A stretch of DNA of 55,332 nucleotides, taken from an uncultured Anaeromyxobacteraceae bacterium (lineage in GTDB: Bacteria; Myxococcota_A; UBA9042; DTJE01). The DNA is taken from positions 1-55,332 of the forward strand of contig CAZNJW010000005.1 in assembly GCA_964573455.1 (NCBI GenBank), read 5' to 3'. Positions 1 to 55,332 of the stretch are shown here, piece after piece. The notes under the pieces are model-generated. The model was not told where the DNA came from. It saw only the letters and a list, made by a program, of their open reading frames with translations, and did no database searches. Within the stretch, counting starts at the first letter, position 1. Each line of letters begins with the position of its first letter. Both the position numbers and the translations under genes were made by a program.

Positions 1-304
1 ATGCGAGCGGTCCGCCCACCATGACCGGGACGTCGGGCGTTATATCGTGAAGGAATGCAGCCAGTTCCTTGAAGGTTCTGTATTCGTTGACCACGGCGCT
101 GATGCCGATGACGTCAGGTTTACGCTCGGCGATAGTGTTCTTCATCAGATCGATCGAGGCGGGGTCGCTGCCGATATGCAGGATTTTCGGTTCGTGCCCT
201 GCCTCGCGCAGTGCTGCTGCAAGGTACATCGCGCCGAGAGGGGCAACCTTCGACTTTTCATTCCTTGAAGGATTCCAACACTTTATTATCAGTATGTCAG
301 CCAT
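1..304 (-). CDS. B12-binding-domain radical SAM protein, N-terminal part (runs off the window edge; not in the ORF track)
   Basis: Manual translation from ATG at 304: MADILIIKCWNPSRNEKSKVAPLGAMYLAAALREAGHEPKILHIG...KPDVIGISAVVNEYRTFKELAAFLHDITPDVPVMVGGPLA. PLGxxYLAAxL, PDVIGIS and VxxGGP are hallmarks of the cobalamin-binding domain of B12-dependent radical SAM enzymes. Confidence 0.85.
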   Translation of the reverse strand, partial: MADILIIKCWNPSRNEKSKVAPLGAMYLAAALREAGHEPKILHIGSDPASIDLMKNTIAERKPDVIGISAVVNEYRTFKELAAFLHDITPDVPVMVGGPLA

Positions 305-447
305 CAGGCCCCAAGTTCGTCAATTTGACGCATATCGTAGCCCGCACTTCGGCGTTTGTCGAGGAGTCGGTTTCCCAACGGTCGTCTACAAGTCAATACT
401 TGTTGACATGGTATACCATTGATTCGGGCACATGCGGGAATCTTGCA

Positions 448-1443
448 ATGCGTCATTTTGGGGTCGTGGCGCCGGTCCTGGCGGTATTAGTCGGCGTGGT
501 GTTGATCTGCCAGTCCGGTACATCGGAGGTTGGTCAACCCGGTGAGACCGTCCCGGTCGATGCGACGGACGAGGGACAGGATCCCGCAGGGGCGAATAAC
601 ATTCGCCCTTCTGGACAGGATGAGGTACAGGATCCCGCAGGGGCGAATAACATTCGCCCTTCTGGACAGGACGAGGTACAGGATCCCGTAGGGGCGAATA
701 ACATTCGCCCTTCTGGTCAGCACGACCAGGTCTACGGTGGTCTTCCGGTTCCGTTGGAAAACGAGTCACGATACGTGCTTCTGGACAACCTGGGGTTTGA
801 CGTCGGTTACTCAGAGTACCGGCAGAATCCAGTCTGGGTTGGATATTCTGTCGGGCCGGAAACCGTCGAAGGGGGAGGGCCAAGACCGCAACGTTTCAGC
901 ACGGACGCGCGCACCGACTCGCGGGTCGCCCATCGTGACTACACCAGGACGGGGTACGACCGTGGACACCTGGCTCCCAATCACGCCATCGCAACCAGAT
1001 ATGGCAGAAAGGCCCAGATTGAGACCTTTATGATGAGCAACATCGTTCCGCAGCGCCCGGCTTTGAATCGACAGGTCTGGCAGAGAATAGAGGCGCTTGA
1101 GGCGGATCGCTGGTCCAGTTCGCTCGGGGGCGTCTGGGTGATCACCGGCCCGGTGTTCGACCGGGACAGAGACTTTCTGAAGCAGTCAGAGCCGCGTATC
1201 GAGATCCCGGACGCGTTTTTCAAGGTGATCATCGACGAGGTCGAAGACACTGGTTCCGGAACCGTAGAGCCGAGGGTTCTTGCCTTTATCATCGAACAGG
1301 ATGTGCAGGGCGACGAGATGCCGGTCGATTTCCTGGTCAGTGTCGATTGGATCGAGGAGCGGACCGGGCTGGACCTGATGCCCGATTTGAACGACGTGAT
1401 CGAGGTACGTCTCGAGGCCGGAGTCGCCGACTCGGTCTGGTGA
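448..1443 (+). CDS. DNA/RNA non-specific endonuclease (NucA/EndoG-like beta-beta-alpha-Me family), N-terminal hydrophobic export/anchor segment
   Basis: YDRGHLAP and MSNIVPQRPALNRQVWQRIE active-site motifs, plus ITGPVF and IPDAFFKVI. Likely start is ATG 448 (MRHFGVVAPVLAVLVGVVLIC); the ORF-track start is 211. Confidence 0.92.
   Translation: MRHFGVVAPVLAVLVGVVLICQSGTSEVGQPGETVPVDATDEGQDPAGANNIRPSGQDEVQDPAGANNIRPSGQDEVQDPVGANNIRPSGQHDQVYGGLPVPLENESRYVLLDNLGFDVGYSEYRQNPVWVGYSVGPETVEGGGPRPQRFSTDARTDSRVAHRDYTRTGYDRGHLAPNHAIATRYGRKAQIETFMMSNIVPQRPALNRQVWQRIEALEADRWSSSLGGVWVITGPVFDRDRDFLKQSEPRIEIPDAFFKVIIDEVEDTGSGTVEPRVLAFIIEQDVQGDEMPVDFLVSVDWIEERTGLDLMPDLNDVIEVRLEAGVADSVW
576..720 (+). repeat. Three tandem 51-bp repeats, each with a GGGCGAAT-aac-ATTCGCCC palindrome, in frame within the nuclease gene (QDP[A/V]GANNIRPSGQDEV)
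   Basis: Units start at 576, 627 and 678 (third truncated). Perfect 8-bp inverted repeat with 3-nt loop in each; third copy has a GTAG 5' tag. Confidence 0.95.
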
Positions 1444-1458
1444 ACCGGACAATCTACG

Positions 1459-2661
1459 CTAGGGCAGATCCTCCACCGCATACCGGACATAGACACCGTC
1501 AATATCGGGCCCGTTCGATATCGGATCGGACACGAAGGCCCGTCCGGTGTCGGGATTCAGGACAGTACATGCAGGGATGAGTCTGACGAATCGGAATCCA
1601 TGGCGCGTCATCGCCGCGGCGTCGGGGTCGGCCTGATCGAGCTGATCCAGATCGAACGCGTCGCCCCCGGCCGTCTCTGTATTGAACGGATCCGCGTTGG
1701 GGTCAACGTCCTGGTTGAAGATGACCGGCGTCACCCCACCAAAACCGTCCCAGTCCGCCGGGTCGGTGGAGTACGACGTCTCGTCTTCGGCGGTGAAGTC
1801 GAAGGGGAAGCTCACCCAGGTGATTCCATCGCGAGAAACCTGAACGACGACCTGATCCATGAACACTCCGCCTTCGCCGTAGTTGAATGGATTCTCGAAC
1901 ACCACCAGTTCGGCACCCGGTCCATTACCGATCGAGTGACCGTCCAGCGCAAGAACAAGGAAGGAGCTGTTGACCGCCGGAATCGCGTACACGTCGGTGC
2001 CACCTGTCGATGCCCCGCCTCCACGCACACCGTTGACCGCGTTCTGGGGATCTCCAGGGCCTTCTCCCGAGGCTCCCGGCGCCTCGACAACGAGATCCAT
2101 CGGTCGCGTGTCGGTCGGAAGTGCTTCGGGGGCGGGCGGTTCAACGCTGGTCAGACCTGTCCAGCCAAAACCTCCGCAACCGGAATTCGCCGGGTCGGAC
2201 GCGTCCGCCGCCTGCACGGCGATGGCTTCGTCGCTGGTTGCCTTGTCCCAGGCTGTGTTGCAGAAGTAGGTCGTTCCGTCTTTCGTCGTCCAGTCGAATC
2301 GGCTGAAAAGGCCGGGGCTGAACTGGTTAGCGTCCGAATTGCGCGCGATCGCCCATCCTGGCGACCCAGCCGAGGATCCGTTGTCCCAGATCAGAATCTC
2401 GAAGGATGACAGGGAGCCGTCGTAAGTCTGCCTCCATAGTCCGGATGTGATGTCGTGTGCCGTGCCCCACGCGTCGGTCCACGCGCCGGCGAGCGCGATT
2501 CCGACGGGTTTGTCCAGATTGGTGGCTTCGATGACTTCCTGGATCACGTCCTGGCCTCCCAGGTCGTCGCTCTCGCTGCTGCCGCATCCGAAAGATGCCG
2601 GCAAGATGGTGGTCAGCGCGGTAAGTACCCAGATCATCACACTTTTGTTCGGTCTGCTCAT
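1459..2661 (-). CDS. Uncharacterised two-domain lipoprotein downstream of a cobalamin riboswitch
   Basis: GGAG RBS before ATG 2661; signal peptide with lipobox SFGC. N-domain ...FSRFDWT...YFCNT...SGCGGFGWT; Pro-rich linker; C-domain with NGVRGGG, VFENPF, GGDAFDL and GPDIDGV motifs, which recalls Leptospira LIC_13355-type surface lipoproteins (recollection, not searched). Confidence 0.8.
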   Translation of the reverse strand: MSRPNKSVMIWVLTALTTILPASFGCGSSESDDLGGQDVIQEVIEATNLDKPVGIALAGAWTDAWGTAHDITSGLWRQTYDGSLSSFEILIWDNGSSAGSPGWAIARNSDANQFSPGLFSRFDWTTKDGTTYFCNTAWDKATSDEAIAVQAADASDPANSGCGGFGWTGLTSVEPPAPEALPTDTRPMDLVVEAPGASGEGPGDPQNAVNGVRGGGASTGGTDVYAIPAVNSSFLVLALDGHSIGNGPGAELVVFENPFNYGEGGVFMDQVVVQVSRDGITWVSFPFDFTAEDETSYSTDPADWDGFGGVTPVIFNQDVDPNADPFNTETAGGDAFDLDQLDQADPDAAAMTRHGFRFVRLIPACTVLNPDTGRAFVSDPISNGPDIDGVYVRYAVEDLP

Positions 2662-2667
2662 GGTTGC

Positions 2668-2690
2668 TCCATTTCCCCGCGGGGAATGGA
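2668..2690 (-). promoter_or_regulatory. RBS-sequestering hairpin (riboswitch expression platform)
   Basis: Minus strand TCCATTCCCCGCGGGGAAATGGA: the 5' TCC pairs with GGA of the GGAG Shine-Dalgarno just upstream of ATG 2661. Confidence 0.6.
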
Positions 2691-2787
2691 AACAGGGGGT
2701 CCGGCCCCCGACCGCAATGTTGTTGGAAAACAATGGTCGGATTGGCGTGACCTCGTCCGTTTCCGCTCGAAACGACTGGCACCAAAT

Positions 2788-2929
2788 GGACGCGGGCAGT
2801 GTCCTGACTCCCGGGTATGGCCTCGCCTGGCCCTTCCGGACAAGTTCATGTCCGTGGCTCGCCAGGGTTGTTCCCGGATACAGTTGCGGCGGCAGTACCG
2901 GCATTGAACCGGTTTCCTGCCCCGTGTCC
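2788..2929 (-). ncRNA. Cobalamin (AdoCbl/B12) riboswitch aptamer
   Basis: Minus strand reads GGACACGGGGCAGGAAACCGGTTCAATGCCGGTACTGCCGCCGCAACTGTA...GAGCCACGG...CCGGAAGGG...GAGTCAGGACACTGCCCGCGTCC. It contains the GGAA-CCGG..CCGG hairpin, CCGCAACTGT, GCCAC/GGAAG and B12-box (AGTCAGGANAC) elements. The ends pair as P1. Confidence 0.9.
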
Positions 2930-3115
2930 CCGGACGTAATCTAGCCTTCCGTCGAAGGCAGGTCAACCCGGATCTCGGAATCCCGTGTTCCTGTCCCTTT
3001 CCGCCTGCCCTGGCGCTGGTACCCAATATCCGAAAACGGTCGGCACCCCGCCACTATGGGGATTTGCCTCCACTTCTGCTATGATTCGGCAGTCGATTCG
3101 AGGTCGGTGTCCGGG

Positions 3116-5134
3116 ATGTCCTGGCGTCATGGTGTCGCATATATGTTCATGTCGACCATGATCATCTGGTCGGCGTGCGCCGGTGAAAGCGTGCCGACTG
3201 ACTCCGGGGACACCGGCGGGCGGCAGGACGCGGACCTCGTCGACGTGGAAACATGGTCGGATACCGGCACGGACCTTTCCTCGCTCGAAATCCCGGACAT
3301 TGATGACACTGATACGATCCAGGACGTGAATCCGGATTTGGACATCGCGGATGCCGTTGACACCGTGGTGCCCCTCACTTTTGTCCTTCGCGATCTGTCC
3401 GAGGTCGGCAATATCAATGACATGTGGGGTAGTCCGGCCGATTCGGTCTGGGCGGTGGGGGACGACGGCCTTGTTCTTGTGCTTCGCAACAATCAGTTCG
3501 TTCCGGGTCCTATCCCGCCAACGGAAGCGGACCTTTACGGTGTGGATGGAACTGGCGGCGTCGTGTATGCGGTGGGAGCGGGGGGTGTCGTCTTGAAGTT
3601 CGCCGATGGTCGATGGGATATCCTCGACTGTCCCGTGTCGGCCGACCTTCTCGATGTCTCCTGCCCGGGCGCGGATGAGTGCTTCGCGGTGGGACGGAAA
3701 GGAACCGTCGTTCATTTGCAGGCCGATTCCTGCGAGGTAATGGATCCGGGCGTGTCCTGGGATCTGTTCGGGGTTCTTTCAGAGGTCAACGCCGGTACGT
3801 TCGCAGTTGGCGCGTACGGTTCCCTTTTCGAACTCTCGGGAGATCAGTGGATTTCCAGCCAGATCGCCGGATCAATCGTTTCAATGACGGATATCTTCCG
3901 CGCTTCCGACGGAACGATGGTCATCGTGGGAACCCGCGGAACCGTGGTCAAAAGGAGTCCCGGGGGCACACTCTGGGAGCAGCAGCTCACGAACGATACG
4001 GCTGAGCCGCCGCGTGACCTGTGGGCAATCGCGGGAACGTCATCCGAAGACATGTGGGCTGTCGGTTCCGGTGGTGTCGTGGTCAAGTTTGACGGCAGAC
4101 GGTGGAACACCGATACGGTGGCAGGACCGGTCAACGCCATGGCCGACTTCAGGGCGACAGTGGCCGCAACATGGCTTGCTGATGCCGCCTTGCCGGAGGA
4201 TCGGGGCCTCTTTCTTGCCGCGGGCATGCTTTCTTCGATGGTTTTCTTCGACCACGGTGAGGGCGTCTGGCTCGATCGGCGGGCCGGTCCTTCAACGGAT
4301 TTGAACTCAGTCTGGGTAACGGCCGGTGATGTCGATGGCGAAGCGGTCGGTTCGTCTGTCATCTTCGTTGGCGACGACGGTCTGGCCCTGGTCTGCAAGG
4401 ACGATCGTTTCGGCCTGGTCGAGACAGGACTTGTTTCCCGCCTGAGATCCATATCTGGCGGGATCGCGGTCGGCGACGATGGCGTAATACTGTCCGTGAA
4501 TTTCGATGAATCGACGGGAACGCCGCTGTTCATGCCGGTCGTGTCATCCACGGTTGAAGACCTGGTAGACGTCGCCTTTGATGAAGAAGGCTGGGTGCTT
4601 TCGGGCGCCGACGGTTCTGTCTTCGTAATGGACGAATCATTAGCGCCGCGCTTCGCGGGTCAGGTCTCCGCTGCGCTGACCTCGGTCTGCAGAACCTCGG
4701 CTGGAGTGTTCGTTGCCGGTCTTGCCGGATTCCTTGCCTTCGCTCAGCCGGACGAGAATGGCGACCTTGCGTTTTCGGATGTTCTCACTTTTACTCAGTC
4801 AGCCCTGCGTGATCTTGTGGCACTTCCGGACGGCAGCGTGCTCGCCGTGGGCGACAATGGTGTCATGCTGGTCTGCGGGGACAATCACTGTGACAGGATT
4901 CATTCGGATCCGGCAGGCTTTCTGTATGGCGCGACCACATCGGCCGGTGGTTTCCCGGTTTTCGCTGCCGGATGGGCTGGTGCGATCCTGATGTACGACG
5001 GTCAGCAGGTCGTGGACATCGAATCAGGCACGTTCCACGTCTTTTCCTCGCTTGACGATTCCGGGATCGACGGTACCGTGTACCTGGCCGGACTTGGTGG
5101 CGTTACCGCCTTCATGAAGCATCCATCGGACTGA
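3116..5134 (+). CDS. Beta-propeller (WD40/YVTN/BNR-like) repeat lipoprotein
   Basis: Lipobox-like WSAC, Asp/Thr-rich linker, then many repeats of type LxxxxGxxxxxxWAVGxxGxV (DSVWAVGDDGLV, VYAVGAGGVV, CFAVGRKGTV, DMWAVGSGGVV). Start chosen at ATG 3116; ORF track gives 3056. Confidence 0.8.
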   Translation: MSWRHGVAYMFMSTMIIWSACAGESVPTDSGDTGGRQDADLVDVETWSDTGTDLSSLEIPDIDDTDTIQDVNPDLDIADAVDTVVPLTFVLRDLSEVGNINDMWGSPADSVWAVGDDGLVLVLRNNQFVPGPIPPTEADLYGVDGTGGVVYAVGAGGVVLKFADGRWDILDCPVSADLLDVSCPGADECFAVGRKGTVVHLQADSCEVMDPGVSWDLFGVLSEVNAGTFAVGAYGSLFELSGDQWISSQIAGSIVSMTDIFRASDGTMVIVGTRGTVVKRSPGGTLWEQQLTNDTAEPPRDLWAIAGTSSEDMWAVGSGGVVVKFDGRRWNTDTVAGPVNAMADFRATVAATWLADAALPEDRGLFLAAGMLSSMVFFDHGEGVWLDRRAGPSTDLNSVWVTAGDVDGEAVGSSVIFVGDDGLALVCKDDRFGLVETGLVSRLRSISGGIAVGDDGVILSVNFDESTGTPLFMPVVSSTVEDLVDVAFDEEGWVLSGADGSVFVMDESLAPRFAGQVSAALTSVCRTSAGVFVAGLAGFLAFAQPDENGDLAFSDVLTFTQSALRDLVALPDGSVLAVGDNGVMLVCGDNHCDRIHSDPAGFLYGATTSAGGFPVFAAGWAGAILMYDGQQVVDIESGTFHVFSSLDDSGIDGTVYLAGLGGVTAFMKHPSD

Positions 5135-5135
5135 G

Positions 5136-6623
5136 ATGCAGATTTACGCGTCCGGGGCAATACGTCCGGCGCTGGATTGTGAAATGCAAAGCGGGTCGAA
5201 CAGATTCTTCCGCCTGATGCTTCTGGCTTTGCTTGTTCTGGGCGTCGCTCCTGCGGCGGCAGCGCAGTCGCTGGCGCCCCCGGCACCTTCGGGCAGGGCG
5301 TTTCGTGTTGAACGAGATTACGCCGATTCGGTCGCACGTGGCGCTTTCGGTCTTAAGTGGGACACGGTTGTCGAGGTCGCCGACGGATGGGAATACAGTG
5401 TTACCGGGTTTGTTGATAATCGTAGTTGTCCTTTGCAGTCAATCAGGGGCCTCAGTTGCGAACAGTTGGACTGGCTCCCGTCCAAGCTGAGAATCCATCG
5501 CGACGGATGGGAAGGGGCGCTGTCCGGCCATCTTGCGACAAACAGGGTTGTGGCGGTTGACATGCAGTCGGACTCCGCGCCTTTTGCCATAGGTTCAATG
5601 CACGGCGTGCTCGTCGCGCCTTCTTCCGGTATCGAGGGCAGGAAGACTCCCGCATTCGGATGGTATCTGAGTCGCTCAGCCGAGTCGGTTGGAATGAGTT
5701 TTCTGGATGTTTCGGGAGACGGTCTTGAGGATGTGATCTACACATACCGGCAGACGCTGCCCGGAGGAGTCCTGGTTGTGCCCCGGGACATCTGGTCCTT
5801 CGCGGACATGACGGCATCCAAATATCTGTCGTCCGGTGAGAAGGTCTCGGGGGTATCCACCAGTACGTTCGAGGGTGTGCCAGCGATGCTTGTCACTGAC
5901 GGACGGACCGAGCTGGGAAGATTCGTGCTCAGGTTCGCCCGGGACAGCCGTCAGGGTACGGCCGGCACCACGATACTGACTGTTGAACGCGCCGTGTTTA
6001 CCGATGGCAGTGCACCCTCATGGGAACTTCAGGTTCTGGCCGACAGCGGTTCGGGCTGGTTCGATTTCCTTTCCGTTGTCGGGACTCCGCGCGGTGATGG
6101 AGACGCCGCCGATCCATGGGCCGCCGGCTCGGTAGACGATGTGGATTTCGATCCGGACGCGGATTTCGCTTCCGCCGACAGGTGCGCGTTCTCGGAACTG
6201 CCGGCGGACGCCCCGATCGAGATGCGCAGGGCGTTTCTGGACATCGAAGGGGTCTGCCGCTTCATCGATGAACCTGTTCAAGCGACACTTCCCCTGGCGC
6301 GCGCCGCGTTGATGCTCTTCAGGGCTATTGCGATGCAGATGGCCGGATACCCGATGATCGCGGCCGTGATGTTCGAATCGGCCGCGCAGGAACTGGATGC
6401 TTCCGGCCTGTCCGGGCTGTTTTCAAGCATTCTTGCATCGCTGTCTTCGTCGGCGGCGTCCGCAGCGATCTGTCCGGATGACGGTCCACTCCCTTGCTGG
6501 GCCGATCCTGGTGATGGCAGGCGAGGTCTGGCATCCGACTGGATAGCGGATCTGGCGGAGCCGGTTCTGGCGGCATGGGAAGGGATGATGACCTGGATTG
6601 CCGGGGTGGCCGCGGTCGAATGA
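5136..6623 (+). CDS. Hypothetical exported protein with one FG-GAP-like Ca-binding motif
   Basis: Long ORF tightly coupled to its neighbours. Signal-peptide-like [16 protein letters not shown]; [14 protein letters not shown] resembles DxxGDGxxD. Start may be ATG 5184. Confidence 0.6.
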
Positions 6624-6645
6624 TCGGCGCGCAGCCGGAGGGCAC

Positions 6646-7575
6646 ATGAGAATACTGATCACCGGAGGCGCGGGCTTCATCGGTTCGCACCTTTGCGAGA
6701 GATTTCTGGACGACGGTCACGAGGTAATCTGCGTGGATAACCTGCTGACCGGCAACATCTCGAACCTGGACCGGTTTTTCGGCCGTCCCGGTTTCGTCTT
6801 CATCAAGGTTGACTGTACCGAGTTTCTTCACATTCCAGGGGACCTGGACGCCATCCTGCACTTCGCGTCTCCCGCCAGCCCTTTCGACTACCTGAAGTAT
6901 CCGATCGAGACGCTGAAGGTCGGGTCGCTTGGCTCCCACAAGATGCTCGGCCTGGCGAAAGAAAAGGGCGCCCGATTCCTGCTGGCCTCCACGAGCGAGG
7001 TCTACGGCGATCCGCTGGTTCACCCCCAGCCGGAGTCCTACTGGGGCAATGTCAGCACGACCGGACCCAGGGCCGTTTACGACGAGGCCAAGCGGTTCGC
7101 CGAGGCGATGACGATGGCGTACCGGCGACACCACGGTGTCGACACCAGGATTGTCAGAATATTCAATACATACGGGCCCGGAATGCGCTCCGGCGACGGC
7201 CGGGTCATCCCGGCGTTCCTGACTCAGGCGATTCGCGGCGAACGGTTGACGGTCTTCGGCGACGGCAGTCAGACCAGGTCTTTCTGCTATGTCAGCGATC
7301 TGGTCGAGGGTGTGGTTCGCCTCTTGAATTCGAGCGAACCCATGCCTGTCAACATCGGGAATCCAACCGAATTCACGATGCTGGAACTGGTCGATCTTCT
7401 TGGCGGAGTGTTTGGAAGGCGACTTGATGTGGTCTTCGAACCGCTTCCACAGGATGACCCGCGGCAACGTCGTCCAGACATCACCAGAGCCAGATCGATC
7501 CTTGGCTGGGAACCTGTCGTGAGCCTTGAGGAAGGGATACGCAGAACCGCAGACTTCTTCCGTGGCATCTGTTGA
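6646..7575 (+). CDS. UDP-glucuronate decarboxylase / UDP-xylose synthase family NAD-dependent epimerase-dehydratase
   Basis: [39 protein letters not shown] (YxxxK), [20 protein letters not shown]; GGAGG RBS. Confidence 0.93.
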
Positions 7576-7605
7576 CACGTGATGTTTGTCGCTGGTTTAC
7601 GTGGT

Positions 7606-8694
7606 CTAGCGTGACAGGAGTTCGTCCTGGACGAATTCCTCGCCAAGTTCTTCTTTCAAGAAATCCTTGAAATTCCGCTTGATTCGTTCCTCAATCTGGC
7701 GGGCTCTCTCGCGGCTCACTCCAAACCTGTCCCCCACCGACTGAAGCGTGACGGGGTCGTCTGAAAGAAGCCGGTTTTCCCAGATGTAGATATCGCGTTC
7801 GTTCGTCAGCCGGCGCCTGAAACCGGAAACGGCATCCTTGAGCCTTCCGGAAATCTCGCGCGACTGGGCCTCGCCCTCGATGTCGGTGTCTGAGGCCATG
7901 GAAGAAAGGTAGGTCGTCTTGCCATCGGTTCCGTGAGGAGCATCGAGATAGAGATCCGGGGCGTCCATACGCTGGATCATCTCGGTAACCGTGGCCTCGG
8001 GAACGTCCAGGTTCGTGGCAATCATCCTGGCCGTCGGGTCGAAACCCATGTTCAAGAGACGCTGGCGTTCCTTGCGCAGATTGAAGAATATCTTGCGCTG
8101 CGCCTGTGTCGTCCCGAGCTTAACCATCCGGTGATTGTTCAACAGATAGTAGATGATGTAGGAACGGATCCAGTACTGCGCGTAGTGGGACAGCCGAACC
8201 CCCTTGACCGGATCGAAGTGCTGCACCGCCTTGACAAGCCCGATGTTCCCTTCCTGGATAAGGTCAAGCACCTGCGATGTGAACGAGCGGTATTCCATCG
8301 CAATCTTTATGACCAGACGAAGGTTCGCTGAGACCAGCTGGTAGGCGATCTCGGGGTCGTGTGTTTCCACGAATCGCGCGGTCAGGTCTTTTTCTTCCTC
8401 GGGCGTCAGCAACGGATACCGTTGAATATCCCGTATGTACCTGTACAGCAGATCGACCTGAACCGACGTTTCGTCGTCCTGGATACGGGTCGGAATCAGG
8501 GATGTCTCGCCACCACGAACCTCGACGAGTTCGGTCGATTCCACCGGTTCAATCGGTTCGACGGTGTCGTCGCGGTCCTGCGTTTCTGTGCTCAGATCGT
8601 CGTCAACCACGTGCGGATTGTCCTCATTGTTCAGATGCCACGGCGAAACCGGGGCGCGACATATGATAACATCACTCGGCCCGGTTTTTGTCAT
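7606..8694 (-). CDS. rpoH: RNA polymerase sigma factor, RpoH/sigma-32 family
   Basis: Region 1.2 YIRDIQRYPLLTPEEE, NLRLVIKIA, DLIQEGNIGLVKAV, RpoH box QRKIFFNLRK, region 4 GVSRERARQIE. Start uncertain (8730, 8694 or GTG 8610). Confidence 0.88.
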   Translation of the reverse strand: MTKTGPSDVIICRAPVSPWHLNNEDNPHVVDDDLSTETQDRDDTVEPIEPVESTELVEVRGGETSLIPTRIQDDETSVQVDLLYRYIRDIQRYPLLTPEEEKDLTARFVETHDPEIAYQLVSANLRLVIKIAMEYRSFTSQVLDLIQEGNIGLVKAVQHFDPVKGVRLSHYAQYWIRSYIIYYLLNNHRMVKLGTTQAQRKIFFNLRKERQRLLNMGFDPTARMIATNLDVPEATVTEMIQRMDAPDLYLDAPHGTDGKTTYLSSMASDTDIEGEAQSREISGRLKDAVSGFRRRLTNERDIYIWENRLLSDDPVTLQSVGDRFGVSRERARQIEERIKRNFKDFLKEELGEEFVQDELLSR

Positions 8695-8717
8695 TGCGAC
8701 AATCTCGAGAGGTCCAA

Positions 8718-10178
8718 ATGTCAAATCCACCAGTTGCGAAGCGAGCTGGTGCCCGCGCGATTGTCATCCTGGCGGTCGCTATTCCGATTGTTTTTATTTC
8801 CGGTTGCTGCGGCAGGCAGACCGATCCCATCGACATGATTCCGTCCGACGCGGATGCATGGCTGGTGACCCGTCCGCCGTTGGAGATGGCGTCTACTCTG
8901 ACCCCCCTTCTGCGGAAGATGCCCGGACTGTCGGGCGTGTTCGAACTGGTCGAATCGACGACAGGCATGAACCTAGCCAATCCGGAGTCGTCGGAATGGA
9001 TCGATCCTGGACGTGGCCTGATGGTGTCGTCCTGGCGCTCTGGATGGTTGATCGTGGCTCCGGTCAGGAAAGCCGGTGTGGCTGGTCGCCGTCTGCCACT
9101 CCAGCTTGCCAGATTCGGCTTTGTTCAGGGACGCGAAGCGGATGGCGTGCGGTACTTTTCCTCGGCCTCGCGGGGGCCGGCCTGCATGCTCGTCAAGTCC
9201 GGGGTTGCGATGCTGTACGCCGGGCCCGACGTGTCCTGCGCCGTCCTGTCAACGCTGGTGAATCCGCCGCAGGAAGGCGGCACGGATCCGCGTCCCGACC
9301 CGGTCGGCTCAGTGCTTTCCGAGCTGGATATGGCCGATGCCGACCTGGTCTTCAACGTGTCCAACAGTCTGTTCGGCAACCAGGTAATGAAAGCGGCAGG
9401 TCTCCCGACGCGCGGCGCCGCGGCCATGATCGCGCGTGGACTGATAGGAGATCTTCGAGGCGCGGCCAGATTGGGCGACGGCATCGTTCTGCGCGTTTCC
9501 GCGGGGGCTGCCGGCGCCGGATTTAGACAGTCTCCAGCGGTGTCACATGCCGGTGCTCCTTTGTCGCTCGAAGTGACTGTCGGGCCGTCGGCCCGCCCGC
9601 TTCTTGACGCGGCGGTTCCGCTGGTTGCGAAAAAGGTCAGGGGCCTTGACGCGCTTTTGTCCCTCTGGTCGGGGACCATGAGGCTGGTGGCGGATTCCTC
9701 TCCGACGTCGGATCATCAGCCCGTTTCCCCGGGGCAGACGTTTGCGGCAAGGCTTCTGACCAGGTTCGACGTCCGGCTTTCGGCAGGTCTGAAGGCTCAG
9801 CCTGGCAAGGCGCTCGAACTGATATCGAAGAGGTTCGGGGTCGTGCCTCCCGCCGAAGGAGCCCCTTCATCGATCGATTTTTCGTACCGTGATTTCGCGG
9901 TTCATGCGGTGACTTCGGACGGACGCCTGGACGCGGTCGTGACCGGCGCCCAGCCCGGAGCATCCGCTTACACCGGCGCGGCACCGGGACTTCCGCTGGC
10001 GACCTCCGGTTCCAGGGTGATTTCCGCGGCGGTTGATCCGGAGTTGTTGCTCAGGACGTCCGGGCTCGCGTCGATCGATTACCTTGTACATCTTGTTGAC
10101 CCGATCCGTCTGTTCCTGGTCGATCTTTACTACGAGGCGGGAAGGGTCGTCGTGGATGCCAGAGTGGAGGTGCGTTGA
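8718..10178 (+). CDS. Hypothetical lipoprotein, first gene of an ABC-transporter operon
   Basis: GAGAGG RBS before ATG 8718; hydrophobic segment ending ISGC; stop overlaps the next start (10175). Confidence 0.7.
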   Translation: MSNPPVAKRAGARAIVILAVAIPIVFISGCCGRQTDPIDMIPSDADAWLVTRPPLEMASTLTPLLRKMPGLSGVFELVESTTGMNLANPESSEWIDPGRGLMVSSWRSGWLIVAPVRKAGVAGRRLPLQLARFGFVQGREADGVRYFSSASRGPACMLVKSGVAMLYAGPDVSCAVLSTLVNPPQEGGTDPRPDPVGSVLSELDMADADLVFNVSNSLFGNQVMKAAGLPTRGAAAMIARGLIGDLRGAARLGDGIVLRVSAGAAGAGFRQSPAVSHAGAPLSLEVTVGPSARPLLDAAVPLVAKKVRGLDALLSLWSGTMRLVADSSPTSDHQPVSPGQTFAARLLTRFDVRLSAGLKAQPGKALELISKRFGVVPPAEGAPSSIDFSYRDFAVHAVTSDGRLDAVVTGAQPGASAYTGAAPGLPLATSGSRVISAAVDPELLLRTSGLASIDYLVHLVDPIRLFLVDLYYEAGRVVVDARVEVR

Positions 10179-10876
10179 CGGTGAATGATCCTTGTTGCGA
10201 ACTTCCGGTTCAAGTGGAAGGTTTGACAAGGGCCTATGCCGATCGAGACGCACCCGGTGGGCGCCGGCTGGCACTTGATTCCCTGTCTCTGACGGTCGCT
10301 CACGGCGAGTTCGTCGCACTGGTCGGAAGATCCGGTTCCGGCAAGACCACTCTTTTGAACGTCACAGGCTGTCTGGATCGCGACTTCTCCGGGACGCTCA
10401 GGCTGTTCGGTCGTGATGCGTCCAGACTTGGCGACCGTCAGCTCTCGGATCTTCGTAATCAGCGTATCGGGTTCGTATTCCAGGCGTTCCACCTGCTTGG
10501 ACACCTGACCGTTTTTCAGAATGTGATGCTCCCCTGGCACTTTTCGGAGAACTCGCGTGCCGATGCCGAGTTCCGGGCAGCCGATGCCCTGAAACAGGTT
10601 GGTCTTCCCGACCGGGCCGATTCGTTTCCATGGCAGCTCTCGGCCGGGGAACGTCAGCGCGTGGCGATTGCCCGCGCGATTCTGAACCGACCCTCGTTGC
10701 TTCTCTGTGACGAGCCAACAGGAAATCTAGATCGCGAGACCGCGGATTCGGTGACCCGGATCTTCGAACAGATCGTCCGGCAGTCGGGCACAACTGTGCT
10801 GGTGGCGACTCACGATGAGACGCTGGCCGCTTCTGCCGACAGGATCGTGCGTCTGATTGACGGGAGGCTGGCATGA
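10175..10876 (+). CDS. ABC transporter ATP-binding protein, LolD/MacB family
   Basis: Walker A GRSGSGKT, IGFVFQAFHLL, LSAGERQRVAIARA, LLCDEPTGNLD, ATHD. Confidence 0.95.
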   Translation: MTVNDPCCELPVQVEGLTRAYADRDAPGGRRLALDSLSLTVAHGEFVALVGRSGSGKTTLLNVTGCLDRDFSGTLRLFGRDASRLGDRQLSDLRNQRIGFVFQAFHLLGHLTVFQNVMLPWHFSENSRADAEFRAADALKQVGLPDRADSFPWQLSAGERQRVAIARAILNRPSLLLCDEPTGNLDRETADSVTRIFEQIVRQSGTTVLVATHDETLAASADRIVRLIDGRLA

Positions 10877-12648
10877 AGGCGCTCGCCAGGCTCTCGCTCA
10901 ACTATATTCGTCGCAGCCGACGCCACATGGCGTTCGCCGCGGTTGGCCTTACTGCCGGGGTGGCCACGCTCGCCTTCTTCCTGGCGCTTTCGGCCGGGGT
11001 CCGTCAGAAAGTGCTTAACCGGCTCTATCCGGTCAATCAGGTGGAGTTCCAGGTTGAGCGTGTCAGTCTCTTCGGCCTTGGACTGGAAGTCCCTGCTTCT
11101 CTGGAACCACCCGTGATCTCTGCGATATCACACCTGCAGGGTGTCAGATCCGTTCATCCGAAGCAGCGTTCCGGGTTCCAGGCAAGGTTGTGGGGCGGAC
11201 GCGATGTTTTCGGATCCACTTTGCGGGTTGAGGCGTTTTTCGACGGGCTCGACCCGGTGTTGATCCGCGATGAACTGCGTCAGTCAGAGGAGGGCGCGCT
11301 CGGTAAGGAAGATACGGGAGTGGCGTGCCTCACGGACGCGGACTGCGGTCCCGGATCGTTCTGCGGTTCGCGTCGGTGTGTGCGCAGGTCGTGGTGGAAC
11401 CGTTTCGATTCGGTCGATTCGGTCTACCGATGTCGATCCGATCTGGCCTGCGTCCAGGGCGAGGCCTGCCTGAACGGCGAGTGCGTAATTCCATGCGATT
11501 CCAGTCCAGGCGGGGTGTCGTGCCCATCTGGAATGGGATGCCGGGCAGGGGCGTGCCGGCGTCTGTGCGAGGATACCGGCATCGAATGCCGCGACGGCGA
11601 GCTGTGCGCGGTTGACGGAATGTGCGCCAGACTTTCTTGTTCGCTGCCCGGAGCCGAGGTCCAGATGTCGGATGGCGGTGACCAGATGGCTGGCACCGTG
11701 ACCGGCCTGCCCGGAGCGGCAGCGAATCGACCGCTCCCCGAGGTCTGCCCTGGCGATTCCTATTGCGCCGTGCCCGGGGTTTCGTCCTCGTCCGGATACT
11801 GTGAACCTCCGATACCGGTTCTTCTTTCACCGTTCATTCTCGATATCTACAACGACGCGGCCGCCCCGGCCCTGGGCATGCAGCGTCTCGCCGGGCCCGA
11901 ACTCGCCCTCGGCCTGAAGTTCTCGATGATGTTCGGTGAATCGTATTTCGCTGCTGACCTGCCGTCTTCGATGAGAGTCGTCAGGCGGTGCAGAATCGTC
12001 GGTTTTTCGCCCAAAGCGCTTGACCTTGGTGTCACGATGCCTCTAATCGACGCGATGCATGCCAACGCCGCGATGCTCGGCAGGGAAAAAACCTCAAGCT
12101 ACTCCAGTGTCGTGGTTGAGGCCACCTCCAACGAGGACGTGCCCCGGATCATTCAGGACATGAAGTCGCTCGGTCTGGTTCTGTCGCCCAGAAGCGAGTC
12201 AGGTCGCAAGGCCGCCAACGTCCTGATGGTGCTGACCCTGGTTTTTGGCGGTGTCAGTCTGATCGTGCTGCTCGTTTCCGGGATCAATATCGCCCACACC
12301 TTCGGCATGCTCGTTTCCGAGAGGCGACGCGAGATCGCGATTTATCGCGCGGTGGGAGCGACGCTGCTGGACATCAGGCTGATTGTGGCGGGTGAGGCGG
12401 TATTTCTTGGATTCGCCGGAGGCATATCCGGGGTTTTTCTGGGGTGGCTTGCATCGCGCATGGTCAATCTCCTGGCCGCGCCGGTTTTTTCTCGAATACC
12501 GGGCAGCCCCGGCGATCTCTTCAGTTTCAGTCCCGCGATTCTGTGTGTCTGCATGGGCATTTCAATCCTGTTCGCCGTTTTTGGCGCATGGGGACCGGCC
12601 CGTTCCGCTTCCCGCACGGATCCGACGGTGGTTCTTTCCCAGGAGTGA
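10873..12648 (+). CDS. ABC transporter permease, MacB/FtsX/LolE family, with Cys-rich periplasmic insertion
   Basis: N-terminal TM helix; C-terminal FtsX-type core VSGINIAHTFGMLVSERRREIAIYRAVGA ... GPARSASRTDP; ATGA overlap with the ATPase. Confidence 0.9.
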   Translation: MKALARLSLNYIRRSRRHMAFAAVGLTAGVATLAFFLALSAGVRQKVLNRLYPVNQVEFQVERVSLFGLGLEVPASLEPPVISAISHLQGVRSVHPKQRSGFQARLWGGRDVFGSTLRVEAFFDGLDPVLIRDELRQSEEGALGKEDTGVACLTDADCGPGSFCGSRRCVRRSWWNRFDSVDSVYRCRSDLACVQGEACLNGECVIPCDSSPGGVSCPSGMGCRAGACRRLCEDTGIECRDGELCAVDGMCARLSCSLPGAEVQMSDGGDQMAGTVTGLPGAAANRPLPEVCPGDSYCAVPGVSSSSGYCEPPIPVLLSPFILDIYNDAAAPALGMQRLAGPELALGLKFSMMFGESYFAADLPSSMRVVRRCRIVGFSPKALDLGVTMPLIDAMHANAAMLGREKTSSYSSVVVEATSNEDVPRIIQDMKSLGLVLSPRSESGRKAANVLMVLTLVFGGVSLIVLLVSGINIAHTFGMLVSERRREIAIYRAVGATLLDIRLIVAGEAVFLGFAGGISGVFLGWLASRMVNLLAAPVFSRIPGSPGDLFSFSPAILCVCMGISILFAVFGAWGPARSASRTDPTVVLSQE

Positions 12649-12715
12649 CATCGTCGCCAGTCCGTTCCCGACGGCGCCCTGAAACACGCGTGGACAAGCC
12701 GCCGATAAAGCGCTC

Positions 12716-15235
12716 ATGCGCGATGAGTTCAGAGTCAGACCAGTCTTCATCGTATTCGTCCTCTTCCTTGGCGGAGTGATCGCGGGGAACCAGGGAAAGG
12801 CCGCCGGCATCCTTCTTATTTCCATACTGGTGATGCTCCTGTCCCTGATCATCCACATGATTCTGGCGCCCGGTCCGTTCTTATTCCGCAGGAATTCACA
12901 CTTTTCCTGTTTATTTCCATTTATCACCATTGCGTTCGTTTTCACCGCCGGAGTGATCAGGGTGGCGCTTCCCCCGGAACCGGACTGGGCCTTCAAAGGC
13001 ATGAACGGCGCCGGGATAGGTGCGGTCGTCCATGTCGATCAGATGATACGGCGAGACGAGTTCGAGACGAGCGCGCTGGTTTCGGTCGCAGGCATTGCGG
13101 GAAGTCGGGTCGAGGGGACGGTCACCCGTTTGAGATGTTTCGCCCGGGATGGCGGCCGCGGGCAATGCGCGGGAATCGTCGTTGGAAGAACACTGGCCGT
13201 GCGGGGAAAGGTTCTGACACATCAGCGCGGCGCGACGTCGGTCATCGCCGATCAGGGCGGACTGATACCTGTCGAGCGTGCAGGCGAACCGTTTCGTCTG
13301 GCTGGCCGGGTGGATCGTCTGAGGGCCGCCCTCTACGAATCGGTCTCGGGTAATCTCACGGGACACGCCGCGTGGCTTGTCCCTGCCATCGTGCTGGGCG
13401 AGGGAAGAGGGGTGCCTTTCGTGGAAAGGGCCGCCCTGTCTGCCCTTGGCACCTCGCACGTCCTGTCGGTATCGGGTCTTCACGTGGTCGCCGCATCTGC
13501 CGCCTGCGGTGTCGCCGTTGCCGTGATTGCCGGCATTCTGGCCGCCTGCTTCCGACAGAGGACGAACATCGCGGCAATAGCCGGTCTGGCATCGGTCGCC
13601 GCGGCCTGGGGCGTGTGCCTTATGGCGGCATCTCCTCCGCCCGCCGTGCGCGCGGCCGGGATGGCGACCATGTTCTGGTTGACGGTCCTCATGCGGCGAC
13701 GTGTCTCTCCAGTGTCGGTTGTATCCCTCACAGGGATCGTGGAATTGCTCGTGTCGCCTCTCGACGCGCTCTCCATTTCGTTTCAACTGTCCTATGCAGC
13801 CGTTTTCGGGATTCTCGCCGTAACCGGACGCGTCAGGGAACATGTACGCGAGCGGGAGTCCGGTCAGGCGAATCGCGGCCGCTTCCGCCTCATTCTTCTT
13901 CGTCTGTGGCGTCCTGTCAGGACAAGTCTGGCGGTTTCCGTGGGTGCCTCCCTGGCAACAACGCCTCTCACCGTTGCTTACTTCAATTCAGCGCCGCTGG
14001 CCGGACCGCTGGCAAATCTCGTCTTCGTTCCCCTTTTCTCGTTCTTCGCTTTTCCAGGCGCGATCCTTGTTCTGCTTTTTTCGCGGATCACGATGTCCGA
14101 ATCGCCGTCCGCCCTGTTCAACGTTTTGACAAACCTGTACTGCAGCGGCGTGGACATCCTGATTGACGTCGAGGTCCTGATCGCCAGAAATCTGCCGACG
14201 TGGATGGTTCATCAGTTCTCGCCTGTGGACAACTTGATTGCCGGAGTGGCAGCAGGCCTCCTGGTAGCGTTCATTCCTGGCAGCAGTCGCCTGCGCATCG
14301 GTTCGGCGGTCATCGTCGGAGCGTTCGTGATGGTCGCGGTCGGTTGGAATGCGCGGCCCGAACCGGGAGTCACGTTCCTGGACGTGGGCAAGGGTGACGC
14401 CGCGGTGGTCCGCTGCCCTTCGGGTGAAACCTGGTTGGTGGATACCGGCCCGCCGCCTGCGTCAAGGAATTTGCTTCTTGACGCGCTTGCACGCGCGGGA
14501 GTTTACGATATCGACGGAGTGATTCTGACCCATGCACACGACGACCACTTCGGTGGTCTGGCCACGCTGGCACGGTTCTCGGGTCCTTTCGAACTGGCCC
14601 TGTCCGAACGAACGTTGAGCGGCGTCGGGAACCTCGCGAAACTGGTCAGGAGCGTGGGGGGGGCGACTCGCGTGTTGCGGGAGGGGGACAAGGTCATCCC
14701 CGAATGCGGCGTGGACTCGCTCGTTCTTCTGGCTCCGCCGGCTCGACAGGTTGGGCCAGCCGGGGAGCTGGGCGAAAACGACTCCTCGCTCGTCTTCAGG
14801 CTGGGGCCGCCCGGAATGGATGTTCTGTTCACGGGCGACCTGGAGTTCGCGGGTGAAGAAGTTCTACTGGACCGAGGTCTTGATCCAACTGCCCGAATTC
14901 TGAAGGTTGGACACCATGGAAGCCGTGGATCGACCTCGCTCGAATTCCTCGCGGCGGTCAGGCCCCGCTATTCCGTGATAATAGGCTGGCCGACCGGACC
15001 AAGGGTCGGGCCATCCGATCAGCTTCTTGAGCGATTTATTCAATCAAAATCGATGGTTGTCGCGACATCGCTGGTTGGCGACGTGACTGTCGAGATTGGA
15101 AAAAATCGATCAGAAAAAAAGCCACTATCTCCAGTATTCAAGGCCCGAACGCGCATCCCGCAAGACTTTTCCGGCGTTAATAGTCTATTCAAAGACACTA
15201 ACAAAATGGTTAAAAAACCCTCTGGTGCCCGATAG
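12716..15235 (+). CDS. comEC: DNA internalization-related competence protein ComEC/Rec2
   Basis: Multi-TM N-terminus, Competence domain SHVLSVSGLHV, metallo-beta-lactamase domain FLDVGKGDA, THAHDDHFGG, KVGHHGS. Confidence 0.93.
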   Translation: MRDEFRVRPVFIVFVLFLGGVIAGNQGKAAGILLISILVMLLSLIIHMILAPGPFLFRRNSHFSCLFPFITIAFVFTAGVIRVALPPEPDWAFKGMNGAGIGAVVHVDQMIRRDEFETSALVSVAGIAGSRVEGTVTRLRCFARDGGRGQCAGIVVGRTLAVRGKVLTHQRGATSVIADQGGLIPVERAGEPFRLAGRVDRLRAALYESVSGNLTGHAAWLVPAIVLGEGRGVPFVERAALSALGTSHVLSVSGLHVVAASAACGVAVAVIAGILAACFRQRTNIAAIAGLASVAAAWGVCLMAASPPPAVRAAGMATMFWLTVLMRRRVSPVSVVSLTGIVELLVSPLDALSISFQLSYAAVFGILAVTGRVREHVRERESGQANRGRFRLILLRLWRPVRTSLAVSVGASLATTPLTVAYFNSAPLAGPLANLVFVPLFSFFAFPGAILVLLFSRITMSESPSALFNVLTNLYCSGVDILIDVEVLIARNLPTWMVHQFSPVDNLIAGVAAGLLVAFIPGSSRLRIGSAVIVGAFVMVAVGWNARPEPGVTFLDVGKGDAAVVRCPSGETWLVDTGPPPASRNLLLDALARAGVYDIDGVILTHAHDDHFGGLATLARFSGPFELALSERTLSGVGNLAKLVRSVGGATRVLREGDKVIPECGVDSLVLLAPPARQVGPAGELGENDSSLVFRLGPPGMDVLFTGDLEFAGEEVLLDRGLDPTARILKVGHHGSRGSTSLEFLAAVRPRYSVIIGWPTGPRVGPSDQLLERFIQSKSMVVATSLVGDVTVEIGKNRSEKKPLSPVFKARTRIPQDFSGVNSLFKDTNKMVKKPSGAR

Positions 15236-15430
15236 AACTGGACTTGCGCGTTTCCATCCAGATCCAGTCCGAAGGTGTTGAGAGGCTCCTTTCCCTGCTT
15301 TTTGCAGTTTTCTTGACGGTTGCGATGTTCGGGGTTATGCTCGGGTCGTATCGTGCAAGATATCGTAATAACGATACAATTCGGTCAACTTCCGTTTCTT
15401 TGGTTCTGACCCCTTTTCAACCCGATAGTT

Positions 15431-15494
15431 TTGGAGGATATTGGCCCTTGATTGGACTCCTAGTGGTTCGACTGGCCTTTGGCGGGACGGTGGA
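15431..15494 (+). promoter_or_regulatory. Possible MraZ-binding direct repeats
   Basis: TGG cores at 15432, 15442, 15453, 15464, 15473 (9-11 bp spacing) immediately upstream of mraZ. MraZ is known to bind short GTGG/TGGG-type repeats about 10 bp apart; the match here is degenerate. Confidence 0.3.
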
Positions 15495-15496
15495 GT

Positions 15497-16033
15497 ATGG
15501 CCATCAGAAAAGTCAACGACGACCTCTTCGGCATGTGGGAAGCGACTCTGGACGTCAAAACAGGGCGTTTCCAGGTCCCGAACGAGGTCTACCTTTATTT
15601 GCGCAGCAAGGTCTTTCTGACTCTCGACCCGCTTGACAGGTTCGTTGAGGCGAGATCCGAGACCGGGTTCGCCGAACTGGTCGAACGCATCACCGCTGCA
15701 GAGAGCAGCCTTCCGGTCGAGGTCGTCGCGGCCCTCAGGACGGATTACCTCGGCTACTCGGCTGAAACCGGAATCGACGCGGCGTTGCGTCTGCTCGTTC
15801 CGCGCCGCATGAGGGACACGCTTGACGACGACGATCTGATCCTCATCGGCGCCAAGGACGTCCTTCAGATATGGCCGGCCAAGCGCTACCGCGCCACCCG
15901 TGGCGAACGCATGGCCGCCATTGCCAAGCACTACCCCTCGTACCAGGCGCTCATTCTCGGTGTTCCGATGCAGGCGTCGGTTCCGGTCACTGCGCCTCAG
16001 ACCCCAACGGCTTGTGATGATGGAGAAGTCTGA
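15497..16033 (+). CDS. mraZ: Transcriptional regulator MraZ (divergent)
   Basis: Two AbrB-like repeats (FGxxxxxLDxKxGRxxVP; IDxxxRLLVPxxxR...LIGAKDVLQIW) directly before rsmH. Confidence 0.8.
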   Translation: MAIRKVNDDLFGMWEATLDVKTGRFQVPNEVYLYLRSKVFLTLDPLDRFVEARSETGFAELVERITAAESSLPVEVVAALRTDYLGYSAETGIDAALRLLVPRRMRDTLDDDDLILIGAKDVLQIWPAKRYRATRGERMAAIAKHYPSYQALILGVPMQASVPVTAPQTPTACDDGEV

Positions 16034-16929
16034 TGCCCGACGTGGCCCACATCAGCGTGATGCAGGAGGAGGTCACAAGACTCCTGCTCGGCGCGCGCGC
16101 TGGCTGGATTGTGGACGGTACCGTCGGTCAGGGTGGGCACTCCAGGGCGATCCTGGCCGCGACTCCACTCGAACTTCGAGTCCTTGGTTTTGATCGGGAT
16201 CCTCAGGCAATCGCGGCCTCACGGACACGTCTGGCCGAGTTTGGCGATCGGTTCGTGGCGGTACACGCGGGATACGAGACGATGGCCGAAGTGGTAGCCT
16301 CGATGGGGATTTCCCCGGTTGTCGGAATTCTTCTTGATCTTGGCCTGTCCAGCACTCAGCTCGGTTCGGACAGGGGCTTTTCGTTTTCAGGCGATTCCTC
16401 GCAACCTCTTGACATGAGATTTGATCCCGGAGACGGCGTGACCGCGGCCGACGTGATCATGGCTCTGCCGATCAAAACCCTCGCCGATCGTTTCCGCGAG
16501 CTTGCGGACGTGCCGATGGCCGGTCGCCTTGCCCGAATCCTGAAGGAAGAGGCCGGAAAGGGGCGCATGGGTACTGTCGGCGAGTTCGTCGACGTCTGTC
16601 ACCGCATCTACGGGCCGCGTATCAGGCGTCTCCCCAGTCCGACGCTTCCCGCGCAGGCGCTGCGCATGATGGTCAACTGCGAACTCGAACGCCTTTCCAC
16701 GTTCTTCGACACGGTCGATGGGATCATGGCTCCCGGCGGAACCCTGGTCGCCATCTCCTTCCATAGTGGCGAGGACCGGATCGTCAAACACTCGATGCGG
16801 CGCATGGCAAAGGAAGGGTGGGCGCTTCCGTTCGTAAAGCCCTTGCTTCCCAGCCCGGCGGAATGCGAGACAAACACTCGTTCAAAGTGCGCCCGTCTCA
16901 GGGCGGCCGTGAGGTGCGAGTCGATATGA
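16033..16929 (+). CDS. rsmH: 16S rRNA (cytosine1402-N4)-methyltransferase RsmH
   Basis: HISVM, DGTVGQGGHS, DLGLSSxQL, RGFSF..PLDMRFD, ISFHSGEDRIVK, NTRSKCARLR. Confidence 0.95.
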   Translation: MPDVAHISVMQEEVTRLLLGARAGWIVDGTVGQGGHSRAILAATPLELRVLGFDRDPQAIAASRTRLAEFGDRFVAVHAGYETMAEVVASMGISPVVGILLDLGLSSTQLGSDRGFSFSGDSSQPLDMRFDPGDGVTAADVIMALPIKTLADRFRELADVPMAGRLARILKEEAGKGRMGTVGEFVDVCHRIYGPRIRRLPSPTLPAQALRMMVNCELERLSTFFDTVDGIMAPGGTLVAISFHSGEDRIVKHSMRRMAKEGWALPFVKPLLPSPAECETNTRSKCARLRAAVRCESI

Positions 16930-17228
16930 GCATGCGTCGCCTCGGCAGTTTGAACTGGCCTTTCGTTTTTCTTGCGATTGTGATCGCCGGCGTTTTTCTG
17001 GTCGCCGGATTCAAGATGGTTCACGACTCCCGGATGCTCGTGGCGCAGCGCAACGAGGTGTTCAGGGAAGTTCGCACGCAGAAGCAGCTCGAGGACGAGC
17101 GCAAGCGGCTGCTCAACAGACTTGCTCCTTTGATGGCGGCCACCAGGCTGAAGCTTGAGAGCCTTGAGCTGGGACTCACGGTGCCTGACGAAAGGCACGT
17201 AATCGTGATTGAACCGGAGGCGAAGTGA
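16926..17228 (+). CDS. ftsL: Cell division protein FtsL (putative)
   Basis: About 100 aa, short basic N-terminus, one TM helix, coiled-coil, LGLTVPD-type tail; ATGA overlap with rsmH in the canonical ftsL position. Confidence 0.7.
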   Translation: MSMRRLGSLNWPFVFLAIVIAGVFLVAGFKMVHDSRMLVAQRNEVFREVRTQKQLEDERKRLLNRLAPLMAATRLKLESLELGLTVPDERHVIVIEPEAK

Positions 17229-17992
17229 TGGGACGAACTATCCGATTCGCATTGCTCGTTGTTGTCAGTCTTGCCTTCTGCGCATGTGGCAGGACGATTT
17301 CGCCCGACGATCAGCTCGCAAGCGAGTATCACTACAAACTGGCGCGCAACTACTACAACGATCACAACATAGCCATGACGCAGCGCGAGCTGCATGAATC
17401 GCTCAAGCTCGATCCGTCGAACGCCGAGGCACGCCACCTGAAGGGCTTTCTGATGATGGGGCTTCGTGACTGGGAGGGCGCTGCCAACGAATTCAGGCTC
17501 GCCCTTCAGTTTCAGCCGGATTTGCGCGAGGCGCGGAACAACCTGGGAGTCGTCCTGATTGAACAGGGAAATTATGAAGAGGCGATCGAGACGATCGAGC
17601 CCCTGATCTCCGATCCGCTTTACGGCACGCAGTACATAGCACAAGGCAACCTGGGTCTTGCATACATGAAACTGGGCGATCTCGAGAATGCCCGCAAGCA
17701 CCTCGAGATGGCGGTGTTCCTTCTGCCGTCATTCGTTCTCGGCAACAACAATCTCGGAATTGTCTACATGAAGATGAATCGCACGCGCGATGCGTTGGAT
17801 GCTTTTGAGCGCGCGCTCAAACACGCTCCCAAGAACTACGCCGAGCCGATGTACTGGATCGGAGTCATCTATCAGAAAGCGGGGCGTCTTGAGGAGGCCG
17901 TTGCCTCATTCACCAGGTGCGCCGAGATCCTGGGAGATACACCGCTTGGTAAGCGTTGCGCGGCGCGCGTGGCTGGTGATCTGCTGGAGTAG
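17225..17992 (+). CDS. TPR lipoprotein, PilW/PilF/Tgl (type IV pilus pilotin)-like
   Basis: Lipobox FCAC; successive TPRs (EARNNLGVVL..QGNYEEAI, NLGLAYMKLGD, NNLGIVY); LISDPLYGTQYIAQGNLG resembles the PilF/Tgl pattern. Confidence 0.75.
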   Translation: MMGRTIRFALLVVVSLAFCACGRTISPDDQLASEYHYKLARNYYNDHNIAMTQRELHESLKLDPSNAEARHLKGFLMMGLRDWEGAANEFRLALQFQPDLREARNNLGVVLIEQGNYEEAIETIEPLISDPLYGTQYIAQGNLGLAYMKLGDLENARKHLEMAVFLLPSFVLGNNNLGIVYMKMNRTRDALDAFERALKHAPKNYAEPMYWIGVIYQKAGRLEEAVASFTRCAEILGDTPLGKRCAARVAGDLLE

Positions 17993-18001
17993 GAGAGCTC
18001 G

Positions 18002-19960
18002 ATGGACCTCTGGACGGGTGTCAGCAAGCTGGTCGACAGAACCCTGCGAAGGGTTACTGGCTGCACTGCGTCCGAGCAGCGACGTCCATTGGTTGTGATG
18101 GTGGCGGTCGTGGCCGGCTGCATGCTGGCGATACTGCTGTTTGTCGCGGTGGCGGGACGTCATCAACTCGGCAACCGTCTTGAGGCCGAGATTGCGCTGC
18201 GCAAGGCCGCGACCAAGACCAGTGCCTTCAAGGGCACGCGTGGAACCATCTACGACTCAACCGGAAACCGTGTTCTGGCGGTCTCCGTGGAGAGCTCTTC
18301 CATAGGTTATTACTGCGGCGTGCCGGACGGGACATTCCAGAGGATCGCGGTCAGTCTTTCAACAGCGCTCGACATGGACATCGACGAGGTCACCGCCCTG
18401 ATGCGCGAGGGAAACCGCAAGGGTTCGGTCACATTCATCAAACGGCATATCTCCGAGGAAGAAGAACTCCGAATTCGGGAACTGCAGCTTCCGCACGTCA
18501 CCATCCAGCCGGACTCCAAGCGCATCTATCCCCTCGAACACTCGATGGGCGCCCTGATCGGATACGTCGCTCCGGACCGCAAAAACCTGGGCGAGTACGT
18601 CGGCAGAATGGGCGTGGAATCAGCCTGGAACAACGTGCTTGCGCCGACATCCGTTTCGGTCAGGCGCGGACGCACCACCAATATTGGCGCGTGGCGGCCG
18701 TGGCCGGGCGCGGCAAAGGGAAGAACATACTCGTCAGGCAGAACCATCAGCAAGGCGAGTGAATCATGTCAGCACAGAAGTGTCGATGCCTGGCAACTCG
18801 ACGGCGCGGACCTCGAACTGACCCTTGACTTCGACCTGCAAATCATTCTCGACGAGGCCCTGCTGGAGGCGGTCATTCGCGAGGAGGCGGATGGCGGGAT
18901 GGCGGTCATCCTGGATGCGCGGAACTTCAACGTGCTGGCGATGTCCTCCTATCCGTTCCTGGATCCGAACAACTACAAGGAGATGTGCGCGGTCGATGAC
19001 ATGCGTGAATCCGAGGTCGTGCTGGACGATGTTACGAACCCCTGTCTGAACAAGGTGCTCGGGTTCCCGTTCGAGCCTGGATCCATTGCTAAACCGGTGG
19101 GACTTGCCGCCGGGATGGAGATCGACAGCAGCATCACCCTGAACAAATCCTTCGACAACGGTAACGGTGTCTGCCACATCGGCCGAAGCCGGGTTACCGA
19201 CAAGATAAAACTGCCAAGCCCGCCGATGTGGAAGGTGATCAAGTACTCGTCCAACTGCGGCATGCAGGCGATGGCGTCGACCCTCGATCCCGAAAAGATG
19301 CGTCAGTTCTACATAAAGATGGGAATGGGCCAGAGGAACGGGATCGATGTGGCCGAGAGCATCGGTCTTGTACACAAGCAATGGCCGCTGTACCGGGCAC
19401 GTTCAGCGTCTTATGGATACAGCTTCCGCGCCACACTCCTGAACATGGCGGTCGCATACGCCACGTTGACAAACGACGGCGTCAGGCTTGAACCCAAGGT
19501 CGTGAAAACGGTCCGATGGCCGGACGGATTCGTCGAGAACGTCGTCTCGGCCGATGCAGTCAGGGTGATGTCCGCGGAACACGCCAGGGACGTCCGCAGT
19601 GCGCTCATTCACGTCGTGATGGACGACAAGGTTGGTGAGGAGAGAGCGGGCACCGGGGCCAAGGCAAGGCCGAGGAACTACACCGCAGGCGGAAAAACCG
19701 GCACGGCCGAAACCGAGGATGAATTCGGCAATGTTGTGGACCTGAAGTGTTCCTTCGTCGGCTTCGCACCGGCGAAGAACCCCAGAGTCGTGGTGGCGGT
19801 CACGCTGATTCGTCCAAAACGCAATACGGCCGCGGCCCTGACCGCCGCCCCCGTTTTTTCGAAGGTAATTGATCTGGTGCTTCCGGTTCTGGGAATCAAA
19901 CCGGATCGTCAGCAGTCTCCGGTGGCAATCAGGAAGGAAGACGTCGAGGTGCCGCGATGA
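18002..19960 (+). CDS. ftsI: Peptidoglycan D,D-transpeptidase FtsI (PBP3)
   Basis: RGTIYD in the dimerisation domain; catalytic motifs EPGSIAK (SxxK), YSSN (SxN), GKTGTAE (KTG). Confidence 0.92.
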   Translation: MDLWTGVSKLVDRTLRRVTGCTASEQRRPLVVMVAVVAGCMLAILLFVAVAGRHQLGNRLEAEIALRKAATKTSAFKGTRGTIYDSTGNRVLAVSVESSSIGYYCGVPDGTFQRIAVSLSTALDMDIDEVTALMREGNRKGSVTFIKRHISEEEELRIRELQLPHVTIQPDSKRIYPLEHSMGALIGYVAPDRKNLGEYVGRMGVESAWNNVLAPTSVSVRRGRTTNIGAWRPWPGAAKGRTYSSGRTISKASESCQHRSVDAWQLDGADLELTLDFDLQIILDEALLEAVIREEADGGMAVILDARNFNVLAMSSYPFLDPNNYKEMCAVDDMRESEVVLDDVTNPCLNKVLGFPFEPGSIAKPVGLAAGMEIDSSITLNKSFDNGNGVCHIGRSRVTDKIKLPSPPMWKVIKYSSNCGMQAMASTLDPEKMRQFYIKMGMGQRNGIDVAESIGLVHKQWPLYRARSASYGYSFRATLLNMAVAYATLTNDGVRLEPKVVKTVRWPDGFVENVVSADAVRVMSAEHARDVRSALIHVVMDDKVGEERAGTGAKARPRNYTAGGKTGTAETEDEFGNVVDLKCSFVGFAPAKNPRVVVAVTLIRPKRNTAAALTAAPVFSKVIDLVLPVLGIKPDRQQSPVAIRKEDVEVPR

Positions 19961-21465
19961 CCAGGATTCAGGGGCGGCTTCTGAAAGATATGGGTGTCAT
20001 CGCGATTCACGGTGAGGTCGCATCGGTCCACATCGACAGGGTCAGCAGTGATTCCAGGACCGCCGGACCCGGGTGCGCGTGGGTGGCGATCCCCGGAACC
20101 AGGGTCGACGGCCACACGTTCATCAACAGCGCTGTTGCCGCGGGTGCGTCGCTGATCGTTTGCGAGCGGATGCCGGAATCCTCAAGCCTTCAGGCGACGC
20201 CGCCGTTCCTGGTCGTTGAGGATTCCCGCGTGGCGCTTGCATTCCTGGCCTCGGCCGTCAATGGCGATCCGACAGGCTCGATCGACCTGTTCGCCGCGGT
20301 CGGAACTGACGGGAAAAGCTCGACAACCATGATCGTCGAGGCCGGACTTCAGGGGTGCGGGCTTGCCGCCGGTCTGCTTGGCACGCTCGTTTACCGTTAT
20401 CCCGGTCGGACGCTCGAGTCGTCGTTGACCACTCCCGACCCGGTAACCCTTCAGGAGTTCTTCAGGGACATGCTGGCCGCCGGAGTCCGGCATGCGGTGA
20501 TGGAAGTCTCCTCGCACGCGGTCCATCAGCGTCGTGTCGAGTCATGCCTGTTCAAGTCCGCGGTCTTCACCAACCTGACACGGGACCATCTCGACTATCA
20601 CGGCACGATCGAGGCATACCGTGAGGCGAAGGTCAGGTTTTTCACCGAGGTTCTTCCCCGGAATTCATCGGCCACCGGCGTTGTAGTCAACGACGACGAC
20701 GAGGTGGCCGCCGAGATTAGAAGGCGCTGCCCGCTGAAGGTGATCGGCTGGACCATGCAGGGCAACCAGTCGTCCGAGGTCCGCCTGATCGATGTCGACT
20801 ATTCGCTGGATGGGACGCGCTTTTCCTTCCAGACCCCCTGGGGCCTGATCAGGATTGAGTCTCCCCTCATCGGTCGACACAACGTCGCCAACATCATGTC
20901 GGCCGTGTCGCTGGCAGGGCTGAACGGCCTCGATCTTCAGGCGTTCGTAGCGGGCGTGCAGAGCCTGACTGTTATCCCCGGTCGTCTCGAACGGGTTAAG
21001 TCATCCAGCGGCATCCGTGTTTTCGTGGACTACGCGCACACTCCAAAGGCCATCGAAAGCGTCCTCGCGATCCTGCGTCCCATGGTCCAGGGCGGCGATC
21101 TCCACATAGTTTTTGGTGCCGGCGGGGATCGCGATTCGGGCAAGAGGCCGCTCATGGGGCGGGCCGCCGTTGTCGGGGCGACGCGCGCCACGGTCTGTAG
21201 TGACAACCCCAGATCGGAACCGGAAGAATCAATTATTGAAGCTATCGTTTCCGGTATACGCGAGGCGGAACAGGAAGGTATCGCGAGGGCGTCCTGGCAG
21301 GTCATCGCCGACCGTCGAACCGCGATCATGACGGCCATCAGGCAGTCCAAACCGGGAGACGTGTTGCTCATCGCAGGCAAGGGCCATGAGGCGGTGCAAA
21401 AGTTCAAGGATCACACCGTGCATTTCAGCGATGTCGAGGTCGCTTCGGAGGCGCTGGGAGAATGA
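19957..21465 (+). CDS. murE: UDP-N-acetylmuramoyl-L-alanyl-D-glutamate--2,6-diaminopimelate ligase
   Basis: GTDGKSST, LTTPDP, MEVSSHA, FTNLTRDHLDYH, DYAHTP, FGAGGDRD, DNPR (meso-DAP-specific), AGKGHE. Confidence 0.95.
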   Translation: MTRIQGRLLKDMGVIAIHGEVASVHIDRVSSDSRTAGPGCAWVAIPGTRVDGHTFINSAVAAGASLIVCERMPESSSLQATPPFLVVEDSRVALAFLASAVNGDPTGSIDLFAAVGTDGKSSTTMIVEAGLQGCGLAAGLLGTLVYRYPGRTLESSLTTPDPVTLQEFFRDMLAAGVRHAVMEVSSHAVHQRRVESCLFKSAVFTNLTRDHLDYHGTIEAYREAKVRFFTEVLPRNSSATGVVVNDDDEVAAEIRRRCPLKVIGWTMQGNQSSEVRLIDVDYSLDGTRFSFQTPWGLIRIESPLIGRHNVANIMSAVSLAGLNGLDLQAFVAGVQSLTVIPGRLERVKSSSGIRVFVDYAHTPKAIESVLAILRPMVQGGDLHIVFGAGGDRDSGKRPLMGRAAVVGATRATVCSDNPRSEPEESIIEAIVSGIREAEQEGIARASWQVIADRRTAIMTAIRQSKPGDVLLIAGKGHEAVQKFKDHTVHFSDVEVASEALGE

Positions 21466-22910
21466 CGCGGACGTCGAAATACGAGCTCTCGGGCGAGGGC
21501 ATTGCAGAATTCACCGGGGGAACCCTGCTGTGCGGCGCAGGGCTCTATGCAACCACCGGCGCATCGATAGACACCCGGACCATGGTTCAGGGCCAGGTCT
21601 ACTTCGCAATACGTGGACCTCGTTTTGACGGAAATGATTTCGTGGAAAGCGCCTGCGAGAAGGGCGCCGCGGGCGTTGTTGTCTCAAGTTCCGCGGTCAA
21701 CTCCGACGCGGTGCGAAGGGTGATCGCTTCGGGACGCTGCTTTGTGGTCGAGGTTGCGGACACCACCGAGGCGTTGATCTCCTCGGCCAGGAGCTGGCTT
21801 TCGATCCTGGCGCCGCGGGTAATCGCCATAACCGGTTCGATAGGCAAGACGACTACAACCGCGCTTACGTTCGCCGCTGTGTCTTCGACGTTCGTCACAC
21901 ATGTGACCTCCGGGAACTACAACAACCGCCTCGGCGTGGCCTTGACCTGTCTGGGCCTTCGGCCGCGGCACGAGGTGCTGGTGGTGGAGATGGGCATGAA
22001 CGCGCCCGGCGAGATCGCCGAGTTGTGCACCATCGCCCCCCCGGATGTGGCCATAGTCACAGCGGTTGCGCCAGTTCACCTGGAAGGTCTGAAGACGATT
22101 CAGGGTGTTGCGGCGGCGAAGGCGGAACTGGTCGACGCGCTTGGCGAGGACGGTGTCGCCATTCTGAACACCGATGACCCGCTGGTGGCTGCGATGGCTT
22201 CCCGCTGTCGCGGAAAGGTCGCATGGTTTGGCAGGGATCCGCGGTCTCAAGTCCGCGTCCTTGACGTGGGATGCGCCAGCGATGGCGCGACGATAGTGAA
22301 GTATGGAATCGAAGGCGTCGACCGAACCGTCCGGCTGAAACTGGTTGGAGTCCACAATGCGATGAACGCGGCTGCCGCCATCCTGGCCGCCATTCAAGTC
22401 GGAGTAGACCCGGAGATCGCATGCCAGTCACTTGGCGGTGTCGAGCCGGGTCGCCACCGGATGCAGCTTTGCGACCTTGGGACGATCCGGATGATCGACG
22501 ACTGCTACAACGCCTCGCCTCGATCGATGCTGGCCGGGCTCGATGCGCTTGTCATGTTGTCCGCCTCACGCAGGAAGGTCGCCGTACTTGGCGACATGCT
22601 GGAGATGGGAGACCAGACCGAGCAGGTTCATCGCGAGGTTGGCCGTGCCGTTGCCGAACGCGGTGTGGCGCTGTTTATCGCGGTTGGACGCAACGCGGCG
22701 ATCCTGGCCGAATCCGCGATCTCGGCCGGGATGGATCCCGCGCAGGTGTTCGAGGCGCAGGACTCGCTCGCTGCTGCAGCGCTTACCCGCGAGATGCTTG
22801 TTCCGCGGGATGTGGTCCTGGTCAAGGCGTCTCGCGGAGTCGGTCTGGAATTGGTCACCGATGCGATCCGGGCTCGATTCGAATCCCGGGATGTGGAGGT
22901 CGGCAACTGA
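21462..22910 (+). CDS. murF: UDP-N-acetylmuramoyl-tripeptide--D-Ala-D-Ala ligase
   Basis: ITGSIGKTTT, GNYNNRLG, EMGMNAPGEI, DDCYNASP, LGDMLEMG, VKASRG. Confidence 0.95.
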   Translation: MTRTSKYELSGEGIAEFTGGTLLCGAGLYATTGASIDTRTMVQGQVYFAIRGPRFDGNDFVESACEKGAAGVVVSSSAVNSDAVRRVIASGRCFVVEVADTTEALISSARSWLSILAPRVIAITGSIGKTTTTALTFAAVSSTFVTHVTSGNYNNRLGVALTCLGLRPRHEVLVVEMGMNAPGEIAELCTIAPPDVAIVTAVAPVHLEGLKTIQGVAAAKAELVDALGEDGVAILNTDDPLVAAMASRCRGKVAWFGRDPRSQVRVLDVGCASDGATIVKYGIEGVDRTVRLKLVGVHNAMNAAAAILAAIQVGVDPEIACQSLGGVEPGRHRMQLCDLGTIRMIDDCYNASPRSMLAGLDALVMLSASRRKVAVLGDMLEMGDQTEQVHREVGRAVAERGVALFIAVGRNAAILAESAISAGMDPAQVFEAQDSLAAAALTREMLVPRDVVLVKASRGVGLELVTDAIRARFESRDVEVGN

Positions 22911-24232
22911 TGGCGGCGGGAGTCACAACCAGGTCGATGGTCGGAACTGACCACAGCGGCGCCGAGAGCGAATCCGCCCGTGTCGTCCTGGCCGACTCCC
23001 CCGACGTGACACTGTTCAAGGGCCATTGGGACATAACGCTGCTGGCTGCCGTGCTGGCCCTTTCGGTTCTGGGGCTCCTGTTGATTCTGTCGGTGACCAT
23101 GCATGCCCCCTATGACCTGTCGGCAACGGAGCGTCTGAGCGAATTCAAGACGCAACTCATAGCGACCGGAATCGGGATCGCCATGATGTTCGTGATGCGT
23201 CACTTCAATCTGCGTGTGTTGTGGCGGCTTTCGATAGCCGCTCTGGTGATCCTCCTTGGCATTCTGATTCTTATGAAGATGGGGATCCTTGGCAAGGGGC
23301 ACGGCGGCTCAAACCGCTGGCTCTTCATAGGCCCCCTGTCGATCCAGCCGTCAGAGTTCGCGAAAGTAGCCTGGGCGATATTCCTGGCGGGCTTTCTTAC
23401 CAAGGCAGAGGATGTCGGCGCAAGCTGGAAGATGCTGCTGTTGACGGTCGGGCTGTCGGCGCCGTTCCTGGGGGTCCTGGTGCTGATGAAGGACGTCGGA
23501 TCCGCCGTGATCATGGGCGCCACGATGTTCGTCATGCTTCTTGTCGTCGGAATCAACTGGAAGCAGGCACTAACCCTGTTTGGTCTTGGAGTTGCAGGTC
23601 TGATCGGCGTGTTCGTGTGGGATCCGGTCAAGCTGGCCCGTCTTCTTTCCTGGTTCTTCGACGACTACCTGAAGAATGGCGTTGGATTCCAGGTTGCCAG
23701 AGGCGCTTTGTCGATCCAGAGCGGTGGCTTGTCCGGAACGGGCCTCGGCAGAGGCGTCGTACACGCCTGGAGTTCGCTGCCGGAGGCGAAGAACGACATG
23801 ATTATCTCGGTCGCGGCCGAGGAGCTCGGATTCATCGGCCTGGTCGGAATCTGTCTGCTGTACGCGGTCATCGCGTACAGGGGATTCGCAATCGCAAGGT
23901 CATTCGAGAGCCGCTATCGCAGAAATCTGGCATTCCTGATGACGTTCCTGATCATTCTGCCCGCGGCGATGCATATGTGCGTCAACGCTGGAATCATCCC
24001 GGCGAAGGGGCTCGTGGCCCCGTTTTTAAGCGCCGGTGGAACCGCGATGCTCATCAGCTGGGTTTGCGTCGGCATACTTCAGCGCCTGAACATAGAGGCT
24101 ACGGCGCGGATAGTCATTTCCGAGGACTTCGTTGACGAGTACCAGGCCGGAACGGCAGAAGAGCCGCCCCGCGAGGAACCGGCCCCCGGCCTGATCCTTG
24201 AGGACACTGTCGGACTGGAGGAAGAACCATGA
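22910..24232 (+). CDS. ftsW: SEDS peptidoglycan polymerase FtsW
   Basis: RWLFIGPLSIQPSEFAK, GFQV..GGLSGTGLGRG, LPEAKNDMI..EELGFIG, GLVAPFLSAGGT; start overlaps the murF stop (TGATG). Confidence 0.92.
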   Translation: MAAGVTTRSMVGTDHSGAESESARVVLADSPDVTLFKGHWDITLLAAVLALSVLGLLLILSVTMHAPYDLSATERLSEFKTQLIATGIGIAMMFVMRHFNLRVLWRLSIAALVILLGILILMKMGILGKGHGGSNRWLFIGPLSIQPSEFAKVAWAIFLAGFLTKAEDVGASWKMLLLTVGLSAPFLGVLVLMKDVGSAVIMGATMFVMLLVVGINWKQALTLFGLGVAGLIGVFVWDPVKLARLLSWFFDDYLKNGVGFQVARGALSIQSGGLSGTGLGRGVVHAWSSLPEAKNDMIISVAAEELGFIGLVGICLLYAVIAYRGFAIARSFESRYRRNLAFLMTFLIILPAAMHMCVNAGIIPAKGLVAPFLSAGGTAMLISWVCVGILQRLNIEATARIVISEDFVDEYQAGTAEEPPREEPAPGLILEDTVGLEEEP

Positions 24233-25326
24233 CCAGTCGGAAACAGGACGGAAGGATCCGCGTCGCCCTGGTCGCGGCTCAGACTGGCGGCCACCTGCTT
24301 CCCGCGGTCGAGACCGCCAGGGTTCTGGTTTCGAAGGGGTGCGAGGTCACCCTGGTCAGCAGCGGAGCCGCGGTCGAGAAGACGATTCTCGCGGACGCCG
24401 GTATTCCCGTCATGACCCTGGCGGTCGGACAGATCAAGGGGATGGGCATCGCCAGGAAGCTCCGCGGACTGTTAAGCATACCCGGCGCGCTTTATCGTGC
24501 TGTTCGGATGGTGCGCAAGCTTCGCGTGGACGCGGTTGCCGGGTTTGGTGGGTACACGGCGGGTCCGTTCGTGCTCGCGGCGGCAATCACCGGCGTACCC
24601 ACGGCGATCTACGAGGGGAATTCCAGACCCGGTCTCACGAACCGTCTTCTTGCGAAGGTAGCCAGGAAGGTTTTTGTGAACTTTTTGTCGGCCATTCCCG
24701 CGCTGGGCCGCAAGGATGCGGAGATAACCGGAAACCCCGTGCGCAAGTCGATTCTTGACATGAAGCGTGCGGTTCATGGCGGCATGGAGCGAAGGATTCT
24801 AGTTCTGGGTGGATCGCAGGGTTCAAGGTTCCTGAATGAACGTATGCCCCAGGTGTTCGCTTCGATGACGGACGTGCCCGGCGGACTGACAATCAGACAT
24901 CAGTGCGGCCTGGGAAACGAGGCGGCCGTCAGCGCTTCATATCGCGATCTTGGGGTTGAGGCCGAAGTCAGCGACTACATACGGGACATGGCCGAGGCGT
25001 ACTCCAACACGGATTTCATCATCTGCCGCGCCGGGGCTGGAACCGTGTCCGAGGTGGCTGTGGCCGGTCTGCCGGCGCTTTATGTGCCGTTCGCGGCGGC
25101 CACCGATGATCATCAGGCCGCCAACGCAGCCGACATGGTAACCGCGGGAGCCGCAATGATGATTCGCGAGTCCGAATTTGATGCCGGAAAGGTCGCTGGG
25201 CTCGTAAGCAAGCTGCTGAGCGACCCTGAAAGGCTGTCCGCGATGTCCTCCGCGGCCCTTGCCGCGGCACGTCCGGACGCTGCGGAACGGATTGCCGAAG
25301 GAATACTTGGAATGGTGAGTAAATGA
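24229..25326 (+). CDS. murG: Undecaprenyl-PP-MurNAc-pentapeptide GlcNAc transferase MurG
   Basis: TGGHLLP, GFGGY, EGNSRPGLTNR, TGNPVR, GGSQGS, CRAGAGT, DHQAANA. Confidence 0.95.
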   Translation: MTSRKQDGRIRVALVAAQTGGHLLPAVETARVLVSKGCEVTLVSSGAAVEKTILADAGIPVMTLAVGQIKGMGIARKLRGLLSIPGALYRAVRMVRKLRVDAVAGFGGYTAGPFVLAAAITGVPTAIYEGNSRPGLTNRLLAKVARKVFVNFLSAIPALGRKDAEITGNPVRKSILDMKRAVHGGMERRILVLGGSQGSRFLNERMPQVFASMTDVPGGLTIRHQCGLGNEAAVSASYRDLGVEAEVSDYIRDMAEAYSNTDFIICRAGAGTVSEVAVAGLPALYVPFAAATDDHQAANAADMVTAGAAMMIRESEFDAGKVAGLVSKLLSDPERLSAMSSAALAAARPDAAERIAEGILGMVSK

Positions 25327-26276
25327 ACGGGTGGGGGCAGTTGGCCGCAGGACTGTCGTCGATTGCCGGCGTCAAGGTCCGGGAAAATGAACCCATGGCG
25401 CGGCACACCACACTGCAGATAGGCGGTCCGGCCGATCTGTACATCGTCGTAGAGCACGCCGAGGCGCTTGAATCGGTGCTCGGCGAACTGATCGATGAGG
25501 GTTGTCCCTGGCTTATCGCGGGGGCCGGTTCAAACCTGCTGGTGATGGATGACGGGATTGAAGGTGCGGTCGTGACGCTCGGAAACGGTCTTGGCGGTCA
25601 CTCAATCGTCCCGGGTGATCACCCCGCGGTCACGGCCGGTGGCGCGATGGCTCTGGGCGCCCTGCTGGCGGCGGTCGAGAAGGCGGGGATGTCCGGTCTT
25701 GAATTCCTTACTGGAATCCCCGGGACGGTCGGGGGCGCCGTGGCGATGAACGCCGGAACCCGCTACGGCTATGTCGACAGCACGCTCGAGTCGGTGGACC
25801 TGGTCTCCGCCGCCGGGCCGGTCAGGGTCGAGGCTTCCAAACTTGGCCTGGGATACAGGACGTCATCCATCCCCGCTGGAAGCATTGTCGTATCCGCGAC
25901 ATTGCGACTCAGGACGGGGCGATGGCCGGAGGGCGAACAGATCGCAGCCACGCTGTCGGAGCTGCGCAGGAGAAATCATCCTCCAGCCGGCGGTACTGCC
26001 GGCTCGTTCTTCAGGAATCCCGATCCGGCCGCGAACCTGTTCGCCGGTCAGTTGATCGAGGAATGCGGACTGAAGGGATACCAGGTGGGTAAAGCGGTTG
26101 TGTCGCACAAACACGCGAATTTTTTGATGAATGGCGGAGACGCGACTGCCGCCGACCTGCTCGCGCTGGCAAGGCATGTGGTCGACACCGTCCGCAGGAT
26201 GAAGGGTGTCACGTTGACGCGTGAGGTCAGGCTGGTGGGCCGGGGCGCCACCGAATGGCAGGAACTGGTGCCGTAG
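25323..26276 (+). CDS. murB: UDP-N-acetylenolpyruvoylglucosamine reductase
   Basis: HTTLQIGGPAD, GAGSNLL, GIPGTVGGAVAMNAG, TAGSFFRNP, KHANF, EV. Confidence 0.95.
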   Translation: MNGWGQLAAGLSSIAGVKVRENEPMARHTTLQIGGPADLYIVVEHAEALESVLGELIDEGCPWLIAGAGSNLLVMDDGIEGAVVTLGNGLGGHSIVPGDHPAVTAGGAMALGALLAAVEKAGMSGLEFLTGIPGTVGGAVAMNAGTRYGYVDSTLESVDLVSAAGPVRVEASKLGLGYRTSSIPAGSIVVSATLRLRTGRWPEGEQIAATLSELRRRNHPPAGGTAGSFFRNPDPAANLFAGQLIEECGLKGYQVGKAVVSHKHANFLMNGGDATAADLLALARHVVDTVRRMKGVTLTREVRLVGRGATEWQELVP

Positions 26277-26296
26277 CACCATGCGGGAGGGGACCG

Positions 26297-27247
26297 ATGA
26301 AGAAGAACCGCAGGAAGATGACGAAGGAAATGGTCGTCGGCGGCGTCCGCGAGTCGGTCGGAAAGGCATTCAGACTCCACTGGAGGCTGATGCTTGCCGT
26401 TGTCTGCATAGTACTGCTGGCTGGCGGTGTGGTGGAGGCGACGAGTCTTCTGAGCCGTACTCCGCACTTCAGAATGACCGTGGTCGAGGTGTTCGGCGCC
26501 CAGCGGATGGACATCGCCGAGGTCGCGGATGCGTGTGGTCTGGTTCCTGGGATGACGAACACTCTGACCGTCGATCTGGGCGTGGTTGCCGAGACCTGTT
26601 CGCTGGACCCGCGAATCGAGTCCGTGATCGTCAAGAGGATACTGCCGGATACGGTTCGGGTGACTATTCGCGAGGTCGACCCGAGGCTCCTGCTGGCTAC
26701 AGAAAACGGATACACGGTATTTGACAGCGTCGGCAACCCCATTCCCGGGCTCCCCGCCGACTGGGAGCCAGATCTTCCGATACTTACCGGAATTGAGACT
26801 GCTCTGAGACCGGTGATTCTGCCAGATCCGCTGGACGACTCCCCGGGACGGCGTCGCGAACGCAAGGCCGAACAGGATCGCCAGAACAGGGAAAAGCTGG
26901 AAATGGTGGGACGCAGGGTTCGTGAGGCGCTCCTGCTGGTCGCGTCAATGGAGTCGATGGATCCGTCGTGGCTGGACGAGGGTGTGCTGGTGGCGTTCCG
27001 TGGAGAGTCCGGATACGAGCTCATCGCACCGGGAAGGCCGATTCTGGTCATGGGAAAGGACAGGTTCTCCGAGAAGCTGGATCGTCTCGGCTTGGCAATG
27101 AAGGCCGCGTCACTTCGCGGAGAGGATCTGGAAAAGGTCAGACTGAACAACGAAAAGAACCCGGGCAGCATCCTGATCAAGGTCAGGAAGAGCGAATCCG
27201 AGGACTCGGACAGGTCGGTGTTCACGAGGAATGTTGAGATCAGGTAG
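26297..27247 (+). CDS. ftsQ: Cell division protein FtsQ/DivIB
   Basis: Basic N-terminus, one TM helix, POTRA-like domain (..RIESVIVKRILPDTVRVTIRE), position before ftsA; GGGAGG RBS. Confidence 0.8.
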   Translation: MKKNRRKMTKEMVVGGVRESVGKAFRLHWRLMLAVVCIVLLAGGVVEATSLLSRTPHFRMTVVEVFGAQRMDIAEVADACGLVPGMTNTLTVDLGVVAETCSLDPRIESVIVKRILPDTVRVTIREVDPRLLLATENGYTVFDSVGNPIPGLPADWEPDLPILTGIETALRPVILPDPLDDSPGRRRERKAEQDRQNREKLEMVGRRVREALLLVASMESMDPSWLDEGVLVAFRGESGYELIAPGRPILVMGKDRFSEKLDRLGLAMKAASLRGEDLEKVRLNNEKNPGSILIKVRKSESEDSDRSVFTRNVEIR

Positions 27248-27271
27248 ATGAAAGGTCAGGAGGGCATCAGG

Positions 27272-28522
27272 ATGAGACGCGAAATCATTGCCGTGGCGGA
27301 CATCGGATCCGGGGAAGTCAAGATTGTCATCGCCGAAATGATGGCTGGCGAACTGAAGGTACTCGGCTGTGGTCGCGCCCGCTGCGAGGGAATCGTGGCC
27401 GGGAGGGTCTCGTCCATTACCAACACCGCCGAGGCGATCAGGCAGGCATGCCAGGACGCACAGGCGATGTCGGGCTGTGAACTGTCCGAGGTGATGGTTT
27501 GTTTCGGCGGTCGCTACATCGGAAGCATGAATAACACAGGCTCGGTGTATCACCGTCGCCTTGCGCCAGCCTCCGTGTCCGATGTCAACACCGCCATTGA
27601 GAACGCGACTCACGTGAAGATTGAGGAAGGTGCCGAGATCGTGAACGTGATTCCGCGCGGGTTCTCTCTTGACGACGCGGACGGTATCCAGGACCCGGTG
27701 CGCATGACCTGCATGAACATAGAGGCGGACGTCAATCTGATCCTCTCGTCCAAGGTAATCCTGGACAACATCCAGCGCGCGGTTGAACGCGCCTCGCTGA
27801 GGGTCAGGGAATTCGTGGCGGCGCCGTACGCATCGTCGCTGGCGGTCCTGGACGAGGAAGAGATGCGGATGGGCGTGCTGATGCTGAACCTCGGCGCAGG
27901 CACCACCTCGTTGCAGGTCTGGCGCGGCGGCGCTCTGGAATGGACCGGGGTCGTTGATAACGGCGGCAACATGGTGACTACCGCCATCAACCGCAGTCTG
28001 AAGGCGCCGTTCGATATCGCCGAGAAGACGAAGCTTCAGTTCGGCAGCGCGATTTGCGACGGGATCGACCAGAACGAATGGATCGAGGTACCGACCGTTG
28101 GCGGTCGTCAGCCATGCAGGGTGAGTCGTATGTCGCTCGCGGAAGTGATCATCGGACCGACCGTTCGCGAGTGGCTCGGCGGTGTCGCGGACTTCGCGGC
28201 GCAGAACGTAGACTTCAACGACCTGCACAGCGGGATCGTGATCACCGGCGGCGCGGCCAGGATGAGAGGCATGGTCGAGCTGACCGACGAGATCTTCAAC
28301 CTGCCGACCAGACTGGGTCAGCCGCACGACGTGTCGGGCCTGCAGTCGATAGTCGAAGGCGATCCCTCCATGTCGGCCGCGTGGGGCACGATTCTGTTCC
28401 GTGCCCTTTCAATCAATTCGAAGAATCGGTCTCCGATGGCGCCGCGTTCGCTTCGCGAGCCGGCCGGAAAGGGTTTCAGCTTTGGTTCGTTGCTTCGCAG
28501 TGCGATTGGACTTTCGTGGTGA
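27272..28522 (+). CDS. ftsA: Cell division protein FtsA (divergent)
   Basis: ADIGSGEVK (phosphate 1), SHS2 insert (IPRGFSLDD..IQDPV.M..EADV), NLGAGTT, AEKTK, ITGGAA, LPTRLG; AGGAGG RBS before ATG 27272. Confidence 0.9.
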   Translation: MRREIIAVADIGSGEVKIVIAEMMAGELKVLGCGRARCEGIVAGRVSSITNTAEAIRQACQDAQAMSGCELSEVMVCFGGRYIGSMNNTGSVYHRRLAPASVSDVNTAIENATHVKIEEGAEIVNVIPRGFSLDDADGIQDPVRMTCMNIEADVNLILSSKVILDNIQRAVERASLRVREFVAAPYASSLAVLDEEEMRMGVLMLNLGAGTTSLQVWRGGALEWTGVVDNGGNMVTTAINRSLKAPFDIAEKTKLQFGSAICDGIDQNEWIEVPTVGGRQPCRVSRMSLAEVIIGPTVREWLGGVADFAAQNVDFNDLHSGIVITGGAARMRGMVELTDEIFNLPTRLGQPHDVSGLQSIVEGDPSMSAAWGTILFRALSINSKNRSPMAPRSLREPAGKGFSFGSLLRSAIGLSW

Positions 28523-28579
28523 TTGTTATGGGCAGCCCGGTCAGGGCTTGGTGGGTATTGAATACAACGGGGTGGCATT

Positions 28580-29848
28580 ATGAGCAGGCTTGAGTTCATG
28601 GACACGGTCGAGGCATCGGTCGGTGCGAAAATAAAGGTCGTCGGCGTGGGAAGCGGCGGCGTGAACGCGGTCAACACCATGATCGCGCGCGGGATCTCCG
28701 GGGTCGAGTACGTTGCGGTCAACACCGATCTTCAGCACCTCAATCAGTCCAGCGCGGACGTCAAGCTGGCGCTCACCGGTTCAACGAGAGGGCAGGGAAC
28801 CGGAGGCGACCCGGTCAAGGGACGCGACGCCGCCCTTCAGCAGCGCCAGGAGATCGTCGACGCGATCAAGGGTGCCCACATGCTCGTGATTCCCACCGGT
28901 CTGGGCGGCGGAACCGGCACCGGCGCGTCCCCGGTAATCGCCGAGATCGCCAGGGAGATGGACATTCTGACCGTGGCGGTCGCGACCATGCCCTTCCAGT
29001 GGGACGGCTACGTCAAGCGCATGCGCGCATACAACGGTCTGCGTGAACTGAAGGAAAAAGTCGACGCCTTCGTGACGATTCCGAACGACAAGATGATGAA
29101 GATGTCCCCCGGACGGCCTTCTCGCGAGGCGCTGCAGGCCTTTGACGGTATCCTTTGCGACGCGGTGGCCGGCGTGGTCGAGCTTGTGACTCGTCCCGGT
29201 TACATCAACCGCGACTTCCAGGATGTGCGCGCCGTGCTGCACAGGTGCGGACAGTGCGTCATCGCGACGGGCGTCGGAGAGGGTGGCGACCGCGCGTTCA
29301 ATGCCGTCATGGCCGCTTTGAACAACCCCCTGCTCGAGGACACTCCGGTCGAGGAGGCCCAGAACATCCTGGTCAATATCGTTCAGGGTCCGAGCGGAAC
29401 CATGGACGAGGTCGGCGTCGTGATGAACCTGGTCAACGAACGCCTTACGATGAACGGGAATATAAGTGGTGGAATGGCGGACGACGACACGCTCGGCGAG
29501 AAGATTAAGGTTACTATCATCGCTTCGGGTATGCCTGAGATCGACGAGGTTCCCCCGCAGCTCCCAAGGTACAAGTCCGAGGAGTCGCCGCTGACCAGAA
29601 GCGGATCGTCCTTCCTTGAGAATGCCACGGTTCAGTCGACGTCGGTCAGGACCCGCAGCCTTTCCGCGATAGATGCGATCAGCATCGGAAGCAGGACGAC
29701 TCAGGAGGAAGTTAACTCGGAAGGCAGGATGATGCTTGGTTCCGTCGGTGGAAGCGAGTTCGAACGCCCAAGCGTGACGCGAGTCGATAGCGGCATGAAG
29801 GCTTTCGGCTACAACCCTGGCAACGGAAACAAGACCGACCTGCGCTGA
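28580..29848 (+). CDS. ftsZ: Cell division protein FtsZ
   Basis: [19 protein letters not shown], tubulin signature [14 protein letters not shown]7 loop [12 protein letters not shown]. Confidence 0.95.
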
Positions 29849-29891
29849 TCCGCCGCCGGAGACAGTACCCCGACGCCCATAGGGGTCTGAC

Positions 29892-31133
29892 TCAGGCCTT
29901 CAACCACGCCGCCTTCATCACGCGCATCGCATTTCCGAAGAGAATCTGGTCGGTTTCCTCGGCGGTGAAGTGCTGCTTCATCGCGTGGATGATCCGATCC
30001 ATCTGATTGGGCTTGAAACAGTCCGAGAAGGGATGCGTCATGCCATCGAAATCGGAACCGATGCCGATAGCCGATATGTCTCCGCATACCTCGCGTATAT
30101 GAAGCATGTTCCGGATGACGTCGGCGATTCCGTCGTTTCCGGAGTAGTACCTGGTCTCGGGGTCCACCAGCCATCTGCGGGACAGGATAAGGCCGACCAC
30201 GCCTCCGAGCGCGTGGACCTGCCGTATTTCCTCGTCGGACACATTGTATTCGTGGTCGAAAAAGTGCTTCAGCCCGACGTGGGACAGGATGACAGGCCGG
30301 TTGTAACCGCGCGCGATCTCATAGACTTTCTGGCGGGCCGCTTCCTGGGTATGAGACAGATCGACGACGAACCCCTGTTTGAACAGTTCGTTGAAGAAGC
30401 CCTCCGCCGCGTGATCCGGGTCGTCCCATGACCAGTCGGCACGGTGCATCTTGAAGAAAGTGGAGTCCCTGACCGCGACAACCCGACCTCGAACCTTTTT
30501 CGGAATGATCTCGGTTGCCTCGGTCTGAGGCGAGTATGGGTTGTCGAAGAAATGCGACGGGCAGATGCAGGCGACTCCGCGCTTTTTCAGCAGAGCGAGT
30601 CTCTTGGAGGTCTTGGCGAGAAGTTCGTCGCGTGGCAGCTTTTCCAGTCCGGAACCAATCGAGTGGGCGCCCTCTATGGCGTGGACGAAGCCGATCTCAT
30701 CGGCCTGCAACCCTTCGACATCGGCGAAGCAGGTACAGATTCGCAACTTGTGCCCGACAATCGGCAGCACAAGGCGGTTGGTCTGTTCAACCGCCACGTT
30801 GAGCGCATCGATCATCTTTTGCAGCGTGCGCCAGGGATCGGCCAGGCGAAGTCCGCCGTAATAGGTTGGCGCGAAGGCCCAGAAGGCGTTCTTCGCGGCG
30901 GTGGTGAAACCGTTCTTCAGAAACTGGTACTCGATGACGTAGTGGGCGTTCATCATCACTTTTACCGGGCTGGCGTTCAGGTTCGCGTAGCGTGTCCTGA
31001 ACTCGAACGGATTGAAGTGAGGCCCGGAGTAGTAGGGCGCGGTGTGGAACGTCCTGGAGATCCAGGGAAGGTAGTGGATTCGAAGGCTCGGGTGAGCGTG
31101 AAGGTCAAAGATTCTGTCTGGTGAATTGTTCAT
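29892..31133 (-). CDS. Membrane dipeptidase family (peptidase M19, amidohydrolase fold)
   Basis: DLHAH, IEGAH, VDLSH, ILSHVG, IGSDFDG. Confidence 0.85.
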   Translation of the reverse strand: MNNSPDRIFDLHAHPSLRIHYLPWISRTFHTAPYYSGPHFNPFEFRTRYANLNASPVKVMMNAHYVIEYQFLKNGFTTAAKNAFWAFAPTYYGGLRLADPWRTLQKMIDALNVAVEQTNRLVLPIVGHKLRICTCFADVEGLQADEIGFVHAIEGAHSIGSGLEKLPRDELLAKTSKRLALLKKRGVACICPSHFFDNPYSPQTEATEIIPKKVRGRVVAVRDSTFFKMHRADWSWDDPDHAAEGFFNELFKQGFVVDLSHTQEAARQKVYEIARGYNRPVILSHVGLKHFFDHEYNVSDEEIRQVHALGGVVGLILSRRWLVDPETRYYSGNDGIADVIRNMLHIREVCGDISAIGIGSDFDGMTHPFSDCFKPNQMDRIIHAMKQHFTAEETDQILFGNAMRVMKAAWLKA

Positions 31134-31910
31134 TTATTCCTGTGGGACGGCCGTATCCGTAATCGCAAAACTCAGCGTCTGCTGCAGACCGGTCAGCTGC
31201 TCGGTGAGAACGACCGTCACGTTTCCGGGCTTGACGAACATGATGTTCAGCGGAGTGGCGCTGCCCCAGACGCCGTTTTCATATACAGCGTCAAGGTTGA
31301 ACACGTCAACAACCGCGTCGGCCGGAACCGCCGTGTAGTCCAGGCTGATATCCCCGACCAGCGTGTTCCCGTCAGCGTCCACCGGCTTTCCAATGAACGT
31401 TGCCTGGGAGTACAGCGGGACTTGAACCGGTGTTTCATTGTTCCGGTCGAACTGATCGGCGTCGGGTTCACGGATGAAGGTGATGACGTCTATGCCCTCG
31501 GCGTCGACAAGATTCAGCACAATGTAGTCAATCAGCGTGGTTCCCAGCCATGACTGAAGGGTGTATTCACCCGCCACCGTGACCGTTAGCACAGCGTCAC
31601 CGACTGAACCGGAGGCCTCGTCCGTGTTGATAGTCACACCTTCGGATGGCGCCAGGATATGTGTGATTTCTGACGGATCGCTGATTTCGGCGTCCTTTGA
31701 CGGGGTGACGTTGATGCGGTGCACGACGTTCGTAATCAGGTTTACGTCCTCAAGCGAACCCTCGACGACGGCATAGTCGGTGTGCAGCGAGTAAACCAGC
31801 TTGCCGAGGTTGCCCTGGTTCGACACGACATCGCCGCAACCGGCGGCTGTCGCGGTCATGACCAGCGCGAGCATGACGGTCATGTTCAGGTTCCAGCGGT
31901 TTGATTTCAT
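31134..31910 (-). CDS. Hypothetical lipoprotein
   Basis: MKSNRWNLNMTVMLALVMTATAAGC signal/lipobox; beta-rich mature part; stop abuts the dipeptidase start (TAAATG). Confidence 0.7.
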   Translation of the reverse strand: MKSNRWNLNMTVMLALVMTATAAGCGDVVSNQGNLGKLVYSLHTDYAVVEGSLEDVNLITNVVHRINVTPSKDAEISDPSEITHILAPSEGVTINTDEASGSVGDAVLTVTVAGEYTLQSWLGTTLIDYIVLNLVDAEGIDVITFIREPDADQFDRNNETPVQVPLYSQATFIGKPVDADGNTLVGDISLDYTAVPADAVVDVFNLDAVYENGVWGSATPLNIMFVKPGNVTVVLTEQLTGLQQTLSFAITDTAVPQE

Positions 31911-32046
31911 GACGTTTTCCCTCAATACGGTGATGTATGCCGGGTCGACTCGTGCCGAGATTCGCCCGGTGGATGCACCATTATCGTGATCAATCGCTAC
32001 ATATTTCAAGAGAACTGCAGACGCGACCCGATAACGATGCCGCTGC

Positions 32047-33273
32047 TCAACGGTATTTCTCCTGGATGAAAACGTTGATATCGCGGCGCGGTCCATTGGT
32101 TGCCGTGTCCCAGTAGGGCGATATCTGGCGGAGTCTGGAAATGACCTCGGGAACGACCTCGATCACCTTGTCGATTTCCTGATCCGTCGTGTACATCGAG
32201 GTGCTGATACGCAGGCTGCCATGTGCGGCAGTGAAAGGCACATCCATCGCCTTGAGCACGTGCGACGGGTCGAGAGAACCGCTGGTGCACGCGGAACCGG
32301 AGGACACGCAGATACCGTAGTCATTGAGCGCGAGCAGGATGGATTCACCCTCGACGAACTCGAACGCGATGTTGGTCGTGTTCGGAAGCCTGGGGGCGCC
32401 CTCGCCGTTAATGAACAGGTTGGGAACCTTCGCCTTGATCGATGCCTCAAGGCGATCACGCATGCGCAATGCCCTGGTCGGATCGTCGTGCGCCATCAGC
32501 AGTCTGGCCGCCGTTCCAAGACCGACGACCGACGCGACGTTTTCTGTGCCGGCGCGACGGCCACGTTCCTGGTGGCCGCCAAGCATCCAGGGGCGCCATC
32601 TGGCCCCACGCCTGACGAACATGGCCCCGACTCCCTTGGGTGCGTGAATCTTGTGGCCGGACAGGGTCAGCAGGTCCACGTCCCGGAGGTCGTCTTGAAG
32701 ATTGATGCGCATTTTGCCCGCGGTCTGAGTCGCGTCAGTGTGGAAAACAACCTGTGAATCGACTTTTTTTGTCAGGGTGGCAAGGTTTCCAACAGGGAAG
32801 ATCACGCCGGTTTCATTGTTGGCGTGCATGATCGACACCACGGCGGTGTCATCCGCGATCGCCCTTACCAGGTCGGCCGCGTCCAGTCTGCCGTGACGAT
32901 CGACCGGAAGGTAGGTCGCCCGGTAACCCTGACGCTCCAGTTCCCGGACCACCTCAAGGACGGCCGGGTGTTCAACAACGGTCGTGATGATGTGGCGACG
33001 ATCGGGGTTGGCCCGCAAGGCGCCCAGGATCGCGGAGTTGTTGCCCTCGGTCGCGCAGCCGTTGAAGATGACCTCGGATTTGCTGCCGGCGCCCAGCAGC
33101 CTGGCGACGCTTTCCCTGGACGCCTCGATCGCGGCGGCGGCCTCCTTGGCCTGCGGGTATGTGGAGCTGGGGTTGAAGTACTGTTCCCGAAGGAACGGCA
33201 TCATCGATTCAATGACTTCCGGAGCAATAGCCGTAGTGGCGTTGTTGTCGAGATAGATCAGCTTATCATCCAT
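32047..33273 (-). CDS. nifS: Cysteine desulfurase NifS/IscS
   Basis: IYLDNNATT, MHANNETG, HTDATQ, SGHKIH (PLP Lys), RAGTEN, SSGSACTSG (catalytic Cys). Confidence 0.95.
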   Translation of the reverse strand: MDDKLIYLDNNATTAIAPEVIESMMPFLREQYFNPSSTYPQAKEAAAAIEASRESVARLLGAGSKSEVIFNGCATEGNNSAILGALRANPDRRHIITTVVEHPAVLEVVRELERQGYRATYLPVDRHGRLDAADLVRAIADDTAVVSIMHANNETGVIFPVGNLATLTKKVDSQVVFHTDATQTAGKMRINLQDDLRDVDLLTLSGHKIHAPKGVGAMFVRRGARWRPWMLGGHQERGRRAGTENVASVVGLGTAARLLMAHDDPTRALRMRDRLEASIKAKVPNLFINGEGAPRLPNTTNIAFEFVEGESILLALNDYGICVSSGSACTSGSLDPSHVLKAMDVPFTAAHGSLRISTSMYTTDQEIDKVIEVVPEVISRLRQISPYWDTATNGPRRDINVFIQEKYR

Positions 33274-33291
33274 TTCTCACTCCCCGGTGTT

Positions 33292-34233
33292 TCAAATCGA
33301 GATGATCTCGAGTTCGGCGTCGACCTTGGAGCGCAGAGAATCCTCGACCACCAGTCTCAGAGTCTGCGGGGCGCCGCTGCAACCCTGACAACCGCCGAGC
33401 AGACGGCAGAACACCTTCTTGCCGCGGATCTCGACTATCTCGATATCGCCCCCCTGCTTCTGCAGACGCGGCCGGATGTCGCTTTCGACCACCCGATCGA
33501 TCTCCCTGGAAAGCTGGAAGGGCGTGCGCTGCATCGAAGAACTGGTGGGCGGAAGAGGCTGCGGAGTCATGTTCGACTGATCCTGCCGGCCCCATATGTC
33601 ATCGAGAATGTCCTGCAGACCGCCCGGTTCATGGTGGCAGGCCGTGCAGGCGCCGCCCGCCTTGATTGCGTTGGTGATGTCGGCGATTGAGTGAAGGTTC
33701 AGTTCGCGGACCTTCCGCCGGATGAAAGGCTCGGTCAGATTGAAGCATCTGCAGACGATCCTGCCTTCGTCATCCTTCTGGATCGTCGTGTCGAGTCCGA
33801 GTTCCTCGAGGGGAACGCCGCGTTTGGCAGCCCAGTCGGCAACCGCCGCCTGAAGCGCCTCGGCGCCCATCACCGAGCAATGGAGCTTCTGAGCCGGCAG
33901 ACCGTCCAGATAGTCCACTATGTCGGCGTTGGTGATCTTCAGTGCCTCGATTGGGGTCAGACCCTTTTCTTCAATCAGGGCGCAGAGCGCCTCGGACGAC
34001 GCGATGGCAGAGGTGCAGCCGAATGTCCGGTACCTGGCTTGAACGATGCGGTCAAGTCGCGGATCCTGGTTCCTGTCGACCTTGAACGCGAATTCGAGTG
34101 CGTCACCGCACGAGAGTGAACCGTGCGAACCTATCCCGTCCGGGTCTTCGATTGCACCCATGTGGGTACCTGCCTTCGAGGCCATCGCGTCCCGGAACAG
34201 CTGAAGTACTTTTTCCGAATAATCCCAAGGCAT
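33292..34233 (-). CDS. nifU: Fe-S cluster assembly scaffold NifU (IscU + BFD-like 2Fe-2S + NFU domains)
   Basis: SCGDAL, FGCTSAIAS, KLHCSVM; VCRCF...GGACTACH; C-terminal QGGDIE...GCQGC. Confidence 0.93.
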   Translation of the reverse strand: MPWDYSEKVLQLFRDAMASKAGTHMGAIEDPDGIGSHGSLSCGDALEFAFKVDRNQDPRLDRIVQARYRTFGCTSAIASSEALCALIEEKGLTPIEALKITNADIVDYLDGLPAQKLHCSVMGAEALQAAVADWAAKRGVPLEELGLDTTIQKDDEGRIVCRCFNLTEPFIRRKVRELNLHSIADITNAIKAGGACTACHHEPGGLQDILDDIWGRQDQSNMTPQPLPPTSSSMQRTPFQLSREIDRVVESDIRPRLQKQGGDIEIVEIRGKKVFCRLLGGCQGCSGAPQTLRLVVEDSLRSKVDAELEIISI

Positions 34234-34395
34234 TTTTCAAATTCCTTCAGTCTGGATGCGGCCGTCCGTGGCCGTTCCTCATTCTCAGGTAAAATAAGTC
34301 CGAATTACGGGCGTGTCAATGACGCCGTCCGTCACCTTAACGAAAATGGAATTCTGGATTAAAATCTGCCGGCCTTTGTGGAGAGTGAAGTTTTG

Positions 34396-35355
34396 ATGTC
34401 GGATTCAATTGGTACTGTCGGCCTGTGGGTCGGATTCCTGGTCTTCGTGGTGCTGATGCTGGCAGTCGATCTTGGTCTGTTCAACCGCAAGGCACATAAG
34501 ATAGGAATGCGTGAAGCCGGGCTGTGGACCGTCGTCTGGATCTCCCTGGCCCTGATTTTCAACGTAGGGATCTATCACTGGTTCGGAACCCAGCACGCGC
34601 TCGAGTTCTTCACGGGATATCTGATGGAGAAGGCATTGTCGATGGACAACCTCTTCGTCTTTCTCGTGTTGTTCAATTTCTTTGGAGTTCCGCCACAGTA
34701 CCAGCATCGGGTCCTGTTCTTCGGGATTCTCGGCGCGCTGATAATGAGGGCGATCTTCATCTTCCTCGGCGTGGCGATCATCGAGATCTTCCACCCGATC
34801 ATGTACGTCTTCGGCGCGTTCCTTCTGTTCACCGGCATCAAACTGGCCCTGTCGAAGGGCGAGCAGGTTCACCCCGAGAAGAACCTGATGCTCAGGATAT
34901 TCAGGAAGCTGGTGCCATCGGTGCCGGACTATCACCACGAGCATTTTGTCGTCAGGATTGATCATCGTTGGTACGCCACCCCGCTGCTTGCGGTTCTGGT
35001 CGTGATCGAGGCGACCGACGTGCTGTTCGCCGTTGACTCGATTCCCGCGGTGTTCGGTATCACGCGTGACCCGTTCATCGTTTTCACCTCCAACATCTTT
35101 GCGATTCTCGGCCTTCGCGCGCTGTACTTCCTGCTGGCCGGCATCGTCGAGAAGTTCCGTTACCTGAAGTACGGCCTGGGAGTGATCCTGGCCTTCGTCG
35201 GAGTCAAGATGCTGGTCGAGGATCTGCTGTCCAGTATCGGCCGCGAGATTCCGATCGCCATGTCACTGGGGGTGATCGCCGGAGTCCTGGGCCTGTCAAT
35301 CGCGCTGTCCATGGTCATCCCCGACAAGTCCGCCGATGGTGGCAAGACCCCGTAG
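34396..35355 (+). CDS. TerC/Alx family integral membrane protein
   Basis: GYLMEKALSMDNLFVF, IEATDVLFAVDSIPA, FTSNIFAILGLRALYF, GVKML. Confidence 0.93.
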   Translation: MSDSIGTVGLWVGFLVFVVLMLAVDLGLFNRKAHKIGMREAGLWTVVWISLALIFNVGIYHWFGTQHALEFFTGYLMEKALSMDNLFVFLVLFNFFGVPPQYQHRVLFFGILGALIMRAIFIFLGVAIIEIFHPIMYVFGAFLLFTGIKLALSKGEQVHPEKNLMLRIFRKLVPSVPDYHHEHFVVRIDHRWYATPLLAVLVVIEATDVLFAVDSIPAVFGITRDPFIVFTSNIFAILGLRALYFLLAGIVEKFRYLKYGLGVILAFVGVKMLVEDLLSSIGREIPIAMSLGVIAGVLGLSIALSMVIPDKSADGGKTP

Positions 35356-35541
35356 GTCATTCGGTCCTCTCTTGATTGTTCAATTCTTTCATGGATAATA
35401 GGGCATTGAAGTCAAAGACTCCTTCCCGTTTCCGACGGGGCAGGGGACAGCGTAGCGGCCTTCGTGTCGTTACGTTGTGCCGTGTCTCCATCACGGCACC
35501 TTTCACGTCGTCGATCTATGTCGGCGACGTCTGGGGTGGTC

Positions 35542-38151
35542 ATGAAAGAAGAATTCGGTGGTTCCAACAGGTCGTCCATTGAGGCGAGGGGCGCCCGTCT
35601 GACGTCTATGGACGTGCGCGGGCTGGATGGCATAAGCGAGTCCGAAGCAGCTGCCAGACTGTCAGCCGAGGGTTTCAACGAGATCCGCTCGTCGAAGGGC
35701 GGTGGGCTGGTGGCAACCATCCTGGATGTGGTGCGCGAGCCGATGTTCCTGATGCTGGTCGCGGCCGGTCTGCTTTACCTTTTCATGGGTGAGTTGGCCG
35801 ATGCTCTGATGCTGATGGGATTCGTGGTCGTGGTGATGGCCATCACGATCGTTCAGGAACGCCGCACCGAGCACGCGCTTGATGCGTTGCGGGATCTCTC
35901 CAGTCCCAGGGCACTGGTCATCCGTGACGGCGAGCGGCACCGCATCCCCGGTCGCGAGGTCGTGCGCGGTGACTTGATCGTACTTTCCGAGGGCGACAGA
36001 GTCCCCGCCGATGCCATTTTGCGGCGTGGGATCAATCTGACCATCGACGAGTCGATCCTGACTGGCGAGTCCGTACCTGTTCGCAAGGTGGCGTCGGACG
36101 ATGCTGCGTCCCTGGACCGTCCCGGTGGCGACGACATTCCGTCGGTCTATTCGGGCACCCTGGTGACCTCCGGGCAGGGCATTGCGCAGGTTGTGGCAAC
36201 CGGCGGTTCCACCGAATTCGGCCGAATCGGGCGTTCGCTGAGCGGCGTCGGCATCGAGTCGACCCCGCTACAGAAAGAAACAGGACGCCTGGTCAAGACA
36301 TTCGCGATCATAGGTATCAGCGCTTGCACGATAGTCGTGGTGGCGTATGCCCTGACACGCGGCGGTACCGCGGAATCCTGGAAGAACGGGATGCTCGCTG
36401 GTATCGCGATGGCCATGGCGACTCTGCCAGAAGAGATACCGGTCATTTTGACGGTGTTCCTGGCGCTGGGCGCCTGGCGTATCTCACACAAGAACGTTCT
36501 TACCCGACGGATGCCCGCTGTCGAGACTCTTGGCGCCGCGACAGTCCTGTGCGTTGATAAGACCGGAACCCTGACCTGCAACAGGATGTCGTTGCGGGTA
36601 CTTGGTGTTCCGGATCGCGAGATCGGTCTTGATGAAACCACGGATGTGCTTCCCGAGGACGTTCATCGTCTGGTCGAGAACGCCATCCTGGCCAGCCGTC
36701 GCGAAGCGTTCGATCCGATGGAGCGGGCTTTGCACGAGGTGGGAAACCGATTCCTCGGCGATACTGAACACCTCCATCCGGACTGGACTTTAGTGCGCGA
36801 GTACCCTTTGTCGCCTGAACTGTCAGCCGTCAGTCAAGCCTGGCGGCGCACGGACGGGTCGATGGTGGTTTCCTCGAAGGGGGCGCCCGAGGCGATCGCC
36901 GATCTGTGCCATGCCAGCGATGCCGAGTGCATGCAGATTGCCGACCGCGCGCGCGAACTCGCGTCCAGGGGACTGAGGGTTCTGGCCGTGGCCGAGGCGG
37001 TGTCCGGCATGCGTGAACTGCCTGTGAATCATCACGACCTGGAACTGCGGTACGTCGGGTTGCTGGGCTTCGAGGATCCGCTCAGGAACGACGTTCCGCC
37101 GGCCGTACAGGACTGCCACACCGCTGGTGTCAGGTTGATCATGATCACCGGCGACTATCCGGCCACCGCGATGGCGGTTGCCCGAAAGGCGGGAATTGCC
37201 ACCGATGGCGGCGTGATCACGGGACCTGAACTGGAAAGGATGAGCGACGACGAACTGGCCGCACGAATCTCGGACGTCCAGGTGTTTGCCCGTGTCGTCC
37301 CGGAACAGAAGCTGCGCATCGTCAAGGCTTTGAAGGCGCGCGGCGAGGTGGTCGCGATGACCGGCGACGGCGTCAACGACGCTCCGGCCCTGAAGGCGGC
37401 GCACATCGGTATTGCCATGGGCGGTCGCGGCACGGACGTCGCGCGCGAGGCCGCGGATCTGGTCCTGACCAACGACAACTTCTCGTCCATAGTCGACGCC
37501 GTTCGCGTTGGTCGCCGGGTTTACGACAATATCCGCAAGGCGATCTCTTTCGTCGTTGCCGTGCATATTCCGATCATAGGATTGTCAATGATTCCGGTGT
37601 TTTTCGGTTCGTGGCCGTTGCTGCTGCTTCCGATCCACGTCGTTTTCCTTGAATTGATCATCGATCCGTCCTGCTCGCTGGTCTTCGAGGCCGAGGAGCC
37701 GGAGTCGGATGTCATGCGACGCCCACCTCGTGGCACCAGTGATCGCCTTTTCTCGGCCGGTTCACTCGGCTGGGCGGCGCTTCAGGGTTTGAGCGTGCTG
37801 CTGGTGTGTCTTGGCGTCTGGATTGTGTCCTCCGCCACTCACGACGAGGACGCGGCACGTGCCTTGACGTTCGCCACGATGGTCGTTTCTTTCCTGACTG
37901 TCATCATGGTCAATCGATCCTGGTCACGAACGATGTGGACCATGCTGAAAGAGCCGAACAAGGCGCTGTTATGGGTTGTTCTGGGTACGGCAGTGATGCT
38001 TCCAGTAGTGATCTTTGTTCCGTTCGCGCAGGGCCTTTTCCACTTCAAGACACCGCACATGCCTGATGCGCTGCTATGCATCGCTGCTGGAATCATCAGC
38101 GTCATGTGGTTCGACCTGGTTAAGCTGTTCCGGCGGCCCGCGGTTAAATAG
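35542..38151 (+). CDS. Cation-transporting P-type ATPase (P2-type, Ca2+/Mn2+-like)
   Basis: TGES, PEEIP (TM4), DKTGTLT, KGAPE, MITGD, TGDGVNDAPAL. Start uncertain (35542 or 35608). Confidence 0.93.
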   Translation: MKEEFGGSNRSSIEARGARLTSMDVRGLDGISESEAAARLSAEGFNEIRSSKGGGLVATILDVVREPMFLMLVAAGLLYLFMGELADALMLMGFVVVVMAITIVQERRTEHALDALRDLSSPRALVIRDGERHRIPGREVVRGDLIVLSEGDRVPADAILRRGINLTIDESILTGESVPVRKVASDDAASLDRPGGDDIPSVYSGTLVTSGQGIAQVVATGGSTEFGRIGRSLSGVGIESTPLQKETGRLVKTFAIIGISACTIVVVAYALTRGGTAESWKNGMLAGIAMAMATLPEEIPVILTVFLALGAWRISHKNVLTRRMPAVETLGAATVLCVDKTGTLTCNRMSLRVLGVPDREIGLDETTDVLPEDVHRLVENAILASRREAFDPMERALHEVGNRFLGDTEHLHPDWTLVREYPLSPELSAVSQAWRRTDGSMVVSSKGAPEAIADLCHASDAECMQIADRARELASRGLRVLAVAEAVSGMRELPVNHHDLELRYVGLLGFEDPLRNDVPPAVQDCHTAGVRLIMITGDYPATAMAVARKAGIATDGGVITGPELERMSDDELAARISDVQVFARVVPEQKLRIVKALKARGEVVAMTGDGVNDAPALKAAHIGIAMGGRGTDVAREAADLVLTNDNFSSIVDAVRVGRRVYDNIRKAISFVVAVHIPIIGLSMIPVFFGSWPLLLLPIHVVFLELIIDPSCSLVFEAEEPESDVMRRPPRGTSDRLFSAGSLGWAALQGLSVLLVCLGVWIVSSATHDEDAARALTFATMVVSFLTVIMVNRSWSRTMWTMLKEPNKALLWVVLGTAVMLPVVIFVPFAQGLFHFKTPHMPDALLCIAAGIISVMWFDLVKLFRRPAVK

Positions 38152-38174
38152 CAGGCCACGGGACGCACAGGCGG

Positions 38175-40001
38175 CTAGAAGTAGTACCAGATGGAACTGT
38201 AGTCCGAAGGCTTCTCGCCGATAGCGTTCAGGCGTTTCAGGTAGTCGAGAATGGGCACGTCCTCGCCGACCCATGTTCTGCTGGGGGCGATTTTCTTCTC
38301 CCACGGATGGAATTCGTAAACCCTGGCGCCGTTCGGTCGGACCGAGATCAGGTCACGGTGTTGCGGGGAATTCAGGTAGTTCTTGCCCAGCCCGGGCACG
38401 TTGTAGACCGCTTCATCGGTTCTGGCCAGTCCTGGAAGCAGACGTGCCTCCTCCTTCTGTTCCTGAAGGATCCGGGCTATCGGCACGCGGTAGTCAACCG
38501 TCTCCTGTTTGCCCTTCGGATAAAACGTGTAGTACGGGTCGACCCCGCAGCGTCGCAGCAGACGCCGCAGGGCTGCCGCCTCGAAGCGACGCGAAACGAA
38601 GAACGTGTAGACCAGCTGGTTGTATACCGGAATCCCCTGGCGTCTGAGCAGGTCAATCGCCTTGACGAAGTCAGGGGTGATTTCGGCCGGATGCTGGGCA
38701 TGGGTGACAACGCAGATTTCCCTGACTCCCGGCACGCGGTATGACCCGAGAAGCGCCGCAAGCTCGGGAGTGATTCGCATCGGCATCGTCAAAGGGGTTC
38801 TGGTTCCAATCCTGATGCGTTCGATATGGGGCATCGCCGCGATCCTGTCCAGGATGCGCTTGATGGCGACATCGGTCATCATCAGCGGATCGCCGCCGGT
38901 CACCAGGACCTCCTGAAGTCCAGGATGATCCCCGAGCCAGTCCAGCGCGGCCTTGACGCGATCGCTTCCAACGATGGCCTGCTCGGAAAGAGGCTGACCA
39001 ATCTCCCAGTTGCGCTGGCAGTACACGCATATCTGCGGGCACGAGTTCCAGGGTTTCATTATGGCTATGGCCGCGTATCTTCTGGTGACCAGATCGACCG
39101 GGGAAGTGTCCGACTCAAGCATGTAATCCGACGGTCCGCATCCCACTCCATCCGCCTCGAACGCGTCGATGTAGCTTTCCGGTGGGATAACCTGTGCCCT
39201 TAACGCCGTATCGTGGCCGCCGGTTGTCCGGTCGTCAAAAAGAGACGCGTAGTAAGGGGTGACTGCCATGGGAATCCTGTGTTCCCTGGCGCGGGAAATG
39301 CGTTCTATCTCGGAGGCGGAGAGACTGGCCATCGCGGCAAGCGTAGTTTCATTGGTCGCAAGATGTCGCATCTGCCAGCGCCAGTTAAGGAATTCCTCTG
39401 GTCCGGCCCCCAGTTCCGAAGCGATTCGTCCGGCGGCGATGCCTCGCCGCTCAATCATCACGGGATCGAGCCCGCCCGCGAACCTGCCCATCGCGGCGTT
39501 CATCTGATCCGCGAGCCGATCGAGCTCGTCCGATCTGACCGTGGCCGCCTCGCGACCGCTCAGACTGGCCGAAGCCGGCAGCGCGTCCGAGCCGTGCAAC
39601 CTGACTTTCCCCTCGACTCCGCGAACGAGATGACAGATTTCGGCCCAGAAGCCCTCGTCCAAATCCGGCCGATCCAGTCCCGCTGCGGCATCGATCAGCG
39701 CCTGAAGCACGCTGAAGCCGGCCAGACTCTCGCTGCGGGGATGCAGTATTCCGCGCCATGCCCTGGCGCAGTCGCGCACTACAACGCGATCCAGGTCATG
39801 CATGTCGTCGGTTGAACTGTATGTCTCGAAGTGCTTGAGATTGACGCGATCCAGAATGCGCCGTCGGATGGTCTCGGATTCACCGGGTGAGGCAAAGAGC
39901 GCGAGCCATTCGGACGCCTCGTTAAAAAAGCGTCCGGCATCCCAGCGGTCGGCGAATTCTGTGGTGGATTCCAGCATTCCGTTGTGGTGTTTCGATGTCA
40001 T
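38175..40001 (-). CDS. KamA family radical SAM protein (lysine 2,3-aminomutase-like), long form
   Basis: WRWQMRH, PMAVTPYY, CPQICVYCQR (CxxxCxxC), VTGGDPL, RIGTR, VYNVPGLGK; AGGAGG RBS before ATG 40001. Confidence 0.88.
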   Translation of the reverse strand: MTSKHHNGMLESTTEFADRWDAGRFFNEASEWLALFASPGESETIRRRILDRVNLKHFETYSSTDDMHDLDRVVVRDCARAWRGILHPRSESLAGFSVLQALIDAAAGLDRPDLDEGFWAEICHLVRGVEGKVRLHGSDALPASASLSGREAATVRSDELDRLADQMNAAMGRFAGGLDPVMIERRGIAAGRIASELGAGPEEFLNWRWQMRHLATNETTLAAMASLSASEIERISRAREHRIPMAVTPYYASLFDDRTTGGHDTALRAQVIPPESYIDAFEADGVGCGPSDYMLESDTSPVDLVTRRYAAIAIMKPWNSCPQICVYCQRNWEIGQPLSEQAIVGSDRVKAALDWLGDHPGLQEVLVTGGDPLMMTDVAIKRILDRIAAMPHIERIRIGTRTPLTMPMRITPELAALLGSYRVPGVREICVVTHAQHPAEITPDFVKAIDLLRRQGIPVYNQLVYTFFVSRRFEAAALRRLLRRCGVDPYYTFYPKGKQETVDYRVPIARILQEQKEEARLLPGLARTDEAVYNVPGLGKNYLNSPQHRDLISVRPNGARVYEFHPWEKKIAPSRTWVGEDVPILDYLKRLNAIGEKPSDYSSIWYYF

Positions 40002-40179
40002 CTGCCTCCTTGTAATGAGCTGCGTAGTCCGTCGAACCCAAGTCATTTTTTCAGACTCATTGACTCTGTGTCAACACTAGTCTTTGTTTGTGTTGATTAT
40101 CGGTGTGTTGGTCCGGTCTGCACACTCCGTCACGGCATTCGCTGCAGGAGCCGGCCAGGCGGTCGCTTCCGAACTTGTC

Positions 40180-40386
40180 TCATTCAACAGGTGTTTTCTG
40201 CGCGAAGTTCTCTCTGTTGCGCCTGCCGTCGGGGCATCTGAAGCAGGCTCGGCGCCGTCTCTGGTAGACGTCCGCGTCAACGAAGTCGGACAGACACTTG
40301 TCAAGGGACACGACCATCCGTCGACTACGGCATTCGAAGGTGTCGTGCAGGCCCAGTTCTGCGGCTCTCTGGCAGGTGGTCTTCAT
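40180..40386 (-). CDS. Small Cys-rich hypothetical protein (68 aa)
   Basis: GAGGG RBS 6 nt before ATG 40386; MKTTCQRAAELGLHDTFECRSRRMVVSLDKCLSDFVDADVYQRRRRACFRCPDGRRNRENFAQKTPVE; same strand as both neighbours and fills the gap between them. Confidence 0.5.
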   Translation of the reverse strand: MKTTCQRAAELGLHDTFECRSRRMVVSLDKCLSDFVDADVYQRRRRACFRCPDGRRNRENFAQKTPVE

Positions 40387-40509
40387 AACGAGCCCTCGTT
40401 GAAGGATGACTTGTTTATGAATAGTCGGATTTATCATGTATTGGGAGAATTGGTGACTATGCTGAATTTCGGGCAGGAATGTTGCCCTATCAAGGGATAG
40501 GGAAATTTC

Positions 40510-41220
40510 CTATGCGATGTTCAACTCCTGTACCCAGAGCACGGCCCGTCTGAGCAGTTCCTGCGCGTCGGGAATGTTCAGCTTCTTTTTGATGTTTTCG
40601 CGGTGCGCGTCTATGGTCTTGACGCTGAGATTCAGTTCACCGGCGATCTGCCGAGACGACATTCCCCTGCCGAGCAGCTCGAACACCACCAGTTCGCGAT
40701 CGGTCAGTCTGTCCATGGGCAGTCGATCGTCGCCGCGGCCCTGACTGGCAATGGCCGCCAGAAATTTCTGTGAGATGTCGGGACTGAAGAAGAAACGCCC
40801 CGCGGCGATCTCGCGCACGCCTTCTATCACGCGGGCGGCGCCATGATCCTTCATGACGAAGCCCCGCGCGCCAGCGCGCAGAGCCCTCTCGGCAAAAAGG
40901 TTTTCGTCATGAACGGTGAGGATCAGAAAAGCAGCGTCGGAATTCATGGCCCGGATGTCCTTGAGCGTGTCAAGTCCCGAGCGCCCCCGCAGCGAGAGAT
41001 CCAGAATGATCACGTCCGGAGCCGCCGACTCCAGAATCGCGAGAGCGTCCGCGGCGCATGCAGCGCCCCCCGCGAATATCATGTCTTCCTCGGCCCCGAT
41101 TAGCTGTTCCAGGCCCTGGCGGAAGATTTCATGGTCATCGACGACCATGACTCGAATTGCTCCCCCTTCGTTCCTGGCACAGGATCTGTCCGGCCGAGCG
41201 AACCTGTCGGACGTTACCAT
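40510..41220 (-). CDS. NarL/FixJ-family DNA-binding response regulator (REC + LuxR HTH)
   Basis: VMVVDDH, ILDLSL, LTVH, GFVMK; LTDRELVV..GRGMSSRQIA..LSVKTIDAHRENIKKKL. No kinase adjacent. Confidence 0.93.
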   Translation of the reverse strand: MVTSDRFARPDRSCARNEGGAIRVMVVDDHEIFRQGLEQLIGAEEDMIFAGGAACAADALAILESAAPDVIILDLSLRGRSGLDTLKDIRAMNSDAAFLILTVHDENLFAERALRAGARGFVMKDHGAARVIEGVREIAAGRFFFSPDISQKFLAAIASQGRGDDRLPMDRLTDRELVVFELLGRGMSSRQIAGELNLSVKTIDAHRENIKKKLNIPDAQELLRRAVLWVQELNIA

Positions 41221-41359
41221 CACGGCCCCCCCGGATCGTCTGTCTGACCTGTTCATACTATTCCAAAGTGGAAAATTCGGAAACAGACAAATAGTGCGTG
41301 CCGGGATTGGCTTGCGTGCCGGGAGACTTCAAACGATCATTTCCAACGGAGGGATCCTC

Positions 41360-42256
41360 ATGGAAGCGATGCATTTCGACATGTTTGACCTTTTGGTCGT
41401 GGGGCCGGCCTTTTTTGAGGCATTTGTCCCATCGATCCCGTTTCCGCCCCCGGGTGAGGAGGCGTTCGTCGACGAGATTGGCCTGGGTCTGGGTGGCGCG
41501 TTGAACGCCGCGAGCGTGGCGGCGGCGCTTGGCATCAGAACCGCGTTCATGCATCCCCGCACAGGTTGGGAAGTCGATTCGATGGTCGCGCACTGCTGCA
41601 ACGCCACCGGGATTGTCGACCTGCCGTGGGGTGACGGCGGCAGGCCGTTCGTTTCACTGGTCAGATCGAACAGCCAGAACAGATCGTTTCTGAGCTGCGC
41701 CGACTGGAGCCTGTTCGATGCCTGTCCTTCGATTCCGCGGGCGCGGCATGTACACGCTGGAGGCCTCGTCGAGTTCAATCTGCTTCGCGGCACGCTGGAA
41801 AAGGCGCGCGCCCTGGGTGCGATGGTCAGCACATGCGCTGGGTGGAATCCGTCGGTTCTCGACCGTATGGCGCTCGAGCAATCCTGTCCGCTGGACATTC
41901 TTTTCATGAACGCGGACGAGGCTACCCGCATGTGCGGCGGTATTGATAGCGCACTCGAGTCTCTTCCCGGAAAGGTCGCTGGCCGGATTGTGATAACACT
42001 GGGATCGGACGGTGCCGTGGCGTCGTCCGGCAAGGACGTGGTGCGGCATCCGGCACCCAGGGTAGATGTCGTGGACACGACCGGGGCCGGAGACGCGTTC
42101 GCCGCCGCGTGGATTGCCGCAATGATTCGGGCGAGGCGCATGGAAGTCGACCTGGACGTGGTCGACTCGCTGAGATTTGCGTGCGATGTCGCTTCCAGGG
42201 TGGTCGGGATAAGGGGCGGTGTCGTGATGTCGCGGGATCAGGTGACTTCCAGATAG
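41360..42256 (+). CDS. PfkB family carbohydrate kinase
   Basis: GGALNAA, FMNADEA, VITLGSDGA, VVDTTGAGDAF; GGAGGG RBS before ATG 41360. Confidence 0.9.
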   Translation: MEAMHFDMFDLLVVGPAFFEAFVPSIPFPPPGEEAFVDEIGLGLGGALNAASVAAALGIRTAFMHPRTGWEVDSMVAHCCNATGIVDLPWGDGGRPFVSLVRSNSQNRSFLSCADWSLFDACPSIPRARHVHAGGLVEFNLLRGTLEKARALGAMVSTCAGWNPSVLDRMALEQSCPLDILFMNADEATRMCGGIDSALESLPGKVAGRIVITLGSDGAVASSGKDVVRHPAPRVDVVDTTGAGDAFAAAWIAAMIRARRMEVDLDVVDSLRFACDVASRVVGIRGGVVMSRDQVTSR

Positions 42257-43167
42257 CGTTGTTCCAGATCCTTGCCGCGTTTCACGCCACTCACGCTGGC
42301 ACCGGCCGCGATCGCCCCCGCCACTATGACCGAGACCGCCTGATCCGCGTCGCGGTCCACATTAGTCTCGAAGAGAACCTTCACACCGGATCCGTCATGC
42401 AGCGCGGTTGCGCCGCTTACCCCCGCCAACGCCAGAATACGCTGAAGGATGGCCTCGTTCAGGTTTCCGATGGTCAGGACGACTTCCTGGTTGCGTGAAG
42501 TCAGTTCGTCCATCGGGCCTGCGGAAACGAGACGTCCGTGGTTGATGATCGCGGCGTGAGTACACAGATCCTGGACCTCGGCCAGGTTGTGGCTGGACAC
42601 GACAACGGTCGCGGTCCCGGCCAGCGCCCTGATCATCTGGCGAATCGTGTACGCGTTTCTGGGGTCGAGTCCGGCGGTCGGTTCATCCAGAAGCACCAGA
42701 TCGGGGCGGCCCAGAAAGGCCTGCGCGATTCCGAAGCGTTTCATCATGCCGTGCGAAAGATGGCCGCCCTTCATCAACCTGGCGTTAGTCAGATCCACCT
42801 TTGCCAGGAGTTCGTCAGTCTGTCTGGCGGCCTCGATCGCGGTCAGGCCTCCAAGGGTTCCCAGAAAGACCATGCTGTCGAACACCGTTCGATCCGGATA
42901 GAACTTCGCGTCCTGGGGAAGTGCCGAGAGTCGGCCCGAGGAGAAGGGGAAGTCCTTGACCGGGAAGCCGAGAACCGTCACCGAACCTTCTGTCGGCCGG
43001 ACGAATCCGCAAATCATGGAGAACGTCGTCGTCTTGCCCGCGCCGTTCGGGCCGAGCAGCCCGAAGATGGAACCGGTCGGCACCTCGAGGTTCAGATTGT
43101 CGACGGCGACGAGGCTGCCGAACCGTCTCGTCAAAGAGGTCGTGACAACTGCAAGTGACTCTTTCAT
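42238..43167 (-). CDS. ABC-2 type exporter ATP-binding protein
   Basis: GPNGAGKTT, LSHGMMKR, LLDEPTAGLDP, SSHNL. Confidence 0.92.
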   Translation of the reverse strand: MKESLAVVTTSLTRRFGSLVAVDNLNLEVPTGSIFGLLGPNGAGKTTTFSMICGFVRPTEGSVTVLGFPVKDFPFSSGRLSALPQDAKFYPDRTVFDSMVFLGTLGGLTAIEAARQTDELLAKVDLTNARLMKGGHLSHGMMKRFGIAQAFLGRPDLVLLDEPTAGLDPRNAYTIRQMIRALAGTATVVVSSHNLAEVQDLCTHAAIINHGRLVSAGPMDELTSRNQEVVLTIGNLNEAILQRILALAGVSGATALHDGSGVKVLFETNVDRDADQAVSVIVAGAIAAGASVSGVKRGKDLEQRYLEVT

Positions 43168-44033
43168 ACGTCCCTCCTGACGATTCGCTGCCACGCCCCG
43201 GCGAAGAACAGAAGCCCGAATCCGAGGTATGCGCCCAGTCCGGTTACGATGTTCGCCGCGTGCGGGTACCAGAGCTTGTATCGGTACCACGAAGGAGAAA
43301 TCCAGCCGATGGAGTCGATTCCGCCGATGATCGACAAGGTGATCAGGCAGGCGAAGGTTACCAGAACGGTCACGACGGCACCGTCCACCAGGGACGAGAT
43401 CAGGGCGGTCAGTCCCAGGTAACAGAACCCGAAGACTACCGTGTAGCCCATGAAGATCAATGCCTGGGGAATGGCTGCCCCCACGTCGAATCCGTTAAGT
43501 TTAATCGAAACGTAGGCCAGGAACACGATCCACGAAAGAATGGCCGGCACGATCAGCAGAACCAGGTGTGACATGACCTTGCCCAGGACCAGGGACGTTC
43601 GCGAAGCCCGGAGCAGCACGAATCGGGCAGCCCTGGTGCGGATCTCACGGTTCAGCACGTCCGCACTAATCACTGCGATGAGCATTGGAAGGAACGTCTG
43701 GGTCAGCCAGAAAAAAGCCATGACCGCGAACGGAATCGAGGCAAGATGGTCGACAAGCGAACTGTCCTGACCGAGCTTCGTTGTCAGAAGCTGCTTGATC
43801 TCGTCCCTGGAGCCGTTCAGTTGTTCAGTCACGCCAGGTTCAGCGGTGACCTTGTTCTGGATGAAGGTCCAGATAACGGCGACCAGCAGCGCGAGGCCGA
43901 CGTACACGATGATGCTGATGAAAGCCTTCTTCGTCTTGAGCGCAGTCACCAGGTCGAAACCTGCGATTCGGAACGCCTGGTTGATTGTTGTTTTCAAATC
44001 GATGTCCCTCGGAAGACGGGCGGATTCTAGCAT
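43164..44033 (-). CDS. ABC-2 type exporter permease
   Basis: Six hydrophobic segments, D..NREIRTR..RFVLLRASRTSLVLGK motif; ATGA-type overlap with the ATPase. Confidence 0.82.
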   Translation of the reverse strand: MLESARLPRDIDLKTTINQAFRIAGFDLVTALKTKKAFISIIVYVGLALLVAVIWTFIQNKVTAEPGVTEQLNGSRDEIKQLLTTKLGQDSSLVDHLASIPFAVMAFFWLTQTFLPMLIAVISADVLNREIRTRAARFVLLRASRTSLVLGKVMSHLVLLIVPAILSWIVFLAYVSIKLNGFDVGAAIPQALIFMGYTVVFGFCYLGLTALISSLVDGAVVTVLVTFACLITLSIIGGIDSIGWISPSWYRYKLWYPHAANIVTGLGAYLGFGLLFFAGAWQRIVRRDV

Positions 44034-44085
44034 AGTGCGGGTTAGTCGGTGACTTTCAGTGTTTGCGTCGGTGGTGCCGGTTCGG

Positions 44086-45501
44086 TCACTGCGCCACTGG
44101 CGTGGTGGCCGGTATCTCGACGCGATCCAGTTCGTTTCCGTCGAGGTCCATGAAGCGCACCGTCATCTGGTCGCAGCCCGTCTCGACGATGGCGAAGTTG
44201 TGAACGTAGTTGTACGTCCACGGCTGCGGAAGGCCGGGGTCAGGCTCGCAGAACTGGTCGAGTGAACCGCCCAGGCCGCCCGGCAGCAGAAGGTTCACGT
44301 TGTCCAGCACCCCGTATTCGTAGCCGTGCATGTGACCGCTGAAGATGGCCTGAATTCCGTTGGCCGTGGCCAGAGCCATCAGCGTGACCCTCAGGCAGTT
44401 TTCGCCGTTGTAGCCATCGCAGCTTCCCCAGCCCTGGCTCCACGGTGGCTCATGAATGAAGAACAGACGCCACTGAGCCGTCTGGAATTCCTCGGACTCG
44501 AAACGCTTCTTGAAGAATGCAACCTCACCGAAGTCGGCCTCGGGCGGCGAGAAATAGAAATCGCGAATCCAGCCACCGCCAAGCCAGACGTTGCCGATGC
44601 GGTGATCCCAGTAACCCTCTCCGAAACCGACCTCGACCTCGTCTGGAATGCCGATTGGACTGACAAAGGTATTGAAGAACTCGTGTTCGCGGGTCGTGGA
44701 ACTCAGGCCCGTGTCATGATTACCAATGACGGTCCAGACGTTTACACGGCTTCCCAGGTTCTGCAGACCCAGCAGAGTATCGTCGTACTGTTCGACCTCG
44801 GGCTCGCGCACGAAGTCCCCGACACCAAAAACGAAATCGACACCCTCGTCGAGCGCGACCGCGGTCATCTTCCGCAGATTCTCGATGTTGCTGTGCGCGT
44901 CCGCGAACACCGCGAACTTCATGGGCGCCGGTGTGTCAGGCATGGTCCTGAAGGTCAGATCCTTTGTCTTCAATTCGCCAACGCGAGCGGAATATGTGAT
45001 TTCGGTGGCGGCGGGCAGACCGTCAAGGACGATTTCGTACTGTCCGTATTTGTCCGGCAGGCCGCATTCGCTTCGATTCTGATCGCCAACGATGAAGTCG
45101 ACGCAGCCTTCGTCGGTTGAAGGAGTGGCCGTACGCCACATCACGGTGGCCTTGTCGCGGTCCGACATCTGAATCAAGGGGCCCCGTTTGAAAGTCGAGT
45201 CCTCGATCAAGGACCATGTCGCGCCGGTCGGCGTGCCCGTGCATCCGGATTCCCAGTGGAATTCGGTCGTTTCGCTACCCGTGTCTTCAGAGTTCTGTGC
45301 GTCGTCCGCAACTTCTTCCGCCACCGCAACGTCCGCGGCATCGCCGGAAGCCACATCAGCGACATCCGCAACGTCGGCGCCCGCGTCAGCAACGTCGGCA
45401 ACCGCGACGTCCACCACGTCCCGGGTGCCCTGTCCGTCGCCGCAACCGGCAACGCCTGTTGCAGCGGCCAGCGCCAGGACGACAAAAGCGAGTCTTTTCA
45501 T
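44086..45501 (-). CDS. Metallophosphoesterase lipoprotein (purple acid phosphatase-like, FN3 N-domain)
   Basis: Lipobox VAGC, Asp/Ala/Val-rich linker, FADAH, GVGDFV, IGNHD, IHEP, SGHMH. Confidence 0.88.
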   Translation of the reverse strand: MKRLAFVVLALAAATGVAGCGDGQGTRDVVDVAVADVADAGADVADVADVASGDAADVAVAEEVADDAQNSEDTGSETTEFHWESGCTGTPTGATWSLIEDSTFKRGPLIQMSDRDKATVMWRTATPSTDEGCVDFIVGDQNRSECGLPDKYGQYEIVLDGLPAATEITYSARVGELKTKDLTFRTMPDTPAPMKFAVFADAHSNIENLRKMTAVALDEGVDFVFGVGDFVREPEVEQYDDTLLGLQNLGSRVNVWTVIGNHDTGLSSTTREHEFFNTFVSPIGIPDEVEVGFGEGYWDHRIGNVWLGGGWIRDFYFSPPEADFGEVAFFKKRFESEEFQTAQWRLFFIHEPPWSQGWGSCDGYNGENCLRVTLMALATANGIQAIFSGHMHGYEYGVLDNVNLLLPGGLGGSLDQFCEPDPGLPQPWTYNYVHNFAIVETGCDQMTVRFMDLDGNELDRVEIPATTPVAQ

Positions 45502-45592
45502 CTCGTACCCTCCGGAGTGTCAAACAGAATGGAACAGGCCGGGGTCGTTCCGTCGCGGATTCTAGCAGAAACGATGTCGTTGACGAACTCTG

Positions 45593-46975
45593 ATGTCGGG
45601 TATACACCGTATTGAGGGACGGATTCGGACATGTATGCGAGGGGTTCTGATGGGCTGCCCGGGTGCTGAAATCAGTCGTATCGGTGAAGCGACTTCGCTT
45701 CGCTTCGCTGTGACCGCCGTGATGTTTGCAGTGTCGGCGGTCGTCCTGTCGTGTTCGGGCGGATCCGACAGCGGGGACACCGGCCGTCCGGACGTCCAGG
45801 CAAGGGACGCAGTCCACATGGACGTCGTCCACATGGACGCCGCCCACATGGACGCGAAAACTTCGGATCTGGCGGGTGTGGACATCGTTAAACACGATCT
45901 GTTTCAAACCGATGTCGACGTGTCCGGCGACGCGGATGCGCACGTCGATACGCCCGATGCGCTGGCGCTTGGGTGTCATCCGGGCGACGGAACCCCACCT
46001 GAACCCGACTGTGACCATGCGCGACAGGTCGGTTCAATCTCGCACCCTATCTGCACGGTCGTTCCCGAAGGCGACTGTCATACGTTCTGGATGGGCGCGG
46101 CGCCGAACGCGATGTATCAGGTGCCTTCCCCGAACGAGGTGCCACGTCACAAGGTACACCTGACCTCGTACAAGATGTCCAGGTTTCCGGTGACGGTGGC
46201 CGAGTACCGGGCGTGTGTTCAGGCCGGCGCGTGCCAGTCGCTTGAGGGCGTCTATTGCCTGTCCGAGGACCTGAGCACGGGATTCAAACCGGTAGCCCCC
46301 AATTATTCGGACGAAACGAAATCAACCCACCCGATTGTCTGCGCTTCGTATTCCGATGCCCAGGCTTTCTGTACGTGGCTTGGTGGTGAACTTCCAACCG
46401 AGGCCAGGTTCGAGTACGCCGGTTCGGGGCCGATGACCCACGCTGAACAGATCGTGATGTTTCCATGGGGACAGAATCTTTCGTGCGACGGGCGGAAGTC
46501 CGACAAAGACGTGTGCCATGTCAATATCAAACCTGTCGAAAATACTGGTGATAATTGTAATAGCCAGAGTAATTCGGATCCGTTCGTGCAGACCTCGCCG
46601 GTTGGGTTTTTCAATGGTGACTTGAAAACTCGTGCTCAGGGTGGATGGACGGAAGGACCGGAAACGTATCAGACCTGCAGCGACATGGGCCCGTTCGGGC
46701 ACCATGATCTGACCCACAATGTGATGGAAATGGTTGCCGACGGACCTTCCAATTATGAAGACTGGGTGGATGGGGCCATCGATCCATCGATGCCGGCGAT
46801 GTGCGTTGGAATACAGACCAGAAACACCTCGTGGTTCTGGGAGGAGATTCATCACTGCCTGGTGACCAACCGTCACGAGCGGTGCATCGAACCTGGATCC
46901 CTGCCGACCGAGATGGAATACAACCGCGACGTGATGCGTTTTGACGATGTGGGCTTCAGATGTGCCTTTGAATGA
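45593..46975 (+). CDS. Formylglycine-generating enzyme (SUMF1/FGE-sulfatase) fold protein, probable lipoprotein
   Basis: F.MG...E.P.H.V.LTSY.MSRFPVTVAEY, AQAFCTWLGGELPTEARFEYA, SPVG, FGHHDLTHNVME, GFRCA; lipobox VLSC. Start uncertain. Confidence 0.8.
   Translation: MSGIHRIEGRIRTCMRGVLMGCPGAEISRIGEATSLRFAVTAVMFAVSAVVLSCSGGSDSGDTGRPDVQARDAVHMDVVHMDAAHMDAKTSDLAGVDIVKHDLFQTDVDVSGDADAHVDTPDALALGCHPGDGTPPEPDCDHARQVGSISHPICTVVPEGDCHTFWMGAAPNAMYQVPSPNEVPRHKVHLTSYKMSRFPVTVAEYRACVQAGACQSLEGVYCLSEDLSTGFKPVAPNYSDETKSTHPIVCASYSDAQAFCTWLGGELPTEARFEYAGSGPMTHAEQIVMFPWGQNLSCDGRKSDKDVCHVNIKPVENTGDNCNSQSNSDPFVQTSPVGFFNGDLKTRAQGGWTEGPETYQTCSDMGPFGHHDLTHNVMEMVADGPSNYEDWVDGAIDPSMPAMCVGIQTRNTSWFWEEIHHCLVTNRHERCIEPGSLPTEMEYNRDVMRFDDVGFRCAFE
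45806..45856 (+). repeat. 15-bp tandem repeats (gacgYNgYccacatg x3) encoding DAVHM/DVVHM/DAAHM
   Basis: Units at 45806, 45821 and 45836, in the linker of the FGE-fold protein. Confidence 0.85.
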
Positions 46976-47080
46976 CGTAATCATGGTATAGATCCGCCTG
47001 TCCGCGGTGCCCGACTGAAGTTGGCCGGCGCGCGATCCAGGATCGCTGTCGCGGGATGGTTCGGAAATGGAGGAAGCAAG

Positions 47081-48238
47081 ATGGACTCGGCAAGGCGGCT
47101 CGCCGATATCGAGCCGTTCTATGTGATGGAACTGCTGGCAAGGGCCAAGGAGCTTGAGGCTGAAGGTCGCGACGTGATCCACATGGAGGTCGGTGAGCCC
47201 GACTTCGTCACGCCGGAGCCGGTCAGACAGGCCGGCGCAAGGGCGATCATCGAGGGCAGGACGTTCTACACGAACGCGCTCGGACTTCCAGAACTCCGGG
47301 AAGCCATCTCCCGCTTCTACTTGCAGCGTTACGGCGTGACCGTTCCGGCATCGCGAATCGCGGTAACCGCGGGCGCGTCCGGTGCGCTGGTTCTGGCACT
47401 TGCCTGCCTGGCGAATCCCGGCGACGAGTGGCTTCTGTCCGATCCAGGTTACCCATGCAACCGGCACTTCGTCCGTTCCTTTGAAGGTGTTCCGATCGGT
47501 ATTCCGGTCGACGCGGCGACCGGCTTTCAGCCGACTGCCGATCATCTTCGCGAGTACTGGTCCGCGCGCACCAGGGGAGTCATGGTCGCATCGCCCGCCA
47601 ACCCGACGGGAACGATGCTGACCGCCGCCGATATCGCGTCCCTGGCCGAGGTGACGCGGGAACGTGACGCGCATCTGATTGTCGACGAGATTTATCACGG
47701 CCTGACCTATGACGGCGATGCGCCGACAGCGCTGGCCCAGGGCGACGATATTTTTGTGGTGAACAGTTTCTCGAAGTACTTCCAGATGACCGGATGGCGT
47801 CTGGGGTGGCTTGTTATCCCGGAAAAGTTCGTTCGCGATATCGAAAAGCTGGCGCAGAACCTGTTCATCTCGGCTTCCACGTCGGCCCAGTATGCGGCGG
47901 TCGCGGCGTTCGAACCCGGGACGATCGAGATCCTGGAACAGCGGCGCGCCGAGATGAAGCGGCGGCGGGACTTCCTGGTTCCGGCGCTCGAGTCGGTCGG
48001 TTTGAAGGTTCCAGTGCGCCCGTCCGGTGCGTTCTACATCTACGCCGATTGCAGCGGCCTTACCGACGACAGCGACCGGTTCTGCCGTGACCTGCTTGAG
48101 GCGGTGGGTGTCGCTGTCACGCCGGGCAAGGATTTCGGCCTCAACAAGCCGCAGTCCCACGTCCGTCTGGCGTACGCGAACGACATCTCACGCCTGTCCG
48201 AGGCCGTCGACCGCATCAGGTCGTTCCTGTCGAAGTAA
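47081..48238 (+). CDS. PLP-dependent aminotransferase class I/II
   Basis: MEVGEPDF, YTNALGLPELREAI, SPANPTG, VDEIYHG, NSFSKYFQMTGWRLGW, GAFY; GGAGGA RBS. Confidence 0.93.
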   Translation: MDSARRLADIEPFYVMELLARAKELEAEGRDVIHMEVGEPDFVTPEPVRQAGARAIIEGRTFYTNALGLPELREAISRFYLQRYGVTVPASRIAVTAGASGALVLALACLANPGDEWLLSDPGYPCNRHFVRSFEGVPIGIPVDAATGFQPTADHLREYWSARTRGVMVASPANPTGTMLTAADIASLAEVTRERDAHLIVDEIYHGLTYDGDAPTALAQGDDIFVVNSFSKYFQMTGWRLGWLVIPEKFVRDIEKLAQNLFISASTSAQYAAVAAFEPGTIEILEQRRAEMKRRRDFLVPALESVGLKVPVRPSGAFYIYADCSGLTDDSDRFCRDLLEAVGVAVTPGKDFGLNKPQSHVRLAYANDISRLSEAVDRIRSFLSK

Positions 48239-48293
48239 CTGTTCTATAATCCCCATCTGAACCGCGACCTGCCCCTCGGGCTCTGGAGGAAAC

Positions 48294-51200
48294 ATGATCG
48301 GGCTGTCCGCCCTTCCGCGTCTGGTGAAGTCGGCTTTGATCGTTGTGTTCATCGCGGGGTCCACGTGGCTGGTCTCCGGTTGTTCAGAACCCGCGCCAGC
48401 GCTCGACTGGGACCAGTGGGATTCTCCGGCGGCGGAGTACAGGCCATGGGTCCGCTGGTGGTGGCCGGGCAATGACGTTGATGAAGATGAAATCTCGCGC
48501 GAGGTGGCCCTGCTTGCGTCCAACTTCTTTGGCGGCGCCGAACTGAACTCCTTCAATGCCGCCCTGGACTGGGATGCGGACGAGGCGGAGCTGGCACGCC
48601 GTCTGGACTGGGGTTCGGATCTGTTCTGGTCCCGCGTCAGACTGGCGGCCGAAACCGCCGGGAGTCACGGGATTGCGCTGGATCTGAACGTAGGGTCCGG
48701 TTGGCCGGTCGGCGGCGCTGGCGTGACGGCCGCGGATTCGATGAAGACCCTGCTGTGGTCAGAAGTGTTCGTCACAGGCCCGAAAAAGGTTGCCCTGGAA
48801 TTCAACGCGCCAGGTCCGGATCCGTTTTACGAGGTGGCCGCGCAGGCCGAGGCGATTGGCGAGCCGATGGCGCGGTACCTGCCCGAAATGTGTCAGGTGG
48901 TCGAGGTGGTCGCGGCCAGGAAGACCGGCGGCTCCCGCAACCAGGAGTTCTGGGATCTGACCGATCAGGTGACGCTCGATCGCGATTCGGTCGCGGTGCT
49001 GACCGACCTTGTGTCATCCGAAGGCGGCGTTTCGTGGAACGTTCCAGAGGGTGACTGGGCCGTCATAGGTTTTTATGTCTGTCCAGACGGCCAGTATGTG
49101 AATCTGAACGCCTATCCCGAACAGCGTGACGTGTTTGCGGTGGATCAGTTCAACGAAACGGCGGTGCGGGCAACCAACGACGCGTTGTGCGGAGTCGGGG
49201 CAGGGCTTGATGACCTGTTCGGCGGGCCGATTCGCGGGGTCTTCGTCGACAGCTTCGAGCTGAAAACCGAGCGCCACTTTTCCGACGACTTCTTTGCCGA
49301 GTTTCAGGCCAGGCGTGGATACGACCTGCGTCCCTGGTTGCCGGCGGTGGTCGCGCCCGGGGCCGACAACAACATTTTCGACGGCGCGGGAATCGCGAAC
49401 CGCTGTCCGTTCGGTTTCGGTGAACTGGATTCACGCGTTGCGCGCGATTACCAGCAGACCGTTTCCGATCTTTTCATCGAACGATATGTCGGGGGCAACA
49501 CCCGCTGGGCTTCGGAAAACGGGTTGAGGTTCAGAGTCCAGCCTTACGGCCTGCAGGTGGACTCGATCAGAGCGGCCGGTATGGCCGACGTGCCCGAGAC
49601 CGAGCAGTTGTACGCCGGTGGCACCGAACTCGCCTTGAAGGTGGTAGCCTCGGGCGCCCATCAGTACGGCAGGCCGATGGTGTCCGCTGAAGCGCTGGTG
49701 TCGGCGGGACGCGACTACATGACGACGCCGACCAAGATGCGGGCGTGGCTGGACAAGCTGTTTTCGTCCGGCGTCAACTCGGTCGTGTATCACGGATTCC
49801 CATATCAGACCGGGTTGGACAAGTACGGCGACACCGATTGGCACGCGTTTTCTTCTCCGTATTCGGGGCTGGGCACATATTCCGAGAACATGTCAGAGGC
49901 AAACCCGTTCTGGCCGTTCATGGATCGGATGAACCGGTATGTAGCGCGTGTCCAGTACATGCTCAGGCAGGGAACGCCGCGGGCCGATGTGCTGGTCTTC
50001 TACCCCTGGATGGGTGTGCCCGCGTCCCTGGTGTCCCTGCGTGATCATCAGGAGGCGTTGTTCAAGGGTCAGTTCGGAGACGAAAACGCCACGGGCCAGG
50101 ACTCGATGCTGGCACTGGTTCAGGGGTTGTTCGGAGGTTTCAAGCCTTCCGATGCGACCTGGTGGGTCGGCGCGGCATGGCCCGTCCTGTCCGAAATAGA
50201 GAACCTGGGATACACGTGGGAGTGGACTAACGACGACGTGCTGTCCAGGGCTACGGTGAAGAACCGTCGCCTGGTTTCGGCGGACGCTTCCTATGGCGCC
50301 GTTGTCGTGATGCGCACCCCATGGATGTCGGCTGAGGCGGCCGGAAGTCTCGCGGCGATGGCGGCAGCGGGACTGCCCGTGGTTGTGCTGGGCGATGCTC
50401 CGGTCAGTCAGCCGGGACTGGCGGATCATGTGGCCGGCGACGCTGCAGTCGCGGCAGCGTTTGAATCGATGCGGGATCTGCCGAACGTGTCGTTCGTGCC
50501 GGTGGTTCAAATCCCGCCCGCCAACGGGGAGGCCAATCCACAGATGTTCAGCGCAGAAGGCTTCGCGGCCGGCCTGATGACCGCCGGTTGCAGGCCTGCC
50601 TTCGATGTTTCGTCACGCGGGGCCACTGTCAGGACCCTGGCGCGTGACGTCGACGGCGGACGCATCTGGTTCGTGCGCAATCCGTCCGACCAGGATCAGA
50701 CCGTGGCCGTCAAGCCGGACGTCGATTGCGCGGACGGGATGGTTCTGGATCCGATGGACGGCTCGGTTGCCGCCCTGGATGTGAAGGCTGGCGGAGACTT
50801 CGAATTGGCGGTCAGGGCATGGACATCCAGCATCGTCCTGTGCGGGGTTGATGCCCCGGCCGACAGTGTCGAAAGGTTCGCGTCAGCTCCGGTCCCGACG
50901 CCGGCGGTGGATGATTTCGTGATCACCGACTGGTCGCTGTCGGTCACTGGCGACGACGTGACGGGCGGGGCGTTCGGGAAGCAGACGGATGCCCTTGGCG
51001 ACTGGCGCAATATCGAAGAACTGAAGTATTCGTCAAGTGGTGGCGTGTACACGGCCACGTTCGAATTCCCGTTTGACCCGTACGAGTTCGACGTTCCCAC
51101 GCCGATGCGTCGTTCGTTCTATCTTGACCTTGGCCAGGTTCACGGAGCGGCGTTGGTGTCGGTCAACGGCGTCGGCTTGGCCCCCGTCATCGCGGAACCT

Positions 51201-51404
51201 TTCAGGGTCGACGTCACCAGCAGCGTGGTCAGCGGGCCAAACGAGGTTGTCGTGATGCTGGTTCCGCCACTTCGCAACCGTCTGGTCGGTCTCGGTCTTG
51301 CCAAGGATCCGACCGCCGCCCAGTTCGAGGGCAAGAAGGACACCATTGTCGCTACCGGCCTGATCGGCCCGGTGACACTCGAGGAGCTGGCGTCCGAGTG
51401 GTGA
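48294..51404 (+). CDS. Glycoside hydrolase, GH106 / alpha-L-rhamnosidase-like, lipoprotein
   Basis: Lipobox VSGC; PWVRWWWPGN, GSGWPVGG, FVDSFE, RGYDLRPWLP, DVPETE, VASGAHQYG...AEA, C-terminal LDLGQV..GLIGPV. Confidence 0.8.
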   Translation: MIGLSALPRLVKSALIVVFIAGSTWLVSGCSEPAPALDWDQWDSPAAEYRPWVRWWWPGNDVDEDEISREVALLASNFFGGAELNSFNAALDWDADEAELARRLDWGSDLFWSRVRLAAETAGSHGIALDLNVGSGWPVGGAGVTAADSMKTLLWSEVFVTGPKKVALEFNAPGPDPFYEVAAQAEAIGEPMARYLPEMCQVVEVVAARKTGGSRNQEFWDLTDQVTLDRDSVAVLTDLVSSEGGVSWNVPEGDWAVIGFYVCPDGQYVNLNAYPEQRDVFAVDQFNETAVRATNDALCGVGAGLDDLFGGPIRGVFVDSFELKTERHFSDDFFAEFQARRGYDLRPWLPAVVAPGADNNIFDGAGIANRCPFGFGELDSRVARDYQQTVSDLFIERYVGGNTRWASENGLRFRVQPYGLQVDSIRAAGMADVPETEQLYAGGTELALKVVASGAHQYGRPMVSAEALVSAGRDYMTTPTKMRAWLDKLFSSGVNSVVYHGFPYQTGLDKYGDTDWHAFSSPYSGLGTYSENMSEANPFWPFMDRMNRYVARVQYMLRQGTPRADVLVFYPWMGVPASLVSLRDHQEALFKGQFGDENATGQDSMLALVQGLFGGFKPSDATWWVGAAWPVLSEIENLGYTWEWTNDDVLSRATVKNRRLVSADASYGAVVVMRTPWMSAEAAGSLAAMAAAGLPVVVLGDAPVSQPGLADHVAGDAAVAAAFESMRDLPNVSFVPVVQIPPANGEANPQMFSAEGFAAGLMTAGCRPAFDVSSRGATVRTLARDVDGGRIWFVRNPSDQDQTVAVKPDVDCADGMVLDPMDGSVAALDVKAGGDFELAVRAWTSSIVLCGVDAPADSVERFASAPVPTPAVDDFVITDWSLSVTGDDVTGGAFGKQTDALGDWRNIEELKYSSSGGVYTATFEFPFDPYEFDVPTPMRRSFYLDLGQVHGAALVSVNGVGLAPVIAEPFRVDVTSSVVSGPNEVVVMLVPPLRNRLVGLGLAKDPTAAQFEGKKDTIVATGLIGPVTLEELASEW

Positions 51405-51460
51405 ACCGCCGTGATGCCCCACGATGGCGTGAGAACGTTTGTCAGTGAAGGAAATCGAGA

Positions 51461-52324
51461 TTGAAGTTGGATGTCGAGGGCTTCGCGAATAAACAGACCA
51501 GGAGAGCTTTCCCCTTTCTGAAGTGGGCGGGTGGAAAGAAACAGCTGCTGGAACCGATCATGGGGTTGGTGCCGGAACGGTTCGAGCGTTATCTGGAACC
51601 TTTCCTGGGTGGCGGAGCGGTGTTTTTCAGGCTCGCGTCCGAGGGGCGCGTAAGCACCGCGTTGCTGAACGACGCGAATCCGCATCTGGTAACCACGTAT
51701 GTCGTGGTGCGCGATCGTCTGCCCGAATTGATTGAATCCTTGTCCAGACTGAAAGCCGCGCACGGTCTGGAACACTTCTACGAGGCCCGGCGGCGTTTCA
51801 ACCAGGAACCGTTGTCCGATGTGGACCGGGCAGCGCACCTGATCTATCTGAACAAGACCTGCTTCAACGGTCTTTACAGGGTCAACTCGTCGGGCGGGTT
51901 CAACGTTCCTTTTGGTCGCTACGTCAATCCCGGGATTTTTGACACGGAGGCGCTGTCCGCGTGTTCGGCAGCGTTGCAGGGCGTCCTTGTTCAACGCGGG
52001 GATTTCGAGGAGGTCATGGACACCGCGGCGGCCGGGGATTTCATCTATCTGGATCCTCCGTACGTTCCGCTGACCAGGACCGCCAATTTCACATCGTATG
52101 CAAGGGAAGGTTTCACGTTCGATGACCAGATCCGCCTGGCGCGCGCGGTACGCCGTCTGGACAGCGTCGGTGTCCGGTTTCTTCTGTCGAACCACTACAC
52201 CGACGAACTGGTCGGACTGTACGAAGGCTTTGACGTGAAGGTGGTTCCTGCCCGGCGAAGCATCACCAGACAGGCGTCTGACCGCGCAATTCCGGTCGAC
52301 GAAGTTCTGATCCGGAATTTCTGA
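51461..52324 (+). CDS. dam: DNA adenine methylase, Dam/D12 class (orphan)
   Basis: FLKWAGGK, EPFLGGG (motif I), LNKTCFNGLYRVNSSGGFNVPFG, YLDPPY (motif IV). Confidence 0.9.
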   Translation: MKLDVEGFANKQTRRAFPFLKWAGGKKQLLEPIMGLVPERFERYLEPFLGGGAVFFRLASEGRVSTALLNDANPHLVTTYVVVRDRLPELIESLSRLKAAHGLEHFYEARRRFNQEPLSDVDRAAHLIYLNKTCFNGLYRVNSSGGFNVPFGRYVNPGIFDTEALSACSAALQGVLVQRGDFEEVMDTAAAGDFIYLDPPYVPLTRTANFTSYAREGFTFDDQIRLARAVRRLDSVGVRFLLSNHYTDELVGLYEGFDVKVVPARRSITRQASDRAIPVDEVLIRNF

Positions 52325-52399
52325 CGGGCGGCTTTCAGATTCGGCTAATCAAGAAGCATTTCGGTTATGATTCTGACTCCAGTTTGAGGAGCATCGACG

Positions 52400-53749
52400 A
52401 TGCGGGTTCTGGTTGTTGCGCTAATGGCGGCGATGATGGCGATTGCGTGTTCAGGGGTCGAGGAGACGGGCGATGTGCTGACCGATATGGCGCAGGATGT
52501 GGCCGACGATATCGCGGAACCGGAAAAGTGGCTGGTCGATTTCGAGCCCGGCCTCGAGATGCGAGATGGTATCGCGATCCTGAGGTTGCGCGGGACGGCC
52601 TTCGAGATGGGAAAGCAGCATGCCACTTTCCTGAATGACGGACTGATGAAGGGTGTTGCCTTCCTTGAATCGAATTTTGAACTTGGCGCGCTTGAGTATG
52701 TCGCGCGTGACTTCGGTTTTCTGGATGAGGCGATGGCGCAGAGCTATCCCGAAATTATCGATGAATGCGAAGGAATGGCCGACGTGGCGGGTGATAAGGG
52801 CTGGACGATGGATCGCTGCATGGCGCTGGCCTACGGCGAGGTCGTACTGGATTTCTTCGAGGCCGGACTGTTGCAGTGTTCGCAGTTCGCGGCCTCGGGA
52901 GCCGCGACGGTTGACGGCGAACTGATTCATGGTCGAAACCTGGACTGGGGCGATATGTCGTTCCTCCTGGAGAATCCGACGATCATCGTCCGCGCGCCGG
53001 AAGATCAGATCCCCTATGTGGTAGTGGGATTTCCCGGCAACGTTGCCGCCTACAATGGTATAAACGCCGCAGGTCTGTCGATCGCCACGAACGAGAACGG
53101 TTCCCCCAACGACCTGGATCGAGTGGGCCGCTCCACGGTTCAGATGGTCAACTACATGCTGTCCCATTTCACGACGATAGACGAGGTGATCGACTACGTG
53201 ACCACGGTCGACCACATGACGTCCGAGAACATGATGGTGGCCTCGGGCGACGAGAAACGCGCGGTCGTGTTCCAGATGACGGCAAGCCATATTTACTACG
53301 AGGAGTTGGGCGACGACGGCGTGACCTTCATCACGAACCACTTCACGGTTGATCAGATGACTCCATGGGAGGACGTGAAGGACCCGGATTCATCGACATA
53401 TCTGCGATACCGTCGCCTGCGGCAGTTGCTGGATCCGACATATGAAACCGAGCGAACCGATAAAGTGCATGGTCAGGTCGATGTGGCGGCGGCCGCGTCC
53501 GTTCTGCGTGACCGTTACAACCCACTTTCGATGACCGAGTATCCGAAGGGAACGTTTGATGTTGAAACGGGCGGGGCGATTGCGGTCAACGCGGCGATCT
53601 ACTCGATTGTGTTCAAGCCTGGCGCCAGGATGTTCTGGCTTGCTCACGGGGAAAAGCCGATTCCTGACAACACCTTCCGTGGATATAATCTGAACGAACT
53701 CTTCGGCAACGACCCGGCCGCGGTGGCAGTCCCCGCGCTGGTCGAATAG
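52400..53749 (+). CDS. Peptidase C45 family (Ntn hydrolase) lipoprotein
   Basis: Lipobox AIAC; G.AFEMGKQH, nucleophile CSQF, HGRNLDW, GINAAGL, TNHF. Confidence 0.87.
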   Translation: MRVLVVALMAAMMAIACSGVEETGDVLTDMAQDVADDIAEPEKWLVDFEPGLEMRDGIAILRLRGTAFEMGKQHATFLNDGLMKGVAFLESNFELGALEYVARDFGFLDEAMAQSYPEIIDECEGMADVAGDKGWTMDRCMALAYGEVVLDFFEAGLLQCSQFAASGAATVDGELIHGRNLDWGDMSFLLENPTIIVRAPEDQIPYVVVGFPGNVAAYNGINAAGLSIATNENGSPNDLDRVGRSTVQMVNYMLSHFTTIDEVIDYVTTVDHMTSENMMVASGDEKRAVVFQMTASHIYYEELGDDGVTFITNHFTVDQMTPWEDVKDPDSSTYLRYRRLRQLLDPTYETERTDKVHGQVDVAAAASVLRDRYNPLSMTEYPKGTFDVETGGAIAVNAAIYSIVFKPGARMFWLAHGEKPIPDNTFRGYNLNELFGNDPAAVAVPALVE

Positions 53750-53759
53750 GAATGTTTCG

Positions 53760-53984
53760 ATGCGCTTGCTGACGATTATGCTGGCCGTGGCGTGTCTGAC
53801 GGCCGTTTCGTGTGTGCCGATTCATGTTCCTCCCGAGTGTCAGGCGCGTGTAAGCGATTGTCTGAAGGATTGTCCCGCGCGGCAGCCGGCGATCGCCGAC
53901 GAGTCCTATGGAGCAATCAGCAACGACACCCGCACGGACTGCGAGAAGCGGTGCCACGAGATGTGTTCGGGGTCGATATTCTAG
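53760..53984 (+). CDS. Small Cys-rich lipoprotein (74 aa)
   Basis: Signal peptide with lipobox AVSC; six further Cys as Cx6Cx3C ... Cx3Cx3C; 10-bp gaps to both flanking genes. Confidence 0.7.
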   Translation: MRLLTIMLAVACLTAVSCVPIHVPPECQARVSDCLKDCPARQPAIADESYGAISNDTRTDCEKRCHEMCSGSIF

Positions 53985-53994
53985 CGGGGTACGG

Positions 53995-55065
53995 ATGAAA
54001 GACACTGATTGCGGCGAGCTTGCAGCGTTGCGCGGACAACTTGACCAGGTCAACGGCCAGATACTGGACCTGTTGAACGAGCGTGCCAGACTGGTGCTTG
54101 AGGTCAAGCGCGTGAAGGAACAGAACGACATAGGGATGTTCTGTCCCGGCCGTGAGAAGCAGATGCTGGACGATGTGGTGGCGCGAAACCGCGGCCCGTT
54201 TTCGGACGACGTGATCCGTCAGTTGTTCAAGGAGATCTTCCGGGCATCGCTCGAGAGCATGCAGGCAGCCGGTATCGAAGGTCTGCGGGTTTCGCGGGCG
54301 GGTGGCGCCGCGGATGTGGTCATCGATGTCAGGGGGCATGTGATCGGTCGTGAACCGGTGCTGATCGCGGGACCATGCGCCATCGAGAGTCGCGAGCAGG
54401 CGTTCGAGGTGGCGCGGCATCTGGTCGCCCGGGGCGTCGGGTTCATGCGTGGCGGCGCGTTCAAGCCCAGGACGTCGCCATATTCGTTTCAGGGGCTGGG
54501 CGACGAAGCGCTGCGGATCCTTTCCGAAGTACGCAGGGAAACCGGAATCGTCGTGGTCAGCGAAGTGACGGACACGCGCTCGGTCGACAGGATGGCAGCG
54601 TCGGTAGACATCCTGCAGGTCGGTTCGCGAAACATGGCCAATTACGAACTGCTGAAGGCAGTTGGCGCGACCGGGATGCCGGTTCTGTTGAAACGTGGTT
54701 TTGCGGCCACGATTGATGAGTATCTGCTGGCTGCCGAGTACGTGGCGCAGCAGGGCAATGATCGGATCATCCTGTGCGAGCGCGGCATCAGGACGTTCGC
54801 CCGTGAGACCAGGTACACCCTGGACATCGGTGCCGTACCGATCCTGCGGCAGTCGTGCAGGTTGCCGGTCGTTGTGGACGTCAGCCACGCGTCCGGGCGT
54901 CGCGATCTGGTGTTGCCCCTTGCCCGTGCCGCCATCGCGGCGGGTGCATCGGGCGTGATGGTCGAGGTTCATCCGCAGCCGGCGCATGCGTTGTCGGACA
55001 GCGCCCAGCAGATCGATTTCGACGACTTGGACACGTTGCTGAACGCCCTCGGTATGGCGGGTTGA
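53995..55065 (+). CDS. Bifunctional chorismate mutase / DAHP synthase (type I-beta, Bacillus AroA(G)-like)
   Basis: N-terminal AroQ-type CM (LRGQLDQVNGQILDLLNERA); IAGPCAIES, RGGAFKPRTSPYSFQG, GSRNMAN, LCERGIR, DVSHASG, EVH. Confidence 0.93.
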   Translation: MKDTDCGELAALRGQLDQVNGQILDLLNERARLVLEVKRVKEQNDIGMFCPGREKQMLDDVVARNRGPFSDDVIRQLFKEIFRASLESMQAAGIEGLRVSRAGGAADVVIDVRGHVIGREPVLIAGPCAIESREQAFEVARHLVARGVGFMRGGAFKPRTSPYSFQGLGDEALRILSEVRRETGIVVVSEVTDTRSVDRMAASVDILQVGSRNMANYELLKAVGATGMPVLLKRGFAATIDEYLLAAEYVAQQGNDRIILCERGIRTFARETRYTLDIGAVPILRQSCRLPVVVDVSHASGRRDLVLPLARAAIAAGASGVMVEVHPQPAHALSDSAQQIDFDDLDTLLNALGMAG

Positions 55066-55069
55066 GGCC

Positions 55070-55140
55070 GGCCCAAAGGGCCGCCCGTTCATGCGGATAT
55101 TTGGCACCGGCCCCAGGACTTGCGCCCTGGGCTCTGTATG
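55070..55140. repeat. GC-rich hairpins (GGCCC-aaa-GGGCC; CCCAGG-acttgcgc-CCTGGG), terminator- or REP-like
   Basis: Inverted repeats directly after the DAHP synthase stop; no clear U-tract. Confidence 0.4.
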
Positions 55141-55244
55141 GGCGGACCTCGCTGCGCTCGGGCCTGGGACGTGGCGGGCGGTGTTCGTACAGGTTCCCTT
55201 TGGCTGCTTGCAGATGCGGCTTACAGGGTCGGGGTCTGGGCCGG

Positions 55245-55327
55245 CGTAGGGGCGAATGTCAATTCGCCCTTCTGGACGGCGAATGTCAATTCGCCCTTTC
55301 CGGACGGCGAATGTAATTCGCCGCTAC
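55245..55327. repeat. GTAG-type REP palindrome cluster (three GGCGAAT..ATTCGCC hairpins, 27-28 bp period)
   Basis: CGTAGGGGCGAATgtcaATTCGCCC, GGCGAATgtcaATTCGCCC, GGCGAATgtaATTCGCCGCTAC; GTAG on the left and CTAC (inverted GTAG) on the right. Confidence 0.85.
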
Positions 55328-55332
55328 GAGGC

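Follow-up and report, generated by a model that had tools for sequence, protein, structure and literature searches.

In-frame units of a GTAG-tagged REP family in the linker of a Myxococcota nuclease gene

The window analyzed here, a stretch of 55,332 nucleotides from a Myxococcota draft genome, contains a nuclease gene interrupted, in its own reading frame, by three head-to-tail copies of a palindromic 51-bp unit. With a probability that we estimate at roughly 85%, the units belong to a genus-restricted, GTAG-tagged REP/REPIN family with a RAYT-like partner, a copy of which was inserted into the tether of the nuclease before the split from a sister species, was tolerated, and was then amplified head to tail.

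Results

A tandem array of palindromic units in a nuclease gene

The forward-strand open reading frame at positions 448 to 1443 of the window, stop codon included, encodes a 331-residue DNA/RNA non-specific endonuclease of the NucA/EndoG type, for which 796 homologues were found. The Endonuclease_NS catalytic domain (Pfam PF01223; positions 778 to 1392, residues 111 to 315) matched profile positions 18 to 221 of 223 with an E value of 6.8e-36, corresponding to a full-length domain. As in Serratia NucA, Anabaena NucA, and EndoG, the domain harbors the DRGH motif and the conserved Asn and Glu residues, and is preceded by an N-terminal hydrophobic segment. Residues D171, R172, G173, and H174 of the DRGH motif were invariant in an alignment of 12 sequences, as were N198, N207, and E215. 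The hydrophobic segment (MRHFGVVAPVLAVLVGVVLICQSG, forward-strand positions 448 to 519) is conserved in the nearest homologues, in which P9, A12, V13, and G16 are nearly invariant, and presumably acts in export or as an anchor.

The repeated sequence is located between the hydrophobic segment and the catalytic domain. Tandem Repeats Finder detected a single array on the forward strand, at positions 567 to 725 (period of 51, 3.1 copies, 94% matches, no indel, score of 283). The units are free of stop codons and in frame with the nuclease, and specify residues 44 to 94, i.e. 17 residues per unit, with QDPAGANNIRPSGQDEV translated twice and followed by QDPVGANNIRPSGQHDQ (peptide stretch PSGQDEVQDPAGANNIR). 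Units 1 and 2 differ by one synonymous base. Each unit contains the perfect hairpin GGGCGAAT-AAC-ATTCGCCC, present at positions 588 to 610 (core 590 to 608) in unit 1, 639 to 661 (core 641 to 659) in unit 2, and 690 to 712 (core 692 to 710) in unit 3, all on the forward strand. The initial annotation of this DNA, which described three 51-bp units each holding a perfect hairpin, with a stop-free length that is a multiple of 3, was correct on these points. Its end position, 720, was not, as three 51-bp units starting at position 576 end at position 728. It also referred to GTAG-tagged REPs; the tag is intact in unit 3 (positions 688 to 691), whereas units 1 and 2 read GCAG.

The DNA stem of unit 1 comprises 8 perfect pairs (590–597/601–608). 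In RNA, the stem of each unit is predicted to comprise 10 pairs (8 Watson-Crick pairs plus one G.U and one A-U pair), with a folding energy of -17.9 to -19 kcal/mol. The sequence GGCGAAT-AAC-ATTCGCC occurs at positions 591–607, 642–658, and 693–709. The pattern GGCGAAT-N2-6-ATTCGCC was found six times in the window, three times in the array and three times between positions 55251 and 55322, for 0.00 occurrences expected from 100 shuffles. The copies present in the nuclease gene are direct tandem repeats rather than inverted doublets. No Rfam family was found over the array. Two minus-strand open reading frames crossing it (386 to 883 and 487 to 723) had negative codon-usage scores and were rejected.

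A dispersed REP family restricted to one genus

The second location of the pattern in the window is an intergenic REP array at the end of the contig (positions 55246 to 55332, forward strand), located 3' of the last gene, whose stop codon lies near position 55064. It comprises hairpins at positions 55251–55268, 55278–55295, and 55306–55322, the last in the opposite sense with a GCTAC tag, as in a REPIN. The array is predicted to fold at -56 kcal/mol (z = -6.9). A match between this array and both arms of unit 3 had been reported in the initial annotation. The match is real and the positions given for unit 3 (687–699 and 703–716) are right, but those given for the end of the window were one base too low, the sequences CGTAGGGGCGAAT and ATTCGCCCTTCTGG being located at 55246–55258 and 55263–55276, respectively.

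The draft genome comprises 190 contigs totaling 2.64 Mb, with a G+C content of 60%. Genome-wide, 199 exact GGCGAAT-N2-6-ATTCGCC hairpins were detected and, if two mismatches were allowed, at least 235 hairpins distributed in 112 clusters. The family consensus is cGTAGG-GGCGAAT-N3-4-ATTCGCC-C, and the hairpin of unit 3 conforms to it in the form cGTAGG-GGCGAAT-loop-ATTCGCC-CTTCTGG. Between genes, the element usually occurs as an inverted pair, cGTAGG-GGCGAAT-GACA-ATTCGCC-CTTTCCGGAC-GGCGAAT-GTR-ATTCGCC-GCTACg, a doublet of the REPIN type in which one GTAG-tagged REP has a loop of 4 nucleotides and the other a loop of 3. The family thus displays the features of GTAG-tagged REP/REPIN elements: a short GTAG-tagged palindrome present in high copy number, dispersed, mainly intergenic, and organized in inverted doublets. 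The resemblance between the two loci of the window is not a two-locus coincidence, as the exact and near-exact hairpins form a dispersed family mostly made of GTAG-tagged inverted pairs located between genes. A minority of the hairpins (35 of 235, about 15%), at 13 loci, are in frame within genes, the remainder being non-coding or located at contig ends. Of the 380 contig ends, 50 had a REP within 300 nucleotides, indicating that the family is a main cause of breaks in this assembly.

The core pattern has 119 occurrences in this genome; three other species of the genus have 171, 20, and 107. A fifth species of the genus lacked it, as did 36 genomes sampled more widely across the class (other genera, families, and orders).

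A RAYT-like gene flanked by REPs

Two Y1-like genes were found in the genome, on contigs C24 and C66. The gene of contig C24 (positions 228 to 758) encodes a RAYT-like HUH/Tyr protein of 176 residues matching the NCBIfam profile NF047646 (REP_Tyr_transpos) with a score of 65.5 bits, for a curated cut-off of 80 bits. The protein had no Pfam match at E ≤ 0.001. It aligned with TnpA-REP of E. coli (PDB 4ER8) both at the HUH motif (PNHMHAII versus PEHMHCIW) and in the tyrosine helix (QEYVINNP versus VDYIYINP). The gene is bracketed by four REPs at positions 9–238 and five REPs at positions 833–1022, and its orthologue in the sister genome G001 (locus L009) is preceded by seven hairpins and followed by three. 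The presence of REPs on both sides of the gene, here and in G001, corresponds to the defining arrangement of REPtrons. A RAYT-like HUH/Y1 gene flanked by the element, which the initial annotation had proposed to look for, is therefore present, and its product is the putative partner transposase of the family. The other candidate, a 306-residue Y1-like open reading frame on contig C66, scored 63.7 bits with NF047646 (65.7 bits in a whole-genome search) and was rejected since no REP was found on that contig even with four mismatches allowed; the REP-flanked gene of contig C24 is the better candidate.

Direct tandem REP arrays also occur between genes, for example as five units of 43 bp and as four units of 71 bp beside the RAYT-like gene.

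In-frame REPs at 12 additional loci

Coding loci were identified with a codon-usage score trained on long open reading frames, followed by Pfam confirmation of the candidates. Beyond the nuclease gene, the same element is in frame at 12 loci, always in a linker, loop, or tail; at several of them, Pfam domains flank the REP on both sides. Tandem copies were found in genes for a TonB-like protein (C10, at least five copies of GANDNSPSGTGV), a SPOR-domain protein (C122, three copies), a MerR-like regulator (C24:14496, five copies of QKGECDSPLREPDPD), a TopoIII-RecQ fusion (C76, three copies of VGANDNSPARSR), and a Ser/Thr kinase, after its membrane segment (C61, at least four units). Two to three hairpins are present in the gene for a GlnRS with a C-terminal tRNA_bind domain (C50), an inverted doublet in that for the central loop of an MFS transporter (C114), and a single hairpin in that for the tail of a PSP1-domain protein (C2:60996). 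Four loci were called coding on the basis of codon usage and sequence character only: two membrane proteins, with two hairpins (C65) and one hairpin (C15), and, with one hairpin each, a secreted protein (C2:9706) and a Pro/Glu-rich protein (C137), both devoid of Pfam hits.

The spacings between hairpins in coding arrays are all multiples of 3 (27, 36, 39, 45, 48, 51, and 66), whereas those in intergenic arrays are mixed (69 and 78, but also 43, 71, 77, and 83). All forward-oriented coding copies are read as GGG-GCG-AAT (GANx...), stop codons (TAG, TGA, or TAA) being encountered in the two remaining forward frames. All reverse-oriented coding copies are read as GGC-GAA-T.. (GEC.../GEL...), even though none of the three reverse frames contains a stop codon; the use of a single reverse frame at five independent loci has a probability of about 1% by chance. 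These regularities point to a filter that removes unsuitable frames and lengths. The peptides encoded by the same REP DNA differ between loci (GANNIRPSG, GANDNSP, KGECDSPLR, and GELSFAP). As one DNA sequence thus yields unrelated peptides depending on the locus, it is the palindrome that is conserved.

Copy number also varies at two of the additional loci. The TopoIII-RecQ linker contains three units in this genome (G000), two in G001, and none in G004, and the MerR-like linker contains five units here and none in G002, G003, and G004. Fusion of TopoIII to RecQ or of GlnRS to tRNA_bind by the REPs themselves was rejected because both fusions are ancestral: open reading frames of about 1375–1405 residues (TopoIII-RecQ) and 730–770 residues (GlnRS-tRNA_bind) are present in other genera and in the REP-free species G004. 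The fusions thus pre-date the REPs, which entered existing linkers.

Gain and expansion of the array among nuclease orthologues

The closest orthologue of the nuclease, P0001, shows 90% identity in the alignment and is encoded by a MAG of a sister species of Myxococcota, represented by six independent assemblies that share the neighboring genes with the window. At the site of the array, P0001 contains 1.5 units, namely a full unit (loop GAT, tag GTAG) followed by a half unit retaining only the 3' arm, still in frame. In three other species of the genus (G002, G003, and G004), intact nuclease genes encoding 288 to 321 residues lack the REP and specify shorter, unrelated linkers, although two of the three carry the family elsewhere in their genomes. 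The length of the linker rises with the number of units, from about 24–32 residues in the REP-free orthologues of the genus to about 42 residues with 1.5 units and about 74 residues with three. Length-neutral overwriting of existing codons was accordingly rejected for the nuclease locus. The REP-free linkers have diverged too much for a precise empty site to be delineated. The presence of three units here (a number taken from one short-read MAG assembly), 1.5 in the sister species, and none together with shorter linkers in the three others indicates insertion plus tandem expansion. The array is a gain and expansion in one sub-lineage. The comparison of orthologues called for in the initial annotation thus revealed both absence of the repeat and variation in its copy number, and its proposal that the repeats extend the linker between the export segment and the catalytic domain agrees with the architecture of the protein and with the linker lengths of the orthologues.

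In the AlphaFold model of the nuclease (mean pLDDT of 52.5), a helix was predicted at residues 7–22, followed by a region (residues 23–100) without secondary structure and with the lowest pLDDT values (30–38). This is compatible with a disordered tether, the poor overall quality of the model making it a hint rather than evidence.

Tolerance versus selection of the encoded peptide

The initial annotation described the palindrome as apparently domesticated. Selection could indeed maintain the peptide array or the mRNA hairpins, for instance if they set the reach of the membrane-tethered nuclease in the periplasm or the pace of translation during export. The hairpins are still perfect in all three units, the hosts are enriched in tethers and inter-domain linkers in which length could matter (the nuclease, the TonB-like and SPOR proteins, and the kinase ectodomain), and the single reverse frame used among three would fit a filter acting on the peptide. 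However, mere tolerance, with polar stretches accepted more readily than hydrophobic ones, would be just as likely to produce such a filter. In addition, conservation resides in the palindrome rather than in the unrelated peptides that it encodes, copy number differs between sister species, with one unit half-deleted in one of them, and REP-free orthologues keep the gene intact. We therefore consider maintenance by selection improbable; no sign of a selected function was found, and domestication is thus unproven.

Evidence that the array is part of the translated frame

Previous work has cautioned that REPs assigned to the N-terminal part of open reading frames are in many cases actually extragenic (PMC3733652). 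In-frame TTG and GTG codons are present after position 725 of the window, and initiation downstream of the array (e.g. at TTG 754 or GTG 775) would make it a 5'-UTR or an intergenic REP cluster. This possibility, which the initial annotation had considered in the form of a start downstream of position 720, is very improbable. The hydrophobic segment upstream from the array is kept in the same frame in 11 of the 11 nearest homologues, including REP-free ones. Over the 31 codons located 5' of the array, comparison with the sister species revealed six synonymous and two non-synonymous changes, distributed as 2, 0, and 6 over the first, second, and third codon positions. Furthermore, a downstream start would leave a non-specific nuclease without an export signal, and the length of the array is an exact multiple of 3 both here and in the sister species. 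As the array is flanked by two conserved coding parts of one frame, the protein cannot be produced without translating it. Translation of the array as part of the frame 448–1443 is thus supported by the comparison of homologous genes.

Misassembly of short reads at a highly repeated element, by mis-joining or collapse, is scarcely credible as the origin of the array, even though REPs lie near many contig ends, the contig of sister genome G001 (Myxococcota bacterium isolate Go_SlDig_bin_368) breaks exactly at the nuclease array, and a search for a second assembly encoding exactly this nuclease product found none, because both flanks are syntenic with the six sister-species assemblies, which have the element at the same position and in frame, and the three units differ from each other at defined bases, so that neither the presence of the element nor its location is in question, and only the count of three is doubtful.

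Discussion

Insertion of a mobile REP followed by tandem amplification accounts best for the nuclease array. In an ancestor shared by the host species and its sister species, one REP copy would have inserted into the disordered tether that links the N-terminal segment to the Endonuclease_NS domain, probably through the RAYT-associated process that disperses the family. The inserted copy would have survived because it was read in the sole stop-free forward frame and because the linker tolerated extra length. The 51-bp unit, consisting of the hairpin and its flank (17 codons), would then have been amplified head to tail, likely by slippage or by unequal recombination between direct repeats, as between genes. 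The outcome would be a tether longer by about 51 residues, polar, and rich in Gly and Pro. We assume neutrality, the added peptide being presumably tolerated rather than selected. The proposal, made in the initial annotation, that a REP family generated new protein sequence that was subsequently amplified in tandem is therefore supported by the data on the family, the RAYT-like gene, and the orthologues.

The family resembles the REP/REPIN-RAYT systems (REPtrons) of E. coli and Pseudomonas by its high-copy hairpin with a 5' GTAG, its inverted doublets, its small HUH/Tyr gene with REPs on both sides (a single such copy found in the assembly), and its vertical, lineage-restricted distribution. 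It differs by its divergent putative RAYT, the profile score of which is below the curated cut-off, and by the location of part of its hairpins in reading frames, whereas classic REPs are defined as extragenic.

GTAG- and CGTC-tagged REPs lying wholly inside open reading frames have been catalogued by Di Nocera, De Gregorio, and Rocco (2013, BMC Genomics 14:522; PMC3733652). Intragenic dimers and clusters encode 20 to 82 residues in that catalogue (43 to 82 for clusters), the hosts often being DNA repair genes and tRNA synthetases, and the insertion of the elements in unrelated proteins was considered to argue against a functional constraint (PMC3733652). In-frame fusions of small repeats have also been reviewed (Delihas, 2011; PMC3184786). 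The present family shares with the catalogued REPs short GTAG palindromes that are mostly extragenic, a minority of copies inside open reading frames as singles, dimers, and clusters, REP-flanked genes of the RAYT type, and similar hosts (DNA repair or replication proteins there, TopoIII-RecQ here; tRNA synthetases there, GlnRS here). In contrast, it is a different sequence family from a different phylum, Myxococcota being unmentioned in PMC3733652. Its coding copies mostly form same-orientation tandem arrays of 36- to 51-bp units, a single frame is used per orientation, and differences in copy number between sister species are documented.

Rickettsia palindromic elements (RPEs) are inserted in frame in functional genes and add a peptide at tolerant sites (Ogata et al., 2000, as cited in PMC3733652 and PMC3184786). 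Their resemblance to the present REP is limited to this in-frame behavior of a palindromic repeat. RPEs are longer or CGTC-tagged (RPE-4 and RPE-6), unrelated in sequence, and devoid of a RAYT partner of the present type; in-frame tandem repetition of a single unit is not described for them. With a GTAG tag and a distribution confined to one Myxococcota genus, the family falls outside RPE-1 to RPE-8. The initial annotation held that REPs are normally extragenic, which is true of most copies here, and that in-frame insertion is best known for Rickettsia, but in-frame GTAG-tagged REPs were already known outside Rickettsia (PMC3733652).

Since intragenic REPs were catalogued in 2013, current understanding is unchanged by the present case. 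The case adds a family from a Myxococcota genus of sludge digesters, with unusually clear comparative evidence and a high coding share of the hairpins. The nuclease locus combines a putative partner transposase, copy numbers of 0, 1.5, and 3 at one site in different species, and about 12 parallel cases in a small genome, which together indicate the sites (disordered linkers), lengths (multiples of 3), and frames (one per orientation) that are tolerated. For the annotation of MAGs, the locus is a warning that intragenic REP arrays break contigs and can pass for functional peptide repeats.

The array provides a natural example of a selfish or semi-domesticated DNA hairpin creating new protein sequence. 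More speculatively, and we regard this as unlikely, the REP family may serve throughout the genus as a rapidly evolving source of disordered linkers, in the form of frame-compatible units of 36 to 51 bp that are inserted and amplified. This reading would cover the envelope tethers (the nuclease, TonB-like and SPOR proteins, and the kinase ectodomain) and the inter-domain linkers (TopoIII-RecQ, GlnRS-tRNA_bind, and the MerR-like regulator), with one accepted peptide reading per orientation and shifts in copy number between sister species. If it is true, linker length would behave as a contingency-like trait open to selection, with a RAYT-linked element as its driver.

A RAYT-like gene flanked by REPs

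A gene resembling those of RAYTs, the HUH/Tyr transposases associated with REPs, and encoding 176 residues was located on the minus strand of contig C24 of the same draft genome (positions 228-758, within C24:1-1100, locus L013). It is flanked on one side by four REPs spaced 71 bp apart (9-238) and on the other by five REPs spaced 43 bp apart (833-1022). Its orthologue in the sister-species genome (L009) is likewise bracketed by REPs. The gene and its flanking repeats look like the REPtron of the GTAG-tagged REP family.

A second Y1-transposase-like ORF, encoding 306 residues, is present on contig C66 (4012-4932; L001, 1432-2352). Its product, which has a long C-terminal extension, matched REP_Tyr_transpos (NF047646) with 63.7 bits, or 65.7 bits when the whole genome was searched. 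No REP was found in its flanks. The ORF is retained in the sister species and also in G004, a REP-free species of the genus, and may be a domesticated relative.

REPs, contig breaks and other host genes

The contig of the window terminates within a REP triplet (55246-55332). In the whole assembly, REPs lie at most 300 nt from 50 of the 380 contig ends, indicating that the family largely accounts for assembly fragmentation.

In the source species, REP copies occupy the linker of a glutaminyl-tRNA synthetase (C50, 6709-8938; L027) harboring a C-terminal tRNA_bind (Trbp111/EMAP-like) domain, a layout kept in most genera of the family. The periplasmic linker of a TonB-like protein (C10, 15985-16915) is made up of at least five REP units of 36 bp, GANDNSPSGTGV. 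This gene would be mis-annotated because a run of Ns (scaffold gap) within the array displaces the apparent frame.

Neighborhood of the nuclease gene

In the window, a minus-strand cobalamin riboswitch (2777-2941; Rfam RF00174, 78.5 bits) precedes a gene on the same strand ending at 1459. This gene, which encodes a secreted, lipoprotein-like product with no Pfam family, is conserved beside the nuclease gene in all species of the genus. Upstream from the nuclease start, TTGACATGGTATACCAT (404-425), which contains the palindrome TGGTATACCA, is almost unchanged in the sister species, unlike the non-coding bases around it. This segment may be a promoter or operator.

A TopoIII-RecQ fusion

A single reading frame on contig C76 (92-4259; L019) of about 1380 codons (1389 from stop to stop) encodes a type IA topoisomerase (Toprim and Topoisom_bac) fused to a complete RecQ helicase (DEAD, Helicase_C, RecQ_Zn_bind, and HRDC). 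Within the family, the fusion is conserved in six or more genera, in open frames of 1375-1405 codons. The C76 gene is a natural TopoIII-RecQ fusion, possibly worth separate study.

What the first reader, a model, noticed from the sequence alone, without database searches (positions are those of the whole stretch)
1459..2929. Cobalamin riboswitch controls an uncharacterised two-domain lipoprotein: candidate new B12-capture protein
Seen: a clear B12 aptamer (2788-2929), a structured leader and a hairpin burying the GGAG RBS, followed by one lipoprotein gene. That gene is apparently monocistronic because the next gene is convergent. The protein has no BtuB, BtuF, BtuCD or ECF motifs. It has a Trp-rich N-domain with two Cys and an acidic C-domain (GGDAFDL, GPDIDGV). 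Known: B12 riboswitches mark cobamide uptake, salvage or B12-independent isozymes, and several surface B12-binding lipoproteins (e.g. Bacteroides BtuG) were found in such loci. Inference: a surface or periplasmic cobamide-scavenging or remodelling protein of a family not yet tied to B12. P1 also seems to run straight into the AGGAAA element, suggesting an aptamer lacking P2.
Basis: partly seen in the sequence, partly recalled or inferred. Interest (0 to 1): 0.82.

Follow-up and report, generated by a model that had tools for sequence, protein, structure and literature searches.

The report
Riboswitch-controlled vitamin B12 capture lipoprotein
A vitamin-B12-sensing RNA switch controls a single two-domain lipoprotein in a small, probably B12-dependent myxobacterium; the same switch-plus-protein pairing recurs across the phylum, often in one operon with the B12 outer-membrane transporter, so two "unknown" protein families (LIC13354-like and LIC_13355) are very probably part of B12 scavenging.

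Summary
Rfam finds a cobalamin riboswitch at 2777-2941 (minus strand, 78.5 bits) with P2 missing. It is followed by one 400-aa lipoprotein gene (2661-1459) that converges on a nuclease gene.

The protein fuses a Trp-rich, two-Cys beta-barrel (LIC13354-like) to a LIC_13355-family domain.

- **Relatives elsewhere:** 41 of 80 loci carry the riboswitch, always upstream on the same strand.
- **Even sample of 151 Myxococcota genomes:** 51 of 61 assessable N-domain loci carry it. That is 22% of the sample's 230 cobalamin riboswitches, and in 16 genomes it is the only one.
- **Operon partners in relatives:** a BtuB-like receptor, a BtuFCD-like ABC importer, or a DUF4465 (BtuJ) B12-binding domain.
- **This genome:** several B12-binding enzymes but no CbiC or CobS. 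Its only other riboswitch drives a btuB-propeller-btuFCD operon.

Profile comparison links the C-domain remotely to the B12-binding domain of Bacteroides BtuH (94% probability, N-terminal half). Family-invariant Asn/Phe/Asp align with BtuH2 contact residues N399/F401/E406. The N-domain matches no known family or structure.

Most likely it is a B12-repressed cobamide-capture lipoprotein feeding BtuB. Binding itself is untested. I found no paper tying these families to B12.

The parts
2938..2966 (-). Promoter-like TTGACC-17 nt-TAGATT just 5' of the aptamer
   Evidence: consensus scan only. The -10 region is conserved in the orthologous leaders L084 and L086.
2777..2941 (-). Cobalamin riboswitch aptamer (RF00174), P2-less, with the P6 extension present
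   Evidence: 78.5 bits, E 1e-17, model positions 1-189. 23 consensus positions (P2) are replaced by 1 nt. One search gives the same hit in the whole genome.
2755..2776 (-). Hairpin GUCGUUUCGAGCGGAAACGGAC directly after P1, a candidate P13 whose loop could kiss L5 (inferred)
   Evidence: Fold. Invariant in three orthologous leaders. The L5-L13 pairing is my inference, not tested.
2684..2710 (-). Terminator-like stem-loop GGGGGCCGGACCCCC followed by UGUUUCC
   Evidence: Conserved in L084 and L086, with a loop change only.
2667..2689 (-). Hairpin CCAUUCCCCGCGGGGAAAUGG overlapping the first GG of the GGAG Shine-Dalgarno sequence (2670-2667)
   Evidence: In L086 the loop is enlarged (GCAAAAAG) while the stem is kept.
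1459..2661 (-). Lipoprotein gene, 400 aa (P0001), stop codon included
   Evidence: Homologues start at the same Met.
2584..2661 (-). Signal peptide and lipobox (…LPASFG-C26)
   Evidence: Cys26 is nearly invariant in the alignment. The -3 residue is atypical (Ser), whereas relatives have L-A-G/A-C.
2146..2508 (-). N-domain (residues ~52-172): Trp-rich beta-barrel module with two invariant Cys (C134, C162); LIC13354-like
   Evidence: NF047669 matches at E 1e-5 to 1e-6, below its cut-off. Alignment A3. Model pLDDT 90.4. No PDB or Pfam match.
1462..2112 (-). C-domain (residues 184-400): LIC_13355-family domain, remote BtuH-like. Invariant E256-N257-x-F259 and D269; also GGDxFDL and GxDIDG
   Evidence: NF033170 scores 137.7 bits against a cut-off of 120. 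Invariant columns. hhalign to the BtuH family gives 93.8% probability.

Best explanation
**Model.** The gene encodes a lipid-anchored envelope protein, probably in the outer membrane. It captures cobamides (vitamin B12 and analogues) outside the cytoplasm and passes them to the BtuB-like TonB-dependent receptor encoded elsewhere in the genome.

**Regulation.** When intracellular cobamide is plentiful it binds the P2-less cobalamin riboswitch in the 5' leader. The downstream platform then shuts the gene off. That platform holds a terminator-like hairpin and a hairpin overlapping the Shine-Dalgarno sequence. When B12 is scarce the lipoprotein is made.

**Shown here:**
- The riboswitch is real.
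- The gene is monocistronic and encodes a lipoprotein.
- The protein has two domains.
- The riboswitch association is conserved across the phylum.
- Relatives share operons with B12 transport genes.
- The C-domain is remotely homologous to the BtuH B12-binding domain, with three contact residues conserved.

**Inferred:**
- The protein binds corrinoids. The C-domain would bind in the BtuH manner; the N-barrel would be a second binder or an adaptor.
- The protein is surface or outer-membrane located.
- It hands cobamide to BtuB.
- The exact switching mechanism.
For: **1. The switch.** RF00174 scores 78.5 bits. The whole leader is almost invariant between three orthologous loci, although their proteins are only 82% and 54% identical.

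**2. Association, first sample.** RF00174 lies on the same strand upstream in 41 of 80 loci encoding C-domain relatives. No riboswitch hit lies anywhere else in those ~490 kb. Of the N-then-C loci, 22 carry it and 4 do not: two Leptospiraceae loci, one with reversed gene order, and one whose upstream DNA is cut by a contig end. It is present at 7 of 8 further metagenome loci, including N-only proteins.

**3. Association, even sample.** In 151 Myxococcota genomes there are 230 riboswitches in 142 genomes, and the N-domain occurs in 61 genomes.
- 51 N-domain loci have the riboswitch 150-1000 nt upstream. That is 84% of assessable loci, and 94% in genomes that have any riboswitch.
- These loci account for 22% of all cobalamin riboswitches in the sample.
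- In 16 genomes this is the only riboswitch.

**4. Operon partners.**
- L089 and L095: switch, N-N-C lipoprotein, TonB receptor, propeller.
- L030: N, C, TonB receptor. L014: switch, NN, C, Peripla_BP_2, ABC_tran, FecCD.
- L094: C, Peripla_BP_2.
- L082: switch, C-like, DUF4465, TonB receptor.
- L070 and L080: the C-like domain is fused to a DUF4465 domain that matches solved B12-binding BtuJ structures.

**5. This genome.** Its only other riboswitch heads an operon of TonB receptor (best NCBIfam hit: B12 receptor), propeller, BtuF-like, BtuC-like and BtuD-like genes. The receptor and propeller are orthologues (45% and 38% identity) of those that follow the lipoprotein in L089.

**6. Likely auxotrophy.** There are 8-9 B12-binding-domain genes, no CbiC and no CobS.

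**7. BtuH link.**
- The only PDB sequence hit of the broad C-like profile is 7BIZ (BtuH2).
- hhalign: A5 vs A7 99.95%; A7 vs the BtuH family 94.7% (E 6e-8); A9 vs the BtuH family 93.8%.
- Invariant N257, F259 and D269 align with BtuH2 N399, F401 and E406. Those residues form the metal and corrin contacts described in PMC13616437 section 5.2.
Against:
- **The BtuH link is remote.** It covers only the first ~100 residues of the domain and needs an intermediate profile. The direct comparison (A5 vs the BtuH family) gives 37% probability.
- **The C-terminal halves do not align**.
- **Foldseek did not list 7BIZ** among its top 50 matches. It gave only weak discoidin-like and avidin-like similarities.
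- **Many relatives lack the switch.** About half of the C-domain-only relatives have none, as do all Leptospiraceae loci, and seven N-domain loci sit in genomes with no cobalamin riboswitch at all.
- **A different role is published.** Leptospira LIC_13355 is reported as a laminin/plasminogen-binding adhesin (PMC11891782).
- **The lipobox is atypical** (SFGC) and the cellular location is not established.
- **The genome is 89% complete**, so the absence of cob genes is not certain.
Confidence: 0.7

Rival explanations
1. It is an accessory of B12 uptake that does not itself bind cobamide. It could be a docking or lid partner of the BtuB-like receptor. It could also release B12 from carrier proteins of other organisms, which fits the predatory habit of many Myxococcota.
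For: The operon and riboswitch links show a B12-uptake role, not ligand binding. The C-like domain accompanies two different partner modules: the N-barrel in Myxococcota and the proven binder DUF4465 in Bacteroidota and Burkholderiales. That is what one expects of an adaptor. Foldseek sees only discoidin/CBM-like similarity.
Against: The family-invariant Asn/Phe/Asp align with BtuH2 residues that contact the corrin and the metal site. No catalytic motif or enzyme family matches. C-only and N-only proteins each occur alone behind a riboswitch.
Confidence: 0.15
2. It is a general adhesin or matrix-binding surface protein, as published for Leptospira LIC_13355. B12 would be only a regulatory cue unrelated to the protein's activity.
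For: PMC11891782 reports that recombinant LIC_13355 binds laminin, plasminogen and endothelial cells. The Leptospiraceae loci have no riboswitch. The predicted fold resembles discoidin-type binding domains.
Against: That binding was measured on refolded recombinant protein. It does not explain the conserved riboswitch, the operons with TonB receptors and BtuFCD-like importers, or the fusions to DUF4465. In this genome the whole detectable B12 regulon is this gene plus the btuB operon.
Confidence: 0.05
3. It binds or imports a different ligand that is co-regulated with B12, such as cobalt, cobinamide-type precursors or another tetrapyrrole, rather than complete cobamides.
For: The riboswitch reports cobamide status, not the ligand of the regulated protein. 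The acidic, Asp-rich conserved motifs could be metal sites.
Against: The genome lacks CbiC and CobS, so precursors or cobalt would be of little use. Partner receptors score best against B12-receptor models. The conserved triad matches the BtuH cobalamin site.
Confidence: 0.07

Closest known systems
BtuH (BtuH1 BT1488, BtuH2 BT1956 / PDB 7BIZ, H-domain of BtuGH) of Bacteroides thetaiotaomicron
   Same: It is a lipoprotein encoded in riboswitch-controlled B12 uptake loci and often sits next to btuB. The first ~100 residues of its B12-binding domain align with the C-domain superfamily (hhalign 94%). BtuH2 N399/F401/E406 match the invariant N257/F259/D269.
   Different: Similarity is detectable only through an intermediate profile and only in the N-terminal half. 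The other BtuH contact residues (Y475, H476, Y510, D522, W577, S582, E584) cannot be mapped. There are no PKD or propeller domains; the partner is instead a LIC13354-like barrel. BtuH homologues have been reported only in gut Bacteroidetes and three Firmicutes (PMC8941943). Binding is not shown here.
BtuG, BtuJ (DUF4465) and BtuK surface B12-binding lipoproteins of Bacteroides
   Same: Same proposed role: B12-repressed extracytoplasmic capture proteins that feed BtuB. The C-like domain is fused to, or adjacent to, DUF4465 in L070, L080 and L082.
   Different: No sequence or profile similarity: Pfam finds nothing and hhalign against DUF4465 gives 1%. There is no propeller. The predicted folds differ.
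Leptospira LIC13354 (exoprotein) and LIC_13355 (lipoprotein), NCBIfam NF047669 / NF033170
   Same: The C-domain is a member of NF033170 (137.7 bits). The N-domain is homologous to part of NF047669. In Leptospiraceae the two are adjacent genes in the same N-then-C order (L033, L040).
   Different: The Leptospiraceae loci in the sample have no riboswitch, and the two riboswitches reported for L. interrogans precede btuB and LIC20135 (PMC3953431). LIC_13355 is described only as an adhesin (PMC11891782). Here the two are fused and B12-controlled.
E. coli btuB and other class-I (AdoCbl-type) cobalamin riboswitches
   Same: The conserved core and the P6 extension match RF00174. It sits in the 5' leader of a B12-acquisition gene and has a platform near the ribosome-binding site.
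   Different: P2 is absent. The platform holds a terminator-like hairpin as well as a Shine-Dalgarno-overlapping hairpin. Ligand response is untested.

Membership tests
Cobalamin riboswitch (Rfam RF00174) | Covariance-model score above the curated gathering score, covering the full-length core | tested here: met
   78.5 bits against 31.5, model positions 1-189
Cobalamin riboswitch (Rfam RF00174) | P2 helix between P1 and P3 | tested here: not met
   23 consensus positions are replaced by 1 nt. This is a variant, not an exclusion: the model still scores far above threshold.
Cobalamin riboswitch (Rfam RF00174) | Cobamide-dependent repression of the downstream gene | not testable with these tools
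   Needs a reporter assay or in-line probing.
LIC_13355 family lipoprotein (NCBIfam NF033170) | HMM score above the curated cut-off | tested here: met
   137.7 bits against 120, residues 178-393
LIC13354 family exoprotein (NCBIfam NF047669) | HMM score above the curated cut-off | tested here: not met
   25.9-28.8 bits against 130. Only residues ~107-164 match. It is a homologous module, not a member by NCBI's threshold.
Bacterial lipoprotein | Signal peptide ending in a lipobox with an invariant Cys | tested here: met
   MSRPNKSVMIWVLTALTTILPASFG-C26. The Cys column is conserved in at least 90% of homologues. The -3 residue is atypical.
BtuH B12-binding domain | Homology to the C-terminal globular domain of BT1956 (7BIZ) | tested here: inconclusive
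   The superfamily profile against the BtuH family gives 93.8-94.7% probability over ~100 columns. The direct comparison gives 37%. The C-terminal half does not align. Foldseek's top 50 matches lack 7BIZ.
BtuH B12-binding domain | Conserved metal-site and corrin-contact residues (N399, F401, E406, D522, S582, E584, Y475, H476, Y510, W577) | tested here: inconclusive
   N399, F401 and E406 align with the invariant N257, F259 and D269. The others could not be mapped.
BtuH B12-binding domain | Direct cobalamin binding | not testable with these tools
   Needs purified protein.
BtuJ / DUF4465 (PF14717) | Pfam match or profile similarity | tested here: not met
   No Pfam hit. hhalign probability 1%.
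BtuG / BtuK (seven-bladed propeller lipoproteins) | Beta-propeller fold | tested here: not met
   The model shows a barrel plus a beta-sandwich. There are no Pfam or PDB sequence hits. The single low-TM Foldseek match to the BtuB1-BtuG1 entry 8BLW chain B (TM 0.17-0.24, rmsd 23 A) is not meaningful.
BtuF / Peripla_BP_2 | Periplasmic binding protein fold or Pfam match | tested here: not met
   No Pfam hit.

The most novel reading that the evidence does not exclude
The LIC13354-type barrel is a previously unrecognised cobamide-binding fold, used in 1-5 tandem copies as a surface B12 reservoir. The module 'riboswitch, N-barrel(s), BtuH-like C-domain' would then be the main accessory of B12 uptake across Myxococcota, a non-Bacteroidota counterpart of the BtuG/H/J relay. 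By extension, the Leptospira 'adhesins' LIC13354 and LIC_13355 would really be cobamide-capture proteins.
Probability: 0.35. Interest if true: 0.8.

Novelty: new variant of a known kind. Interest (0 to 1): 0.7.

Why it matters
**Gap in current knowledge.** B12 is made by few microbes and needed by most. How cells capture it outside the cytoplasm is understood in detail only for gut Bacteroides (BtuG/H/J/K).

**What this locus adds:**
- It gives a concrete, testable function to two families that NCBI names only after Leptospira locus tags, and whose one studied member is described as an adhesin.
- It extends the BtuH superfamily far beyond Bacteroidota.
- It points to a new small barrel domain as a candidate corrinoid binder. 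About 1,450 clusters of that domain exist at 50% identity.

**Scale in Myxococcota.** About a fifth of all cobalamin riboswitches in the phylum sample sit in front of this module. It is therefore a major, unannotated part of the phylum's B12 regulon, and relevant to B12 cross-feeding in soils, sediments and waters.

**Possible applications.** Small, stable B12-binding domains are also useful for B12 capture and sensing.

Tried and rejected
- **Mixed alignment for locus search.** The search for related loci with the mixed N+C alignment A1 failed because it had no conserved stretch. I repeated it with A2.
- **Sequence and family searches.**
  - PDB sequence searches found nothing for the protein, for profile A2 or for the N-domain profile.
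  - Pfam found nothing for the protein or for any of the 22 N-domains.
- **C-domain as a divergent DUF4465.** Rejected: hhalign probability 1%.
- **N and C as duplicated versions of one domain.** Rejected: 0.1%.
- **Foldseek on both models.** Only weak matches appeared: discoidin/CBM32-like for the C-domain and avidin/streptavidin-like for the N-domain (TM ~0.4, E at least 0.001 and 0.16). I take these as fold-class hints, not homology.
- **C-terminal half of the C-domain against BtuH.** The best local match was FRFVRLIPAC against IDFIKIQCGV, which is not significant.
- **Chance association of the riboswitch.** Rejected by the 80-locus and 151-genome counts.
- **Literature.** Searches for any paper linking LIC13354, LIC_13355 or Myxococcota lipoproteins to B12 riboswitches found none.
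- **Structure coordinates.** They are not available to scripts, so pocket analysis and docking were not possible.
Full report
**1. What is in the window**

- **Riboswitch.** Infernal against Rfam 15 finds one family in the 55-kb window. It is a cobalamin riboswitch at 2777-2941 on the minus strand (78.5 bits, gathering score 31.5, E 1e-17).
- **P2 is missing.** The alignment spans the whole model, but 23 consensus positions between P1 and the AGGAAA/P3 element are replaced by one nucleotide. The P6 extension is present.
- **Promoter.** A promoter-like TTGACC-17-TAGATT lies just upstream (2966-2938).
- **Leader elements**, between the aptamer and the start codon at 2661:
  - a hairpin directly after P1 (2776-2755);
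  - a terminator-like GGGGGCCGGACCCCC plus UGUUUCC (2710-2693);
  - a hairpin CCAUUCCCCGCGGGGAAAUGG (2689-2669) that includes the first two G of the GGAG Shine-Dalgarno sequence.
- **Leader conservation.** The whole leader is almost invariant in the two closest orthologous loci, although their proteins are only 82% and 54% identical. Where the leader does differ, hairpins are kept with changed sequence. The platform is therefore under selection. Whether it acts on transcription, translation or both is inference.

**2. The gene**

- **Gene.** The ORF 2661-1459 encodes 400 aa. Its signal peptide ends in a Cys that is conserved in homologues.
- **Monocistronic.** It converges on an Endonuclease_NS gene (211-1443) with 15 nt between the stops.
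- **Family matches.** Pfam and PDB sequence searches find nothing. NCBIfam places residues 178-393 in the LIC_13355 family (137.7 bits, above the cut-off). It matches residues 107-164 weakly to the LIC13354 family.
- **N-domain.** Alignments show it is a ~115-residue module with invariant G59, N108, W124, C134, A146, G161 and C162. It occurs in 1-5 tandem copies in relatives.
- **C-domain.** Its invariant motifs are E256-N257-x-F259, F267-x-D269, S276-x-D278, A331-G-G-D334-x-x-D337 and G384-x-D-I-D-G389.
- **Predicted structure.** AlphaFold2 gives a confident model (pLDDT 86.8, pTM 0.84; N-domain alone 90.4). It shows an eight-stranded barrel followed by a beta-sandwich. Foldseek against the PDB gives only weak fold-class resemblances: avidin/streptavidin for N and discoidin/CBM32 for C.

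**3. Is the riboswitch link more than a one-off?**

*Related loci from species genomes.* A scan of one genome per species returned 80 loci encoding C-domain relatives.
- RF00174 was found in 41 of them. It was always on the coding strand and always upstream, and never elsewhere in ~490 kb.
- I searched the six-frame translations with my own N- and C-domain profiles. Twenty-six loci have an N-domain followed by a C-domain, and 22 of them carry the riboswitch.
  - The four exceptions are two Leptospiraceae loci, one locus with reversed gene order, and one whose upstream DNA is cut off by a contig end.
- About half of the C-only loci carry it.

*Metagenome loci.* Seven of eight further loci carry it, including two proteins made only of N-repeats.

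*Even sample of the phylum.* I then took 151 Myxococcota genomes drawn evenly.
- There are 230 cobalamin riboswitches in 142 genomes, mostly one or two per genome.
- The N-domain occurs in 61 genomes.
- 51 N-domain loci have the riboswitch 150-1000 nt upstream on the same strand.
- Ten lack it, seven of them in genomes with no cobalamin riboswitch at all. Three sit at contig ends and cannot be judged.
- This module therefore accounts for about 22% of the phylum sample's cobalamin riboswitches. In 16 genomes it is the only one.

**4. Genomic partners**

*In relatives:*

| Locus | Gene order |
|---|---|
| L089, L095 | riboswitch, N-N-C lipoprotein, TonB-dependent receptor, propeller protein |
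| L030 | N, C, TonB receptor |
| L014 | riboswitch, NN, C, periplasmic binding protein, ABC ATPase, FecCD permease |
| L094 | C, periplasmic binding protein |
| L082 (Burkholderiales) | riboswitch, C-like PEP-CTERM protein, DUF4465 protein, TonB receptor |
| L070, L080 (Bacteroidota) | C-like domain and DUF4465 in one polypeptide |

DUF4465 is an experimentally established B12-binding family (BtuJ; PMC13398666). The L070 and L080 DUF4465 parts match solved BtuJ-type structures.

*In the window's own genome (2.64 Mb, 89% complete):*
- There are only two cobalamin riboswitches.
- The other one heads an operon of TonB receptor, propeller, BtuF-like, BtuC-like and BtuD-like genes. The receptor scores best against B12-receptor models.
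- The receptor and propeller are orthologues of the genes that follow the lipoprotein in L089 (45% and 38% identity). One operon in a relative is thus split here into two riboswitch units.
- The genome has 8-9 B12-binding-domain genes, including a radical-SAM gene at the window's start. It has no CbiC and no CobS. That points to dependence on imported complete cobamides.

**5. Relation to known B12 binders**

- **Negative comparisons.** The C-domain is not DUF4465 (hhalign 1%), and N and C are unrelated to each other.
- **Lead from earlier notes.** Earlier notes of this scan proposed that PEP-CTERM proteins like those of L079 and L082 are BtuH-like. I tested this here.
- **PDB hit.** A profile of the broad C-like family (A7) has a single PDB hit, 7BIZ (BtuH2), at E 0.11.
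- **Building a BtuH profile.** I recovered the BtuH2 domain from gut metagenome loci and collected its relatives.
- **Profile comparisons.**

| Comparison | Probability | E-value |
|---|---|---|
| Window's family (A5) vs broad family (A7) | 99.95% | 1.6e-37 |
| Broad family (A7) vs BtuH family (A8) | 94.7% | 5.7e-8 |
| Merged profile, window's domain as master (A9), vs A8 | 93.8% | 1.7e-7 |
| A5 vs A8 directly | 37% | 3.6e-4 |

- **Aligned contact residues.** The aligned ~100 columns place invariant N257, F259 and D269 on BtuH2 N399, F401 and E406. The review PMC13616437 lists these among the Ca/Na-site and corrin-stacking residues.
- **Limits of the link.** The C-terminal halves do not align. 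I therefore call the C-domain a remote BtuH-like domain, with membership inconclusive.
- **N-domain.** It has no detectable relative in Pfam or the PDB. It comprises about 1,450 clusters at 50% identity.

**6. Interpretation**

- **Best reading (about 0.7).** This is a B12-repressed, lipid-anchored cobamide-capture protein working with the BtuB-like receptor. It would be analogous to the Bacteroides BtuG/H/J relay.
- **Rivals.**
  - A non-binding accessory or adaptor, about 0.15.
  - A different co-regulated ligand, about 0.07.
  - An adhesin with B12 as a mere cue, about 0.05. This follows the one experimental paper on Leptospira LIC_13355 (PMC11891782).
- **Leptospira.** The Leptospiraceae loci in the sample have the two genes adjacent but no riboswitch. 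The two riboswitches reported for L. interrogans precede btuB and LIC20135, not these genes (PMC3953431).

**7. Novelty**

- **Literature.** Full-text searches found no paper connecting these families, or any Myxococcota lipoprotein, to B12 riboswitches.
- **Reported range of BtuH.** BtuH homologues have been reported only in gut Bacteroidetes and three Firmicutes (PMC8941943).
- **Classification.** The kind of system is known: a riboswitch-controlled extracytoplasmic B12 binder. The families, the N-barrel and the phylum-wide module are new. I therefore class it as a new variant of a known kind.

**8. Limits**

There are no binding, localisation or expression data. 

Noticed in passing
G000 contig C3:15917-17098 (locus L096:6917-8098, minus strand): A 394-aa NHL/beta-propeller protein sits directly after the riboswitch-controlled BtuB-like receptor and before the btuFCD-like genes. 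Its orthologue (38% identity) follows the receptor in L089 and L095. It may be a Myxococcota analogue of the propeller lipoprotein BtuG. Pfam detects only one weak NHL repeat.
   Followed up: partly
window 2-304 (-), and L086:8484-13162: The window starts inside a B12-binding radical-SAM gene. In the orthologous locus L086, three such paralogues lie in tandem just beyond the convergent nuclease. B12-dependent enzymes therefore sit two genes from the B12-controlled lipoprotein.
   Followed up: partly
Genomes G061, G096, G106, G116, G141, G146 (family f34): One large-genome Myxococcota family (5.7-10 Mb in these six genomes) contains several genomes with no detectable cobalamin riboswitch. These six still keep single-copy N-domain and C-domain genes, sometimes divergently arranged. 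Their regulation must differ.
   Followed up: no
L079:2122-6106 (Sedimentisphaerales): The gene order is riboswitch, C-like PEP-CTERM protein, two unknown proteins, then a type-IV-pilin-like DUF1559 protein. This is the same pairing that earlier notes of this scan describe for Planctomycetota-type B12 operons.
   Followed up: partly
L036:4159-7050 and L061:4753-7566: Very large proteins (938-964 aa) directly follow the N/C genes on the same strand. The L036 protein has four MopE-type putative metal-binding motifs. The L061 protein has no Pfam match.
   Followed up: no
L010:4734-5993, L019:3717-5213, L060:1382-2803, L051:1307-2686: Recurrent 420-500-aa proteins with no Pfam match lie inside the same riboswitch-headed gene strings, before or after the C-domain gene. 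They may be further unannotated components.
   Followed up: no
window 2640-2960 (-) compared with L084 and L086: The 5' leader is about 95% identical between loci whose lipoproteins are only 54% identical. A short variable stretch (window 2737-2716) keeps a hairpin with a different sequence: UUGUU/AACAA here against CCUUU/AAAGG in L086.
   Followed up: partly
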